A stretch of DNA of 63,129 bases, counting the filler. It is 5 parts of 5 records of this genome, joined end to end, with 100 filler letters (N's around TTAATTAATTAA, not from the genome) between each part and the next. Parts side by side here need not be neighbours in the genome. Positions count along the whole stretch, not along the records: positions 27,444 to 40,583 come from SRR31156797_1713; 4 more parts are not named here. One strand, written 5' to 3'. A program made the translations under genes and the position numbers. The notes beneath the pieces are model-generated. The model was not told the origin of the DNA and did no database searches. It saw nothing but the letters and a program-made list of their open reading frames with translations. Positions within the stretch are counted from its first letter, which is position 1, and every line of letters starts with the position of its first letter. Of this stretch, positions 1 through 63,129 are shown piece after piece.

Positions 1-160
1 TACCGCAAATGGCCTGCAACAAAGAGTCTGTGCAAAAATCCTCTGCCCCGGAGGGTGATTGTTTTGATTATAGAGTTGAGCCGAAACCCAAAAAAACTCA
101 TGAGGAAATAGGGTTAGCTCATAGTTCCCGCCTTGTACAGAGCTTACAGATACACCGGGG

Positions 161-1693
161 TCAAAGTTCAAATTTTATTCCCTGGGCCAAGGGCATGGTT
201 TTCCCGTAGTTCACGGTAACTGTCTGACGACGCATGTAGGCCTTCCAGGCATCAGATCCAGATTCACGCCCCCCGCCAGTCTCTTTTTCACCACCAAAAG
301 CACCGCCAATCTCGGCACCAGAAGTACCAATATTGACATTGGCTAGGCCACAGTCAGACCCAGCAGCAGAAAGAAACTGTTCTGCCTCACGCAGATCATT
401 GGTAAAGATAGCTGACGAGAGCCCTTGCCTAACGTTATTTTGCAATTCAATGGCCATGTCAACATCACCAGTATACTTTATCAGATACAGTATGGGGGCA
501 AAGGTTTCCTCCTGGACAAGAGGCAGCTCTGCTTTTGCCTCCACCAAGGTTGGCATAACGTAACAACCTGAGGCATAACCTTTGCCAGTGAGGACCTTAC
601 CTCCAAAGAGAATTTTACCCCCCTGCTCCTGGAGAGTCTTAATAGCCAAGCTAAAATCGCTAACTGCTTGCTGGTTTACCAGGGGGCCGACATGATTACT
701 GGAATCTAGCGGATTACCGATCCGCAGGCTGCCGTAAGCTTTGACCAATGCTTTTTTCACCTGCTTATACAAGGAACGGTGAACAAAAAGTCGCCGGGTT
801 GTGGTGCAGCGCTGCCCGGCAGTGCCTACAGCGCCGAAGACTACTGCTGGGATTGCCAACTTAAGATCGGCCTCAGGCGTAATAATGATTGCATTGTTGC
901 CGCCAAGCTCAAGAATGGATTTCCCCAGTCTGCCTGCTACGACACTGGCAGCATGGCACCCTGTGGCAACTGAACCGGTAAACGAAATGAGATGTAAGCG
1001 GGGATCGGCAAGCATCTTTTCTCCGATGGTACTACCGCTGCCTATAAGCAGCGAAAAGACACCTTCTGGAAGATCATTCTTTAGCAAGACCCTGCTGATG
1101 ATGTGTTGTACAGCAATGGCAATTAAGGGAACCTGCGAAGAAGGCTTCCAGATAGTGACATTACCACATACTGCTGCAATCATAGCGTTCCACGCCCAGA
1201 CAGCCACTGGAAAATTGAACGCTGTTAACACACCCACAAGCCCCAAGGGATGATACTGGTCATACAGTCTGTGCTGCGGCCTTTCCGAATGCATGGAGAA
1301 CCCATAGAGCATCCGAGATTGCCCTACCGCAAAATCACAGATATCTATCATCTCTTGCACTTCTCCGTATCCTTCCTCCAGGGATTTGCCCATTTCACTG
1401 GAAACCAGCCTGCCCAAAGCCTGCTTATGCTGACGCAGTTCGAGCCCTATCTGACGGACGATTTCGCCCCGTTGCGGTGCGGGCATTTGTCTCCACTTTG
1501 AAAATCCATCCTGGGCCCGAACGATAATCTGTTCATATTCTTTCTTTCCAGCCCGATTAACCATGCCTAGTTTCTTTCCGTCAATGGGCGAATGTACCTC
1601 AAGCCAGTCATCACTGGCCGGGACAATCCATGTGGTTCCATTTGACACCCCACTGTTTCTTTTCTTTATCCCCAGCTCCTTCATAAAATCCAT
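161..1693 (-). CDS. Aldehyde dehydrogenase family 7 (antiquitin / piperideine-6-carboxylate dehydrogenase-like)
   Basis: 510 aa; AFNFPVAVWAWN, FTGS, LELGGNNA, catalytic GTAGQRCTT, EETFAPILY, SGAEIGGAFGGEKETGGGRESGSDAWK, all typical of ALDH7. Confidence 0.93.
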   Translation of the reverse strand: MDFMKELGIKKRNSGVSNGTTWIVPASDDWLEVHSPIDGKKLGMVNRAGKKEYEQIIVRAQDGFSKWRQMPAPQRGEIVRQIGLELRQHKQALGRLVSSEMGKSLEEGYGEVQEMIDICDFAVGQSRMLYGFSMHSERPQHRLYDQYHPLGLVGVLTAFNFPVAVWAWNAMIAAVCGNVTIWKPSSQVPLIAIAVQHIISRVLLKNDLPEGVFSLLIGSGSTIGEKMLADPRLHLISFTGSVATGCHAASVVAGRLGKSILELGGNNAIIITPEADLKLAIPAVVFGAVGTAGQRCTTTRRLFVHRSLYKQVKKALVKAYGSLRIGNPLDSSNHVGPLVNQQAVSDFSLAIKTLQEQGGKILFGGKVLTGKGYASGCYVMPTLVEAKAELPLVQEETFAPILYLIKYTGDVDMAIELQNNVRQGLSSAIFTNDLREAEQFLSAAGSDCGLANVNIGTSGAEIGGAFGGEKETGGGRESGSDAWKAYMRRQTVTVNYGKTMPLAQGIKFEL

Positions 1694-1989
1694 GGTCGCT
1701 CCTATGCTTATACACTCAGCTATATAATGCTGCTTTCACCCATAATGAAAAAGATTGTTGCCGAGATTTACAAGAAAGAAAGGCAAGCCTGCTGTCTGTC
1801 CAAAAAGAGCAGACTTACTTATTAAATAATGTGCATCTCACACAGGACAGTCAACACAGGGAGGCTTAGTTTTCAGTGGCATTTCGCGGAGTAGCTAAAA
1901 ATATTGCACGTAAATACCACACGCTTGGACGAGATATGAAAAAACATGCGGAAAAATGCCAATAGAGACAAGACATCATAGAACAGTGA

Positions 1990-2258
1990 CCAAAATGATT
2001 ACCCAACATGTTTTTTCTTCAGGTTCTGATACTTGTTGAATACACGAGTCGCCGTGCGCCCCATGGCCCTCCCCATGTAGTCCGAAATGGACAACTTGGG
2101 AGGAACCAGCACCACAAGGAGCACGAGGTCGCCTTCTGCTTGCTAAGGTGGCGTATGCAAATGCCAACTTCAAGTAGCCTCAACCGATACTTTGGTATTC
2201 AAGGTAGATGGTATTGGCAATGCTAGATGGTATGTGATAACTATTGAAATGGGCTCAT
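1990..2258 (-). pseudogene. tnpA: Decayed IS200-family TnpA (Y1 HUH transposase) remnant
   Basis: Manual minus-strand translation from ATG at 2258: MSPFQ*LSHTI*HCQYHLP*IPKYRLRLLE...; after a frameshift DLVLLVVLVPPKLSISDYMGRAMGRTATRVFNKYQNLKKK.../GNHF/W. Follows the IS200 TnpA pattern (LSHTIWHCQYHIVWxPKYR ... DHVH ... PPKLSIS ... WGNHFW) with 3 stops, frameshifts and a lost HUH motif. Confidence 0.85.
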
Positions 2259-2340
2259 AATATGCTTTTGATGCATATTGGGGAGACAACACTTCATGGA
2301 ACCTATTATCAGCCTTTACTGTTCAGCGAGCAGAGCCATT

Positions 2341-2368
2341 AAACCCTGCCCCCTAAGGGACGGGGTTT
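2341..2368. mobile_element. IS200/IS605-type subterminal hairpin, probable left end of the decayed element
   Basis: AAACCCTGCCCC-CTAA-GGGACGGGGTTT imperfect GC-rich hairpin about 80 nt upstream of the tnpA remnant start. Confidence 0.6.
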
Positions 2369-2402
2369 CCACAACGGACTCAAACTAAAGGAGAAAGCGA
2401 CG

Positions 2403-3359
2403 ATGAAGAGTGAGCAAGAAAAAATACGGATCGGAGTAAGCTCCTGTCTGCTGGGTAACGAAGTCCGCTATAACGGTGGGCATCAGCGGGACCGATATAT
2501 AACCGACATCCTGTCCCACTATTTCGAATTTGTCCCTGTTTGTCCGGAAGTAGAATGTGGTTTGCCAGTGCCGCGCGAGTCCATGCGGCTCGTCGGTGAT
2601 CCAGAATCCCCTCGCTTGCTTACCAGTAAAACAGGTATTGACCACACAGAACGAATGCTGACATGGGCGGCAAAACGTGTTCGAGAGCTAGAATCGGAGG
2701 GGCTGTGTGGATTTATCTTTAAGAGTAAATCACCCTCTTCAGGTATGGAACGAGTGAAGGTTTATGGAAAAAACAACAGTCCCCGCTCAGTAGGGGTTGG
2801 TATGTTTGCCAGGGCCTTTAAAAACCACTTCCCGTTACTGCCCATTGAAGAGGACGGGCGTCTCCATGATATGCTCCTCCGTGAAAATTTCATAGAATCT
2901 GTGTTTGTCTACCGTCGATGGCGGAATATTCTTGCCGCCCCTACCCCCGGTAATCTCGTCAGCTTTCATACTAAGCATAAAATGCTCCTTCGCGCCCACA
3001 GCGAAAAACATTACAGAGAACTCGGACGAGTGGTCGCCCAGGCAGGCAGCTTGGACACGGAGTCTCTCTTTGCCACCTATCAGGAACCCCTAATGGCAGC
3101 AATGAAACTCAAACCAACGGTAAAAAAACATGTAAACGTCCTGCACCATATGGTGGGACACTTCAAGAAACTGCTCACCCCAGACGAAAAGCAGGAAATC
3201 CTTGAAGTTATAGACAATTTCAAGGAGCACCACGTACCCCTCATTGTGCCGATAACACTATTAAATCACTATGTAAGGAAATACAACGAAGAGTATTTGC
3301 AGCAGCAGTACTACCTGTCTCCTCACCCCATTGAACTGAGACTCCGTAACCATGCCTGA
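2403..3359 (+). CDS. DUF523 (2-thiouracil desulfurase-like) + DUF1722 YbgA-family protein
   Basis: IGVSSCLLGNEVRYNGGH, PVCPEVECGLPVPRE, KSKSPSSG, EEDGRL, FHTKHK, C-terminal YLSPHP; SD GGAG upstream. Confidence 0.9.
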   Translation: MKSEQEKIRIGVSSCLLGNEVRYNGGHQRDRYITDILSHYFEFVPVCPEVECGLPVPRESMRLVGDPESPRLLTSKTGIDHTERMLTWAAKRVRELESEGLCGFIFKSKSPSSGMERVKVYGKNNSPRSVGVGMFARAFKNHFPLLPIEEDGRLHDMLLRENFIESVFVYRRWRNILAAPTPGNLVSFHTKHKMLLRAHSEKHYRELGRVVAQAGSLDTESLFATYQEPLMAAMKLKPTVKKHVNVLHHMVGHFKKLLTPDEKQEILEVIDNFKEHHVPLIVPITLLNHYVRKYNEEYLQQQYYLSPHPIELRLRNHA

Positions 3360-3566
3360 GCCTACGTCCATCAAAAAATTACTTGTCAGCGGGCAACCGG
3401 TTATATCGACAGGTGGCCTGCTCGGCGATTGCTGTCTTCTGCACAATACGACATACGCATTTTGCGTCCGCAAATGACGGGTTGGCGATGCGCTTGATTT
3501 CGGGAAGGTCGCCAATATGGTGGAGACGGTATCACACAAAATTCTTAAATGGGCATAAACGAGTCG

Positions 3567-4523
3567 TTATACTTTACGCTGCAAGTACCCCTTGACGACC
3601 CCTTTCGCCTCGTGGGTGGGAAGAGCCAATATATCAAAATACAGTTTCCTGCAGTCGTCCAATGAGAGTGTGTTGACAATTTTGATGACCCTGCACTCGT
3701 CACGAACATGTGGAAATGATTGGTCATCGTCATCAACTTCTTCTTTTTGGATGATTTTTGCGTAAATCAATGATTGAGCACACAGCAGATTCTCTTGTAT
3801 CATGCTCAGCGGTGTTCCAAAAATATAGGCAAATGTGAGTTCATCTCCTGGACTGAGAAGAGTGCTCTTGAGTCCCATTTGAGCAGCAATTTCTTGTTCA
3901 ATCCGACGAACTTCGAGTACCCAACCATGAGGAAGATGCCGGTTGAGTAAACTGTATAAATATTGATGCATAGTGCCGGCTTCGACAAAAGTATCGCAGC
4001 TCCTTTTCAATGCCCCTAAAATTGCATCGGCTCGCAGCGCATCCCGCAATCTGAAGCGCTGCGCATCGGCTCTGGCAAAGGCCTGCATGGCCTGAAGCAG
4101 ACTGTCGAAATCGTCAGCTCGTGAAGCCTTATAATATGCAATCAATCCTCCAGTTGCATTGCGCTCTGCAATGTACACATCATAGAGAATGGTATTTCTT
4201 TCAAGTTCTTCCGGAGCATGTCCTTCTGCAAAAAAAGAGTGTATCTGCACCAGATAAGCCATGAAGGGTTCAAGCTGTACTATATCCTTCCCTTGTACCA
4301 TCATCGTTTGCAGCATTCTGTAGTATTGACGGGTAAAAAGGGGGTACTCCAGATCAAGCTCCAGCAGTAGGTCATCGATGGCAAAATCACCCAGCAGCAT
4401 ATCCTGAAATTTATCATGGGGAGGTTCTTCCAAAAGAACTACATCATGCTGCTCCATAACAGCAGACACCACTGCCAAGGTTTCCGGTCGATGATTAGAG
4501 TAGCAAAGAGTGAAAATATTCAT
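3567..4523 (-). CDS. Hypothetical protein (318 aa), possible TraB/ChaN/EreA-like alpha/beta fold
   Basis: Long ORF; likely start is ATG at 4523 (MNIFTLCYSNHRPE) rather than 4784; motifs HDVVLLEEP and FVEAGTMH; fold is inference. Confidence 0.65.
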   Translation of the reverse strand: MNIFTLCYSNHRPETLAVVSAVMEQHDVVLLEEPPHDKFQDMLLGDFAIDDLLLELDLEYPLFTRQYYRMLQTMMVQGKDIVQLEPFMAYLVQIHSFFAEGHAPEELERNTILYDVYIAERNATGGLIAYYKASRADDFDSLLQAMQAFARADAQRFRLRDALRADAILGALKRSCDTFVEAGTMHQYLYSLLNRHLPHGWVLEVRRIEQEIAAQMGLKSTLLSPGDELTFAYIFGTPLSMIQENLLCAQSLIYAKIIQKEEVDDDDQSFPHVRDECRVIKIVNTLSLDDCRKLYFDILALPTHEAKGVVKGYLQRKV

Positions 4524-5293
4524 ACTAATAGTTACGAGGATGTAAGGGTCTGACAAGTACAGAGAAGATTGATGCAATGTACCCCAGAGTTTATTCCATA
4601 GAGTATAATTAAGGATTTGTGTATGACAATACCCATAGCGTCCCCAGAGCACTCTCGCCTTGAGAATAATAATAGCCGATACCCGCTTATGGCTACTGGG
4701 GAGCCTTCTCTGCCTGCTGTACAATGCACGGACAGTTTTATTCACAAGAACAATTACGGCAGGGGCAAGACGATCTCTGAACATTCGCTACCGTGCACCA
4801 TTACGAAGTTTGAGCGGTTCCATTTCCGAACTGACATATTGGCAGAGTGACGGGCACTCGTTAACCTTGGCCACGTGCTCTAGCTCCCCCTGTTTGACTC
4901 CTTACAGGTATCAAATATCTCTTCATCTCAGTAAGAAGACTACATATGGTCAGCATCACCATGCTCTGTATGCCAGCTGCAAATCAATAGATTCAAAATT
5001 AAAATAAATATTACAAGAATCTATTTCGATAGAGAGCAATTCTGCTCCGACTCTTCGCCTTTACATGTATACCCTTAATATAACTGACTATCTATTTTAA
5101 ATTTACGACAAGGGCAGCGAAAAAAATACCGAAGATACAACTATAGGGGGAAGGCTAACTGTGCAGGAATAACGTGTGGGGATATCCCAGCACGTGCCCT
5201 TCCTCAAGTGCCTGAGGATGCCTATAGTACAATCTACTATCGCTGATTGGCGCCCACGCTTAAAAGCAGACAAAAACTGCCTATACAGACCGC

Positions 5294-7150
5294 ATGTGCA
5301 ACAGTGAAATAAAACGTACACTTTTTTTACGGTGCAACACATACCATATGTCACTCTTATCACCACAACACAGCCGCAACGCTCACCCTTTAGACAAGAA
5401 ACTATGCCAATCTAACGTGCCAGCGACCAAACTACCCCGTAAAATTGACAGAAAACGGTACCGAATTGTACGTAATTTTTTCATCAGAAATTTTGTCCAT
5501 TTCCTCTTTTGGGACATCCTCCTGAATCGACCATGGTTACAATGGCTCCGTCCCGCTCCCGCTCAACGCTGGAAAAAAATCAGCAGAGATTACCGTAAGC
5601 TTGCTGTTAGAATGGGTGGAGTACTCATTAAGCTAGGACAATTTCTCAGCGTGCGGGTGGATATTTTGCCACGCGAGGTAACCACCGAACTTTCTGGCCT
5701 TCGAGATGAAATTCCGGCCGAACCTATTGATGCCATTATTGCTCAAATCGAAGAAGACTTTGGTGCACCGGTAAGTGAAATGTTTGCCTGGATCTCAACC
5801 GAACCACTGGGAGCGGCCTCGCTTGGGCAAGCACATCAAGCCCGCCTCAAAGAGGACAATTCAGAAGTCGTCATAAAAGTGTTGCGTCCTGGTATCAGCA
5901 TCCTTGTTGAGACTGATCTGGCTGCCATCAAAAAGGCTTTGGGCTGGCTCAAACCCTACAAACAAGTGAGCAAACGGGTGGATCTTGACTGGCTAATGAC
6001 AGAGTTCACCACTGTCACACTGGCAGAACTTGATTTTACGACCGAGGGCAAAAACGCGGAACGCTTTGCCAATGATTTTGCTGATGACTCTTCCGTGTAT
6101 GTCCCCGCAGTCTACTGGGCCTACAGCGCACCCCGCACCCTCACCCAGGAAAACGTCAGCTATATCAAAATTTCAGATATAAAGAGCATTGCAGCGGTGG
6201 GAATAAACCCCACAGCTGTAGCGAAAAAACTGTACACTCTTTATTTACGCCAGGTTTTTGAAACCCATTTTGTTCATGCCGACCCCCATCCAGGAAATAT
6301 GTTCATCAAGCCTTTGCCCACAGAAGAAGAATGCGAGAGCGGCACAGCCGATTTTACCCCGCAGGACGATGTTCCCTATCATGCGGGCCGTTCTTTCCAG
6401 ATTGTTTTTGTCGATTTTGGCATGGTCACTGAAGTTCCAGAACGACTGCGCCTGGCCCTTCGTGAATATGTTGTCGGCGTGGGGACACGTGACGCTTACC
6501 GTATCGTCCAGTCATACGTCAAGGCAGGCACACTCTTACCAGGTGCCGACACCAAACGGCTAGAAGAGGTCCACGAAGCCCTGCTAGAGCAGTTTTGGGG
6601 AGCGAATGTCAGTCAGATGAAAGGGGTGGTAATGGCCGAGGCAAGCACCTTGATGCGAGAGTACCGTGATATTATCTATGCTGCCCCTTTCCAGCTCCAG
6701 GCCGACATGTTGTTTACCGTACGGGCCATGGCAATTCTTTCCGGGGTTGCCACCCAGCTCAACCATGAATTTGACCCATGGGAGGAAATCATTCCATTTG
6801 CTGACAGACTTGCAGCAAATGAATTTGGGCTTAACTGGCAGCAATGGCTTAAGGAAATCATAGCACTAGCCCAAGTCGTCTACAAACTTCCCAAAAACAT
6901 GGAGAATGTTCTAATCCAGGCCCAACGAGGGAAACTCAGAATACAAACCACGTTTGCCCCGGAAAGTAGAAAAGTTCTGGTGCGGCTCGAGAAATCGGTC
7001 AACCGACTGTCCTGGATGGTGGTGGCCGTTGCCCTATTTGCTGTCGGCATGAGGATTCAAACCAGCGGCGAAAAGGGCATTCTAGCCCCCCTTCTTTTGG
7101 GTCTAGCTCTATTAAGTTTTATATGGGGGGTGTGGAGCAACAGACGTTAG
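5294..7150 (+). CDS. ABC1/AarF/UbiB-family atypical kinase with C-terminal membrane helices
   Basis: GGVLIKLGQFLS, LGAASLGQAHQA, VVIKVLRP, ELDFTTEG, HADPHPGN, VDFGM; start codon uncertain (may be downstream). Confidence 0.9.
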   Translation: MCNSEIKRTLFLRCNTYHMSLLSPQHSRNAHPLDKKLCQSNVPATKLPRKIDRKRYRIVRNFFIRNFVHFLFWDILLNRPWLQWLRPAPAQRWKKISRDYRKLAVRMGGVLIKLGQFLSVRVDILPREVTTELSGLRDEIPAEPIDAIIAQIEEDFGAPVSEMFAWISTEPLGAASLGQAHQARLKEDNSEVVIKVLRPGISILVETDLAAIKKALGWLKPYKQVSKRVDLDWLMTEFTTVTLAELDFTTEGKNAERFANDFADDSSVYVPAVYWAYSAPRTLTQENVSYIKISDIKSIAAVGINPTAVAKKLYTLYLRQVFETHFVHADPHPGNMFIKPLPTEEECESGTADFTPQDDVPYHAGRSFQIVFVDFGMVTEVPERLRLALREYVVGVGTRDAYRIVQSYVKAGTLLPGADTKRLEEVHEALLEQFWGANVSQMKGVVMAEASTLMREYRDIIYAAPFQLQADMLFTVRAMAILSGVATQLNHEFDPWEEIIPFADRLAANEFGLNWQQWLKEIIALAQVVYKLPKNMENVLIQAQRGKLRIQTTFAPESRKVLVRLEKSVNRLSWMVVAVALFAVGMRIQTSGEKGILAPLLLGLALLSFIWGVWSNRR

Positions 7151-7201
7151 CCTGAAATTTACATGACCATTTATCAAATTTTAATAAAGGGAAGGTAGTT
7201 T

Positions 7202-7756
7202 ATGAATTACTGCCCAGGATGCGGCCATAAAGTGATCATGCAAATGGTTGCAGGGGACGATCGTCTCCGGTTTGTATGCGACAACTGCGGTACAATCCAT
7301 TATCAAAATCCCAAAATGGTGGTGGGAGCCATCCCCGAAGTAAACGGAAAAATTCTCTTTTGCCGTCGTGCAATTGAACCACGGAAAAACACCTGGACAC
7401 TTCCTGCGGGATATCTGGAAAACGGCGAAACAGCCTCACAGGGCGCTCAACGTGAAGCAATGGAGGAGGCCTATGCAGAACTGGACAATGTAAAGCCATA
7501 CGCCATGCTCAATATCACGGCAATCAATCAGATCTATGTGATTTTTAGAGCCCGATTGATTAACACAGACTTCCGCGCAGGCGATGAAAGCCTTGAGGTA
7601 AAACTCTTTGAGCCAGATAACATCCCTTGGGATGAGCTGGCGTTTCCGGTTATCGTTGATGTCCTGCGACTCTATTGCCAGGACCTGCAGCTGGGAGTCT
7701 TCCCATTTCGTGAACTGGAAACAATCGGCAGAATGTCAACACCCCAGCAAAAGTAA
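7202..7756 (+). CDS. Nudix hydrolase with N-terminal zinc ribbon
   Basis: YCPGCG...CDNCGTIHYQNPK and Nudix box PAGYLENGETASQGAQREAMEEA. Confidence 0.92.
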   Translation: MNYCPGCGHKVIMQMVAGDDRLRFVCDNCGTIHYQNPKMVVGAIPEVNGKILFCRRAIEPRKNTWTLPAGYLENGETASQGAQREAMEEAYAELDNVKPYAMLNITAINQIYVIFRARLINTDFRAGDESLEVKLFEPDNIPWDELAFPVIVDVLRLYCQDLQLGVFPFRELETIGRMSTPQQK

Positions 7757-8249
7757 CGAAAACGCTGCAGCTAAATTGGACAATGAAATCCCCTGTGACG
7801 AACGCGTCTGTTTCTTCGTTCTTTGCTGCTTACAATCGTTTATCTGATTACTTACAAAGCTCAGCCACGGTTATGAGCCTTTGCGGAAAGAGCGACACCC
7901 AGAGTGCCACATAGACGAACCTGGGTATCAACTCCCCATTGATTATGGATAGCTGTCATATAGCAACATGCCAGGATATGGAATTCCATTACACCGGCAT
8001 ACTGCGCCTATTTCGCGTCCCCTTACACAAGGGCAGCCTACAGAATATTGCGCAGGTATGAGGAATATATTTTTACCGCACTTCTGCAGGAATCGCTCGA
8101 AAACGATATTTCCAACAATTTTTTATTTATTTCCGCACCATTGAATTCTTATTTTTTCATGTTTAATGTCTAGATAACTATATAAAAAATTAGCAAAAAG
8201 ACATCTTGGCTGGATACAATTCACATAGCTGCAACACAGGGAGCAACCA

Positions 8250-9185
8250 GTGAAACGATTTAAGAATATTCTCTACGTAATCGATGCAGATACTGCTGAA
8301 CAGGAAGACATGGTTGCTGAAAAAGTACAAACACTGGCACGCCGCAACAGTGCCAAAGTATGTATTGTCAATATATCATCAGAATCGGTTTTCAGCCTTT
8401 TGGGTAAGTCTTTTTCAAGCCATATAGAAAAACTGATTAGCATTGAAAACAACTATTTTGCACAAAACAGGGAACGCATTGCCAGCCATGAAAGATGGGC
8501 AGGTATTGAAACATCAGCTGAGCTGCTGTCCGGAAAAGATTTTATCACTATCATCCAAAAAGTGATACGAGATGGTCATGATTTAGTTATTAAAGGGAGA
8601 AGGCAGAGTGAAAATCCAGATCATTTTGCTATGCGTCTTTTCCGCAAATGTCCTTGCCCTGTATGGATCATCAATCCAACCCAACGCCAAGAATCAAAAA
8701 AGATTGTAGGTGCTATCGATATAAGTACTGGCCAGAATGATGGGCACCTGCTCAACAAAAAAATCATCGAATTAACCAATTCTCTAGCACTGCGTGAATC
8801 AGGAGAAGCACATTATCTGCACGCATGGCAGCTGCCCCATGAAGTCATGCTGCGTGGCCCCCGTTTTAACGTAAGCATAGAAGAATTGGATTCCATGAAA
8901 AAAGAAGTCTTTGACGCCAGAAGTATTGCAATGATTTCGGCAATAGAGGCCTGCGGTATATCTGTATCTAAACACCAAATCCATTTGATAGAAGGAGAAA
9001 CAAGCACGGTGATTCAGGACACCCTTAAGGAATTGAGTGTAGACATATTGGTCATGGGAACAGTTTCCAGGTCAGGACTCCAAGGGCTTCTGATAGGGAA
9101 CAGGGCAGAGGAAACACTCTCAAAAGTTAACTGTACGGTACTCGCTGTAAAACCAGATGACTTTGTCTCACCGGTAAAAGCTTAG
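8250..9185 (+). CDS. Tandem-domain universal stress protein (UspE-like)
   Basis: KRFKNILYV, HDLVIKG, RLFRKCPCPVWI, DILVMGTVSRSGLQGLLIGNRAEETL, VLAVKPDDFVSPV. Confidence 0.9.
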   Translation: MKRFKNILYVIDADTAEQEDMVAEKVQTLARRNSAKVCIVNISSESVFSLLGKSFSSHIEKLISIENNYFAQNRERIASHERWAGIETSAELLSGKDFITIIQKVIRDGHDLVIKGRRQSENPDHFAMRLFRKCPCPVWIINPTQRQESKKIVGAIDISTGQNDGHLLNKKIIELTNSLALRESGEAHYLHAWQLPHEVMLRGPRFNVSIEELDSMKKEVFDARSIAMISAIEACGISVSKHQIHLIEGETSTVIQDTLKELSVDILVMGTVSRSGLQGLLIGNRAEETLSKVNCTVLAVKPDDFVSPVKA

Positions 9186-9192
9186 AGGTAGT

Positions 9193-9636
9193 ATGCAAAA
9201 ATTGACAAAAACAGATGATCCTTTTCTGTGGGGCTTAAAAAAAATAATTCATTATTGTCTCAAAGCGCTTAGCCTGCTCATGGTCATCGTTATTATTTTT
9301 GGAGTACTCGACGTTGGCTGGACACTCTACAAACGAATTATAGCTCCACCAAGTTTTGTTTTGACAATTGGTGATATCTTAGCAACGTTTGGTGCGTTTA
9401 TGGTGGTTCTTATAGCCATTGAAATCTTTCAAAATATTATCATGTACCTGAGAGATAATGTAATCCATGTCAAGATTGTCTTATCAACAGCGCTAATGGC
9501 CATAGCCAGGAAAGTTATTATTCTCGATTATGATGAATTAGGACCTCAATACATCTTAGGCACAGGCGTTGTACTGCTTGCAACAGGTATAACATATTAT
9601 TTCGTCCATAAGCTCTCCGATCAAACCCAGGACTAA
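9193..9636 (+). CDS. Phosphate-starvation-inducible PsiE-family membrane protein
   Basis: 4 hydrophobic helices; VLIAIEIFQNI, ALMAIARKVIILD. Confidence 0.85.
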   Translation: MQKLTKTDDPFLWGLKKIIHYCLKALSLLMVIVIIFGVLDVGWTLYKRIIAPPSFVLTIGDILATFGAFMVVLIAIEIFQNIIMYLRDNVIHVKIVLSTALMAIARKVIILDYDELGPQYILGTGVVLLATGITYYFVHKLSDQTQD

Positions 9637-9821
9637 AAGTAGGTTTCACGACATCTCTGGTTTATCACCGCCAGAAGGTGAATATAATGTTTGAAACCAA
9701 TGGTAAACACGCTTCAGAACAGTGTTGAGCAAGAAGCCTTTTCACACAATCGTGAAAAGGCTTTGTTTTATACAGCCCCTCATCTGCAGACGACATGGCA
9801 CTGCAAATCAAAAGACATCTG

Positions 9822-10376
9822 TCAAAGCATTACCTCAGCACTGCAGCCATTAAGAATTTCCTCGACAGGGGCAAGGTCAGCAGCCTGTTGACCACGAAAG
9901 TAATAATAGAGTTGATCACCAGGACCAACAACTACAGCCCCTCCCAACTGCAGAGCATCCCCCTGCTTGGTTCCAGGCCGATAGCCATCTTTTAACGCTT
10001 TCAATCCGCCGACAAGGGCACTGGCTGCAAAAAGGCCTGAAACTTTTCGGGTAAACCCCAAAGCCTTATAACTCTTGAGCGTTGGGTCGGTGAACAGCTT
10101 GCCGCTATACCCTGTTAACTCAGAGAAACCAGGCAAATCAGTGGGTTGACCATTGCCAACAACAACGAGCTCCGCGCTGACGTCGGCAAACTGCTGCTGA
10201 TACCCTGCCAAGTCAGCAACCTGCTGACGGCTGAAGACTCAGCCAAAGTGGCGGACAAAAATCATTGCAGCCCGTTGTTCTCCCCAAAAAGATGCAAGAT
10301 TGTGGTCTTTTCCCTGAGCATCGAAAACGCTTAGGGTACCAAAAATGCTAATATCAACACGTGGTGAGTTTTTCAT
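9822..10376 (-). CDS. Peroxiredoxin-like AhpC/TSA-2 (PRXL2/SelU-like) protein, predicted selenoprotein (Sec46)
   Basis: ATG at 10376 with SD GGAG gives MKNSPRVD...RAAMIFVRHFG-TGA-VFSRQQVADLAG..., in frame with the 9822-10211 ORF; TGA (10241-10239) sits at the catalytic Cys position of the RHxGCxxC motif; downstream family motifs FTDPTLKSYKALG and QGDALQLGGAVVV; 184 aa. Confidence 0.88.
10207..10231 (-). promoter_or_regulatory. Bacterial SECIS-like hairpin
   Basis: Minus strand GCC-GUCAGCA-GGU-UGCUGAC-UU-GGC; 7-bp perfect upper stem; G-led apical loop separated from the UGA by 17 nt. Confidence 0.75.
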
Positions 10377-10503
10377 CGCTCTTTATCTCCAGCTTTATTC
10401 ACATTGTTTGATACGAATAACCAATAAGACTTTTGACGAAAAAATGACCCCAACTAGTGAATCGTTGCAACTCATCATTTGCGATTCTTGCTTGAGACGC
10501 CCC

Positions 10504-11532
10504 TTAATAACTGTGTTCATCCAATTGCACTTTCCCTCTAAAGGTCCAGTAGATCAAAACCGTATATGAAAGTACCAACGGCATCCCTATGGCAACAATT
10601 ACCAATCCAATTTTCTGTGTGAGAGGGCTTGAAGCGCCATTAAAAATAGTGATGCTGTGTGCAGTGTTGTTTACAGCCGGAACCAAGTCGGGAAAAATGG
10701 CTGCGCTAAAAAGAAACACAAGGGCTGCTATTGTACAGCAACTGCTTATAAACGCATAAAAAGGACGTTCTTGCTGTATTGCTCTGGGTATATTTGCGAT
10801 GGCAAGAACATTGAGTAGCGGCACGACCCACAAAACAGGGTAACGGCTAAAATGCTGCAGTGAGGCTGGCACAAAAAAGGTAGACCAGCTAGTTACCAGA
10901 ATGAACAAAATCACATACACATAATATGTTCCTTTCATCCACCCTAAAAGCCTATCCTGAAGGGTTCCCTCAGTTTTCAGGTAAAGATAGATTGCACCAT
11001 GCATGGCTAAAAGAGATACCGTGAAAAAACCGACAGCAAGACTGAAACCTGAGATCATATCCCAAAAAGTACCGAGATAATCTCCCCGTTCCGAAAGCTG
11101 CAGCCCCTGCATAAGTGCACCTATCGCTACACCAAAAAGAAGTGAAGCCAAGGTAGATCCAATAAAAAATAAGATATCCCAAAAGGTCCGCCAAACTGCG
11201 CTCACTCGCTTTGATCGAAACTCCAGCGAAACCGCACGGAAAATAAGCGCAAACAAAAGCAGAACAAAAGGAAGGTAAAAGGCACTGAAGATCGAAGCAT
11301 AGGCATCGGGAAACATCGCAAAAAGAGCGCCGCCAAAGGTGACCAGCCACACTTCGTTACCGTCCCATAACGGGCCGATACTATTCATAACCAACCGTCT
11401 TTCCTTATCTGACCTGGCTACAAACGGATGGAGAATACCAACCCCCAGGTCAAACCCATCGAGAATCGCGTACCCAATAAGCAAGACATTGAGAAGGATA
11501 AACCAAGTAATGGACAAGAATTCAGGATTCAT
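10504..11532 (-). CDS. cydB: Cytochrome bd ubiquinol oxidase subunit II
   Basis: YAILDGFDLGVG, SIGPLWDGNEVWLV, FRAVSLEFR, YWTFRGKV; overlaps the cydA stop. Confidence 0.96.
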   Translation of the reverse strand: MNPEFLSITWFILLNVLLIGYAILDGFDLGVGILHPFVARSDKERRLVMNSIGPLWDGNEVWLVTFGGALFAMFPDAYASIFSAFYLPFVLLLFALIFRAVSLEFRSKRVSAVWRTFWDILFFIGSTLASLLFGVAIGALMQGLQLSERGDYLGTFWDMISGFSLAVGFFTVSLLAMHGAIYLYLKTEGTLQDRLLGWMKGTYYVYVILFILVTSWSTFFVPASLQHFSRYPVLWVVPLLNVLAIANIPRAIQQERPFYAFISSCCTIAALVFLFSAAIFPDLVPAVNNTAHSITIFNGASSPLTQKIGLVIVAIGMPLVLSYTVLIYWTFRGKVQLDEHSY

Positions 11533-13091
11533 TGAACACCCCCTTTTGCAATACCATCGCCGTTAAGCCTCGCATGCTGGCGATCGCGTGTTGCCTGTTG
11601 CATGCCACCTTGGCTATCCGCACCTGTGCCATCTACAGGCTGGGGACCTGAGCGGATTTTCCGATCAAGAACCATGATCCAGACGGCGAGCAGTGCCAAG
11701 TAGAGAATCGAAAACAGCACCAGTGAGCTCTTGGCTTCGGTTACAGAAACAGCAGCACTAACCGAATCTCTGGTTCGTAGCCCTACAGACTCGTCATACT
11801 GGTAACGACCGTCTGCAGCAGTGACAAGATCTGTACCGTCTGCATTCCACTCAACAGGAGGGTGAACTGTCCAAGGCTGCCTGCCAACCTCTGCTGCAAT
11901 CCAACCAGATTGATTGGCAAGTATCACAAACCCTATCCCTAAGACAAAGGTCCATAAAAGCCACCGTTTTTCAGCCAGTTTTTTTCTGACGTTAAACCAG
12001 ATTCCCAAGCCACAGAGGGCAATCATTAAACCACCTACACCAACCATAATGCGCCACGAAAAAAATGGGATCAACAGTGGCGGCCTGTCCTCGACATGAA
12101 AGCGATCCAATCCGACAACAGTTTTGCTGAAGCTTAAATCATCAAAAACCATAAAACTGAGGCCACCGGGTATATTGATGGCAAAATCGATTCGTTCCTG
12201 CTCGGCATTTGGCCAGCCAATGAGATTGAGGTCACCACGTCCGGTTTCAAAATGACCTTCAAAGGCAGCCAGCTTTGCCGGTTGATAAGTATAGACATTC
12301 TGCGCTTGGGAATGACCGTTTGCAGCAAGGCCCAGGGCCGCAATAAGGCCAAAAATGACTGCTCCATTGAATGAGTGTTTGGCAAACTCCTGGTGCTTGT
12401 TGGTGAGGATATAGTAGGCGGAAATGCTTAACACAAAAAAAGCACCCACAGCTGCACACCCGAGTAATACATGGGTTAGTCGATATACCGTAGATGGGTT
12501 GAAGACCATGGCCATAAAATCAACAATTTCAGCACGACGCTGGACTACACCGTCTACGACCCAGGGAATTAGCCCACTACTCCCGTCGGCCAGCGCAGCA
12601 GGACGAAGTACGTCAACAATGTGATGCCCGGCAGGCGTCTGTTGCCAGCTGTTGGCGACCACGATCCATACTGATGAAAACACCGAACCGAGCGCAACCA
12701 TATACACGCTGAACAGGTACAAGCCGGCACGGACCCGCTGCCGGCCAAAGGCAACAACAGCCAGAAATCCGGATTCGAGAAAAAAAGCAAAAATACCTTC
12801 AGCAGCCAACGCACTGCCAAAAACGTCCCCTACAAATCGCGAATAAGTTGCCCAGTTTGTACCAAACTGGAACTCCATGACAATACCGCTGGCTACGCCA
12901 ATGGCAAAATTAAGAACAAAAATCCTTGTCCAAAATTGCGACGCAATAGAAAAAATAGGCTTTTTGGTGATAAAAAATCGGGTCTCGAGGTAGGCAAGGA
13001 TAAGTCCAAGCCCAATCGTCAGCGGTGGAAAGATATAGTGGAACATAATGGTGAAAGCAAACTGCAAACGGGACAGCAAGACAACGTCCAT
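11529..13091 (-). CDS. cydA: Cytochrome bd ubiquinol oxidase subunit I
   Basis: [81 protein letters not shown]. Confidence 0.97.
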
Positions 13092-13329
13092 AACAGTACC
13101 TCCTTTGCGGCGGGTTGTCTCTGGCTGGGTATAAAAACGTGGCAGTCAGCGCAGAGACAAGGGAAAGAGAATTTTTCATGATGCAGCGAGGAGAAACGAT
13201 GCAGGAACAGGCATCTTTCCCGTTCTGATATAATCTTAATCGATTACAATTATGCTGTAAACTCTTCTCATCGAGAAGAACCTCACCATATGTCTAAAAA
13301 ATCCGGACGTGCATGGGGATAGGTAATCT

Positions 13330-13476
13330 ATTCCAGCGGAAAAGCCGAAGATCCCTCATGCCGCCATCTGAGTGGAGGACCTGACAGGTCATCCAGGCAG
13401 ATGCATCGCGCAGTAAAAACATCACAGTTGCGCAAATACCATCAGGGGTTCCTATCCATTTAAGCGGATGGCGCCA
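13330..13476 (-). pseudogene. C-terminal remnant of a short-chain dehydrogenase/reductase
   Basis: RHPLKWIGTPDGICATVMFLLRDASAWMTCQVLHSDGG follows the SDR tail (PLxRxGxPEDIAxxVxFLxSDxxxWxTGQVLxVDGG) with substitutions; no N-terminal Rossmann part present; boundaries approximate. Confidence 0.7.
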
Positions 13477-13657
13477 CATTTTACAATTGTCACAAACAAA
13501 ACATAGTTTTTACTATCATTCGACACTCACTCAACCCTTATTGCATGATTATGTGCCGTGGTTAATGTATTAAGTAAAACAAATATACATACCGGAAAAA
13601 AATGCTTAGTGGTTCCCATCTTGTCCATCAAAACAGTTTTTTTAAAAGGAGAATTCT

Positions 13658-14053
13658 ATGCAACTAAGAGATTATTTTTCGAAAACCGTCGGCACTGGAG
13701 TAATGGCTACAGCTAACGCATCGGGAGAAGTTGACACTGCCCTGTATGCATCACCTCACTTTACCAGCGACGACACCATTGCCTTTATCATGAGAAACAG
13801 ACTGACTAGAGCCAACCTGCAGACAAATCCACGTGCGAATTACATGTTTATAGAGCACAGCCATGGGTTTAAAGGCATGCGTTTATTTCTTCGTATGATT
13901 GAAGAATCAACGGATCAAGAGGCTATAGAATCGATGTCTCGAAGAAATATCACGGCCGAGCAAAACGAAGTGCTTGGCCCTAGATTTCTGGTCACGTTCA
14001 AGATTGAAAAGGCCTTGCAGCTTGTTGGCGGCAAAGAAATTAACGTGGAGTAA
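13658..14053 (+). CDS. Pyridoxamine 5'-phosphate oxidase-family (FMN split-barrel) protein
   Basis: GVMATANASGEVDTALYASPH, RLTRANLQTNPRANYMF; SD AGGAG. Confidence 0.82.
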   Translation: MQLRDYFSKTVGTGVMATANASGEVDTALYASPHFTSDDTIAFIMRNRLTRANLQTNPRANYMFIEHSHGFKGMRLFLRMIEESTDQEAIESMSRRNITAEQNEVLGPRFLVTFKIEKALQLVGGKEINVE

Positions 14054-14255
14054 AACCACCGCAATGAAAAATATCAACCCAGTCTCAGCTGCATGTTCAG
14101 AAAACAACCTCTACGTTTTTACATCAAGCCGGCTGCATACACTATGAAGTTTAGCTGGATAAAGCAGCCGGACAAGGGCAAGGGTTATTATAATGAATTA
14201 ATGGTTAGAAAAGTTAAATCCTTGATGGGGTTAAAAAAATCGATGACCAACCAGC

Positions 14256-15104
14256 CTACGTTAGCAGGTAACTGACAAGTTCCAGTTCTTCATCAGTCAG
14301 AGCAAAGTCAAAAATATTCAAATCTTGCTGCATATGCTGGACAGAGCAGGTACCGGTAAGCGACACAACATTGAGCTGGTTGAGATAGCGGAAAAAAAGC
14401 TGGGCTTCTGTTTTACCATATTTGCCGGCCATAGTCTGAACCGTAGAATTTGTTAGAATATGGGGATTAGCTGTTAAAATCCAAAATCCCTGGTAAACAA
14501 TCCCCTGCTCCAAACACCAGCGACGAAGGCCTACATCGAATCCTGTTTCACGGTAAAATCGATTTTGAATAATTGCAGGCTTTACTTTTGCGTCATTATA
14601 CAATGCTTTAAGCAAGTCAAGATCGTAACAGTTACAAATACCAAGCTGGCGAGCACCACCTGATTTTTGTATTGCCTCCATCGCTCCCCAGCAGCACATC
14701 AAGGCAGAATATGGTCCAAAAGGGGAGTGTAAAAGTAGAGAGTCGAGATAATCTGTTTGCAGGTTCTTTAACGAGACAGCAAAAGACTGCGCCACCTGCT
14801 GCTCCAGTGGAACTTTTTTATCGTAAGGAATATTTTGCGGGTCGTGGCCGGCCAGGGGTGTAAATTTAGTCTGCAAAAACAATTCATCACGCTCAATCCC
14901 TTTCTCCTGGAGCCTTTGTAGAGCAACGCCAACGAGCTTTTCGTTATAATGCTTTGGTTGACAAGCGGTATCAATTCCCCTGAACCCTGAGCTGACAGCC
15001 TGTTCCACCAAGTCTGCAGTCTGTTCCTTTTTCCAAGCTGTACCATAAATAATCGGAGGCATCATTACCCCGGAAAAAGTACTTAACGCTTGCTGATCTG
15101 CCAT
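14256..15104 (-). CDS. Aldo/keto reductase
   Basis: YGTAWK, GFRGIDTACQPKHYNE, LFLQTKF, YLDSLLLHSP, QNRFY. Confidence 0.92.
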   Translation of the reverse strand: MADQQALSTFSGVMMPPIIYGTAWKKEQTADLVEQAVSSGFRGIDTACQPKHYNEKLVGVALQRLQEKGIERDELFLQTKFTPLAGHDPQNIPYDKKVPLEQQVAQSFAVSLKNLQTDYLDSLLLHSPFGPYSALMCCWGAMEAIQKSGGARQLGICNCYDLDLLKALYNDAKVKPAIIQNRFYRETGFDVGLRRWCLEQGIVYQGFWILTANPHILTNSTVQTMAGKYGKTEAQLFFRYLNQLNVVSLTGTCSVQHMQQDLNIFDFALTDEELELVSYLLT

Positions 15105-15147
15105 TACGCCCCTCCTGTATTCGAAAAGAAATTATTTTCTGCTCTTA

Positions 15148-15663
15148 CTACCGGGAAGACTGTCTTACCAATATAGAATACGTCACGCCCTGCAACAGCG
15201 CCCCAATCAAAATAAAAAACGAAAGCACACACGTAAAAAGCAGGCCAAAATAATCGACCATGAGAGGAAGCAATGGCAGTTTTATGGCTCTGCTGTAAAA
15301 AAAGGTTACAATTAGACGATCATGCATCCCATGCTGACGGAGATCTTCTATCATGGGATACCAGGCATACATGGGCCCGTGACTTATTACGCCTGCCAGC
15401 AATGCCAGGAACCACCCTTTGTACCCACTTTCTCCACCGAGGTGATTCACAATTTGCCGAGGACGCAATGCAGCATTCAACGCCGCCGTACTTACAATAA
15501 CAATGATAAGAATCGGTATTATTTTCACAAATGCGTGCATCCCATTGTGGAGGGCGGCTTTTGTAGAAGAAAAGTCCCAAACAAACAAAATGCAGTACAT
15601 GCTTACAACGGCCAGAAAAAAATATTTGCCCCGAAAAGAAAAAGGCTGCTGTTGCTTTTTCAT
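15148..15663 (-). CDS. Small DUF318/ArsP-like permease subunit
   Basis: Hydrophobic, 171 aa; LGGESGYKGW, GVISHGPMYAWYPM, RAIKLPLLP. Confidence 0.75.
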   Translation of the reverse strand: MKKQQQPFSFRGKYFFLAVVSMYCILFVWDFSSTKAALHNGMHAFVKIIPILIIVIVSTAALNAALRPRQIVNHLGGESGYKGWFLALLAGVISHGPMYAWYPMIEDLRQHGMHDRLIVTFFYSRAIKLPLLPLMVDYFGLLFTCVLSFFILIGALLQGVTYSILVRQSSR

Positions 15664-16115
15664 GTCAACATCTCCATGGTCAGGGCGGTTGCCAAGGCAA
15701 TAAGGACAGTACCAGAGAAAGCCAGCACGTTACGATAGATGGTGAAACGAAGCCCAAGTATCTCCGCCTCGGCCGGCAAATGGACAAAGCCAAGGGTAAC
15801 CCAGGAAAGAATAAAGGCTGTCACTGCATACAACGAAATTCCTTTTTCCAACAGCTCTCCACCAATGATGTAGCTCATCATGGCATGGCCGGAAGCAACG
15901 GCAGCGGTAAGGGTCCCAGTCAGGGTGTCGAAAATGGGATTACCTGAAAAGAAAGTGGTCAAGATTTCCGGGGTAACATACGTTTGCATGAGTCCGACAA
16001 GACCGATTACCCCGACAAGTATAGGTGCGATGGATAAAAACATGCGACAACTCTTTTTCAATGCCTCTACAAAAGACAGATGAAAAGATTTTTCTTTCTT
16101 CTGACCGTTTTTCAT
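15660..16115 (-). CDS. Small DUF318/ArsP-like permease subunit (partner of the downstream gene)
   Basis: Hydrophobic; SGHAMMSYIIGGELLEKG, AFILSWVTLG, LPAEAEILG; ATGA overlap with the next gene; likely start MKNGQ at 16115. Confidence 0.75.
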   Translation of the reverse strand: MKNGQKKEKSFHLSFVEALKKSCRMFLSIAPILVGVIGLVGLMQTYVTPEILTTFFSGNPIFDTLTGTLTAAVASGHAMMSYIIGGELLEKGISLYAVTAFILSWVTLGFVHLPAEAEILGLRFTIYRNVLAFSGTVLIALATALTMEMLT

Positions 16116-16845
16116 AACGAGTACTTTGCGCCATCCTATGCTCTTAATAAACCTATGGCTACGTTGAGAAAAAAACAAAGGTCACCCGAAGCCGCCCTCA
16201 TACTATTGATGTCCGCACCCCACACTATATCCTTGAAGCTAACTAACTGCTATCACTTTCTTTTCCACTGACAACCGGCCGTTTCCTAAAAAGATAAGTA
16301 AAGACATTGCCCCTCCTCCATTATAAACGGCCCTACTCTATCCGGAATGCAATAATTTCAGATTAACAAACGTGACTGGTTCTTGGTGCATTTGCACCAC
16401 CATACTTGATCCAAATGAACCACATTCTCCCTAAACGATATATGGTTCCCCATGAAACTCAGCCTTTTTTGCAGCAGGAAAAAGATTGAATTTCTCAGTG
16501 GAGGTAGGAGATTGACTTTGTTCTCATGGTTTTTCATGATAATAAAGATGTCTCCGGGACTTAAAAAAGGTATAAAATCAGTCTCCTGTCTGCTTAACTG
16601 TAATTGGCTAAGTATTGTACGGAATCAAAAAGCAATATTGCCTTTACAACCATACGCCTCAAGTTATTCCATCAAAGCAAACAATTATCTCTCCTTATAT
16701 AAATTGGTCCAAAAGATGCTTTATATTTACCAGCCCAAAATGATTCTTTTGGTACTCCAATACTTGATGGAATTAACAACCCACAGTTTTGCGGTGTACC
16801 CAAAAGGGCTATGTGCACTCACTAAAATGATTCCAGGAGAAAGCC

Positions 16846-17556
16846 ATGCCATTACTTACCCAAAAAACCGGAACCACTCTGATTGAGACATTATCAGGGC
16901 CAGATGGTGAAATTCTGTATACGGCAAGCCATGAAGTCGCTCCAGACAACACACTAAAAACCATAAGCGAACAATGGAACAATGAGGATTTGGAGGCAAG
17001 CAACAACACACTGCTGCGCGGAGAGGAGCTTCCAGAAGGAACAGCAGACGCTGCTGTTGCGGCAGCTAAACTTGCATGGGATATAATCAAAGAGGGAAAA
17101 GCTGTTGGAAAGTCTGCAGATGCTAAATCTTCGATACTGTCTGCTAAAGATATGGACCCGTTGAGTTACGAAGGAGCAAAGAGTGGAAAATCAGGAACGT
17201 ATACTTGGGAGGTAAATGATTCCGTCAAAGTGTTTGGTAAAATAAATTACGTGACCATAAAACTTCGAGTAGAGGGGAAATACGGAGCCACTCCCCGTGC
17301 AGATTCCAAAGCTCCAAAGGGGCATTATTTACCAGACGTATATGTAAACGTCACCACGTGTAAAGTTAATTTTCCCTGCTCTGCGAGCGGATCAGCAAAC
17401 TTATCGAATCCGTCAAACATTGGTCGGGGTTCCGTTAATGCAGAAGTAAGAATACATGGTAAACTTAATGCTGGCTGGTTTGCCCAGCACATGGGGATTA
17501 CCATTGGATTTGAAGCTACAGGGACGGGTGGCTTTCGATTATTAGGAAAAGAGTAG
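16846..17556 (+). CDS. Hypothetical protein (236 aa): acidic N-terminus, amphipathic helix, beta-rich C-terminal domain
   Basis: SD AGGAG upstream, clean ORF, followed by a 21-bp perfect hairpin; no family recognised. Confidence 0.8.
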   Translation: MPLLTQKTGTTLIETLSGPDGEILYTASHEVAPDNTLKTISEQWNNEDLEASNNTLLRGEELPEGTADAAVAAAKLAWDIIKEGKAVGKSADAKSSILSAKDMDPLSYEGAKSGKSGTYTWEVNDSVKVFGKINYVTIKLRVEGKYGATPRADSKAPKGHYLPDVYVNVTTCKVNFPCSASGSANLSNPSNIGRGSVNAEVRIHGKLNAGWFAQHMGITIGFEATGTGGFRLLGKE

Positions 17557-17599
17557 CAGGCAGGATACGCCTATTCCATTTGCAACAAAATACGCCCCG

Positions 17600-17647
17600 A
17601 AAATTTATGAAGCCTGAATCGAAGTTGATTCAGGCTTCATAAATTTT
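17600..17647. terminator. Perfect 21-bp inverted repeat, probable intrinsic terminator
   Basis: AAAATTTATGAAGCCTGAATC-GAAGTT-GATTCAGGCTTCATAAATTTT. Confidence 0.75.
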
Positions 17648-18005
17648 AGAGACCAATAAAAGATATTTCAGCAGCGCTGCATGGCGACCCCAGACGTCAC
17701 CTGGCATTTTTCAAAAGAATGCGCAGTAGCTCAAATTTCCCCAGACACTTGCAGGGAAAGCAGGATTAAATATGACATTTCTAATGGCAAAGGTGACCAC
17801 ACCACATTTTCACTAAGCACAACATGGATATATTGACAGCAGGGTGTATTTTCACTAAAAATAAGAATAATACTCAGTAAGCATCATATAAAATCTGGCC
17901 TACCGTAAAGCCAAAATAAATAAATACGGCTTCTTAACAGATAACTTATTTACTTTTACCAGAGTAGGTAAGCCATTCTTTATAAGAATACAATTAAATT
18001 AAAGA

Positions 18006-19196
18006 ATGATAGAAAAAGATAATTTAATTTCTGCTGATCAATCATTACCCAAACCCTCTTTTGTAACGAAAGGGCAAGTTCGCCTGCTTTATATGCAGGC
18101 CCCCATCTCCAACAGTACCGTTATAATAATTTCGACTCTCTTTTACTTCCTATTACAACCTCGTCTTCATTCCAACCTTCCATTATTCTGGCTGATTATG
18201 CTTTTGGCGGCAGCCTCATATCGTATGTACCTGTGGCGCAGTCAAAAGAACCAGCCGGCGACCAGATCCACAACAAGCTGGTTGAATTGCTATCTCATAG
18301 GATGTGGGTTGGTGGGGTCCTCCTGGAGCTTGATCTACCAGTTCTTGTACGGAACAAATGATCCCTTCGTTTTTGCAGCACTGCTGATGCTTGCTTTTGG
18401 CGTCATAAGTTCTGCCATTCCTATCTTATCCGCATCCATACCTGCCTTTATTTTATATACTTACCCCCAGGGACTGATGGTGATTATTACGCTTCTACGC
18501 TTTGAAGATCAAGCCTATTCGTTCCTCGCAGGGGCTGTTGGGTTGTTCATGATTATGATTACCCTTTTCACACGCAATACCAACAAGAGTATTCTGCAAT
18601 CCATCAGGCTAGAGGAGCAAAACAACATTCTCATCAAAGATCTTAACGATGAAATAAGCCAAAGGGAAATCCTGATATCTCAACGAACCCAGCAGCTTAA
18701 TGAGAAAAACAATGACCTAAAGATTGAGATCAAAGACCGGGAATGTACTGAAGAGAGGCTGCAGCAAGCGAATACAGACCTCGATGCAACATTACGGGCT
18801 ATCCCTGACCCCCTGTTTAAATTAGACGAAAAGGGTACCTATTTAGATTTATGGATGCACGATGGCGATTTTCTGCTTGCTCAAAGAAGCGCTCTCATTG
18901 GTCAAAAGGTGACCGACATACTTCCACCCGATGCAACAAAAGTCGTAATGGCTGCAATCCATGACGCGGTAAAAAACGGGGCCTCACATGGCCAAGTTAT
19001 CAGGGTGCCGCTAAAAAACGGCATGCATTGGTTCGAGCTTTCCACCTCCAGAAAGCGTCTCACAAACGGTTCCAGTCATTTTCTCATGTTGGCTCGAGAT
19101 ATTACAGATAAACAGCAGATGGAGGCTGAGCTCCTCAAGGTCAGTAAACTTGAGTCCTTAGGAGTTCTTGCCGGCGGCATTGCCCATGATTTTAAT
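18006..19196 (+). CDS. Membrane-bound PAS sensor histidine kinase (3' truncated at contig end)
   Basis: About 5 TM helices, coiled coil, PAS (AIPDPLFKLDEKG...ARDITD), H-box ESLGVLAGGIAHDFN at the break. Confidence 0.9.
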
Positions 19197-19296
19197 NNNN
19201 NNNNNNNNNNNNNNNNNNNNNNNNNNNNNNNNNNNNNNNNTTAATTAATTAANNNNNNNNNNNNNNNNNNNNNNNNNNNNNNNNNNNNNNNNNNNN
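19197..19296. other. Artificial contig linker
   Basis: N44-TTAATTAATTAA-N44 (stops in all six frames); composition drops sharply to AT-rich across it. Confidence 0.99.
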
Positions 19297-19476
19297 AACT
19301 TCCCATTTATCAAACTTTTCAATGTGTGATTTTAGAGCTTCATTTCCATCTTCTACAATCTCATCAATAATATTAGTAACTATTGTTGAAACCTCTTTTA
19401 TATCTGTTTTTGCTCTACTTAAAATATTTTCAAACTCTTCTTTAAAGTTTGAATCCGTAGTATTTATTATTTTCAT
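19297..19476 (-). CDS. hisD: Histidinol dehydrogenase, N-terminal part (truncated)
   Basis: IVTNIIDEIVEDGNEALKSHIEKFDKW matches the HisD N-terminus; coupled to aroK. Confidence 0.8.
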
Positions 19477-19988
19477 TATATCTTTCCTAATATATCTTCT
19501 ATAATCTCTTCTATGCTTCTATTTTCAACATTTACTGTTTCATCAGCAACTTTTTTATAATCCTCAATTCTTTGTTTATAAATTTTTTTTGCTTCATCTA
19601 AGTCTGATAAAAGAGGTCTTTTTCTCAATTTTGCAGCTGCATTTGGAGCAGAATGTATTCTATTTAGTATTCCATCAAAACTTGATTCCAAATAGATTAT
19701 TTTTCCAATATTATGAATATTTTCTTGTCTAAAAAAACCACCCCCAGTTGAAATAATAGTGTTATCAACACTTTTTTCTAACCATAAAGCGCATTTCTTT
19801 TCAAGACTTCTAAAGTATGCTTCACCATCTTCTTTAAAGATTTTTTTTACTTTTCTATTATCAATACTTTCAATTAAATCATCAGTATCAATTGCAAAGT
19901 AATCTGTTGCTTTTACTAATGCTCTTGCAACAGTACCTTTCCCCACACCCATAAAGCCAATTAATATTATATTGTTTTTTCTGTCCAA
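19476..19988 (-). CDS. aroK: Shikimate kinase
   Basis: ILIGFMGVGKGTV, DTDDLIE, GEAYFRSLE, ISTGGG, KRPLL. Confidence 0.95.
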   Translation of the reverse strand: MDRKNNIILIGFMGVGKGTVARALVKATDYFAIDTDDLIESIDNRKVKKIFKEDGEAYFRSLEKKCALWLEKSVDNTIISTGGGFFRQENIHNIGKIIYLESSFDGILNRIHSAPNAAAKLRKRPLLSDLDEAKKIYKQRIEDYKKVADETVNVENRSIEEIIEDILGKI

Positions 19989-20067
19989 TTAGAATTTCCT
20001 ACTATATTAAATGCGCAGATTATATCTAAAGTTAATTGAAAGATAAATGACTAGAATCAAAAACTAT

Positions 20068-22983
20068 TTAAAGGCTAAGTTTTATTATAAACTCTGCTCC
20101 TTTGTAGTTTTCCTCTAAATAAGTATATTTCGCATTTTTCGCTTCTATTAACCCAAACATATGTTTTTCAATTATTATTTGTGTCATATACAAACCTATA
20201 CCAGTTCCTTGTGACTGATGTTTTGTAGTAAAATAAGGCTCAAATATATTTTTTATAATTTTTTCGTCAATTCCACCAGCATTATCTTTAATGCTTATTA
20301 TGATTTTTTTATTTGCTCTCATAATATCAATAAATAATAACCTGTTTTGTTTTATTTTAACCAAAGCATCTTTTGCATTATAAATTATATTTATCATTGC
20401 TTGAGTAAACTCATTTTCATAACTATTTATAACTGCATCATCTTTTGAACCAATAATTACTTGTATATCATTACTTTTAAATACACCCTCCATCAAGGAC
20501 ATATTTTTTTCTATAGCTTTTATGATAGAAAACTCATTAGTCTCTTTATTTGATTTAAAAAAGTTTCTAAAGTCTTCAATAGTTTCAGATAAATGTTGAG
20601 CTGTTTGATTTATCTTTTCTAAATCCCTTTTTTCTTCTGTTTTATCTAATATCCCTAAATCACTTTTTAGTTCAATCCCTGTAGAAAGAGAGCTTATTAA
20701 ACTCAATGGCTGTCTCCATTGGTGAGCAATATTTTCAAGCATTTGCCCCATAGCTGCCATTTTTGATTGTTGGAAAAGAAGTTGTTCTTTTTGTTTTGTT
20801 TCTGTGATATCTATAACTGCAGAGATTCTCACATTTTTAGAATTTATTTGTGCATTTGTTCCTTTTGCAATTACTTCAATTAAAGTACCATCTTTCTTTT
20901 TACCCTTTACTTCATATGCAGAAGAATTGTTAGATTTTATTTTTTGTTTTACTGTATCATAAGTCTCTTGTGTCATAAAATCTTTTAGATGTTTTCCTAT
21001 TATTTCATTTTTTGAAGAGTAACCAAACATTGCATGTGTGATGTTATTTGCATCAATACAAATATCATCTTCAAAGATAAATATAGCTTCAGTAACACTG
21101 TCAATTAATACCTCAAAATCTTTTATTGAAGATTCAAGTTTTCTTTTTGTATCCATCAACTCTGTATTTGTATTATTTAAAGCTTCTCTTTGTCTTTGTA
21201 ACTTTTTATTGTGTTTTGCCAATTGTAAATGCCGATAAGATAAAAATAATCCTACTACTAATATAAATAAACCAATTTGATAAAACAGTTGATAATCAAA
21301 AGCTGATTCAACTTTTACTGAAACATATTTATTTAAAATATCTTGTCTAGTTTTTTCATCTATTACTTTTACTGCTTTTTGCATCAGTTGAAATAAAATC
21401 TCATCATCATTTCTTACCCCAACACCAAGTTCAAAGTTATAATTGAACTTACCACTTATTTTCAATTCACCTAAAAACTCATGTTGTAAAGAGTAAGCAA
21501 TTGTAGGTAAAGAATCAATAAATCCATAAAGTTCACCCTTCGCAACTCTTTGCATACCATCAGTTACATTATCTACTTCTACAAGTTTATTATCATGATG
21601 AACACTTTTTAAAATTTCTGCAATTGAATATCCCTTTACCACACCAATTTTTTTATCATTTAGTAATGAATCAGGATTTGAGATAAACATCTCTCCTGTT
21701 TTTGTTGCAATTACAATAGGAAAAGATACATAAGGAGTAGTAAAATTCATGAACTCTAATCTTTTTGGAGAAGCCATTGCTAAAGAGAAAATATCACATT
21801 TTCTTTCTTTTGCATACTCCATAGATTGAGTCCAACTTTTTGTAGGAATAAGTTTGATTGGTATTCCAATATTTTTTGAAATGATTGGTATAAACTCTGA
21901 TGTCATTCCATAATGTATGCCATTGACAATCTTTTCATAAGGCAACCAATCAGGGTCAATACACATAGTAACAAAATCCTTGTTATTTATGTATTCTCTT
22001 TGTTTTTTTGTAAAATTTAGTCCATTTTTAGAGTTTTCAGTTATATTATAAACGATATCATTGATATTAAAAAATTTATCCTTTATAATACCTTCTGAAT
22101 ATAGATTGTTTATAGATCTTTGAAGTTGTTGTTTATTTATCTCTCCAATTGAGTAAATAGAAGGCATCATCAATTTGTCTATTTGATTTGCTTCAAACAG
22201 TAAAGCTTCTTTTTCTTTTACATTTGAATATTTTTTATAAATAATATCAACAATTTCTTCTTTGTTTTCTAAAGCATATTTCCAACCCTTGTTAGTAGCT
22301 TCAACAAAATTTTTTACAAGCTCTGGGTTTGTTAAAATTAATTTTTCACTTGTAAAAACATTGACACCTGAACCACTAATCCCGTACATTTGTGGGTCAA
22401 TTATGTTAAAGGCTTTGTTTGATTTTTGTAGATGATATATTTCATTTGACAAATATGCACTCATTACATCAACTTTTCCAGAAATAAAATCATCAGGAGT
22501 ATATTTATGGTCTCTAAAAACAAAATCATCTTTTGTAATACTAAATTTTTTAAGTAATGTACTTAGAGTGGACACTTCTAATTGACCTTTAGTTGCCATA
22601 ATAACTTTATTTTTTAAATCAAAAGGAGTTACAATATTCTGGTTTGTAACAAATACAAGTGCTGAACGCTTAAAATAATTTGCAATTAATTTTAGCTTTT
22701 CTCTTTCATTTTTTAAACTAACTAAAGAGAAATCATAAAGGGCAAATTGATCAGTTCCATCTCTTAAATTTTTTAAAATATCTATGCCATTTTCATACTC
22801 TTTGATATTGACATCTAAACCAACATCTTCATAAAAACCTTTTTCTTTTGCTGCGATAAATCCAGCAAACTCAAATTGATACTTCCAATTCAGTTGTAAA
22901 GAGATTTTTTCTAAGCCTTGAGTTGAAGATAATAAAAAATCTGAAAATATGATAAGTAAAAATAATTTTTTTATTAAATTCAA
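20068..22983 (-). CDS. Sensor histidine kinase: NMT1/THI5-like and PBPb periplasmic domains, PAS, HisKA, HATPase
   Basis: LQLNWKYQFEFAGFIAAKEKGFY, CIDPDWLPYE, TM, PAS, ENIAHQWRQPL, DNAGG, FEPYFTTK, GTGIGLY. Confidence 0.92.
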   Translation of the reverse strand: MNLIKKLFLLIIFSDFLLSSTQGLEKISLQLNWKYQFEFAGFIAAKEKGFYEDVGLDVNIKEYENGIDILKNLRDGTDQFALYDFSLVSLKNEREKLKLIANYFKRSALVFVTNQNIVTPFDLKNKVIMATKGQLEVSTLSTLLKKFSITKDDFVFRDHKYTPDDFISGKVDVMSAYLSNEIYHLQKSNKAFNIIDPQMYGISGSGVNVFTSEKLILTNPELVKNFVEATNKGWKYALENKEEIVDIIYKKYSNVKEKEALLFEANQIDKLMMPSIYSIGEINKQQLQRSINNLYSEGIIKDKFFNINDIVYNITENSKNGLNFTKKQREYINNKDFVTMCIDPDWLPYEKIVNGIHYGMTSEFIPIISKNIGIPIKLIPTKSWTQSMEYAKERKCDIFSLAMASPKRLEFMNFTTPYVSFPIVIATKTGEMFISNPDSLLNDKKIGVVKGYSIAEILKSVHHDNKLVEVDNVTDGMQRVAKGELYGFIDSLPTIAYSLQHEFLGELKISGKFNYNFELGVGVRNDDEILFQLMQKAVKVIDEKTRQDILNKYVSVKVESAFDYQLFYQIGLFILVVGLFLSYRHLQLAKHNKKLQRQREALNNTNTELMDTKRKLESSIKDFEVLIDSVTEAIFIFEDDICIDANNITHAMFGYSSKNEIIGKHLKDFMTQETYDTVKQKIKSNNSSAYEVKGKKKDGTLIEVIAKGTNAQINSKNVRISAVIDITETKQKEQLLFQQSKMAAMGQMLENIAHQWRQPLSLISSLSTGIELKSDLGILDKTEEKRDLEKINQTAQHLSETIEDFRNFFKSNKETNEFSIIKAIEKNMSLMEGVFKSNDIQVIIGSKDDAVINSYENEFTQAMINIIYNAKDALVKIKQNRLLFIDIMRANKKIIISIKDNAGGIDEKIIKNIFEPYFTTKHQSQGTGIGLYMTQIIIEKHMFGLIEAKNAKYTYLEENYKGAEFIIKLSL

Positions 22984-23038
22984 TTAATCTCCTGTTTTTA
23001 TTCTAATATTATCTAAAATATTATTAAAGAGTAAAATA

Positions 23039-23902
23039 TTATGTGTATTTTCTTTCATATCTTTTTAACATAGTTTGATTCCCTAAAATTCCACCTTGGT
23101 GGATATATAAAATATTTTTATTTTCTATTTTTTTTAGGGCTAAAAGTCCGAGAGGATCATACAATAAATCAAACTCAATATTTGTTTGTTTTTTAACATC
23201 CTTCCATATCTCATAAAACTCTTTATAAAGTTTTCCAAAATGATACTTTCTAGGCATATCTATAATTGTTGGATGAAATCTCTCATCATTTTCTAAATGA
23301 AAAAACTGTTTTTTTAAATATTCACTTCCACCTACACAAGAAACAGTAAAAACCTCAAAAGGTACATTTTTTTGTAAGAACAAAGCAGTTGTTCCAGTCC
23401 CACTTGGCAATACAATTTTTAAATCTAATATTTTATTTTCTTTAGTCCAAGATATTATTTCACTTGCTAATATCTTAATACCAAATTCTGCTTCCTTTAC
23501 TCTTCCACCCTCTTCTAAAAAAATACTTTCATTATCCAAAATTGATGGGATATATTCATCAAATTTGACATCATTTTTTTCTATAATATTTGCATTGTTT
23601 TCTAAAGCAGCTTTATAGTTTCCATCTGGATTTTCTTTTAAAAAAGAAGCAATATGTTGAACATAAAAGTCTAGCTTTAAACCTTTTAATTTGGCTAAAA
23701 CAGACAAAGAATATAAAGAGTTGGCCTGAGCAGAACCATAACTTATAATCCTCTTCTTACCTTTAAAATCTTTATTTAAAAAATAAAAAAACTTTCTAGC
23801 TTTATTGCCAGAAAACTCTTTATCTAACAAGTCATCTCTTTTGATAAATATCTCTTTGTTATCAAGTTTTACTTTTTCTATTGGGGAGTTTTTAAATTTC
23901 AT
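23039..23902 (-). CDS. PLP-dependent ACC deaminase / D-cysteine desulfhydrase-family protein
   Basis: IKRDDLL...FSGNKARK, SYGSAQAN, PSGTGTTA, FDLLYD, YIHQGG. Confidence 0.88.
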   Translation of the reverse strand: MKFKNSPIEKVKLDNKEIFIKRDDLLDKEFSGNKARKFFYFLNKDFKGKKRIISYGSAQANSLYSLSVLAKLKGLKLDFYVQHIASFLKENPDGNYKAALENNANIIEKNDVKFDEYIPSILDNESIFLEEGGRVKEAEFGIKILASEIISWTKENKILDLKIVLPSGTGTTALFLQKNVPFEVFTVSCVGGSEYLKKQFFHLENDERFHPTIIDMPRKYHFGKLYKEFYEIWKDVKKQTNIEFDLLYDPLGLLALKKIENKNILYIHQGGILGNQTMLKRYERKYT

Positions 23903-24084
23903 AAATTGATTATACAGAACTTAATATATATACTTTATTTAAAAAGGCAATCTTATTTTTTAGAATTTTTGGTATTATAAAATTATAATTGTTTAAATCA
24001 ATATTGAGTATTATTCACCTAATGTTTACCATAAATTGGTATTATATTTAAATATTGGACAAAATAAAATAATAAGAAGGCGAT

Positions 24085-24558
24085 ATGAATTTAGTAGAAT
24101 ACCTAGATAAAGGTGGAGTTATTGTATATATTTTGATTTTTCTAAATATTATTGGTTTTACAATAATTCTTTGGAAGTTTTTTACAATACCAAGAAAAAA
24201 TGCCATGGTAAAAAATATTAAATCAAAAGTAGATTTAACAAACCTAAAAACATTAGAAATACAAATTGAATATGAAGTTAAAAGATTAGAATCAGGACTT
24301 ACTTATATTAAAAACATTGCATCAGTTGCTCCTTTATTAGGACTTTTAGGAACAGTATATGGTGTATTTAAATCTTTTGAGGTTATTACACAAAAAGGTT
24401 TAGGTGATCCTACAGTATTTTCTGGTGGTATTTCAATTGCACTTATTACAACTATTGCTGGTCTTATAGTTGCAATTCCACATCTTTTTGCCTATAACTA
24501 TTTTATTTCAGTTATAGACTCTATTGAATTAAAAGCAAAAAAAGAGTTACTTGAATAA
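24085..24558 (+). CDS. exbB: MotA/TolQ/ExbB proton channel protein
   Basis: IASVAPLLGLLGTVYG, GGISIALITTIAGLIVAIP. Confidence 0.9.
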   Translation: MNLVEYLDKGGVIVYILIFLNIIGFTIILWKFFTIPRKNAMVKNIKSKVDLTNLKTLEIQIEYEVKRLESGLTYIKNIASVAPLLGLLGTVYGVFKSFEVITQKGLGDPTVFSGGISIALITTIAGLIVAIPHLFAYNYFISVIDSIELKAKKELLE

Positions 24559-24944
24559 TGAAAAGACGAGAACCTATAGGTATAGATTTAACACCTATTA
24601 TTGATGTTGTATTTATACTTTTAATATTTTTCATAGTAACTTCAGTATTCAAAAAAGATGAGCTTGCTCTAATGCTTGACTTACCTGAATCAAGCGCAAG
24701 TGCAATTGAAATAGATGAAGAGCAAGTTTTTATTGAATTAAATGAAGATAAGATTGCCATAAGAGGCATTGAAGTAAATGAAATATCTCTTGAAGAGAGT
24801 TTAAAAGCAATTAAAAATAAGAAAAAAGCAGTAATTGTTAGAATTGATAAAAATACAAAATATGAAAGAGTTACTACGGTTTTGGATTTATTACAAAAAT
24901 ATAATCTAAATAACCTTGCTTTAGTTACTAAAGAAAAAAATTAA
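24558..24944 (+). CDS. exbD: ExbD/TolR biopolymer transport protein
   Basis: DLTPIIDVVFILLIFFIVT, LDLPES, VRIDK. Confidence 0.9.
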   Translation: MKRREPIGIDLTPIIDVVFILLIFFIVTSVFKKDELALMLDLPESSASAIEIDEEQVFIELNEDKIAIRGIEVNEISLEESLKAIKNKKKAVIVRIDKNTKYERVTTVLDLLQKYNLNNLALVTKEKN

Positions 24945-24970
24945 AAACTAAGCATTCCTGCTTAGTTTTT
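24943..24970. terminator. Bidirectional intrinsic terminator between convergent exbD and fbaA
   Basis: AAAAACTAAGCA-TTCC-TGCTTAGTTTTT. Confidence 0.75.
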
Positions 24971-26029
24971 ATCTAATGAACAAAGATCAGAGTATGCAGT
25001 TTCTAATCTTGCAATCATAGATTCTTGTCCACTTCTAATCCATTTTCTTGGATCATAATATGATTTGTTAGGTTTATCTTCACCATCAGGGTTTCCAATT
25101 TGACCTTGCAAATAATCATGGTTTTTAGCGACAAATGCTCTTACACCATCCCAAAATGCCCATTGAGTATCAGTGTCAATATTCATTTTAATAACACCAT
25201 AAGTTAAAGCTTCTCTAATCTCATGAAGTTCAGAACCTGAACCACCATGGAATACAAAATCAACAGGTTTTGCATCTAAAGAGTGTTTTTCTTCAATATA
25301 TTTTTGAGAGTTGTCTAAGATTTTTGGACTTAATACAACATTTCCAGGTTTATAAACACCATGAACATTACCAAAAGAAGCTGCAATAGTAAAGTTTGGA
25401 CCAACTTCACTTAGCTTTTCATAAGCATAACATACCTCTTCAGGTTGAGTATAAAGTAGTGCATTATCAACATCAGTGTTATCTACACCATCTTCTTCTC
25501 CACCTGTAATTCCAAGTTCAATCTCAATTAACATATCTAAAGAACTCATAGTTTTAAAATACTCTACACAAGTATCAACATTTTCTTCTAATGACTCTTC
25601 TGATAAATCTAACATGTGAGATGTATATAAAGGTTTTCCTGTTCTTTCATAATGCTCTTTACCAGCTGCAAGTAAACCATCAATCCAAGGAAGAAGTTTT
25701 CTTGCTGCATGGTCAGTGTGTAAAATTACAGGCACACCATAAGCTTTTGCCATTGTATGAACATGTTGTGCACCACTTATTCCACCTAAAATTCCAGCAT
25801 CAGGAGTTTTAAGCCCTTTGCCAGCAAAGAATTGAGCTCCTCCATTTGAAAACTGAATAATAATAGGAGACTTTACTTTAGCAGCTACTTCTAAAACGGC
25901 ATTTACAGAATCAGTTCCAACAACATTTACAGCAGGAATTGCAAAATTATTCTCTTTTGCATATGCAAACACTTTTTTTGCTTCACTACCACTTAGTACA
26001 CCAGGTTCTACAATATCTAATACACCCAT
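24962..26029 (-). CDS. fbaA: Class II fructose-bisphosphate aldolase
   Basis: FAIPAVNV, ILHTDHA, SHMLDLS, ELGITGGEEDG, FGNVHGVYKPGN, VFHGGSGS, KMNIDTD, YYDPR; start MGVLD at 26029 with SD GGAG. Confidence 0.97.
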   Translation of the reverse strand: MGVLDIVEPGVLSGSEAKKVFAYAKENNFAIPAVNVVGTDSVNAVLEVAAKVKSPIIIQFSNGGAQFFAGKGLKTPDAGILGGISGAQHVHTMAKAYGVPVILHTDHAARKLLPWIDGLLAAGKEHYERTGKPLYTSHMLDLSEESLEENVDTCVEYFKTMSSLDMLIEIELGITGGEEDGVDNTDVDNALLYTQPEEVCYAYEKLSEVGPNFTIAASFGNVHGVYKPGNVVLSPKILDNSQKYIEEKHSLDAKPVDFVFHGGSGSELHEIREALTYGVIKMNIDTDTQWAFWDGVRAFVAKNHDYLQGQIGNPDGEDKPNKSYYDPRKWIRSGQESMIARLETAYSDLCSLDKN

Positions 26030-26041
26030 TTTTCTCTCCAA

Positions 26042-26863
26042 TTACTTAATTACAATCTTAGCTTTGCTTTTTAATGCTTCAGCTTCTTTTTTTATTTTTT
26101 CTTGAAACTTTTCTTGGAAAACAACATTTTTGATTTTTGGTTTAACTTCATCAAAACCTAATTTTTTTGCATCTTCTTTACCATCTAGATAAATTACATG
26201 GTATCCAAACTGTGTTTTTACAGGAGTTTTTGTATAAGTTCCAACTTTAAGTTCTTTTGCTGCTGCAGAAAATTCTGGAACCATTCTTCCCTCTGGGAAT
26301 TTACCTAAATATCCACCTTTTGGACCAGTAGGACCAACTGATTTTTCTTTTGCTAATTTAATAAATTCATCTTTTTTGTTTGAAGCTTTATTTAATTGTT
26401 TGATTACATCTTTAGCTTCTGCTTCTGTTTTAGTTAAAATATGTCTTGCTTCTAAAGTAGCTGGAACATTGAATTTGTCTTTGTTTTTATCAAAAAATTC
26501 TTTCATATCTTTTTCAGAAACTTCAATTTTTTTAGATTCATTTTGCATCCAAATTTCTAATGCTAATTCTTTTTCAAATTTTGCTAAAGTTTCTTTGTAT
26601 TTTGGGTCTTTTTGAACTCCACTTTTTTGTGCTTTTTGACTTAAAAGCTTTTTTTCTACGATTTGATCAATTACTTGGTTTTGAGTTTTTTTAGGAAGCT
26701 GTGTAAATTCAACTTTTGCACCTCTTAAAACCATTGCAATATCTTGTTCTGTAATTGCATCTCCATTTACTGAACCATAATCAGCTGCATTCAATGCTAA
26801 AGTTGAAAGAGCTAATGTTGCTATTAAACTTGTTACTAATTTTTTACTTCTCATTTTAATCAT
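26042..26863 (-). CDS. Periplasmic parvulin PPIase (PEB4/Cbf2, PrsA-like)
   Basis: Signal peptide; ARHIL, FIKLAKEKS, GGYLG, MVPEF, PVKTQFGYHVI; adjacent to fbaA as in Campylobacterota. Confidence 0.92.
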   Translation of the reverse strand: MIKMRSKKLVTSLIATLALSTLALNAADYGSVNGDAITEQDIAMVLRGAKVEFTQLPKKTQNQVIDQIVEKKLLSQKAQKSGVQKDPKYKETLAKFEKELALEIWMQNESKKIEVSEKDMKEFFDKNKDKFNVPATLEARHILTKTEAEAKDVIKQLNKASNKKDEFIKLAKEKSVGPTGPKGGYLGKFPEGRMVPEFSAAAKELKVGTYTKTPVKTQFGYHVIYLDGKEDAKKLGFDEVKPKIKNVVFQEKFQEKIKKEAEALKSKAKIVIK

Positions 26864-27193
26864 TATATTCCTTAAAATTTAAATCTTTACTATTCTATCT
26901 TTTTTTTACTAACAAAAAGTTAACTCTTATTAGTAATCATATTTTGAATTGCTCAAATTAAGACTTTTTTAATCTAGATAAAATTAATTTTTAAATTTTA
27001 AACTAATTAATTTACTAAGATTTGTTATTTTTATCAAAATTTGTATGAAATTCTATACAAATTTAAGGTTATTTTTAAAAAATTTTAAAATTTAACTTAA
27101 AAAGCCTTTAAATTTTACTAAATCTATGATATAATTCCGTCAAAATTTAAACTTAACTTAAATTTAAGCTAACGAAAAATAAGGGAAATCTAT

Positions 27194-27343
27194 ATGAGAA
27201 TATTAATTATCGAAGATGAAATTACATTAAATAGAACTTTACAAGAAGGGCTTACTGACTTTGGTTATCAAGTAGATGCTGCTGAAAACTATAAAGATGC
27301 TGAATATTTTATAGATATTAGAAATTATGATTTAGTATTAACT
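27194..27343 (+). CDS. hsrA: OmpR-family homeostatic response regulator HsrA/CosR (truncated)
   Basis: MRILIIEDEITLNRTLQEGLTDFGYQVD...YFIDIRNYDLVL. Confidence 0.8.
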
Positions 27344-27443
27344 NNNNNNNNNNNNNNNNNNNNNNNNNNNNNNNNNNNNNNNNNNNNTTAATTAATTAAN
27401 NNNNNNNNNNNNNNNNNNNNNNNNNNNNNNNNNNNNNNNNNNN
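27344..27443. other. Artificial contig linker
   Basis: N44-TTAATTAATTAA-N44. Confidence 0.99.
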
Positions 27444-28023
27444 ACTTCCTAGTCCACTTATTAATAGAATGGTTCATATTGTTTTAGAAGCTAAATATGA
27501 TGATTTTAAAGTATGGGCTATTAAAAATGAGATTCATCCTTTTGTAATAGGTTTCTTAGGATTTAGACCAGATTTATTAAGTTCAGAAGTACCAAGTTCA
27601 ACAGAAACAAATCCAGCTTTTTGTACACCAAGAGCTTGGAATATGTTATCAAATATCATCAAAGCAAATGGAGATTTAAGTAGATTACACCCAATTATAT
27701 ATGGAACTGTTGGTTATGCAGCTGGAATTGAGTTTATCTCTTTTGTTAAAGTATATAAAACTCTACCTGATATAGATGCTATTTTAGATGGTAAAAGTGA
27801 AACTATACCTGAAGAGCCAAGTGCATTGTATGCTTTATGTGCTGCGATTATTGAAAAATATAACTCAACAAATCAAGCTGATAATCTGTTTGCATATACA
27901 AAGCTTTTGCCAGTTGAGTTTAATGTGATGCTTATTAAAGACTTGATTATAAAAGATGAAAATATTGCAGAGTTAGAAGCTTTTGACTCATGGATGGAGG
28001 AGTATGGTGAGTACATCATATGA
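27444..28023 (+). CDS. MoxR-like AAA+ ATPase, C-terminal part (5' truncated)
   Basis: Frame is open from the contig edge: LPSPLINRMVH (arginine-finger region) and AFCTPRAW (sensor-2); directly upstream of a DUF2201/vWA gene. Confidence 0.82.
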
Positions 28024-29233
28024 TGAAGTTTTTCAGAAAATAAGAATAAATTTTCTGTTTAACCATCCTTTTCTTTCTGTATTAGCACTATCAATTCCTA
28101 CACTTTTTATGGAAAATAAAAATAGTGCTTTTCAAACTAATGGTAGTGAAATCCATATAGACTTGAAAAAACTTGAAAGGTATTCAAGTGATGAGATAAC
28201 TTATCTTTATGCTCATACACTTTTACATATAGTTTTAAAACACCCTTTTAGACAAAAAACAAGAGAACAAAAACTTTGGAATCAAGCTTGTGATTTAGTT
28301 ATAAATCTTATTATGTCAGATTTCTCAAATGTTGGGCAAATGCCAGTTGATGAGATGTTAGATTTAGATTTAAAAGATAAGTGTGTTGAAGAGGTTTATG
28401 AAATTCTTTATAAAGAGAATGAAAAAGAAGAAAGTGAAGATACTAGTGATAGTGAGAAAAAAGAGCAAGAGATAAAAACAACACCAAATGAAAAAGGTGA
28501 TTTAAAAACTCATATTTATGACCCTTCAAAGATGGATTTAGAAGAGGTTAATGATGATAAGACAAACGAAGGTGAGAGAGAAAAACTTGACGGTATAATT
28601 GTCCAAGCTTTATCAATAGCAAAGAAAAACTCAAAAGAGTATATTGGAATGCAAATAGAGATTGATACTTTGATAAAACCTGAAATCTCACTTCAAGATA
28701 CTTTAAAAGAGTATTTAATCTCTTCCTTATTTGAAAAAACATCTACTTATGAAAGACCAAATAAAAGATTTGTTCATACAGGATTATATCTTCCAGGAAG
28801 TAAAAAAAGTGATGAACTTATAGAGGTTTATATAGCTTTAGATAGCAGTTCTAGTGTTACTCTTGATGAGTATAAAAAGTTTTTGGGTGTAGTAAAAGAT
28901 GTTTGTGATGGTTTTTATGAATATAAAGTTACTGTTTTACCTTTTGATTTAAAAGTAAAAGAGGAGCATATTATAAACTTTGATTCTTTTAATCCTTTAA
29001 GTGAAGATGAACTTTTTATACCTAAAAGTGATGGTGGAACAGATTTTGATGAGGTATTAAGATATCTAAAAAAATCAAGTGATATTAAAAATGACAATCT
29101 TCTTATGGTATTAACTGATGGGGAGTTTGAGTTAACTGAAGCTTTAGTTTGTACAACATTGTTTGTGATTAGTGAAAAGAAAAATATTACGAGGTTTGAA
29201 AGATTTGGAAGAGTTATTCAATTTGACCTATAA
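28004..29233 (+). CDS. DUF2201-type protein: metallopeptidase-like N-domain + vWA domain
   Basis: HPFLSVL, FQTNG, YAHTLLHIVLKH, WNQACDLVIN, acidic linker, RPNKRF..LYLPG, MIDAS ALDSSSS, GGTDF, VLTDG; SD GGAGG. Confidence 0.88.
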   Translation: MVSTSYDEVFQKIRINFLFNHPFLSVLALSIPTLFMENKNSAFQTNGSEIHIDLKKLERYSSDEITYLYAHTLLHIVLKHPFRQKTREQKLWNQACDLVINLIMSDFSNVGQMPVDEMLDLDLKDKCVEEVYEILYKENEKEESEDTSDSEKKEQEIKTTPNEKGDLKTHIYDPSKMDLEEVNDDKTNEGEREKLDGIIVQALSIAKKNSKEYIGMQIEIDTLIKPEISLQDTLKEYLISSLFEKTSTYERPNKRFVHTGLYLPGSKKSDELIEVYIALDSSSSVTLDEYKKFLGVVKDVCDGFYEYKVTVLPFDLKVKEEHIINFDSFNPLSEDELFIPKSDGGTDFDEVLRYLKKSSDIKNDNLLMVLTDGEFELTEALVCTTLFVISEKKNITRFERFGRVIQFDL

Positions 29234-29909
29234 AGATGAGGTTGAACTACTAAAAGATGAAGAGGATTTTGAAAGCTTAGGTGATGAGAAGTATTTAGAA
29301 CATCACGATATGGAAGCAAGACTTTATTGGGCTTTTTGTAGACCAAATGGCTCAAGGGAAGAACAAATAGCCGATAGTGAACCTCTTGTTTCAATAATGG
29401 CTTTTAATCACTCAAAACTACCTGCACTAAAAAGATTTCAACTACTTCATAAAGATGTTATAAAAAAAGATGATTTAAGAGTAAAAATAAGAAACAGAAC
29501 AAGAATGCTTTTTAGAAGTTTAGTTGATGATGACTTCACTGAACTAAATAAAGTATTAGATTTAGTTCCAGTTTTTTTACCTGTTGCAATAGACCAGTTA
29601 AAAACAGGAAGGAAATGGAACGATATAGTTGCAATAGAAACAGAAGCTACAAAGTTTTTACAAAAAGCAAAAGAGTATATAGATAAGAGTCTTTTAGAAG
29701 CTTTATACTTTAAACTTCAAAGTTTTGAAGAGTTTGACCAAAGTGAGTTAAAAGAGTATTTAGAAGAGCTAAGAAATAAAAAAAATGATATAGATAAAAT
29801 AATCTTAGATTACTATTTTGAAAAAGCTTTTGAGTGGATAGAAGATAGTGATTTGCATCTTCTTCAAAAAAAGGGTTTAGAAAAAGTAGCTAAGTTTTTG
29901 TTAGACTAA
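29205..29909 (+). CDS. Hypothetical alpha-helical protein, paralogue A
   Basis: Overlaps the vWA gene end; likely TTG start at 29205 (MEELFNLTY); C-terminal 139 aa align without gaps to the 31188-31751 protein. Confidence 0.8.
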   Translation: MEELFNLTYKDEVELLKDEEDFESLGDEKYLEHHDMEARLYWAFCRPNGSREEQIADSEPLVSIMAFNHSKLPALKRFQLLHKDVIKKDDLRVKIRNRTRMLFRSLVDDDFTELNKVLDLVPVFLPVAIDQLKTGRKWNDIVAIETEATKFLQKAKEYIDKSLLEALYFKLQSFEEFDQSELKEYLEELRNKKNDIDKIILDYYFEKAFEWIEDSDLHLLQKKGLEKVAKFLLD

Positions 29910-29926
29910 AAGCTACTTTCTTTTAT

Positions 29927-31099
29927 TTATTTATTGTAACTTAGGATTTTTTCCACATATCTTTTTGTTCTCATTCCAACTAAAATTCTAGTAACAAACT
30001 CTTGCTCTTCTAAATATTTTAGTGCATATAAATCAATTGGTTCTTTTATCTCTAACTCTTCACTAACTTTTTTAGAGATTTTATTTTTTACATTGTTTTT
30101 GTAGCCATCTAAAAAGTTATCTACAAGTTGGAAATATATGGGGTCAAGTTCAATTGTATTTACAATATAAGGAATAACTTGGTATTCAATAATATCATCA
30201 ACATCTCCAGCCCATCTGTATTCACTCTCAATACTAAGTAGTTGGTTCAAAGCTTCTTGAAAATCATCATTTGGTATCTCTTTCACTTGACTCAATAGAT
30301 TATCATAGTTTATACATTCACTATAACTTGCAAGTCTTAGCATACTATCTTTGTACATTGCATTTAAAGGTCTATTTACATGAACTTCAAGACCATTTTC
30401 ATGTGCCCATTTTGCAGCATTTATACCTTCATGTTCAAACATATTCATTGGTAGTTGTATAACTTTGAAGTGGTGGTTTTCTCCAGCAATTTCTTTTGCG
30501 TAAGCAAGTAGATGTTTATATTCTAAAAAGTGAATATCACTTCTTTTTTTTGAAAAAGAGTTAGAGCTTATACCGTAGGCTTTTATTTTTCCATCTTTGA
30601 CTCTTTCTTCAAGAAGAGCAAAGGCTTTTTTTATTCTTAATTGCATAGTTTTATGGTGCTCTAATATTTGTTCTTGAGACATTCCTGTTTTTACCTCTTT
30701 TAGTAAATAGTATTCAGGATTATGAAGTAAGTAAACATCAATATAATCTGTATTTAGTCTTTCTAAACTATTATGTATTTGTTGGTCAATAAATGATTGA
30801 GAGATAGAGTGAAAGCAATCACTATCATATCTAACTAAATCATCAACTTCATAAGAGCCTCCTTGAACTTTTTTTAACAATTCCCCTTGTATGTAACCAC
30901 CTTTTGTAACTATAGTAAAGTCTTCTCTTTTTCTATTTTCTAAAGCTCTTCCTATTAGAATCTCTGCATCTCCATGCATATAGTTTGCTGATGTATCTAT
31001 ATGAGTTATTCCATTGTCCAAAGCATATCTTAGAGCTTCTGTATGGATTGGGTTTTGATAAGTTGTTCTGTAAGTTCCAAATGAATATTTTGATAGCAT
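29927..31099 (-). CDS. Aldo/keto reductase
   Basis: SFGTYR, HIDTSANYMHGDAE, VTKGGY, SLERLNTDYIDVYLLHNPE, KIKAYGISSN, ILVGMR. Confidence 0.9.
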   Translation of the reverse strand: MLSKYSFGTYRTTYQNPIHTEALRYALDNGITHIDTSANYMHGDAEILIGRALENRKREDFTIVTKGGYIQGELLKKVQGGSYEVDDLVRYDSDCFHSISQSFIDQQIHNSLERLNTDYIDVYLLHNPEYYLLKEVKTGMSQEQILEHHKTMQLRIKKAFALLEERVKDGKIKAYGISSNSFSKKRSDIHFLEYKHLLAYAKEIAGENHHFKVIQLPMNMFEHEGINAAKWAHENGLEVHVNRPLNAMYKDSMLRLASYSECINYDNLLSQVKEIPNDDFQEALNQLLSIESEYRWAGDVDDIIEYQVIPYIVNTIELDPIYFQLVDNFLDGYKNNVKNKISKKVSEELEIKEPIDLYALKYLEEQEFVTRILVGMRTKRYVEKILSYNK

Positions 31100-31127
31100 T
31101 AATTAACCTTTTTGATTTTAAGGGAAT

Positions 31128-31156
31128 ATTATATACAAAAACTATACCTTTGACAA
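31128..31156 (-). promoter_or_regulatory. Sigma70-type promoter for the AKR gene
   Basis: Minus strand TTGTCA-N17-TATAAT about 30 nt upstream of the AKR start. Confidence 0.55.
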
Positions 31157-31160
31157 TATG

Positions 31161-31176
31161 GGGTATGAATATTGCA
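31161..31176 (+). promoter_or_regulatory. Putative sigma54 -24/-12 promoter
   Basis: gGG-TATGAATATT-GCa (GG-N10-GC with TTGCA); predicted +1 falls at about 31187, next to the ATG at 31188. Confidence 0.45.
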
Positions 31177-31187
31177 TATACAAAAAC

Positions 31188-31751
31188 ATGGAAAGAACTT
31201 ATGATTTAGAAACATACGATAGATTTTTAGGTGAGTTTAAAGAGCATGGAAATCACTGGGATAAAATAGAAAAAAGAACAGCAACACTTTTTCAAGTTTT
31301 AATTGATGGAGATTTAAAAGAACTTGTTTTTGTTTTAGAACATTATCCTAAATATATTAGGATTGTATGTGACCACTTTAGGTATCTTTATAACTATTCA
31401 GAACAAGAGGGTGATATATATGCAGCTTCAAGACTTTTGACGATGAGTGAAGGTTACCATCAAAAACAGTTTGTTAGAAACTTAGTTAGAAAGTTAAAAA
31501 AAATAGAAGAGTATGATATCTCATCTTTAAAAACTTTTTTGGATGAACTAATATCAAACCAAGAAAAAATCCATCCAATAATAATAAACTACTACAAAGT
31601 TGAAGTGGAAAAAAATATTAAAAACAACAACTATCATAAACTACAAATAAAAGTTATTGAAAAAAATTTAAATAAACTAGAAGCTGATGATAGCTTTGAT
31701 TTTACTGCAAGTGATAGGGATGCAAATCTTGATATACCATATATGGAATAA
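31188..31751 (+). CDS. Hypothetical alpha-helical protein, paralogue B
   Basis: ORF track start 31158, likely start MERTYD at 31188; 44/139 identities with paralogue A; acidic C-terminal tail. Confidence 0.8.
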   Translation: MERTYDLETYDRFLGEFKEHGNHWDKIEKRTATLFQVLIDGDLKELVFVLEHYPKYIRIVCDHFRYLYNYSEQEGDIYAASRLLTMSEGYHQKQFVRNLVRKLKKIEEYDISSLKTFLDELISNQEKIHPIIINYYKVEVEKNIKNNNYHKLQIKVIEKNLNKLEADDSFDFTASDRDANLDIPYME

Positions 31752-31760
31752 GGAGAAAAA

Positions 31761-32183
31761 ATGTTTTATAAAAAAAAGAGTATAACTTTTTATGAAAAAT
31801 CAGGGTGTTTAGGAAATAAAAAACAAAAAGAACTTTTAAAAGCAAATGGCATTGAGTTTGAAGTAAAATCGATGCTTGATACAAAATGGGATTTTTATAC
31901 TTTAAATAGTTTCTTTAAAGATTTAGACAAGAAAGATATTATAAATGAATTTGCACCTAAAATAAAAAGTGGCGAGATTAATATAGGCAAATATTCAAAA
32001 GATGAATTAGTATCTTTAATGCTCGAAGAGCCTATTTTGATAAAAAGACCACTTATAGTAATCGATGATATAAAAATTTGTGGTTTTGATGTATCAAAAT
32101 TAAACAAAGTACTGAATCTTAATCTTGATTCAAAAAAGAAGATTGGAACTTGCCAAAGTGGTGATTCTTGTAAAAATGTTTAA
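31761..32183 (+). CDS. ArsC/Spx-family protein, nitrogenase-associated (NifO-like) subtype
   Basis: ITFYEKSGCLGNKKQKELL, W..TL..FF, APKIKSGEI, PILIKRPL, CGFD match the FYEKPGCxxNxxQK subtype; SD AGGAG. Confidence 0.8.
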   Translation: MFYKKKSITFYEKSGCLGNKKQKELLKANGIEFEVKSMLDTKWDFYTLNSFFKDLDKKDIINEFAPKIKSGEINIGKYSKDELVSLMLEEPILIKRPLIVIDDIKICGFDVSKLNKVLNLNLDSKKKIGTCQSGDSCKNV

Positions 32184-32232
32184 CTTCTAAAAAAGGTATA
32201 AATAATATAATAAATCAAAAAGTGAGTTATTT

Positions 32233-33792
32233 ATGCCAAAACTATTTAAAGACTTCATATTTTTTGGAGCATTAATTGTAATACTTTTATCTATTTATCA
32301 TCCAATTTTTTTATGGACAATTCCATTTTATCTATTCTTTTTGTTACTTGGACTTTATGATATTAAACAAACTAAGCATTCATTATGGAGAAATTTCCCT
32401 ATTCTTGGTCATATGAGATGGATTTTAGAAGAATTAAGACCACCTTTTAGACAATACTTTATTGAATCAGATATCGATGGAGTTCCTATAAACAGACAAC
32501 AAAGAAGTGTTGTTTATAGACGCTCAAAAAAATTACCAAGCACTGTTCCCTTTGGTACAGAACTTGATGTTTATAAACCAGGTTACGAATGGATTGGTCA
32601 CTCTTTAAATGCAAAAAAAGCAAAAGATTTAGATACAAACCCAAAAGTGTTAATTGGTGGAAAAGATTGTAAAAAATCTTATAAAGCATCAATACTAAAT
32701 ATCTCTGCAATGAGTTTTGGAGCATTAAGTTCAAATGCAGTGTTAGCTTTAGGACAAGGTGCAAAAATAGGTGGCTTTGCACTAAATACAGGTGAGGGTG
32801 GATTAAGTAGGTATCATCTTGCTACAAATGCTGATTTAATCTGGCAAGTTGGAACTGGATATTTTGGATGCAGAGATCAAAATGGAAACTTTGATTCTGA
32901 AAAATTTAAAGAAAAAGCTCACCATGAAAATGTAAAAATGATTGAAATAAAACTTTCTCAAGGTGCCAAACCAGGTCATGGTGGGATTTTACCTGCAAAT
33001 AAAAATACAAAAGAGATAGCTGAGGATAGAGGAGTTACTGTTAATACTAGAGTTGATTCTCCTCCAACTCATAGTACCTTTAATACTCCAGAGGGTTTAC
33101 TTAGTTTTGTCGATAAATTAAGAGATTTAAGTGGAGGAAAACCTGTAGGTTTTAAACTTTGTGTTGGAAGAAAAGAGGAGTTTATAAATATCTGTAAAGC
33201 AATAGTTGATACTGGAATAAAACCAGATTTTATAACTGTTGATGGAGGAGAAGGTGGAACTGGTGCTGCACCTTTGGAATACACAAATTCAGTTGGTATG
33301 CCACTAAGAGAAGCTTTGGTTTTTGTTATAGATTGTTTGATTGGATTTGGTTTAAAAACTGATATCAAAGTTATTGCTTCTGGAAAAATACTAAATGGGA
33401 TGGATATAGTAAGAGCCTTAGCAATAGGTGCTGATTTATGTGCAAGTGCAAGAGGAATGATGTTATCTTTAGGTTGTATTCAAGCTTTACAATGTCATAA
33501 AAATACATGTCCAACTGGTGTTGCTACACAAGATAAAAGATTAGCAAAAGGTTTAGTAGTTGAGGACAAAAAACAAAGAGTTGCAAACTTCCATGAGGTT
33601 ACAGTTGAAAGTTTTGTTGAGATTTTAGCTTCAGCAGGTTTAGAAAAGCCTAGTCAGTTAAATAGAACTCATATATTTAGAAGACTTGATGAGGTTAATT
33701 ATAAAAGATATGATGAGATTTTTACTCCAATGAAAAATGGAGATTTATTATCTGAACCTTATCCTAAAGATTACAAAAGGTTTGTATCTTAA
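32233..33792 (+). CDS. FMN-binding glutamate synthase-family protein (YerD-like)
   Basis: N-terminal TM; NISAMSFGALS, NTGEGG, EIKLSQGAKPGHGG, DGGEGGTGAAP, GCIQALQCHKNTCPTGVATQD. Confidence 0.93.
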   Translation: MPKLFKDFIFFGALIVILLSIYHPIFLWTIPFYLFFLLLGLYDIKQTKHSLWRNFPILGHMRWILEELRPPFRQYFIESDIDGVPINRQQRSVVYRRSKKLPSTVPFGTELDVYKPGYEWIGHSLNAKKAKDLDTNPKVLIGGKDCKKSYKASILNISAMSFGALSSNAVLALGQGAKIGGFALNTGEGGLSRYHLATNADLIWQVGTGYFGCRDQNGNFDSEKFKEKAHHENVKMIEIKLSQGAKPGHGGILPANKNTKEIAEDRGVTVNTRVDSPPTHSTFNTPEGLLSFVDKLRDLSGGKPVGFKLCVGRKEEFINICKAIVDTGIKPDFITVDGGEGGTGAAPLEYTNSVGMPLREALVFVIDCLIGFGLKTDIKVIASGKILNGMDIVRALAIGADLCASARGMMLSLGCIQALQCHKNTCPTGVATQDKRLAKGLVVEDKKQRVANFHEVTVESFVEILASAGLEKPSQLNRTHIFRRLDEVNYKRYDEIFTPMKNGDLLSEPYPKDYKRFVS

Positions 33793-33795
33793 AAA

Positions 33796-33811
33796 GGGAA
33801 TACTATTTGCA
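33796..33811 (+). promoter_or_regulatory. Putative sigma54 -24/-12 promoter
   Basis: gGG-AATACTATTT-GCa (GG-N10-GC) about 35 nt upstream of ATG 33845. Confidence 0.5.
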
Positions 33812-33844
33812 TACTTAATTGGAATTATATTATAAGGAAAAAAA

Positions 33845-34408
33845 ATGGCAACTCCAATTGAGTTTATCAAAGAAAATGAATTAGCATGGCAACCATCTTT
33901 TAGTGGGGAATTAAGTGACGGTACTTATGGATATAGAGGAGCACTTATTATTGAAGCTGGGAAACAAATTTCACCAGATAGAAAACTTCCTCCAAAAATT
34001 CAAGCGAAACAAGTAATTATGATCTCTGAGGCTGAAGAGATTAAATTTTTCGCTTGTGAATTAGATAGTTTTCATGACTTAGCACCAATGGTTGCTAAAT
34101 ATAAAGGTTTCTTTACTAATGGTTTATACTTATTATATGTTACAGATTTAGAAAAAGCTGGTACATTTGAGTATGAAGGAGTTAAATTTACTGCATTACC
34201 ATTAGATGAGAGTTCAGTTTGGAATGAACTTTTAGAGTTAGCTGAATTAGAAAAAAGTGATATGAAAGCACTTAAAAAACAAGAAGAAAAAATCGAAACT
34301 CTTTTTGATGAATTAACTTCTGTAGATGTAGAAGAAGAATCAAAATCATATGAAGAGATGTTAACTTTTGTAGGAGAAAGTTCTAAACAACTTATGGGAG
34401 CAGTTTAA
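33845..34408 (+). CDS. Hypothetical acidic protein (187 aa)
   Basis: Clean ORF, SD AAGGA, short hairpin (GAGCAGTT-TAAT-AACTGCTT) at the stop; no family recognised. Confidence 0.8.
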   Translation: MATPIEFIKENELAWQPSFSGELSDGTYGYRGALIIEAGKQISPDRKLPPKIQAKQVIMISEAEEIKFFACELDSFHDLAPMVAKYKGFFTNGLYLLYVTDLEKAGTFEYEGVKFTALPLDESSVWNELLELAELEKSDMKALKKQEEKIETLFDELTSVDVEEESKSYEEMLTFVGESSKQLMGAV

Positions 34409-34454
34409 TAACTGCTTTCACTACATATTCAAACTATTTAAACTATAATAACTC

Positions 34455-34937
34455 ATGAATAAAGAGTTAATAACAGAGTTTGGATATAAAAAAATAGTAA
34501 AAGAGTTTAAAAACCTTTTAGAAAAAGAAAAACCTTATTGGGTAAAAGAAAAAGAGATAGCTGCACAACATGGTGATAGAAGTGAAAATGCAGAATATAT
34601 CTCAGCAAAAGAGATGATAAGAAATATCGATAAACGCTTAAGGTTTTTAGATAAAATCATAAATAATTCAACTGTAGTAGATACTACAAAAATCCCACAT
34701 ACAAAAGTAAATTTTGGTTCACAAGTAACACTTTTAGATTTAGATAGTGAAGTTGAAAAAATCTATATTATTGTAGGCACATTTGAAACAAATCCAAATG
34801 AAAATAAAATCTCAAATAAATCTCCTCTTGGAATAGCTCTTTTAGGAAAAGAACTAAATGAAGAGTTTGAATTTAAAATAAATAATCAAATTTTTGAATA
34901 TGAGGTTTTAGATATACAACTGTATCAATTTGATTAA
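34455..34937 (+). CDS. GreA/GreB-family transcription elongation factor
   Basis: AAQHGDRSENAEY, VNFGSQVTL, ISNKSPLGIALLGK. Confidence 0.93.
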   Translation: MNKELITEFGYKKIVKEFKNLLEKEKPYWVKEKEIAAQHGDRSENAEYISAKEMIRNIDKRLRFLDKIINNSTVVDTTKIPHTKVNFGSQVTLLDLDSEVEKIYIIVGTFETNPNENKISNKSPLGIALLGKELNEEFEFKINNQIFEYEVLDIQLYQFD

Positions 34938-35059
34938 AAATAACCAGAATTTCTGAAAGTAAGTTTATGTTATAATCAACTATCAATGCATAGAAATTTA
35001 AAAAAATTGGAATCTCAAATGAATCTATATTATATTTTTTCAAAGAAGGTCAACAGTTA

Positions 35060-35974
35060 GTGGATTTAAAACAATTAGAAATTTATATAAATGAAAAAAT
35101 AGAAAAAAAAGATGAAGCATATAGATTATTTCACGGAAGAGGAAACTTTTTTGACTCATACAATTATTTAACAGTTGATTCAATTGGAAAAATATTTTTT
35201 GCTGCTTTTTATGATAGAAATGCGGAAGAGGAATCTGTTATAAATATGTTGAAAAATCTGGCAGAAGATAAAAAATATTCAACTTTTATTGTTCAAAGAA
35301 GATATGATAAAAATAGTTTTTTTGAACTTATTTTTGGTCAGACAAAAGAAGAAGAGATTTATCTAGAAAACTCTTTAAAGTACTCAATAAATTTTAAAAA
35401 TCAAAATATAGGTATTTTCCCTGATATGAAGATTGGAAGAGAGTATATAAAAACAATCTCAAAAGATAAAAATGTCTTAAATCTTTTTTCATATACCTGT
35501 GCTTTTAGTGTAAGTGCCATATCTTCAGGTGCAAAAAAAGTTGTAAATGTTGATATGTCAAAAGGCGCTTTAACTACAGGAAGAAGAAACCATCATTTAA
35601 ATGATTTAGATACAAATAAAGTAAAATTTATGCCTTACAATATTTTGAAATCATGGAGTAGAATCAGAAAAGAAGCACCCTTTGATATTATAGTAATTGA
35701 CCCACCATCTTTTCAGAAAGGAAGTTTTGCAGCAACTAAAGATTATGAAAAGATAGTAAAAAAACTTGAAGAGCTTGCAAGTGATGATTGTATAGTTTTA
35801 TCATGTCTAAATGCACCAGAGTTAGACTCAAATTATATTATTGAATTATTTAAACAGAATGCTTTAAGTTTTAAATATATAAAAAAACTGGAAAACTTAG
35901 AGACTTTTCCTTCTCTTGATGAAGAAAAAAGTTTAAAAAATTTGATATTTAAAAGAGAATTATGTGACAAATGA
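35060..35974 (+). CDS. Class I SAM-dependent methyltransferase (RlmI/RlmK-like)
   Basis: RLFHGRG, QNIGIFPDM, VLNLFSYTCAFS, NVDMS, IVIDPPSF. Confidence 0.88.
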   Translation: MDLKQLEIYINEKIEKKDEAYRLFHGRGNFFDSYNYLTVDSIGKIFFAAFYDRNAEEESVINMLKNLAEDKKYSTFIVQRRYDKNSFFELIFGQTKEEEIYLENSLKYSINFKNQNIGIFPDMKIGREYIKTISKDKNVLNLFSYTCAFSVSAISSGAKKVVNVDMSKGALTTGRRNHHLNDLDTNKVKFMPYNILKSWSRIRKEAPFDIIVIDPPSFQKGSFAATKDYEKIVKKLEELASDDCIVLSCLNAPELDSNYIIELFKQNALSFKYIKKLENLETFPSLDEEKSLKNLIFKRELCDK

Positions 35975-36179
35975 AAATTTATGCCCTTTTTGTAAAAAAG
36001 AAAATGCTTGTCAAGCCTATAGTGAAAATGTTACTTGCTGGTGTAGTAAAATAGAAGTACCATCAGAACTTAGAAAGCTTGTTCCTTTCGAGTTACAAAT
36101 GAAAGCATGTATTTGCAAAGATTGTATTTTGTTTTTTAAAAAAGATAAAGAAGAGTTTATAAATAAATATAATAAATAA
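35964..36179 (+). CDS. Cysteine-rich CWC-family protein
   Basis: CPFCKKENAC, CWC, ACICKDC. Confidence 0.85.
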   Translation: MTNENLCPFCKKENACQAYSENVTCWCSKIEVPSELRKLVPFELQMKACICKDCILFFKKDKEEFINKYNK

Positions 36180-36284
36180 CAAAATAAAATTAATAGACAA
36201 CTTTTTAACAACTTTTATGTAATCTATCTTAAAATGAAACTTTGATAAAATCTTAAATTTAAAAACTAAATATTAGGATTAAAT

Positions 36285-37490
36285 ATGAATCTAAAGTCGT
36301 TAGTTACAAGATTTGCAAATGGAAACCTTGTATTACAAATCTTTATTGGGATAGTTCTTGGAGTTGTTGTTGCAACAGTTTCAAAAGATCTTGCCCTTTC
36401 TTTTTCTATCTTAGGAACATTGTTTGTTAAAGCATTAAAAGCAGTTGCTCCTATTCTTGTTTTTGTATTAGTTGCAGCCGCAATTGCAACTAAAGAGGTT
36501 GGTGTAGAAACAAAAATGAAACCAATCATCAGCTTATATGTTATTGGAACTTTTTTATCTGCATTAATTGCAGTTGCAGTAAGTTTTCTTTTTCCTGTTG
36601 ATTTACAATTTTTAGAAAATACTCAACAAGCATTAACTCCCCCTGATAGCATTATTGGTGTATTAAAAACTGTATTATTCAATATGGTAGATAATCCGAT
36701 TCATGCAATTATGTCAGGTAATTTTATTGGTGTTTTAGTATGGGCAATTGCTCTTGGTTTTGCTACACATAGTGCATCAAAAGAAACAAAGCAGATATTT
36801 TTTGATGTATCAGCAGGTGTTACAAAGATCGTAAAGTTCATAATTAGGTTAGCACCTTTTGGTATTTTTGGTTTAGTTGCAAATACTATCGCAAAAACTG
36901 GTTTTGAAACACTTTTAACTTATTCAAAACTAATTGCAGTTTTGGTTGGTACTATGTTATTTATTGCTTTTATTTTAAACCCAATAATTGTATTTATAAA
37001 AACAAGAAAAAACCCTTATCCTTTAGTTTTAACTTGTATAAAAGAGAGTGGTATTACAGCATTTTTCACAAGAAGTAGTGCGGCAAATATCCCTGTGAAT
37101 CTAAACTTATGTAAAAAGTTAGGTTTACATGAAGATACTTATTCTATCTCTATTCCTTTAGGAGCAACAACAAATATGGCAGGTGCTGCTGTAACTATTA
37201 CAGTTTTAACTTTAGCTACAGTTAATACTTTAGGTATAAATGTTGATTTTGGAACAGCAATTTTATTATGTATTGTTTCTAGTTTAGCTGCTTGTGGTAC
37301 TTCAGGAGTTGCAGGAGGTTCTATTCTTCTTATTCCTTTAGCTTGTTCATTGTTTGGTATTTCAAACGACATTGCACTACAAGTTGTTGCAACTGGTTTT
37401 GTAATTGGTGTGATTCAAGACTCTATGGAAACTGCACTAAACTCTTCAACAGATGTAGTCTTTACAGCTGCTTGTCACGAAAAGAATTAA
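36285..37490 (+). CDS. sstT: Serine/threonine:Na+ symporter SstT
   Basis: [66 protein letters not shown]. Confidence 0.95.
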
Positions 37491-37508
37491 GCTTCGGCTT
37501 GGTTCTTT
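37481..37508 (+). terminator. Intrinsic terminator after sstT
   Basis: AAAGAATTAAGC-TTCG-GCTTGGTTCTTT. Confidence 0.7.
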
Positions 37509-37587
37509 ATTAATTTTATTCCTTTAGCTTCTTAACTAAAAAAAATAGATAAAATCTTTCTTCATTTTACACATAGGAAAATAAATA

Positions 37588-38826
37588 ATGATTGAAAAAA
37601 ATCGTTGGTTAATGGCACTTGCTGCTGTAGGTGTCCATATTTGCATCGGGTCGGTGTACGCGTGGAGTGTGTATGTAAAACCTATTCAAGAGCAATTATA
37701 TTGGAGTTTGACAGATGTTACAATCTCTTTTAGTATTGCAATTTTCTTTTTAGGTTTATCTGCCGCACTTATGGGGAAGTTTGTTGAGAAAAATGGTCCA
37801 AGAGTATCAGCTTTAATTGCTGCTTCACTTTTTGGTGTGGGAACTATGGGATCGGGACTTGCCATACTTATGGAGTCGAAGTTCTTATTATACTTTTTTT
37901 ACGGAGTTTTAGGTGGATGTGGATTAGGGATAGGATATATTTCACCTGTTTCAACTTTAGTAAAGTGGTTCCCAGATAAAAGAGGAATGGCTACTGGTTT
38001 AGCAATTATGGGATTTGGTTTTGCATCTGCAATATGGGGTCCTACTATTAAAATTTTAATAGAAAAAGTTGGAATTGCAAGTACATTTTTTATTTTAGGT
38101 GCCATTTATTTTGCAATCATGTTTACATCTGCATTATATCTTCAAAAACCAAAAGAGGATTATATGCCAGAGAAGTTTAAGAAGAAGATAAAAGAGGGTA
38201 AAAAGAAAATCAAAAAAGATTTAGAAAACCTTTCTTTAAAAGAAGCAATAAAGACACCAAGATTTTATGGTCTTTGGTTAATGCTTTTTATAAATGTAAC
38301 TTGTGGTATTGCAATCATTGGAGTTGCTTCACCATTACTTCAAGAAGTAGTAGGTATCTCAGCAATAGCAGCAGCTGCAGCAGTTGGTCTTATGGGGGTA
38401 TTTAATGGAGCAGGGCGATTGTTTTGGGCTTCATTATCTGATTTTTTAACAAGACCAGTTGTTTATATAATCTTCTTTGCTACACAAATTGTTGCATTTT
38501 ATATGTTGCCATCAATTAGTGAGATTGTTGTATTTCAAGTCGTACTATATTTTATTATGAGTTGTTATGGTGGAGGATTTGCTTCAATTCCTGCATATAT
38601 TGGAGATATCTTTGGAACAAAAGAGTTAGGTGCTATTCATGGATATATTTTAACAGCATGGGCAGCAGCTGGTTTAGTTGGTCCTTTAATCATCTCAATT
38701 GTAAAAGATATGACAGGAAGTTATGCTCAAACACTTTATGTTTTTGCAGGATTTTTTGTTGTTGCATTGCTTATTTCGATTTTGATGTTAGTAAATATCA
38801 AAAAACTAAAGAAGAATTTACATTAA
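37588..38826 (+). CDS. OFA-family MFS transporter (oxalate:formate antiporter / lactate transporter-like)
   Basis: KNRW, CIGSVYAWSV, PVSTLVKWFPDKRGMATGLAIMGFG, CYGGGF, IHGYILTAW. Confidence 0.92.
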   Translation: MIEKNRWLMALAAVGVHICIGSVYAWSVYVKPIQEQLYWSLTDVTISFSIAIFFLGLSAALMGKFVEKNGPRVSALIAASLFGVGTMGSGLAILMESKFLLYFFYGVLGGCGLGIGYISPVSTLVKWFPDKRGMATGLAIMGFGFASAIWGPTIKILIEKVGIASTFFILGAIYFAIMFTSALYLQKPKEDYMPEKFKKKIKEGKKKIKKDLENLSLKEAIKTPRFYGLWLMLFINVTCGIAIIGVASPLLQEVVGISAIAAAAAVGLMGVFNGAGRLFWASLSDFLTRPVVYIIFFATQIVAFYMLPSISEIVVFQVVLYFIMSCYGGGFASIPAYIGDIFGTKELGAIHGYILTAWAAAGLVGPLIISIVKDMTGSYAQTLYVFAGFFVVALLISILMLVNIKKLKKNLH

Positions 38827-38852
38827 AAAACAAACATATAAAGCTAAAAGCT

Positions 38853-39545
38853 TTATATGTTTCTTACATCTATAAAAGAGCCACTCTTAAACTCATCAAT
38901 TCTATTTATAACATCATTTAGTCTTTGTGCTGCATCTAGTGGTTGTTGTATCTCTCCACTTTTTAGAATTTTTGCAGAAGTAAATATATTGTCATCTACA
39001 TCAAACCTTATTACATCAGTCATTGGTGTTTCTATAACACCTGGAGCAACTGCTAAGAGCTTTGTTTCAAGCATCTCTTTTGAATATAGATTTATCAACA
39101 TATTTAAAGAGGATTTAGAAAGAGAATAAGCACCCCATCCTTTAGAGCCATTTTTTGAAGCCCCAGATGATATACCTATTATAGTAGAGATTTTTGTTTG
39201 AGATAAAATATCTAATAGTTCTTTATTTGCAAAAACATTTATATCTAAAACCTTTTTTATCTCAAGTGTAGATAAATTTTTCATCTCTTTTATTTCACCT
39301 AGAACTCCTGCATTTAAATATGCTACTTCAATGTTTTCAATCTTTTGAATAAAAGGTGTTAGTTCATTTTTAATATTTTCGATATTTGATAAGTCAAACT
39401 CTTTAAAGAAAAAGTTTTTATTTGATAGTTTTGGTTTTCTTCTACTTATACCATAAACATTAAAGCCTTTTTCTAAATAATAAGTAGTCAGTGCAAAACC
39501 TAATCCAGAACTACATCCTGTGATAAGAATATTTTTATTTGTCAT
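38853..39545 (-). CDS. SDR oxidoreductase (sepiapterin/benzil reductase-like)
   Basis: ITGCSSGLG, LNAG, ISSGAS, YSLSK, APGVIETPM; ATGA overlap with the upstream gene. Confidence 0.88.
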   Translation of the reverse strand: MTNKNILITGCSSGLGFALTTYYLEKGFNVYGISRRKPKLSNKNFFFKEFDLSNIENIKNELTPFIQKIENIEVAYLNAGVLGEIKEMKNLSTLEIKKVLDINVFANKELLDILSQTKISTIIGISSGASKNGSKGWGAYSLSKSSLNMLINLYSKEMLETKLLAVAPGVIETPMTDVIRFDVDDNIFTSAKILKSGEIQQPLDAAQRLNDVINRIDEFKSGSFIDVRNI

Positions 39546-40054
39546 TTTATCTCCCATTTATATCTTTTGTCATCTTTTACTTTTGAAAAGTATAAATCCC
39601 CTGTATTTCTCCAAGCATCTAAAACAATGCTATCTTCAAATTTCACATCATCCCTTGTTACTAGCAAGCTTGTGTGCTCAAAATATTCATTTTTATTTGA
39701 TATTATCTTAAGTATTTTAAAAGTTTTGTATTTTTTTGTTTTTAGATAAAACAATAAATCATTAGCATAGTGATAACACAAACCTCTTCTTTTTATATCT
39801 AAATTTATCAAAAAATTATGAAATAAAGCTGGAGGCACAACTTCATATTTGTTTGCTAAATATCTAGAATAATTAATAGAATTATATGCTAAAGTTTTTG
39901 CTTCATTTTTATTTATTTTTTCTGACAGATTTATTATTTGTTTTTCTAAAGCACTTATTTTAGGGTTTTTTTCATTTATAGGAAGCTTTTCATATTTTAC
40001 ACTACAAGCTGTAAAAAAGAATATTACGAAGATAAATATAAGAAAGTGTTTCAT
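39542..40054 (-). CDS. Hypothetical lipoprotein with Cys-His-Asp pattern (papain/transglutaminase-like)
   Basis: Lipobox FTAC; RGLCYHYA, EHTS, VLDAWR; fold is inference. Confidence 0.7.
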   Translation of the reverse strand: MKHFLIFIFVIFFFTACSVKYEKLPINEKNPKISALEKQIINLSEKINKNEAKTLAYNSINYSRYLANKYEVVPPALFHNFLINLDIKRRGLCYHYANDLLFYLKTKKYKTFKILKIISNKNEYFEHTSLLVTRDDVKFEDSIVLDAWRNTGDLYFSKVKDDKRYKWEIK

Positions 40055-40171
40055 TTTTTCTTTTACTCCTTGATTGACTATTATAATTTTATTTGATTAA
40101 ATTATACTTTACAAATAGTTTTTCTTTCGGTATAATCTGCAAAATTAGGGATTTCAAGAAAGTTTTATAAG

Positions 40172-40583
40172 TTGCAAGAATTACAAATTACAGAAGATAT
40201 TAAAAATTTAAACATTTCAAAGATCAAAAAAAATCTATTTTTTTATAAATATTCATCAAAAAATATCAAACCATTATTGAAAACAGAAAAAACTGATATC
40301 TCTTTGGAAGATATCGCTACATATAATAGTTTTAGAGGTGAAGTTTATGAAAATGTTATTTATGAACTATTGTTAGATTATGCAACGAATAATGAAACTA
40401 TAAAGTCATTTGTTCTAAAGGGACCACACCAAAATAAGATTGACAAATTCTACAAAACAGGTTTGATGATAGATAGAAGCCTTCAGATTGTTTATAAATC
40501 AAACTATAAAGATATAAGTGAATTTGATGCACTTTTTTTTACAGAAGATTCAATATATTTTGTTGAGATGAGTACTTCTAAAA
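40172..40583 (+). CDS. Hypothetical protein, possible PD-(D/E)xK-like fold (truncated)
   Basis: GEVYENVI ... EFDALF ... YFVEM pattern; runs into the linker. Confidence 0.55.
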
Positions 40584-40683
40584 NNNNNNNNNNNNNNNNN
40601 NNNNNNNNNNNNNNNNNNNNNNNNNNNTTAATTAATTAANNNNNNNNNNNNNNNNNNNNNNNNNNNNNNNNNNNNNNNNNNNN
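40584..40683. other. Artificial contig linker
   Basis: N44-TTAATTAATTAA-N44. Confidence 0.99.
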
Positions 40684-40979
40684 GAACAACAATAGTCTAC
40701 TAAAGAAGTTACTCTTAGCTTATATTTTGAGTTTTGTGCAATTTTAATACTTGCAGGTGCAACATATTCAACCCAGTCTTCTGCTGGTAGCATAACTTCT
40801 AATTTTCCTGTATTAATGTCGATAGTTGATTTGTTAACTGTGTTTAACTCATATTCTCCAGGTAACATAATACCTAATGTCATTTTACTACCATCGTCAA
40901 AAGTAATACTTCTACTTGTGATATTACCATCATATAAAATATTTGCCTCTTTTGCAATAGTAACGTTAGTAAATTCCAT
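40684..40979 (-). CDS. ppnP: Pyrimidine/purine nucleoside phosphorylase PpnP (DUF1255), 3' truncated
   Basis: ANILYDGNITSRSITFDDGSKMTLGIMLPGEY...VDYCC; start MEFTN at 40979. Confidence 0.85.
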
Positions 40980-41092
40980 CAAATTTCCCTTTTCTAAAAA
41001 TATATTTGAGTATATTACCATAAGTTTTATTTGAAGCAAATTTCTATTTTTAATTTGATATAATTTTTTAACTCAAAAAAATAGAAAGTTTT

Positions 41093-41710
41093 ATGCAAGG
41101 CTACATAATAGATATAAAAACTGTCAAAGATGATGATTTGATAGTATCAATTTTAACAGAAAATCATATTTATACTTCATACAGGTTTTATGGTGCCAGA
41201 CACTCAAATATCAATGTAGGATATAAAATTGACTTTGAATTAGAAACAAATATGAAAAGTACAATTCCTAGACTAAAAGATGTAATTCAACTAGGATTTC
41301 AATGGATTTTTGAAACAGAAAAACTCTACTGTTGGCAAAGATTTATTAAGCTTTTTTATCCCCATTTAAAAGATGTAGAAACAGTAGATGATTTCTACTT
41401 TAAACTTTTAGATGATTTATCACATAAAATGATAAAAGAAAATCCCAAGAGAGCTATTACTAAAGCATATTTATATCTAATAGAATATGAAGGTAGACTT
41501 CATACTGATTTTCAATGCTTACTTTGTGAGCAAGAGATAAAAAAAGAGATATCATTAGTAAGAAGTTTTATGCCTGTACATCCTGCTTGTAGTTATAGCA
41601 GGAAATTTAAACTTTCAAAAATCAAAGAGCTTTTTGAAAATAAAAGGGTAATAAACCTTGATGATGATGAGATTGATTATCTTTGGAAAATTTTACTTCA
41701 AGGTTTATAG
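41093..41710 (+). CDS. recO: Campylobacterota-type recombination protein RecO
   Basis: MQGYI, YRFYGARHS, GYKIDF, EYEGRLH, CLLC...HPAC zinc site. Confidence 0.9.
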   Translation: MQGYIIDIKTVKDDDLIVSILTENHIYTSYRFYGARHSNINVGYKIDFELETNMKSTIPRLKDVIQLGFQWIFETEKLYCWQRFIKLFYPHLKDVETVDDFYFKLLDDLSHKMIKENPKRAITKAYLYLIEYEGRLHTDFQCLLCEQEIKKEISLVRSFMPVHPACSYSRKFKLSKIKELFENKRVINLDDDEIDYLWKILLQGL

Positions 41711-41713
41711 TTT

Positions 41714-43447
41714 TTAGTTAACTTGATGATTAAACTCAGGAACTATCTCTTTTAACTTTTCAAGTTTTTTATCTGATGTTAAAAGCTCTCTTATATCTTG
41801 GTTTAGTTTTTCTATATCATAAGTAGATTTCCCAGCAACTGTTATAGACTCATATTCAGTTTTCATATCTGTATCATTTATCAATAACTCTTCATAAAGT
41901 TTTTCTCCAGGTCTTAATCCACAAAACTCTATTTGAATCTCTTTTCTTCCACTAAGTTCAATCATCTTTTTTGCTAAATCTACAATCTTGATTGGTTCAC
42001 CCATATCAAGTATAAATATCTCTCCACCTTTTCCAATACTAGCAGCTTGTAAAACTAACTCGCAAGCTTCTGGAATAAGCATAAAATATCTTGTGATATC
42101 TGGATGTGTTACAGTAATAGGTCCCCCACTTTGTATTTGCGATTTAAATTTTGGTATTACTGAACCTGAACTTCCCAATACATTTCCAAATCTAACTGCA
42201 ACTATTTCTGTTTTTTCACTCTTTACATTTTGTGCATAAAGTTCACAAATTCTTTTTGTAGTTCCCATTACATTTGTTGGTCTAACTGCTTTATCAGTTG
42301 AGATTAAAACAAATTTTTCAACCTTGTATTTGATAGATAAATCAATACAATTTTTTGTACCAATAACATTATTTGAAATACCCTCTAGAATATTATCTTC
42401 AACTAAAGGTACATGTTTATAAGCTGCTGCGTGTATAACAATCTGAGGTTTATGTTTTTTGAAAGTTTGTTCTATAAAACCAAAGTTTCTAACTGTCTGC
42501 ATAACTGGGATTACTATGTCGCTGTTTAACTCTTCAACTATGCTATAAAGGTTGTATTCACTGTGGTCTAAAAGTATTAGTTGTTTTGCTCCGAACTTTT
42601 TACACTGTCTTGATATCTCACTTCCTATACTTCCACCTGCTCCAGTGATTAAAACAACTTTGTCTTTGATAAATTTTTCGATTTTGTTTTTATCTAAATC
42701 TTTTGGATATCTTGCAAGTAAATCTTCTACTGAAATATCTTTTAATTGTTTTGTAAAATCTTTGTCTCTTAAAATATTTTCAATAGAGGGTAATACTTTT
42801 ACCTCATCAAAGTATCTACTCATATCAGTATAAACATCATTTATCTCACTATTTTTTGCACTTGGCATTGCTATAACTAGAAGATTATACTTCTTTTTGT
42901 CTAACATCTTTTCTTTGAATTTTTCTCTTGATAAAATTCTTATTGCATCAATACTTCTGTTTTGAATAATCTTATCATCATCAATGAAATATCTTACTTT
43001 ATACTCACTATTTCTAAACTCTTCTTCAAGCTTGATTCCTGCTTTTCCTGCACCAAAGATAATAACTCTTTTTGTCTTTTGAATCTTGCTTCTATTTATG
43101 ATGTAATAATATGAATACATCAAAAAGTTAATAGAGAAAAGGTATAAAAATAATTCAGATGCCATAAGAGCAAATCTAACTTGCCCATGGAATATAGGAG
43201 CATAAATAAAAAATGGAACTATATAAACTATACTTTTAAGAATAAAAGTTTTTTGAGTAGCCTTACTCCAAGAAAGAGAATAATCTTTAAAAAGTAATAT
43301 TGAAGATATCATTCTTAAAATCACTACTGATATTACTAATGTAAAGTCAAAGTGATGATGAAAAATAAAAAAAGTCCAAGAAAAAGAGAATAGAGATAAT
43401 ACTATAATTACTAAAAAATTTAAGATTCGTTTGTCTGTTCTGAACAT
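41714..43447 (-). CDS. UDP-GlcNAc 4,6-dehydratase (PglF/WbpM/CapD family)
   Basis: N-terminal TMs; IFGAGKAG, ISVEDLL, ITGAGGSIGSE, HAAAYKHVP, ISTDKAVRPTNVMG, RFGNVLGSSGSV, GLRPGEKLYEEL. Confidence 0.95.
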   Translation of the reverse strand: MFRTDKRILNFLVIIVLSLFSFSWTFFIFHHHFDFTLVISVVILRMISSILLFKDYSLSWSKATQKTFILKSIVYIVPFFIYAPIFHGQVRFALMASELFLYLFSINFLMYSYYYIINRSKIQKTKRVIIFGAGKAGIKLEEEFRNSEYKVRYFIDDDKIIQNRSIDAIRILSREKFKEKMLDKKKYNLLVIAMPSAKNSEINDVYTDMSRYFDEVKVLPSIENILRDKDFTKQLKDISVEDLLARYPKDLDKNKIEKFIKDKVVLITGAGGSIGSEISRQCKKFGAKQLILLDHSEYNLYSIVEELNSDIVIPVMQTVRNFGFIEQTFKKHKPQIVIHAAAYKHVPLVEDNILEGISNNVIGTKNCIDLSIKYKVEKFVLISTDKAVRPTNVMGTTKRICELYAQNVKSEKTEIVAVRFGNVLGSSGSVIPKFKSQIQSGGPITVTHPDITRYFMLIPEACELVLQAASIGKGGEIFILDMGEPIKIVDLAKKMIELSGRKEIQIEFCGLRPGEKLYEELLINDTDMKTEYESITVAGKSTYDIEKLNQDIRELLTSDKKLEKLKEIVPEFNHQVN

Positions 43448-44409
43448 TAAGAAAAAGCCTTTTTATAATCAATAAATTTCATTATACAATATAATAATAC
43501 TAAAGATAATAAAAATCCAACAAAAATATTAGTAATAAAATATACTATACAAAACAATAAAAGATTAATAACTATCGAATAGTTAGTTACTTTAAAATGG
43601 CTCCATCCTGCTTGGTTTAGTCTTTGATAAGCATGTTTTTTATGGGCTTGGCTTAGTTTTTCTTTATTTAGTTTTCGTCTTATCAAAGTTAATGTTGCGT
43701 CAAACCAATATAAAGAAAATAGTATTATCCATATCCAAAAATTTGAAGAATCTTGATTGGAATAATATATTGTAAATATTGCAATATTGTACCCTAAAAG
43801 AGTGCTTCCTACATCTCCCATAAAGATTTTTGCTTTGTTAAAATTCCAAAATAAAAAACCTAAAACACAAACTGTAAGAATTAAAAAATAGTTATCACTA
43901 AATAATAAAAAACCTGCTATAGATAAAAACACGGCTTCACTTCCCGCATAGCCATTTATCCCATCAAGAAAATTATAGAGGTTTATAAACCAGATTATCA
44001 TCAAAAAAGCAAAAAAATTAGTTAAAATATTATTTTGAACATCAAGAATACCAAAAGTTAAAGTATCAAATCCACCTAAAAAATATAAACCAAGTATAGC
44101 CACAAAAGCTTGAACTGCTAGTCTTAGTTTTGCACTCAGTTCAAATATATCATCAAAAAAACTAACTATGCTAATTATAGCTCCAGTTAAAAGTGCATAA
44201 AAAAGATTTGATTCAATCTCATTTGTAAAAAACAAATAAAACAATCCAATAAACCAAGTAATAGCTAAAGCAATACCACCTCCATGAGGAATAGGAGTAG
44301 TATGAGAACTTCTTTCAGTTACTTCTGCTAAAAGTGATTTTTTGATTGCATAGTTTTTTATAAAATATGTTAAAGCAAATGAAGCTAATAATAAAAAAAT
44401 ATAAATCAT
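43447..44409 (-). CDS. MraY/WecA-family undecaprenyl-phosphate sugar-1-phosphate transferase (WbpL-like)
   Basis: RSSH..P.P.GGG, FFDD, NLYNFLDGING, IFMGDVGS, HKKHAYQRL. Confidence 0.92.
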   Translation of the reverse strand: MIYIFLLLASFALTYFIKNYAIKKSLLAEVTERSSHTTPIPHGGGIALAITWFIGLFYLFFTNEIESNLFYALLTGAIISIVSFFDDIFELSAKLRLAVQAFVAILGLYFLGGFDTLTFGILDVQNNILTNFFAFLMIIWFINLYNFLDGINGYAGSEAVFLSIAGFLLFSDNYFLILTVCVLGFLFWNFNKAKIFMGDVGSTLLGYNIAIFTIYYSNQDSSNFWIWIILFSLYWFDATLTLIRRKLNKEKLSQAHKKHAYQRLNQAGWSHFKVTNYSIVINLLLFCIVYFITNIFVGFLLSLVLLYCIMKFIDYKKAFS

Positions 44410-45260
44410 AAATCTTCACCTTTTATCATAAGTTTTATTCCCTCTTCAACTGTGTATGGGTTTTTAAGATTTAGTTTTTCTTTAGTGATAGTATTGTCAA
44501 CTTCTAAACTGCCATAAAGTCTTTTATGAAAAGATGGTTTAAATAACTTTAAAAAAGTCTCAAAAAATGGTACTTTTACTAAATAAACTTTTTTATCTAA
44601 ATTTTTTGCAATAAGTTTTATAAGTTTTGAAGTGCTAATTGGCTTATCATCTGAAGCTAGGAATATTCCTGATTTTTGTTGAGTTATGATTTCATCTATA
44701 ACATAGCATACATTTTGAATCGATATAAAAGTTCTTTTATTATCAATTCCACCAAGAGGAATAATAGGTAGCTTTTTTATTAATTTAATTAAGCTATTAA
44801 TATTACCTGGTGCATTTTTACCATATACCATAGGAAGTCTTATAATACTGACTTTAAAATCTTCATCATTTAAATTCAAAAGTTGTTTTTCTGCTTCTAG
44901 TTTACTTTTTCCATAAGGTGTAAGTGGATTACAAATAGTATTTTCATCTAAGGTTTCTTTATCACTATCATAGACTGAAACTGAGCTTATAAATATGAAT
45001 TGTTTTATACCATTTTTTTTTGCTAGTATTGCTAACTTTATGGGATATTTTACGTTAATATCATAATATTTTTCAAAAGAATATTCAATTTTTTGATGAA
45101 CTAATGCTGCACAGTGTAATATAACATTTATATTTTTAAAATTTATATTTTCAATATTTTCAGTTAATAATGAAAACTTTTCAAACTGTATTTTATTTTC
45201 ATATTTTTTTATAATACTAGTACCAAGGTAGCCACTTGCTCCTGTTAATAAAACATTCAT
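44406..45260 (-). CDS. NAD-dependent epimerase/4-reductase (WbpK/WbpV-like)
   Basis: LTGASGYLG, HCAALVH, FISS, YGKSK, IRLPMVYG. Confidence 0.88.
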   Translation of the reverse strand: MNVLLTGASGYLGTSIIKKYENKIQFEKFSLLTENIENINFKNINVILHCAALVHQKIEYSFEKYYDINVKYPIKLAILAKKNGIKQFIFISSVSVYDSDKETLDENTICNPLTPYGKSKLEAEKQLLNLNDEDFKVSIIRLPMVYGKNAPGNINSLIKLIKKLPIIPLGGIDNKRTFISIQNVCYVIDEIITQQKSGIFLASDDKPISTSKLIKLIAKNLDKKVYLVKVPFFETFLKLFKPSFHKRLYGSLEVDNTITKEKLNLKNPYTVEEGIKLMIKGEDL

Positions 45261-46361
45261 TTAATCACCAAAGTATAATTTGTATAGTTGTTTATTAGTT
45301 ATCTCTGATAAAAATAAATCATTCACTCTTTTTTTAGCATTATCACCATAAGCTCTAACTAATCTTTCATTTTTATATAGTTTTACTATTGCCTCTGCCA
45401 ATTGCTTTGAACTATTTATCTGCACAGTTAAACCTGTCTGTTCATTAAGACTTACCCAAGGTACACCTGTAGGTAAATTTGTATTAATTACAGGCTTTGA
45501 ATATATCATTGACTCCAACTGTAAAATTCCAAATGCCTCGCTAGGAAAAGTTGAAGGGAATACCATAAATTTTGAGTTTTTTAATAAATATTTTTTTTCA
45601 TTTTCGGTAACAAATCTGTTAATTAATAAAATATTTTTTTTACTCTTTTTAACTTTTTCTTTTATCTCTTCTGTTAGTTCACCATTTCCAACTATTAAAA
45701 AAGGGATATCTTCTTTGATTTGTTCGATAGAATCTAAAAGTACAAATATTCCTTTATAATAAGAAAATCTTCCTAAAAACAACACATAATCTTTTGGCAA
45801 ATCTTTAAATTTTATATCATCAAATTTTTTATTTGTGTACTCCTCTTTGTTAATTGATAAAGGAATAGTTAAAACTTTACTTTTAAATTCTTTTAATATG
45901 TTAGAAAACTCTATAAGACTATCAGATGTTGATATTATTTTTGTAGCTTTTTGACAAAGCTTTTTTTGAAAAAACTCAAAAAATTTTTTTATACTTTTTT
46001 GTTTTATAATATCACTATGCCAAGTTACAAATATTTTTTTTGATTTTGGTATAAATAAACTTCCTATCGTAGCCAAAGGAAAGGGTTCATGAAAATGTAT
46101 AAATTCAGCTTTTTTAGTTAAAAAAAATAAATAAAAGAAAAATACAATAGACACTGGCATTGACATAAAAGTACCTAAGGAAGCGCATCTATATACTACA
46201 ACACCATTAATATTTTCTATTTTAGTCTTAAGAGAAAAATTTCTATTGACACATAAAACAGTTACCTTCTCATAATTTTTTAAATATTCACTATATTCTT
46301 TTACGACTGTTTCTACACCACCAATATCAGGAGAATACATTTTATTTATTTGCAATATCAT
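45261..46361 (-). CDS. GT4-family glycosyltransferase (WbpZ-like)
   Basis: GGVE, HFHEPFP, TWHSDI, FLGRFSYYKG, EAFGILQLESM. Confidence 0.9.
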   Translation of the reverse strand: MILQINKMYSPDIGGVETVVKEYSEYLKNYEKVTVLCVNRNFSLKTKIENINGVVVYRCASLGTFMSMPVSIVFFFYLFFLTKKAEFIHFHEPFPLATIGSLFIPKSKKIFVTWHSDIIKQKSIKKFFEFFQKKLCQKATKIISTSDSLIEFSNILKEFKSKVLTIPLSINKEEYTNKKFDDIKFKDLPKDYVLFLGRFSYYKGIFVLLDSIEQIKEDIPFLIVGNGELTEEIKEKVKKSKKNILLINRFVTENEKKYLLKNSKFMVFPSTFPSEAFGILQLESMIYSKPVINTNLPTGVPWVSLNEQTGLTVQINSSKQLAEAIVKLYKNERLVRAYGDNAKKRVNDLFLSEITNKQLYKLYFGD

Positions 46362-46365
46362 TATT

Positions 46366-47358
46366 TTAACTCTTTTTAATTATATCAAATACTTCTTCTG
46401 GTTTATATGTCATCATACACTTATTATTAGTACACTTTACAAACCCTTTACCATTATAACAAGGTGCACATTCTGGTAATCTGTTATAATCTGATAAAGC
46501 AATACTCTGACTTAAACCTTTTGGAATACGTGCTATATCTAAAACTGGACCAAATATTGATATTGTCTTTGTATTTGAAAGCAATAAAGACATATGTAAA
46601 GGCCCTGAGTCGTGAGTAACTACAACATCAGCATCATTTATGATTGAAATCGTCTCTAACAAGTTAGTTTTTCCTACTAGATTTTCTACTTTACTTGAAA
46701 AATATTCATTTATCCATTCATCTGATTTTGCACCAGAAACTATTACATGGTAATCTAACTTCAAAAGTAATTCTGATAATTCAGAATAATACTCTATAGG
46801 CCATCTTCTTAAATATTGTTCGCTTAATGTATTATTTGCTCCACCAGGAAACAATAAAATAATTTTTTTTTCCTGACTTAAACTTTTTTTATTTTCAAAA
46901 GTTGTTTTTGGGAATTCTATTCCATTATTTCTAACATATTCTTCTGATGTAGCTAAGACACAATAATCTACACCATGATACCTTGTTCCTAAAGGTAAAA
47001 ATTCATTTGGTTTACTTCCAAAAGAGACTCTATTTTTGTTTTTAAAAGGATATAGTAAGTTATATCTCCAATCTGAATGCCCAACAATTACTTTATCAAA
47101 TTTTTTTAAATACAATTGTTTCCACAATGTCAAAAAAATACTTATCTTATTAAAAATATTCCCTTTAAAAAGCTTATTTTCATCAAAACTTACAATGTTA
47201 TCAATTCCGTCAATTTTTTCAAGAATTGGCTTTACTTGATTTCCACAAACCCAAGTTAAAGTTATATCTTTACCATAAAAATTCCTTAATGATTTTATCA
47301 TATGCAGAGACATCAAAACATCCCCAATAGCTTGAACTTTTATTACTAAAATATTCAT
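46366..47358 (-). CDS. GT9-family (heptosyltransferase-like) glycosyltransferase
   Basis: ILVIKVQAIGDV, FPGGA, RRWP, NLVGKTNL, THDSGPLH, IFGP, CAPC; start MNILV at 47358. Confidence 0.88.
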   Translation of the reverse strand: MNILVIKVQAIGDVLMSLHMIKSLRNFYGKDITLTWVCGNQVKPILEKIDGIDNIVSFDENKLFKGNIFNKISIFLTLWKQLYLKKFDKVIVGHSDWRYNLLYPFKNKNRVSFGSKPNEFLPLGTRYHGVDYCVLATSEEYVRNNGIEFPKTTFENKKSLSQEKKIILLFPGGANNTLSEQYLRRWPIEYYSELSELLLKLDYHVIVSGAKSDEWINEYFSSKVENLVGKTNLLETISIINDADVVVTHDSGPLHMSLLLSNTKTISIFGPVLDIARIPKGLSQSIALSDYNRLPECAPCYNGKGFVKCTNNKCMMTYKPEEVFDIIKKS

Positions 47359-47359
47359 G

Positions 47360-48367
47360 CTATAAAGATATTCTTTCTTCAAATTCTTTTTTAAAGCTAC
47401 TAATTATTCTATCTTTTGTTAATAATTTAAATTCTTCATTACTATTATACAATAATTCCTCTACCTCTTTTGAAGAAGATATTAATATTTTTAATATTCT
47501 ATCTGACCACTCATCAAGATTATTAAGATTAAGAATTAATTCATCTGGTAATACTTCTTTACTTCCAACATTAGTAGAAACTATAGGTACAACACCACTT
47601 AAAGATGCTTCAGCTACAGCTAAAGGAAAAGCATCATATTTAGCTGGAGCAATTAGTATTTTTGTTTTTTTATAAACATCTTCTATATTACAAAAACCTA
47701 ACCCAACTATATTTTCATCATCATAATGCAAGTATTCTGTGCCACTTCCAGCTAAAAACAATTTAATATTTGGAATACTTTTTTTAACTTTTTTAAATAT
47801 TTTAATAGCTTCATCAAGTCCTTTTACAAAACCAGTGTCATTAGGTCTTTCAATAACAAATAAGATATTATTTTCTTTTTCGCTAAACTCAGAAAACTTA
47901 AAACATTCTATTCTATTTACAGGATATCTTAAAATACTATAGCTTATATCTTTACCCAAGTGTTTTTTTGCATCCTCTGCAACCATTTTTGATATAACAA
48001 AATAATGAGAAACGGTTTTTTTCTTCATTTTCATTCTAAATTTGAAAAAAAGTTTTTGAATAAAAGATTTTCTATCGTCAAAGAAAAAAGCGGGTTCAGG
48101 AACAATAATATATAGCTTAGAACTTGGATATCTTCTCTTTAAAAAGAATCCAACCCAAAAAAGCATGCCACCTTCTATCAAGTAATTTCTTGCTTCAGGA
48201 ATTTCTTTTGATGTAATCCAAGCTTTTAATAAAAGCCAAAATGGATTTAAGATGCTACCTCCATGAAAACCTCTAAAATCAAAATTATAATCAATTTTTG
48301 TTATACTTCTTGATAATTCTACAGAAGTCGCATGTCTTCCTCTATGAATTCCTATTGTTTCAATCAT
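47360..48367 (-). CDS. GT-B glycosyltransferase (GT4-like)
   Basis: VKGLD, LAGSG, PAKYDAFPLAVAEA, STNVGSKE. Confidence 0.82.
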   Translation of the reverse strand: MIETIGIHRGRHATSVELSRSITKIDYNFDFRGFHGGSILNPFWLLLKAWITSKEIPEARNYLIEGGMLFWVGFFLKRRYPSSKLYIIVPEPAFFFDDRKSFIQKLFFKFRMKMKKKTVSHYFVISKMVAEDAKKHLGKDISYSILRYPVNRIECFKFSEFSEKENNILFVIERPNDTGFVKGLDEAIKIFKKVKKSIPNIKLFLAGSGTEYLHYDDENIVGLGFCNIEDVYKKTKILIAPAKYDAFPLAVAEASLSGVVPIVSTNVGSKEVLPDELILNLNNLDEWSDRILKILISSSKEVEELLYNSNEEFKLLTKDRIISSFKKEFEERISL

Positions 48368-48394
48368 ATTATTCCTTAATGTCTTTTTTATCTT

Positions 48395-49219
48395 TTATAG
48401 ACTTAATTCAACTTTTAAATAGTCATATATTTCTATAAATTTCTTTTTTCCAACTAAATTTATTAATAACTGATTATCGGCTGTTGAAACCTTTAATTCA
48501 CTTTTAGTGATATTATTTATCAAAATTTCAATATTATTATTTTTTAAAAAATCAATAATACTTTTAACAGACACACCATTTCCAGTACCTATATTCAAAA
48601 AAGGAATATTTTTACTTCTTAAAAGTTTTAAATATATTTCTACAACATCATCTATATGAACAAAATCTCTTATTGCATTACCATTATTTACAATATTGAG
48701 AATTTTTTTATTTTTATAACTACTTAGGATTTTACTAATTATTGAAAAATTGTCATCTCCACCATACATATTAAATACTCTAGTAATTGTATATTCTATT
48801 TTATTTTCTAAACAAAATTTTTCTATAAGCTTTTCATTTGTAACCTTTAAAGAAGCATGAAGACTTATAGGCTTTAACTCATCCTTTTCATTACAAAATA
48901 TATTGTTACCATAAACTGAGCTACTACTAGTATAAATTATTTTATTGATTTTAATATTATGAGTTTTAAAATAATCGAGTAACTTTGCAGTAATTCCAAT
49001 TGAATTAACTATATACTGCTCTGCACTTTCCAGCTCATTTAAAAATACTGCTGGTTGAAAGTTATTAAAAATTATATTTAAACTACTATTATTCCATTTA
49101 TCTAAAATACCTAAATTTTTGATTAAGTCTCTTGAAGAAATAAGCTCGCTATTTTTAATTTGATTATTTATCTTAATTGATAAATTACTATTTTTACCTA
49201 TTATTAATGTTTTAACCAT
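48395..49219 (-). CDS. Atypical NAD-dependent epimerase/dehydratase
   Basis: YTSSSSVYG, RVFNMYG, RDFVHIDD, NIGTG; degenerate glycine motif (IIGKNSNLS) and HASLK in place of YxxxK. Confidence 0.8.
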   Translation of the reverse strand: MVKTLIIGKNSNLSIKINNQIKNSELISSRDLIKNLGILDKWNNSSLNIIFNNFQPAVFLNELESAEQYIVNSIGITAKLLDYFKTHNIKINKIIYTSSSSVYGNNIFCNEKDELKPISLHASLKVTNEKLIEKFCLENKIEYTITRVFNMYGGDDNFSIISKILSSYKNKKILNIVNNGNAIRDFVHIDDVVEIYLKLLRSKNIPFLNIGTGNGVSVKSIIDFLKNNNIEILINNITKSELKVSTADNQLLINLVGKKKFIEIYDYLKVELSL

Positions 49220-49266
49220 AATTTGATAAATACTTTCCTACACAAATTTCTAATAATTCACCCATA

Positions 49267-50352
49267 TCAAGACCTCATCGTATTTTTAAATACTTTTATA
49301 AAATCATCTGTCATTCTTTTATTTGAAAACTTTTCTTGTATATATTGTTTTCCATCACTTATCATAAAATCATTATCTATTATAAACTTTATATTATTTA
49401 AATACTCTTCATCATCATTTGATAAAAAACCATTTATCTTATCTAAAATAATTTCTTTAGGTCCTCCATTATTATATGCAACAACTGGTGTATTTTGTGA
49501 TAAAGATTCCATTGTTGTTACACCCAGAGGTTCTGCTTTTGGTAAAAATAAAAAAGCTTTAGTGTTTTTATAAAGATAAAACTTTTCATCTTCATTTATT
49601 CCACCAACGTATAAAATATTTTTATATTTTTTTTCTAAGTTCTTTATATAAGATATATCATTCCCTTTTCCAGCAATAACTAGGGGAATTCCTTCTTTTT
49701 CAAGATACTTGGATATTTTTTCTAGAAATTCTATATTTTTATGTTTCTCTATTCTTGATAAAGAAAAAATAAATTCTTTATGAGCTAAGCTTTTTATATA
49801 TTCAGAAACATTATTAATATCAATTTTTTCTTTTATTTCCACCCCTGATCTTATTACTAAAGATTCAGTATTAAAATAGCTATCTATTGAAGTTGCTGTA
49901 AAAGTTGAATTTGCAATTATAAGATTAAAATAATTTGCTAAAAATTGCTCTACTCTATAATAGGCTTTCCATACAAATCCCTTTTTTCTTCCTAGCAGTG
50001 TTGCAACCTCATTACATACCCAAATTGTTTTAATTTTTTTGTTAAAAAGAAACTTATATAAACATACAGGTATATTTGCAGGATAGTTATGAGAAACTAT
50101 TAAATCATAATTTTTCTCTTTTAATTTTTTTATAACTAAATTAAACCATTTAAGTTTATTTTTCTCATTTAAATTGATTATATTTAGGCTATTGTCAATC
50201 AACTCACTAAACGTTCCTTCTTTATTATACTCCTTTACTATAATATCTACACTATAATTTAAACCTTGTAATTCTTTTGAAATCAATATAAGTTTACGTT
50301 CTGCACCACCTCTTTCAAATAAATTAGGATGTACCATTGCTATTTTTTGCAT
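49267..50352 (-). CDS. GT4-family glycosyltransferase
   Basis: HPNL..GGAER, ANS, SRIEKHKN, EPLGVTTMES, GGPKE. Confidence 0.9.
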   Translation of the reverse strand: MQKIAMVHPNLFERGGAERKLILISKELQGLNYSVDIIVKEYNKEGTFSELIDNSLNIINLNEKNKLKWFNLVIKKLKEKNYDLIVSHNYPANIPVCLYKFLFNKKIKTIWVCNEVATLLGRKKGFVWKAYYRVEQFLANYFNLIIANSTFTATSIDSYFNTESLVIRSGVEIKEKIDINNVSEYIKSLAHKEFIFSLSRIEKHKNIEFLEKISKYLEKEGIPLVIAGKGNDISYIKNLEKKYKNILYVGGINEDEKFYLYKNTKAFLFLPKAEPLGVTTMESLSQNTPVVAYNNGGPKEIILDKINGFLSNDDEEYLNNIKFIIDNDFMISDGKQYIQEKFSNKRMTDDFIKVFKNTMRS

Positions 50353-51332
50353 TTTTGTCTTACCTCTTTGTGTAAAAGATATTCTAAATCATATTTTTTT
50401 ATATATTCAATAATTTTTGATAACTTATTGATATTATTATGACAAATTCCATCATTTAAATAAGTATGTGATAATGTGTAGTGTAGCTGAATATTAATAA
50501 TACCTTTCTTTTCCACTATTAAATCAATTAATTTGTAAATATATTTTAAATCCCATAGAATTGATATGTTTTGAGGAATATTAAAAAGGCTACCTACAAT
50601 TTCAGGGTAAATATAACTTACTTTCTTTTCTTCATAATTTAAGCCATTTGATGGACTAGATAAACAAACATAATCAAAACTATAATCTTTTAAAACCTTA
50701 CTAAGATAATAACTACCAGTTAATTGTCCCATTCCCCAAGCAGGTGGCTTAAAACCTTTTATTTCAAAGTATTTAATTAAACTATCTATCCCTTTATCTA
50801 TTTTTTCTTTTGATTCATCCTCAGTTAAAAACTCAAATTCTAATGCACTATAATAATCTTTAATTTTCGTATTTACATGATTATATCCATGCAGTGCAAT
50901 TTCAATTTTTTTTTCATTTTCAAGTTCCATTAATTTTGATATAAAATTATCTTCTTTAGAGAAATTTCTAATATCATAAATATCTTTTTCAATTGTTTTT
51001 GAAGTTAATCCTTCTTTTACAAAATTTGGGTTTGGAACAAAAAATAAAGTATGTTTTAGATAAGGGAACTTATCCATAAATTGGAAAAATAAACTATTCA
51101 ATTCCCCTTTAAAATCACCTCCATAATCAAATGTCATTTCTGAGTTTTTCATCATTGAAGTATCATCATAACTAAGCAATAAAATGGGTTTCTCAAAATA
51201 CTCTAAATCTTTTTCTAAATGAATAGATTGATAGAACTTTTCACCATCAAAAGTCTCTCTTGGTCTAATTTTTAACTTTCTATCATAATAGATTCGTTTT
51301 AATTTTTTATTTATTTTTTCAATTAAATTCAT
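50340..51332 (-). CDS. Polysaccharide deacetylase-like (CE4/DUF2334) protein
   Basis: LSYDD, TLFFVP, EIALHGYNH, GFKPPAW, QLH. Confidence 0.75.
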   Translation of the reverse strand: MNLIEKINKKLKRIYYDRKLKIRPRETFDGEKFYQSIHLEKDLEYFEKPILLLSYDDTSMMKNSEMTFDYGGDFKGELNSLFFQFMDKFPYLKHTLFFVPNPNFVKEGLTSKTIEKDIYDIRNFSKEDNFISKLMELENEKKIEIALHGYNHVNTKIKDYYSALEFEFLTEDESKEKIDKGIDSLIKYFEIKGFKPPAWGMGQLTGSYYLSKVLKDYSFDYVCLSSPSNGLNYEEKKVSYIYPEIVGSLFNIPQNISILWDLKYIYKLIDLIVEKKGIINIQLHYTLSHTYLNDGICHNNINKLSKIIEYIKKYDLEYLLHKEVRQKCKK

Positions 51333-52393
51333 AATAGTTCATCCAAATATTTTTCATGGTCTTTTATAACTTTTACATTTTCACCAATTGGCTTCCATCT
51401 TATCGTATCTGTAAAATTACTATAAAAAGAGATAGTTTTAGTTTCTGTCATTGATGCAAGGTGTCCAGCTAATGATTCAACGCTATATATTAAAGAAGCT
51501 TTTTTATAAAACTCTACTAGTTGTAAAACTGTAAAACTTCCCATTAAATCAATTATATTTTGACTTTTAATATCTCTAATCAGATATTTTTCATCTTGGG
51601 TTCCACAAAATACAATCTTTTTTTCTGTCTTATCAATAATAGATTGCCAAAATAAATAATCTTTCATTCTATTTTTATCTCCACTACCAGGGTGAATAAT
51701 AATAAACTCTTCTAAGTTATTTTCTTTAATAACTTTGGAAACTAACTTTTTATCATACTCATTTATAAAAACCTTTGGGGATGGTAATTCTTTTTTATTA
51801 TCTACTCCAACTTCCTTTAAAATATCAAAAAAATATTCTATTTCATGTTGATTCTTTTTTAAATATACCTCTACATCCAAAAGTGGACTAAACCCTGAAG
51901 ATGCATAACCTATATTAAATTTACTTTTACTAAAATATTGTAAAGTAACTAAATTAGCTCCATAGCTTCTAAAGTTTAATGTTAAATCATAATTAACTTT
52001 TCTAATATCTTTTAAAGTATCTTTATAGGTTCGAATGAAAATAAATATTTTTTTAATAACACTTGTATTTGCTCTATTATGTTTGTAATGATCTACATTA
52101 TAGATAGTTCTAATATATGGGTTATTGTTTAATATTTGATTTGACCACGAACCTAAAACTACATCAATATTGCTATTTGGATATTTTTCTTTTAATGGTT
52201 TCAATATAGATGAAAATAGGACTACATCTCCTAAGTGGTCTGGTTTTATTAGTAAGATATTAGTTAGTTCAACAGGTATATCTCTTTTCTTTTTCAAAAA
52301 TAAATTTAAAATAAAATCTATTATACAAAATAATTTTCTAATAACTACCTTTGTATAAGGATACTCTCTAACTATCACTATTTTTTGCACCAA
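51329..52393 (-). CDS. GT9-family (heptosyltransferase-like) glycosyltransferase
   Basis: ILLIKPDHLGDVV, LKEKYPNSNIDV, IIHPGSG, DLMG, ESLAGHLA, RWKP. Confidence 0.88.
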   Translation of the reverse strand: MVQKIVIVREYPYTKVVIRKLFCIIDFILNLFLKKKRDIPVELTNILLIKPDHLGDVVLFSSILKPLKEKYPNSNIDVVLGSWSNQILNNNPYIRTIYNVDHYKHNRANTSVIKKIFIFIRTYKDTLKDIRKVNYDLTLNFRSYGANLVTLQYFSKSKFNIGYASSGFSPLLDVEVYLKKNQHEIEYFFDILKEVGVDNKKELPSPKVFINEYDKKLVSKVIKENNLEEFIIIHPGSGDKNRMKDYLFWQSIIDKTEKKIVFCGTQDEKYLIRDIKSQNIIDLMGSFTVLQLVEFYKKASLIYSVESLAGHLASMTETKTISFYSNFTDTIRWKPIGENVKVIKDHEKYLDELL

Positions 52394-53484
52394 TATCGAT
52401 TTTCTAATGCCCCACTATTAAATGGAAAATTATAAATTCTATTTTTTAAATACTTATAGAAAAATTGACCATATGTAATAAAATATTCTACTTTTAAAAT
52501 TAAATATTTCAAATATGTTAACATAGTAAAGTTATTTTTAATTTTATTTTTATCAAGAGACCAAACCAATCCAAAGATTATCCATGCAGAAAAAAACTTA
52601 TCTTCCAAAGCTATATCATCTTGACTATGAAAAACCCCATTTTTATTATGTTTAGACAAAATAGTTAAAATTTTTTGATTTAACTCTAAATCGTCAACAG
52701 AAGCTAAACTAAATGAATACACCCACATTGCACCTCTTTTATCATGGTTATTTGCTTTTTTCCAATCGACATAACCATCTTTTTTAAAATATGATACTAA
52801 AGCTTTATTTGCTTGAGTTATTGATTTATGTATTATTTCATCATCATAATAAGCCAATAGATATCTTAATTGTGCTGTAACCATAGCTTGATACAATATT
52901 GGTATAGATTTACTTTCAAAATGATAGGGAAACTCCCCCTTAGTAGACTGATATGATAAAACTTTTCTTATCACTCTTCTTGTAAGTTCATCGTAAAGTC
53001 TTCTTCTTGTAGAGTGAGTAGGTAATATCTCAGCTATTTCTTTAATTGCCATTGCAGCTAAAAGATTTGTATTTAGTACATCGCTTTTATTCTCTTTTGC
53101 TTTTCTTATATAACCATTATTTTCTTGAAAATATATGCTATCAGCGGACTTTACTAATATATTCAAAACTTCTTTATCTTGGAAAATCTTATAATATTCT
53201 ACTAAACTAAGTAGTACATAAGAAGTAGTAACAAGTCCACTATAACCTATATTTTCATCATCAAAACCATAAGCATATTCATCCCACATAAAATCAGAGT
53301 TAATACCCTCTAGTAAAATATTTTTTACATCATGTAATACATTGTCCCTTATATTCAATCTACATTTTGTATATAAATAAGAAGCTGGTATTTCATATCG
53401 TTTTTTATCATCTCTTGTTTGAGCAATTTCTATATTTTCTATATTTATTCTATTTATAAAATCACTTATTAATTTATTTATCAT
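52378..53484 (-). CDS. Hypothetical protein, probable (alpha/alpha)-toroid
   Basis: Helical; LNTNLLAAMA, QSTKGEFPY, DGYVDW; inside the glycan operon; fold is inference. Confidence 0.65.
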   Translation of the reverse strand: MINKLISDFINRINIENIEIAQTRDDKKRYEIPASYLYTKCRLNIRDNVLHDVKNILLEGINSDFMWDEYAYGFDDENIGYSGLVTTSYVLLSLVEYYKIFQDKEVLNILVKSADSIYFQENNGYIRKAKENKSDVLNTNLLAAMAIKEIAEILPTHSTRRRLYDELTRRVIRKVLSYQSTKGEFPYHFESKSIPILYQAMVTAQLRYLLAYYDDEIIHKSITQANKALVSYFKKDGYVDWKKANNHDKRGAMWVYSFSLASVDDLELNQKILTILSKHNKNGVFHSQDDIALEDKFFSAWIIFGLVWSLDKNKIKNNFTMLTYLKYLILKVEYFITYGQFFYKYLKNRIYNFPFNSGALENRYWCKK

Positions 53485-54392
53485 TTTTCTAACTCTCTTA
53501 TTAATATGTCACAACCTCTAGGTGTTAAATGATGTGTATCCATAAAATATTTAGAGATTCTATTACTTATATTTTGATTTATCAAGAAATTATTAATATT
53601 AGTCTTTAATGCAAATTTTATATCATTATCAAATTTATCTATGTAATCTTTATCTATAATTGAAAAATATTTTTTCATTCTATAATTGCTAATTGGTGTA
53701 ACAAATGCCTTTATTGTTAAGTCACTATTATCTTCTTTTATTTTAAATAAATACTCTTTCAACTTATTATTATATATATAATTTTTAAGTAATTCTCTAT
53801 TATTTAACTTATGACTTAGTGATTTTTCATGTTTATATAAAACTATATTTTCATTATTATACACTCTAAAAGAATTATAATCTTTTTTTATTGTTAAAAA
53901 AATATCTTTTAAACTATATTTTAAAGTATCTATTGAAAGATTTCTTTTTATTAAAAATATTATATTCTCATATTTATTATAATTAACTAATGGTTTATCC
54001 AAATAATTTACATTCGTAGTTTGAAAGTCTAATCCAATAATAATATTTTTTAGATTAGGCATATGCTTTCTTGCGTAATTAATCATATCATTATATTCTG
54101 ATGGTAAGCAATCACTAACAGCAAAATTAAAAACTTTATACTTTTTAAAATGTAATTGATTAAAGTAAGTTACACGACTACTACCTATAAGTAAAGTATC
54201 ATACAACTCCATATCATTATATTTAATTGATAATGCTTTTTGTTCTCTCTCATTATAGCTATACTTTACAATTTTATTATCAAAGTATTGATTATAGGTT
54301 AAATAAGGATTAATATATATATTTATTATAAATAATAGTAATATAGCTATTGTAAAAAGTAATAATAGATTTTTAATGTAATTGTAAAACAT
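53481..54392 (-). CDS. Membrane-anchored SGNH/DltD/AlgJ-like partner of the MBOAT
   Basis: N-terminal TM, INPY, LIGSSR, FNFAV, IIGLDF, C-terminal FMDTHH. Confidence 0.72.
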   Translation of the reverse strand: MFYNYIKNLLLLFTIAILLLFIINIYINPYLTYNQYFDNKIVKYSYNEREQKALSIKYNDMELYDTLLIGSSRVTYFNQLHFKKYKVFNFAVSDCLPSEYNDMINYARKHMPNLKNIIIGLDFQTTNVNYLDKPLVNYNKYENIIFLIKRNLSIDTLKYSLKDIFLTIKKDYNSFRVYNNENIVLYKHEKSLSHKLNNRELLKNYIYNNKLKEYLFKIKEDNSDLTIKAFVTPISNYRMKKYFSIIDKDYIDKFDNDIKFALKTNINNFLINQNISNRISKYFMDTHHLTPRGCDILIRELEK

Positions 54393-54399
54393 TTTTATC

Positions 54400-55408
54400 C
54401 TAAAAATTAAAATATAAGAATTCAGAGATTCTATCTAAATATAAAAAAGAAATAAGAAATAGTAATAAATTAAAAATCATATATAATTTAGTTGGTTTAA
54501 AATCAATCAATAATTGATGACTATTTTTCATAAATATTACAATTAAAGCTATCAGTAATGATAACATAGCAAACCTACCTGCTCCAAGTGAAGATAAAAC
54601 ACTACTATTAAATAGAAATAATTGATTAATTTGAAACATTCCCTCCAATACCTTAATAGCATCATTCCATTCTTTAGCTCTAAAAAATATCCATGCTATA
54701 TTTACAAAGTTAAATGTTATTAACCATGCTATTATTTTAGGAAGTTTTAATCCTACACTTTGCCACAGTCTATGTATTGCCAATGCTAGTCCATGTAAAA
54801 ATCCCCAGAATATAAAAGTCCATCCTGCTCCATGCCACAGTCCACCTATTATAAATGTAGCAAGTAAATTTACATATGTTCTAAAGTTCCCTAATCTGTT
54901 TCCTCCTAATGGTATATATACATATTCTCTTAAAAATCTTGATAGTGTTATATGCCATCTTCTCCAGAAATCTTGTATATCTAATGCTTTGTATGGACTA
55001 TTAAAATTTATTGGCAATTTTATATTAAATAAAAGTGCTATTCCTATTGCCATATCTGTATATCCACTAAAGTCAAAATATAGTTGGAAAGTATAAGATA
55101 GTGAAGTTGCCCATGCTTCAAACAAGTTTAATGTTGGTGCTATATCAAATCCATTTGTTGCCCACACTGCAAAAGTATCTGCTATTACTACTTTTTTAAA
55201 TAGTCCTATTGAAAATATAAACAATCCTAATGCTATATTTTTATAATTCTTTACTAGATTCCATTTACTTGCAAATTGTGGCATCATCTCTTTATGATGT
55301 ACTATTGGCCCTGCTATCAATTGGGGGAAAAATGTAACAAATAGTGCATAATTTAAGAAATCATATTCTTTTGTTTCATTTCTATAACTATCTACTAGAT
55401 ATGCTATT
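54400..55408 (-). CDS. MBOAT O-acyltransferase (AlgI/DltB-like), 5' truncated
   Basis: IAYLVD, FFPQLIAGPIVHH, GLFKK, QLYFDFSGYTD, FWRRWHITLS, GLWHGA, EFLYFNF. Confidence 0.93.
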
Positions 55409-55508
55409 NNNNNNNNNNNNNNNNNNNNNNNNNNNNNNNNNNNNNNNNNNNNTTAATTAATTAANNNNNNNNNNNNNNNNNNNNNNNNNNNNNNNNNNNN
55501 NNNNNNNN
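55409..55508. other. Artificial contig linker
   Basis: N44-TTAATTAATTAA-N44. Confidence 0.99.
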
Positions 55509-55536
55509 ACAGGTTCAAGTCCTGTTGCGACCACCA
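55509..55536 (+). tRNA. 3' end of a tRNA gene (T-arm, acceptor strand, CCA); possibly tRNA-Val, anticodon not visible
   Basis: ACAGG-TTCAAGT-CCTGT T-arm, TGCGACC, discriminator A, CCA. Confidence 0.85.
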
Positions 55537-55576
55537 TAGTTTTTTTATATTTTGAATAAAATATTTGATTATAGAT

Positions 55577-55603
55577 GCATTCTCGCTTAGAGGATGTTTT
55601 TTT
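55577..55603 (+). terminator. Intrinsic terminator after the tRNA
   Basis: GCATTCTC-GCTTA-GAGGATGT followed by a T-run. Confidence 0.65.
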
Positions 55604-55613
55604 ATTTAATTAA

Positions 55614-55643
55614 AATAGCCGAAGCTAAATAACTTCGGCTATT
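55614..55643 (-). terminator. Intrinsic terminator of the esterase gene
   Basis: AATAGCCGAAG-N8-CTTCGGCTATT. Confidence 0.7.
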
Positions 55644-55665
55644 ATTAATATAAAATTTAATAGTT

Positions 55666-56670
55666 TTATTTATGTAAATGCTCTGAATGAAATTTAAGTA
55701 TATTTCCTAATTCTTTTTCAACGTATTCCCAACGATGAATTTCATTTCTGATTAATTTAGCTTCATAGTTTAAATCATATTTATCTAATCTGTAAACTAA
55801 ATCTCTCCATTGCTGAAACATTGTATAAGCTGTATTATCCATTTCTCCAACACTAAGATAAAATGAAATTTTTTTTAATTCATCATAATTCTCTTTAAGA
55901 TTTTGATTTAGAAGATTATATACATTTTCTCTATCAACATATTTTAGTTTTCTACCAAATACTGTTCTAATATGAGAAGCGTTATCATTGACTCTTTTAA
56001 TATGTAAATTTCTTAAAATTCCAAATCGTTTAATAAATGGTAAAAATAGTCGAGGAAAATTGATTGCTCCTGCAAAACTTCCTACAGTTTTAAAAAGGCC
56101 CGGTTTCTTAAGAGCAAGTTTAAATGCACCATAACCTCCCATAGAGAAGCCTGCAATACCTCTCATCTGTTTATTAGTGTTAAATCTATTATCAACATCA
56201 TTTATTAAGTCATTTAGGAAATAATCTTCATATCTTTTGTTTTCTTTTTTATTCCAGTTAGTATACCAGCTTTTTCCCTCAGCACCAGATTCAGGAAGAA
56301 TAAGTATCATGTCCTTAATTTCATTATTTTTAAGTAGTTCCTCATAAATTTCCAGTATTTTAGCTTCATCAACCCAAGATAACGCTGAATCTCTTAAACC
56401 ATGAAGAAAATAAACAGTTGCATAAGTTTTATTAGAACTGTAATTTGGAGGTAAAACAGCGTAATACTCCATTATTTCATCAACAAATTTTGATTTGATC
56501 GAAAATTTCTGTGGACTTAACTGGCTGATTCTTTCTTTAAATTCATAATTATCATAATTTAGGACTTGAACATGTTTAAACTCTAATATATTTACTCTTT
56601 TTCTTCTTTTGTAAAAATAAATTCGTAAAATGATTATTGTAGAAATTACAAAAATAATATTTAAGATCAT
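55666..56670 (-). CDS. Membrane-anchored alpha/beta-hydrolase esterase (CE1/tributyrin esterase-like)
   Basis: N-terminal TM, VLPPNY, YFLHG, nucleophile GFSMGGYGA, HRWEY; SD AGGAGG. Confidence 0.88.
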   Translation of the reverse strand: MILNIIFVISTIIILRIYFYKRRKRVNILEFKHVQVLNYDNYEFKERISQLSPQKFSIKSKFVDEIMEYYAVLPPNYSSNKTYATVYFLHGLRDSALSWVDEAKILEIYEELLKNNEIKDMILILPESGAEGKSWYTNWNKKENKRYEDYFLNDLINDVDNRFNTNKQMRGIAGFSMGGYGAFKLALKKPGLFKTVGSFAGAINFPRLFLPFIKRFGILRNLHIKRVNDNASHIRTVFGRKLKYVDRENVYNLLNQNLKENYDELKKISFYLSVGEMDNTAYTMFQQWRDLVYRLDKYDLNYEAKLIRNEIHRWEYVEKELGNILKFHSEHLHK

Positions 56671-56820
56671 AGATATGCCTCCTTTTTCTTAGTAAGTATA
56701 GCACATTTTAAAGAAAAACTTTACCTTAAAAAGAAAAAATGGTAATATGAATAATAAAAAATTATTGAAAAATGCCGAAAATTAATATATAAATATATTT
56801 TTTGGCAAGGAGTGATTTAA

Positions 56821-57057
56821 GTGAAAAAGTTATTAATATTACTTATATTAATATTAGCTTTTACTGGTTGTAAGAGAACACGTTATGTTTCTATTTCAAG
56901 ACCGCAAATTAGTACGTCTACTTCCAATCATTATTTCGTAGCGGATGGAACAAAACAATATCAGGGGAATGAGTCAGTCAAGGATATTAATGATCAAGAA
57001 TCAAATCATGATATATTGATAGTTGAGGATGACGGATCGTATCATTATATAAAATAA
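56821..57057 (+). CDS. Small hypothetical lipoprotein
   Basis: MKK + hydrophobic core + lipobox FTGC; SD AGGAG. Confidence 0.72.
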   Translation: MKKLLILLILILAFTGCKRTRYVSISRPQISTSTSNHYFVADGTKQYQGNESVKDINDQESNHDILIVEDDGSYHYIK

Positions 57058-57082
57058 GAGGAAAATGAGGGGAGATTAATAA

Positions 57083-57436
57083 ATGACGAAAATTATTAAC
57101 AAAAAAACGGGACAGATTCTTGAAGTAACAAATAACGAATTATCGTTATTACTTAAGTACGGTTATCTTAAAGAGGAAAATGGACAGTTTTATTTTGATG
57201 ATGCTAAGAAAAATAAGATTATTTTAATGATAAAAGCCGACAGAACTGATAAAGTTAATCAAGTTTATGCTTTAAGAGAAGTAGCCGAAGAACTTCATGA
57301 TTTTTATGCAAAGGATTACTTTGAGTCAGATACAATTAAGGTTAATCATACATTTTTGAAAATTAGAAAATTGAAAAATCTATATAACACATTAGTAGCT
57401 GAAGGTTTTGAAAAGGAAAAAAACGGAAATCAATAA
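57083..57436 (+). CDS. Hypothetical protein (117 aa)
   Basis: SD GAGGGGAG, clean ORF; no family recognised. Confidence 0.7.
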   Translation: MTKIINKKTGQILEVTNNELSLLLKYGYLKEENGQFYFDDAKKNKIILMIKADRTDKVNQVYALREVAEELHDFYAKDYFESDTIKVNHTFLKIRKLKNLYNTLVAEGFEKEKNGNQ

Positions 57437-57455
57437 AAAAGTGTTGATTTAATAG

Positions 57456-57484
57456 TAGACACAGCCCCTTGAAAGATGTATAAT
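57456..57484 (+). promoter_or_regulatory. Sigma70-type promoter of the XRE-TPR gene
   Basis: TAGACA-N17-TATAAT about 50 nt upstream of the start. Confidence 0.6.
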
Positions 57485-57536
57485 ATACTTGGAATATTTT
57501 AGCATTTGAAAAAATTAAAAAGGGGGGTTGGTCCAG

Positions 57537-58838
57537 ATGGAGAACTCTTTATTGTCACCAGGTGAAAAACTAAGAAAATTAAGAAAAAAATACGGTTTTA
57601 AACAATATGAATTAACTGGTGGCGAGGTTAGTCGTAATTTTATAAGTATGGTAGAAAATGGTAAAGCTAACCTAACTATGAGAACAGCTGAGGTAATTGC
57701 TAGAAAAGCTAATAATATTTTGAAAAATAGAAATATGAACGATATCATTACTGCTTATGAGTTACTTGAAAGTGTGGAATCACAAATTGATAAAATGGCA
57801 GAAGATTATTTAGAACTGTTGGAACGTGATGATATCAAAGAAACTGATATTCAAGAAGTAATTAAATTTACTTTTAAGCAAGAATTGACAGATAGTGTCT
57901 TTTTTCTTAATGTAAAGATAGGCGATTTTTACTTTAAAAGAAGACAATTCTCAGCGGCAATTCTTTTTTATATGTCTTTTTTCTATTACACACCTCAAAA
58001 TATTACTGGAAAAAGGGCTTTAGAATCGACTCTTATAAAAGCACTTAAACTATTTTATTTATCAGGAGATTTTCCAAAGATAATTGCAGCTTATAACGCA
58101 CTTATAAAAAATGAAAAGATCTTATCAATAAGTTCTAGGCGTTTTATGAGTCAAATTCTTATAAAAACTTTTTCAAATATTGGTGATTACAAAAAAGCCT
58201 TAGAGTTTATAGATATTAAACTTGCAAACGAAGTCCTTTTGGAGGATAATTCGTTTAAGCTGGGGCTTATTGTGAAAAAAGGTTTTTGCCAGTATAAATT
58301 AAAGAATTATAGTTATGCTTTAGAGAGCTTTGAATCTGTAGATAGAATTAGAAGTTTTAGAGAGATTGAGAGACAGTATAAAGTAATAGCTGATATAGGA
58401 ATAGCATTAATTTACTTAGAGATTAATGAAAAAGAAAAACTGAATATAATACTTTCTCAAATTGAGGTTGAGCTTGATAAAGTGGAGATTGATAAGAAAA
58501 ATTATTATTATATTTATATGAATCTGGCAAATATCTATTCCAGATTACGAGAAAATGATAAATTTGAAAAATATATTAGTTTTTATTTTAATTCTATTAA
58601 TTTAAATGATTTTGATGAACAATTATTTAATTTACACGAAGTGATCAAAGATTTCTTTGAATATTACAAAGTAAGTCTTGATGAAAATATATTTAAAGAT
58701 ATAAAAAAATTATTTATAAATAATGCAAGTGAAATACCGCTAGTTCAGCATAATGAAATTATTCTGGAATTGATTAAGTTTTGCTTTGAAAATAATCTAT
58801 TAGATGAAGCAGAAGAATTAATAAGGTATAAGAGATAA
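57537..58838 (+). CDS. XRE helix-turn-helix + TPR-like regulator (RRNPP-like architecture)
   Basis: GEKLRKLRKKYGFKQYELTGGEVSRNFISMVENGKANLT followed by about 350 aa of helical repeats; likely start MENSLL at 57537. Confidence 0.85.
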   Translation: MENSLLSPGEKLRKLRKKYGFKQYELTGGEVSRNFISMVENGKANLTMRTAEVIARKANNILKNRNMNDIITAYELLESVESQIDKMAEDYLELLERDDIKETDIQEVIKFTFKQELTDSVFFLNVKIGDFYFKRRQFSAAILFYMSFFYYTPQNITGKRALESTLIKALKLFYLSGDFPKIIAAYNALIKNEKILSISSRRFMSQILIKTFSNIGDYKKALEFIDIKLANEVLLEDNSFKLGLIVKKGFCQYKLKNYSYALESFESVDRIRSFREIERQYKVIADIGIALIYLEINEKEKLNIILSQIEVELDKVEIDKKNYYYIYMNLANIYSRLRENDKFEKYISFYFNSINLNDFDEQLFNLHEVIKDFFEYYKVSLDENIFKDIKKLFINNASEIPLVQHNEIILELIKFCFENNLLDEAEELIRYKR

Positions 58839-58858
58839 AAAGATTGAAATAGAGAGCT

Positions 58859-58887
58859 AAAAAAGGAAGGCGGGGACCTTCCTTTTT
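58859..58887. terminator. Bidirectional intrinsic terminator
   Basis: AAAAAAGGAAGG-CGGGGA-CCTTCCTTTTT. Confidence 0.85.
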
Positions 58888-58955
58888 CATTACAAAACTA
58901 AAGGGGATGGTTTTGTTGAAAACATGAACATATGAGAGAATAACCTATCCTCTAC
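58859..58955 (-). ncRNA. Candidate ~97-nt sRNA with C-rich loops
   Basis: Minus-strand TTGTTT-N18-TATAAT promoter (58991-58962), three hairpins, loops CAUCCCCUUUA and UCCCCG, ends in a GC stem plus U6. Confidence 0.55.
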
Positions 58956-58981
58956 ATATTAATTATATTAGAAAACTCATC

Positions 58982-59026
58982 AAAAAAACAACTTTGTTTA
59001 AGCGATAGCTCATAACAAAGTTGTTT
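58982..59026 (-). terminator. Intrinsic terminator of the GntR gene
   Basis: AAACAACTTTGTT...AACAAAGTTGTTT 13-bp arms, followed by a T-run on the minus strand. Confidence 0.7.
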
Positions 59027-59030
59027 AAAA

Positions 59031-59678
59031 TTAAAGTTCTTTATCAAGTAATACATTTAAATAGTATTTATGAGAATCCTCAATATGCTTAGACAATACT
59101 TCTTGAGCTTTACTAAGTTCTCCATTTAAAATCAAGTCAATCATTATTACATGTTCCTTATTTGAATCAACAATTCTTTGATGTGGAACTTTTTGAACCC
59201 CTAGACGTCTAATTCGTCTGTTGTGTTCATAGATGTTTTTCATCATTTTTAGAACTAATTCATTATTTACAGAACTATGTATGTATCCATGGAAATCGGC
59301 ATCATATTTCAAAAATTCCTCTTCACTCATATCTTCATGTTCATGGAATTTATCTCTAAATAAAGAAAGTTTCATGTTAGAAAGATTTCTATAGGCCATT
59401 TTTAAAATTAAAGGATCAAAGTTTTTTCTAACCTCAAATATTTCGTCAATGTGTTTTTCGTCAACATCAGTAACAAAAATACCTTTTCTAGGATAACTAA
59501 CAATCCAATCTTCCTGCTCTAAGATATTAAGAGCTTCTCTAATTGGAGTTCTACTGATTCCAAGAAGATCACTCAATACTTTTTCTTCTAGATACTCTCC
59601 AGGCTCAAATTCCAGCTTGATGATTTTATTTTTGATAATTTCATAAGCTTTCTCCTTAAGATTTTTATACTGCTTCAT
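59031..59678 (-). CDS. GntR-family regulator with FCD domain
   Basis: AYEIIKNKII..EFEPGE, LGISRTPIREAL, PRKGIFV, DADFH, EHVIMI, KHI. Confidence 0.93.
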   Translation of the reverse strand: MKQYKNLKEKAYEIIKNKIIKLEFEPGEYLEEKVLSDLLGISRTPIREALNILEQEDWIVSYPRKGIFVTDVDEKHIDEIFEVRKNFDPLILKMAYRNLSNMKLSLFRDKFHEHEDMSEEEFLKYDADFHGYIHSSVNNELVLKMMKNIYEHNRRIRRLGVQKVPHQRIVDSNKEHVIMIDLILNGELSKAQEVLSKHIEDSHKYYLNVLLDKEL

Positions 59679-60037
59679 TTTTTAGACAGATCCTCCTCAC
59701 GGCACGTTATTAATATATAAACAGACATATCGTTAAAATAATTATTAACACATTAATCAAAAGTATGTATTAATAATTGAATGTGAAAAATTTAAAATAA
59801 TGCTAATAATATCCCATATAATACACCATTTATCAAAATTTTTCAAAGGTTAATTTAATTTTTTTAGGAATTTATTTCTCAAATTAATTATAATAGAAAT
59901 TTAGAAAGACTAATCAATAAATTTACTACTTTTGTTCAAAAAAATAAACAATATATATTTTTTAAAAATATTAAAATATGTTATAATTATAATAGATGTA
60001 TTAATAATTATCATTTTAAAATTATCAGGAGAAAATA

Positions 60038-60409
60038 ATGATGAAGAAACTAGATATACTTCTCTATTTAATAATATTTGTATTAATGGCTGCAGTTTTG
60101 AATGCTGCAATGTCAATTAAAACAGGAGAAGCGGAAAATGTTGAAATATTTGTAAACAATGAATTGCAATATACATACAAATTATCAAATGAACAAAAAA
60201 TTATACAGGTTCCAACAGACATTGGAGGCGTAGAAATAGAATTCAAAGATAAACAAGTTAGAGTAACAAAATCTTTTTCACCTAAGAAACTATGTGTTAA
60301 GCAAGGTTGGATCTCCGAAACAGGAGAAACAATAATTGGAGTACCGGACAAGTTATTAGTTAAGATAAGTGGAAATAGAATAGATGGTGTTGATGTTATT
60401 CTAAGATAA
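60038..60409 (+). CDS. NusG domain II-containing (Lin0431-like) exported protein
   Basis: N-terminal TM; VRVTKSFSPKKLCVKQGWISETGETIIGVPDKL. Confidence 0.82.
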   Translation: MMKKLDILLYLIIFVLMAAVLNAAMSIKTGEAENVEIFVNNELQYTYKLSNEQKIIQVPTDIGGVEIEFKDKQVRVTKSFSPKKLCVKQGWISETGETIIGVPDKLLVKISGNRIDGVDVILR

Positions 60410-60427
60410 AGAAATATAGTTATGAGT

Positions 60428-60459
60428 AAATCCACTAATTTTTATGTTAGTGGATTTTT
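60428..60459 (+). terminator. Intrinsic terminator
   Basis: AAATCCACTAA...TTAGTGGATTT followed by T residues. Confidence 0.65.
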
Positions 60460-60574
60460 ATTTATTAATAATTTTTTTATAATAATAATATAGAAAACAA
60501 AGGAAAATGAAGTTTTTTTGGTATTTTATAGTAGCAAATAAAATGCGTAATTATGCAGAGAGCGAGGTATAACT

Positions 60575-62089
60575 GTGAATGTTGATTATCACAAGTGGTT
60601 AGATGAATTAATTGAGATAGGTATTTCCTTATCAGCAGAGAGAGATGTTGATAAATTACTAGATATCATTCTTGAAGAGAGTATGAATATCACAAATAGT
60701 GATGGTGGAAGTATTTATGTAAAAGAAGAGGGAGATACATTAAGGTTTGCTCTTGCAAAAAACAGATCAAGGGATATTGATTTTAAAGAGTTTCATCTTG
60801 CAATTAATAAAAAAAGTATAGCCGGATATGTAGCCTTAACCGGAGAAGCTTTGAATATTCATAATGTAAATCAAATTCCCGAGCATTTGGGTTTAAGTTA
60901 TAACTCTAGTTTTGATAAAACGATTAATTATAAAACTGTAAATATGGTTACGATTCCTATGAAAGATTTCAATGGAGAGATAGTTGGAGTAGTACAGTTA
61001 CTGAATAAGAAAAAATCAGGAGACGTAATTCTCGGTGAACCACCTACAATAGAAATACAAATCGTAGATTATCAAATGACAGAGATTAATATAATTAGTT
61101 CATTAGCATCTCAGGCAGGAATATTGATAGAAAGAACGATACTTTATAATGAAATAACAGAACTATTGCAGTCGTTTATAGAATCAATGGTGATGACGCT
61201 TGAAACAAGGGATAATACCACGTCAGGTCATTCACGACGTTTAGCTGGTTATGCAATTAAATTTTTAGAATCAGTAAATGGAGTAAATTACGGGAAATAT
61301 AGTGCTTTAAGATTTGATAAAGATCAAGTTCGAGAAATATATTATGCCGGATTATTGCATGATATAGGAAAAATCGGAGTAAAAGAGGATGTACTGCAAA
61401 AAAGAGGACGTTTAAAAGACGATAGAATAGAAGCTATTAAATTTAGATATAAATATATTAAAGCGATGTTATTAAAACAACAACTAGAAAAAGGTTTAAA
61501 TTCCAGACAAGAGCTATTACTTGGTACAATTGATGATTGTTTTGATTTTGTTAATGAAGTAAATAGCAAGGGTTATATAGATGAAGATACAGAAACAAGG
61601 CTTAAAAACTTAAGAAAAATGGTTATAGTTTTTGGTGATGAAGAACTACGAATGTTAGATGATTTTGAATATGAAAATCTATCTATCAAACGTGGAAACT
61701 TAACAGTTTCAGAGAGAAAAGAGATAGAATCACATGTGGTTCATACTTGGAATATTTTAAAAGGTATTAAATGGAGTAAATCATTAAAAGAGGTACCTCT
61801 GATAGCAGGTAGCCATCATGAAAAGATAAATGGAAAAGGTTATCCGAAAGGTCTTAAGGGTGACGAGATACCTGTACAGGCTAGAATCTTGGCAATACTG
61901 GATATCTTTGAAGCTCTGACGGCAAGAGACCGACCATACAAGAAACCGATGAGTGTGGAGAGAGCGATAGATATACTTGGAAAAGAAGTCGCAAACGATC
62001 ATCTTGATAAGGAATTATTTGATATATTTATGAATGAAAAAATATTTGAACTTTATAAAGAAGAATTAGACAAGATATTGAAAATTTAA
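60575..62089 (+). CDS. GAF + HD-GYP cyclic-dinucleotide phosphodiesterase-like protein
   Basis: GAF (SIAGYVALTG, VGVVQLLNKK), TSGHSRR, LLHDIGK, HHEKINGKGYP, DIFEALTARDRPYK. Confidence 0.92.
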   Translation: MNVDYHKWLDELIEIGISLSAERDVDKLLDIILEESMNITNSDGGSIYVKEEGDTLRFALAKNRSRDIDFKEFHLAINKKSIAGYVALTGEALNIHNVNQIPEHLGLSYNSSFDKTINYKTVNMVTIPMKDFNGEIVGVVQLLNKKKSGDVILGEPPTIEIQIVDYQMTEINIISSLASQAGILIERTILYNEITELLQSFIESMVMTLETRDNTTSGHSRRLAGYAIKFLESVNGVNYGKYSALRFDKDQVREIYYAGLLHDIGKIGVKEDVLQKRGRLKDDRIEAIKFRYKYIKAMLLKQQLEKGLNSRQELLLGTIDDCFDFVNEVNSKGYIDEDTETRLKNLRKMVIVFGDEELRMLDDFEYENLSIKRGNLTVSERKEIESHVVHTWNILKGIKWSKSLKEVPLIAGSHHEKINGKGYPKGLKGDEIPVQARILAILDIFEALTARDRPYKKPMSVERAIDILGKEVANDHLDKELFDIFMNEKIFELYKEELDKILKI

Positions 62090-62105
62090 TATGGAGGTCT
62101 TGAGA

Positions 62106-62996
62106 ATGTCAGAATTCAAAATAAAATTTTGGGGAGTTCGGGGCAGTTATCCCGTCTCTGGAGAAAAGTTTGTTAAATATGGTGGAAATACCACGTGTAT
62201 CTCGATGGAAATTGGTGATAAGATATTAATTTTTGATGCAGGAACAGGACTTATTAATCTTGGAAATGAGATAATAAAAGAAAAAAAATATGATGTTATG
62301 AATATGTTTTTCACTCATACTCACATTGATCATGTACAGGGTTTACCTTATTTTACTCCTGCTTATTCCGGTAAAAAAACACTTAATATTTTAGGACCGA
62401 CAGTTTTTGACAAAAACATTGAAGAGGTTTTGTCAACATTAATGTCATACCAGTTTTTTCCTGTAAAACTGAATCAGCTTTCGTGTAATATGAGAGCTTT
62501 TCATATATCGGACAATCAAGTGATTATCCTGAGAAAAGGGGAAAAAATTCCTTTACGATTTAATAAATTTCATGATAATTATGCTTTTCGTGAAGGGGAT
62601 GTAGTAGTAAGAATGCTAAGAGAACCAAATCATCCTGTTGGAGGGGTATCGATATATAAAATAGAATATAAGGGAAAAACTGTAGTATTTGCAACTGATC
62701 TTGAAGGATATATCGGAGGTAATACTAATTTAATTAAATTTGCTAACGGAGCGGATATATTGATCCATGACTGTGCATATAGTGAAGAGGAATACCTTCA
62801 TAGACAGGGTTGGGGACATAGCACTCCACTTATGGCAGTAACAAATGCTAAAAAGGCAAATGTAAAAAAACTTTTTTTAACACATCATGAACCATATGAA
62901 ACAGATCAGGTTATTTCAAATAAGCTGGAAATAGCAAGGGAAAAATTTGTAAATAGCTTTTTAGCCTACGAAGGGTTAGAAATAGAAGTTTTATAG
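62106..62996 (+). CDS. Metallo-beta-lactamase-fold hydrolase
   Basis: FWGVRGS, YGGNTTC, FDAGTG, THTHIDH, TDLE, HD, GWGHS, THHEP; SD GGAGG supports a start at 62106. Confidence 0.9.
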   Translation: MSEFKIKFWGVRGSYPVSGEKFVKYGGNTTCISMEIGDKILIFDAGTGLINLGNEIIKEKKYDVMNMFFTHTHIDHVQGLPYFTPAYSGKKTLNILGPTVFDKNIEEVLSTLMSYQFFPVKLNQLSCNMRAFHISDNQVIILRKGEKIPLRFNKFHDNYAFREGDVVVRMLREPNHPVGGVSIYKIEYKGKTVVFATDLEGYIGGNTNLIKFANGADILIHDCAYSEEEYLHRQGWGHSTPLMAVTNAKKANVKKLFLTHHEPYETDQVISNKLEIAREKFVNSFLAYEGLEIEVL

Positions 62997-63024
62997 TTGG
63001 GGTGTTTTGTTTAAACTTTATAAC

Positions 63025-63129
63025 TATATAAGTTTTAGTTTCTTATTGGTATAGCCTCATTGCTAAACACCATTAAGACACTGGATGTTTAAGCTCGATG
63101 CTGTACTCGAAACTAATTAAAACTTATAT
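63025..63129. repeat. ~105-nt long-hairpin element with TATA ends (MITE/ERIC-like or structured RNA)
   Basis: ATATAAGTTTTA (63026-63037) pairs with TAAAACTTATAT (63118-63129); inner stems GTTTC/GAAAC, GGTATAGC/GCTGTACT, TAAACA/TGTTTA, CCA/TGG. Confidence 0.55.

Follow-up and report, generated by a model that had tools for sequence, protein, structure and literature searches.

The MoxR-class AAA+ ATPases of NorQ/NorD, CbbQ/CbbO and CoxD/CoxE(/CoxF) work with a vWA partner to mature or reactivate a metalloenzyme or Rubisco, and in the RavA-ViaA pair of E. coli a MoxR-family ATPase and a vWA protein act on respiratory and iron-sulfur enzymes. No AAA+/vWA helper of nitrogenase is described in the literature we searched. 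CoxE and CoxF are the subject of PMC4240915. In the MoxR-vWA ternary conflict systems the third component is, according to the part of the account by Kaur, Burroughs, Iyer and Aravind (2020, PMC7159879) on which we draw, VMAP (with its alpha/beta VMAP-C domain), iSTAND, FtsH or a beta-propeller, and the vWA protein carries variable C-terminal effectors. Here we describe a locus of Campylobacterota that combines an ATPase/vWA pair with two helical proteins, A and B, and that is probably a nitrogen-fixation helper, because the module was found only in genomes bearing nitrogenase genes and is preceded by nif-type promoter motifs.

The stretch of DNA analysed (63,129 nt, referred to as the window) consists of five contigs joined with N spacers, the locus being part of contig SRR31156797_1713 (27,444-40,583). 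All features listed in an earlier sequence-only reading of this DNA were found where it had placed them. The spacer ends at position 27443, and 27444, the first base past the N44-TTAATTAATTAA-N44 joiner, is the contig edge; the AAA+ gene (27445-28023, plus strand) is therefore reduced here to its last 192 residues, comprising the lid/helical region, the 5' part, which would encode Walker A and B, being cut off. Of the overlapping AAA+, vWA and A genes claimed in that reading, the overlaps were confirmed, with the vWA gene (27983-29233, plus strand) overlapping both neighbours, whereas the window holds just a 3' fragment of the ATPase gene. This 192-aa fragment gave no Pfam match; it is 82-83% identical to residues ~144-335 of 335-aa proteins encoded at the related loci L001 and L002, which match Pfam AAA_5, AAA and AAA_3. 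Walker A and B are found in the ATPase orthologues (GSPGIGKS and ILFLDE in the L001 protein), and the best PDB sequence matches of the L001 protein are midasin AAA domains (2e-11) and the MoxR-like 2r44 (2.5e-4). As contigs from an independent DNA run span 27444-29510 and 29481-34408, the gene order is not an assembly artefact.

The vWA protein matches Pfam DUF2201_N (1.2e-23) and DUF2201 (3.5e-8). In an alignment of 11 orthologues H78, H82 and H87 are invariant and the residue following H78 is T, I, V or S in all 11, indicating a zincin-like domain without the catalytic Glu; the DUF2201 paralogues seen have H or I at the Glu position of HExxH. The MIDAS motif is intact, D287, S289, S291, T353 and D379 being invariant among the 11 orthologues, and the vWA domain forms the C-terminal end of the protein. 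Orthologues with more than 38% identity occur in A-bearing genomes only. There is also a second DUF2201/AAA pair (about 25% and 42% identical), with a wide distribution that takes in nifD-negative genomes; at L003 gene A comes after the DUF2201 gene of this other clade.

Protein A (29172-29909, plus strand) probably starts at the TTG at 29205, which would yield 234 aa beginning with MEELFNLTYK as in relatives. Its family is so far known only from Campylobacterota records, with 402 homologues at E <= 0.001 that are 65-98% identical among the 120 listed, and a search with an A/B profile retrieved just 56 representative proteins among 1.84 billion. The AlphaFold model of A (pLDDT 91.2) is all-alpha with 16 predicted helices; it had no Foldseek match at E <= 0.001, and its best VIA Z was 7.6 over 58 residues. 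In the family sample, 18 of the 19 matches to A have 64-88% identity, so the protein is conserved rather than diversifying. Protein B (31158-31751, plus strand; probable start at the ATG at 31185) had been called a paralogue of A, and comparison of the two bears this out (32% identity over 134 aa, BLASTP E = 1e-17). It corresponds to the C-terminal two thirds of A and ends in a conserved acidic tail, D-x-D-A-x-L-D/N-I-P-Y.

Beginning 10 nt past B, an ArsC-family gene (31761-32183, plus strand; PF03960) encodes a protein that among NCBIfam models matches TIGR01616, 'nitrogenase-associated protein', best, its 108.2 bits falling 0.8 short of the cut-off of 109, while the next family scores 47 bits. 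Of the 151 genomes, 14 have a member of this NifO-like family, and 13 of the 14 also show a nifD match; in G110, G149 and G136 the gene is located in the main nif region, elsewhere it adjoins B or A. The 187-aa acidic protein (33845-34408, plus strand; calculated pI 4.46) is one of a conserved family that numbers 243 proteins at E <= 0.001, and its model (pLDDT 88.6) had no Foldseek match at E <= 0.001 and a best VIA Z of 3.7. It is restricted to nif genomes (14/151, all 14 with a nifD match) and encoded within the nif regions of G051, G136, G114 and G100, and its tie to the module is loose. Two further genes, a convergent aldo-keto reductase gene (29927-31099, minus strand; PF00248) and an FMN glutamate-synthase-like gene (32233-33792; Glu_synthase 1.5e-85), had been listed along with these genes; comparison with relatives identified them as insertions confined to the lineage, and we rejected them as members of the unit.

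The complete unit in relatives reads (bacteriohemerythrin)-AAA_5 ATPase (335 aa)-DUF2201_N/vWA-A-B, often followed by the NifO-like ArsC, a 99-aa protein and the acidic protein. The expected linkage across genomes was recovered: AAA, vWA and A are contiguous in 16 of 17 intact places (the window, L001-L004, L013-L022, L032 and L033, with the decayed L031 left out), B follows A directly in L013, L014, L015, L019, L020 and L021, and the trio is repeatedly accompanied by B, ArsC and the acidic gene. At the core of the module are an AAA_5-type ATPase (MoxR-like, midasin-related), a vWA/MIDAS adaptor whose zincin-like N-domain is catalytically dead and the two family-specific helical proteins A and B; the NifO-like ArsC and other small nif-restricted proteins are variable associates. 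Six Arcobacteraceae loci have an operon opened by bacteriohemerythrin (TIGR02481, 63 bits; cut-off 52). In two genomes (L017, L018) a NifQ-domain gene stands immediately 5' of the ATPase gene, its product of just 109-112 aa covering positions 55-158 of the 159 in the Pfam model, i.e. the C-terminal part. Farther upstream both loci have genes for a flavodiiron protein, a SagB-like nitroreductase and a peroxiredoxin, and L017 has a divergent NifA-like gene ~3.5 kb upstream (TIGR01817, 519 bits; cut-off 529).

The window contains no nif genes, and the link to nitrogenase comes from the distribution of the module. Among 151 Campylobacterales genomes A is present in 13 and a nifD match in 36, and all 13 A-bearers are nifD-positive (Fisher p = 1.2e-9, uncorrected for phylogeny). 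The family sample gave the same picture, with A in 19 and nifD in 39 of 121 genomes and 19/19 A-bearers nifD-positive (p = 1e-11, uncorrected for shared ancestry), as are two more A-bearing genomes, G003 and G004. The sampled nifD-negative genomes (115 of the order, 82 of the family) yielded no intact module; in the genomes searched the module is confined to those with nif genes. Profiling against nifHDK and rpoN and a look at linkage had been suggested as a check, and the nitrogen-fixation reading withstood it, with nifD as the nif marker; rpoN, which is widespread (118/151), does not discriminate at the order level. Nitrogen fixation as such can do without the module, which just 13/36 and 19/39 nifD-positive genomes carry. 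Nor is the association a simple case of hitch-hiking: on a shared contig the module lies between 39 kb and about 2.1 Mb away from nifD. Parallel decay is seen in G113, where nifD is broken and the fragments of the module are 16 kb away from it.

Both GG-N10-GC motifs that had been noted were found, one before B (31162-31177, plus strand; GGTAT-N5-TTGCAT, GGTATGAATATTGCAT) and one before the acidic gene (33797-33812, plus strand; GGAAT-N5-TTGCAT, GGAATACTATTTGCAT), each of the -24/-12 (sigma54) type. The start codon of B lies 12-13 nt past the -12 C, and the same motif at the same spacing precedes B in L002, L006, L013 and L014; the acidic gene follows its motif after a ~30-nt leader containing AAGGA, and its orthologues in G001 (L006 753-768) and G110 have a matching motif 35-55 nt upstream. 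More widely, GG-N8-TTGCAT is found upstream of the hemerythrin-AAA operon (L001, L002, L013, L014), of the ATPase gene (L015, L016), of B (five genomes), of ArsC (L015) and of the acidic gene (the window, G001, G110), and in these lineages nifH likewise bears a motif of this type, including the AGAAT variant of G114. The weight of the motifs rests on this conservation in relatives because their number in the window is not significant by itself (5 observed, 1.96 expected; 5 or more in 4 of 100 shuffles). Neither is the pattern specific on its own: G110 has 57 matches, 12 in its 48-kb nif region and 45 outside, the four of the latter that were inspected all lying inside genes. Between the B and hemerythrin motifs and their genes there is no space for a leader, an unusual arrangement for sigma54 promoters. 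Neither the module nor nifH was found to have a canonical NifA site (TGT-N10-ACA) upstream, the nearest approach being one with N9 spacing before nifH in G110. The module-bearing genomes G001, G002, G110 and G149 encode one Sigma54_activat protein each, near nifD and rpoN in G001, G110 and G149, and that of G110, the only one scored, matches NifA best (517 bits, cut-off 529). Control of the module by sigma54 and NifA would be consistent with these observations.

The reading as a nitrogen-fixation accessory, advanced from the sequence, has gained from the nifD-positive status of all A-bearers, the NifQ- and NifA-like neighbours and the conserved sigma54-type motifs, and we consider it probable that the locus encodes an undescribed nif-regulon chaperone/maturation module of Campylobacterota. 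By analogy with the workings of NorQD, CbbQO, CoxDEF, RavA-ViaA and midasin, it may act as a chaperone on a client in the nitrogenase pathway: the ATPase ring would supply force, the MIDAS site of the vWA protein would grip an acidic residue of a partner, and A and B could serve as client-specific adaptors. Their joint target might be a metalloprotein of that pathway (NifDK, NifEN or NifQ), remodelled so that cofactor or molybdenum can be delivered or oxygen damage repaired. Another explanation, possible although rather unlikely, is an oxygen/oxidative-stress repair module merely co-regulated with nif, whose ATPase and vWA protein would remodel or re-metallate damaged iron proteins generally. 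The leading bacteriohemerythrin gene and the flavodiiron, nitroreductase and peroxiredoxin genes upstream favour it, as do the three invariant His of the zincin-like domain, which could bind metal; the hemerythrin, flavodiiron and peroxiredoxin neighbours fit oxygen stress as much as cofactor assembly. However, the nifD-negative genomes, none of which has an intact module, are exposed to oxygen too, and the closest recurrent neighbours are the NifQ-domain and NifO-like genes. In Azotobacter, NifQ and NifO are tied to molybdenum handling for nitrogenase.

The wide distribution of the second DUF2201/AAA pair, the location of the module mostly far from the nif cluster and the lack of phylogenetic correction would also suit a generic housekeeping AAA+/DUF2201 pair linked to nif by shared ancestry or by the lifestyle of large-genome, free-living lineages. 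We regard this as improbable, as A is absent from all 82 nifD-negative genomes inside a single family, the association extends to A orthologues down to 35% identity, and the NifQ/NifA/NifO adjacency and the nifH-like motifs are independent of the phyletic count. The loss of the HExxH Glu in orthologues and the paralogues seen makes it very improbable that the DUF2201_N protein is an active metallopeptidase, aided by the ATPase as unfoldase in processing A, B or another substrate, despite the database name 'predicted metal-dependent peptidase' and the invariant HxxxH and third His. Hardly credible is the alternative named in the sequence-only reading, a MoxR-vWA ternary conflict (anti-phage/programmed-death) system with A or B as third, sensing component. 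At least three components do surround the MoxR-like/vWA pair, and the inactive peptidase-like domain of the vWA protein resembles effector-position peptidases in the portion of PMC7159879 used here, but the defining features are missing: A is predicted to be all-alpha, unlike the alpha/beta VMAP-C domain, and is conserved, no C-terminal effector follows the vWA domain of the vWA protein, PADLOC matches are marginal (E >= 5.6e-4, over P-loop stretches), and presence of the module tracks nif, not mobile elements.

Compared with known systems, the nif-regulon module proposed here shares with the ternary conflict systems, as far as the consulted part of PMC7159879 describes them, a MoxR-like/vWA core with further conserved components, and differs in having no VMAP, iSTAND, FtsH, beta-propeller or effector domains, in its lack of diversification and in its occurrence in Campylobacterota, where it follows nif. 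With Midasin/Rea1, the best sequence match of its ATPase among solved structures, it has in common an AAA_5 motor and a MIDAS domain; there both belong to a giant single eukaryotic polypeptide of ribosome biogenesis, whereas the module splits them between separate small proteins. It resembles RavA-ViaA in pairing a MoxR-like ATPase with a vWA protein, and apparently differs from it in ATPase subfamily and vWA architecture. Its ArsC is NifO-like with a score marginally below the curated cut-off, and the NifQ likeness at two loci is a partial one, to the C-terminal domain. From NorQD, CbbQO and CoxDEF the module is set apart by a DUF2201-type vWA partner with a dead zincin-like N-domain and by the extra helical proteins A and B, which have no counterpart there. 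Like NorQ/NorD, CbbQ/CbbO and CoxD/CoxE, however, it has an AAA_5-type ATPase gene adjoining a MIDAS-bearing vWA gene and tied to the genes of one enzyme system, in this case those of nitrogenase, a molybdenum enzyme; there is a parallel here to CoxDEF and the Mo-Cu CO dehydrogenase.

The 63,129-base window is divided by four N44-TTAATTAATTAA-N44 joiners (19197-19296, 27344-27443, 40584-40683 and 55409-55508) into five contigs and does not represent one molecule. The locus under study is located on the third contig (27444-40583) and starts at the very first base of this contig, so that its AAA+ gene is only a 3' fragment of 192 codons, which gives no Pfam match of its own. The sequence-only reading, which had counted a AAA+ gene among the overlapping genes of the locus, needs amendment in this respect, while all other genes are as described. 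The vWA gene (27983-29233) encodes DUF2201_N and DUF2201 vWA domains and is overlapped by the gene for protein A (29172-29909), the likely start of which is a TTG at 29205. A convergent aldo-keto reductase (AKR) gene separates A from its paralogue B (31158-31751, likely start 31185), and the ArsC-family gene begins 10 nt past B, followed by a gene with a Glu_synthase domain (32233-33792) and the acidic ORF (33845-34408; 187 aa, pI 4.46). Contigs of an independent DNA run span 27444-29510 and 29481-34408, demonstrating that the gene order is real. Among runs recorded as RNA none matched the stretch. Two further runs, guessed to be RNA, have contigs over 32217-34408 at higher contig depth than the rest, a quantity that cannot rank genes. 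At 33791, in the stop codon of the glutamate-synthase-like gene, one base is missing in all four other runs compared, and the C-terminus encoded in the window may differ through an indel or an assembly error at this position. An Rfam scan across the window gave no match. The first contig (1-19196), which carries genes for a cytochrome bd oxidase, an aldehyde dehydrogenase, an ABC1 kinase and Usp, has a GC content of 41-49% over its first 18 kb as compared to 23-31% in the other contigs and might represent a foreign island or a binning error.

The genome-wide counts and statements that follow all come from genomes of relatives (G-numbers; loci fetched from them, L-numbers). With A as anchor four related loci were obtained, and more were added by genome searches and retrieval. 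In most of these loci the full ATPase comprises 334-337 aa. The orthologues score 32-35 bits with AAA_5 (cut-off 22) and contain Walker A (GSPGIGKS) and Walker B (ILFLDE) motifs in the part that the window copy lacks at the contig edge, and among solved structures the AAA domains of midasin are the best sequence match (2e-11). An AAA_5-type ATPase with both Walker motifs in its orthologues, the gene of which overlaps that of a neighbouring vWA protein whose MIDAS motif (DxSxS...T...D) is intact, is the composition of a MoxR-class pair. Alignment of 11 vWA orthologues revealed that the MIDAS residues D287, S289, S291, T353 and D379 are invariant in all of them and that H78, H82 and H87 are kept. 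The position of the zincin catalytic glutamate is, however, occupied by T, I, V or S (H-(T/I/V/S)-x-x-H instead of HExxH) in 11 of 11 orthologues, so that an active zincin metallopeptidase was rejected and the protein is not a peptidase; its zincin-like domain may still bind metal. The catalytic glutamate is likewise missing from the paralogous DUF2201 clade. A PDB sequence search with the vWA protein retrieved nothing relevant, and databases name the proteins of the module 'DUF2201 family putative metallopeptidase', 'vWA domain-containing protein' and 'hypothetical protein'.

A and B are genuinely paralogous proteins (identity 32% across 134 residues, E = 1e-17). The N-terminal ~100 residues of A are conserved and have no counterpart in B, which ends with a conserved acidic tail that, speculatively, is a candidate ligand of the MIDAS or the pore. 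Neither protein has a match in Pfam or NCBIfam or a meaningful one in PADLOC, and a profile search with both returned 56 representative proteins among 1.84 billion, the named A homologues among the matches listed being from Campylobacterota only. A is predicted with confidence to be all-alpha (pLDDT 91.2). With this model Foldseek gave no match at E ≤ 0.001, a search of the ESM Atlas with A gave no usable match, and the best VIA match, a helical hairpin bundle aligned over 58 residues, had a Z of 7.6. Repeats of the MIF4G and TOG type (Z ~7, rmsd 5-7 Å) were considered and rejected. As the VIA scores lie below the chance level of helical proteins, no fold was given to A. Prediction of a complex of the vWA protein with A scored 0.00 in runs that did not use alignments and in which A's own fold was uncertain, a value that is not evidence either way.

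These features bear on the MoxR-vWA ternary conflict system that the sequence-only reading had kept as an alternative and in which A or B would be the third component next to the ATPase/vWA core. According to the paper describing them (PMC7159879), the third component of such systems is VMAP, iSTAND, FtsH or a beta-propeller, VMAP-C being alpha/beta. The all-alpha model of A differs from the latter, and the family and PADLOC searches place neither A nor B among such components. The vWA protein ends with its vWA domain, so there is no variable effector behind it, and instead of diversifying, A has an identity of 64-88% in all but one of its 19 family-level matches, the exception being a 49% contig-edge fragment. 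A conflict system, which thus fails each defining feature that could be tested, is unlikely.

Of 17 intact places, 16 have the genes AAA-vWA-A side by side (the window, L001, L002, L004, L013-L022, L032 and L033). The sole exception is L003, where A is preceded by a DUF2201 gene of a different clade (135-1091) that is 66% identical to an unlinked paralogue in L028. B directly follows A in six loci (L013, L014, L015, L019, L020 and L021). The two genes are separated by the AKR gene in the window, by an Mla transporter cluster in L002 and by a pair of AAA_15 and DUF3226 genes in L016, and they lie more than 9 kb apart in L032 and L033, 20 kb apart in G003 and 28 kb apart in G001. The intervening genes of L016 (9269-11021) encode an AAA_15/AAA_21 ATPase and a DUF3226/Toprim protein and look like an inserted defence-type pair. 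Behind B, a NifO-like ArsC gene is found in the window, L015, L029, L032 and L033; in L018 it follows A and a small HTH gene, and in L017 it follows the same small HTH gene, this pair being parted from A by an opposite-strand MCP gene. G001 and G263 have the order B-ArsC-(99 aa)-acidic-GreA in common. In six Arcobacteraceae loci a bacteriohemerythrin gene immediately precedes the ATPase gene, and it is probably this gene that the contig edge has cut off from the window. The AKR and glutamate-synthase-like genes, which had been taken as parts of the locus, were treated as insertions; the latter adjoins these genes only in the window and its closest relative G226, and it occurs in two of 151 genomes of the order-level sample, with 42-43% identity and in both cases without a nifD match. 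A second AAA/DUF2201 pair (42% and ~23-25% identical, respectively) without A and B is widespread, nifD-negative genomes included (e.g. L028 3412-5528, L030 3319-5513), and is located between nifD and nifE-like matches in G114 and G100; the DUF2201 gene ahead of A in L003 is of this kind.

The sequence-only reading had suggested a nif accessory, to be checked by profiling the module genes against nifHDK and rpoN, and profiling against nifD bears the suggestion out. The order-level sample comprised 151 Campylobacterales genomes; matches to A at E ≤ 0.001 were all kept, including two weak or fragmentary ones (a contig-edge piece in G005 and pieces with stop codons in G113), and nifD was defined as TIGR01282 at E ≤ 1e-30. 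A was found in 13 genomes and nifD in 36, of which 29 exceed the curated cut-off. Every A-bearing genome is nifD-positive, and 12 of the 13 belong to the 29; the remaining one is G113, whose own nifD is broken. In the family of G001 (121 genomes) A is present in 19 and nifD in 39, with 19/19 A-bearing genomes again nifD-positive. Fisher p values are 1.2e-9 for the order and 1e-11 for the family, uncorrected for shared ancestry. G003 and G004, which had been found via the A-anchored loci, are nifD-positive too, and vWA orthologues of more than 38% identity occur only in A-bearing genomes. A common lifestyle or ancestry might also bring A and nifD together, but the scope of this explanation is limited by the absence of A from all 82 nifD-negative genomes of the family and by a divergence of A down to 35% identity. 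Mere co-transfer on one island does not account for the association either, as a long distance usually separates the module from nifD (188 kb in G149, 212 kb in G110, and between 39 kb and ~2.1 Mb in the other same-contig cases). The module is an optional accessory, being present in no more than 13 of the 36 nifD-positive genomes of the order-level sample and 19 of the 39 of the family. In G113 the ATPase, vWA and A genes are fragmented and situated 16 kb away from the split nifD, with many short ORFs around them. The 20 kb retrieved from this genome (L031, G113:C1:1419000-1438999) consist almost entirely of short broken ORFs, which looks like regional or genome-wide gene decay.

The best family of the window's ArsC protein is TIGR01616, 'nitrogenase-associated protein' (108.2 bits, cut-off 109), a family that 14 of 151 genomes possess, all but one of which have a nifD match; orthologues exceed the cut-off in 8/151. 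In G110, G149 and G136 the TIGR01616 gene lies in the main nif region and not beside B. The acidic protein likewise occurs in 14 of 151 genomes, each of which has a nifD match, and its gene is inside nif regions in G051, G136, G114 and G100. As it shares only six genomes with A, it is a separate nif-restricted gene and not an obligate subunit of the module. Its confident model (pLDDT 88.6) gave a best VIA Z of 3.7 among 48,161 chains, and the best Foldseek match, the McrBC chain 6hz4_N, reached only E = 0.014 and was rejected, no fold being given. A protein of 98-102 residues, here called the 99-aa protein, is encoded behind ArsC or B in seven loci from six genomes, among them L029 (3769-4065), L032 (1877-2176), L033 (1654-1953), L015 (10999-11298), L016 (8393-8701) and L003 (3655-3957), and has no family match. 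The window does not have it, ArsC there being followed by the glutamate-synthase-like gene. The acidic and the 99-aa proteins are flagged as two further nif-restricted unknowns. In L017 and L018 a gene for a NifQ-domain protein of 109-112 aa immediately precedes the ATPase gene, and flavodiiron protein, SagB-like nitroreductase and peroxiredoxin genes lie further upstream. L017 additionally has a NifA-matching gene (519 bits, cut-off 529) ~3.5 kb upstream of the ATPase gene and divergent from the peroxiredoxin gene that heads this string of genes. The NifQ-like and NifO-like neighbours point to molybdenum or FeMo-cofactor handling, and the hemerythrin, flavodiiron and peroxiredoxin proteins point to oxygen protection or repair.

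The two motifs noticed in front of B and of the acidic gene fit the sigma54 -24/-12 element. The pattern occurs five times in the window (1.96 expected), a count reached in 4 of 100 shuffles and not significant alone, so that the weight of these motifs comes from their conservation in relatives, which supports the proposed sigma54-type promoters. CTTGGAAT-N5-TTGCATAT is located upstream of the hemerythrin gene in L001, L002, L013 and L014, and the ATPase gene is preceded by TGGCAT-N5-TTGCAT in L015 and TGGCTC-N5-TTGCAT in L016. B is preceded by GG(T/C)A(T/C)-N5-TTGCATAT in the window, L002, L006, L013 and L014, ArsC by TGGCAT-N5-TTGCAT in L015, and the acidic gene by GGAA(T/C)-N5-TTGCA in the window and G110, with a GG-N8-TTGCAT match at the same distance in L006 (G001). 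The nifH promoters of the same lineages are similar, having TGTGGAAC-N5-(A/G)TGCAAT in L023 and L025 and GGAAC-N5-ATGCA in L026; nifH of G114 has the variant AGAAT-N5-ATGCAT, which is also found before the peroxiredoxin and flavodiiron genes of G114 and G100 and, in L004, before the ATPase gene. Three lineages have AGAA(C/T) in place of GGAA(C/T) as their -24 element, also at nifH (L017 16233-16400; L018 13496-13700 and 17484-17600; L004 7750-7961; L027 9900-9950). Several nifD-positive genomes have two rpoN genes, one copy being ~20-50 kb from nifD in at least G114, G131 and G118, and a second sigma54 that prefers a different -24 sequence is possible. In Arcobacteraceae, 12-13 nt separate the GC of the -12 element from the start codon of the B and hemerythrin genes, and no Shine-Dalgarno sequence precedes this codon (window 31162-31187; L001 7218-7246; L002 7222-7250 and 14217-14245; equivalent positions in L013 and L014), so that sigma54-driven transcripts would be leaderless. 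This unusual geometry is kept by both genes, in four to five genomes in each case.

Throughout G110, GGAAY-N5-WTGCA has 57 matches, 12 of them within the 48-kb nif region, as compared to two for the reversed control. A cluster of matches at 146-159 kb was discarded as promoters because all four lie inside ORFs; as these four checked matches outside the nif region are inside genes, the pattern alone defines no promoter. The strongest regulatory argument is the activator complement: G001, G002, G110 and G149 each encode exactly one Sigma54_activat (PF00158) protein, which in G001, G110 and G149 is ~12-16 kb or less from nifD with rpoN nearby, and NifA is the best family of the G110 protein (517 bits, cut-off 529, next family 384). 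With a single activator per genome, any functional sigma54 promoters there should depend on it, from which we infer its probable control of the module. Within 300-345 nt ahead of the hemerythrin, B and acidic genes no TGT-N10-ACA NifA site was found, nor was there one at nifH, and the NifA site of this phylum may differ from this consensus.

NorQD, CbbQO, CoxDEF, RavA-ViaA and midasin are models for how an ATPase and a vWA protein act together, CbbQO acting for Rubisco and CoxDEF for the Mo-Cu CO dehydrogenase. By analogy, the ATPase/vWA pair is most likely a remodelling engine with A and B as its nif-specific adaptors, and L003, where A lies behind the other DUF2201 clade, fits this picture of an engine plus a specific adaptor. 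A further step, which we propose tentatively and regard as rather improbable, would see in the module an activase or maturase of nitrogenase, analogous to CbbQO or CoxDEF, and the first AAA+ machine dedicated to remodelling in this enzyme system. Docking of the MIDAS adaptor and of A and B onto NifDK, NifEN or NifQ would then open these proteins for insertion of FeMo-cofactor or molybdenum; alternatively, oxygen-damaged enzyme would be rescued in microaerobic diazotrophs. In the literature searched, at the level of titles and abstract openings, no paper ties a MoxR-class AAA+/vWA pair to nif, and at the same level there is no functional work on DUF2201 and nothing on COG3864. For a portion of the DUF2201 family, which is large and unstudied, the module provides a first context linked to function, and it may relate to nitrogen fixation by microaerobic Campylobacterota of sediments, roots and vents. 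Few metalloenzyme pathways have been examined as closely as nitrogenase assembly, whose transfer into crops is an aim, and a nif-restricted module in which two proteins have no recognised fold would extend it by accessory factors of a new class. Compared to the known MoxR-class/vWA metalloenzyme chaperones, the core is of the same kind, whereas the proposed client system and the two additional subunits are new.
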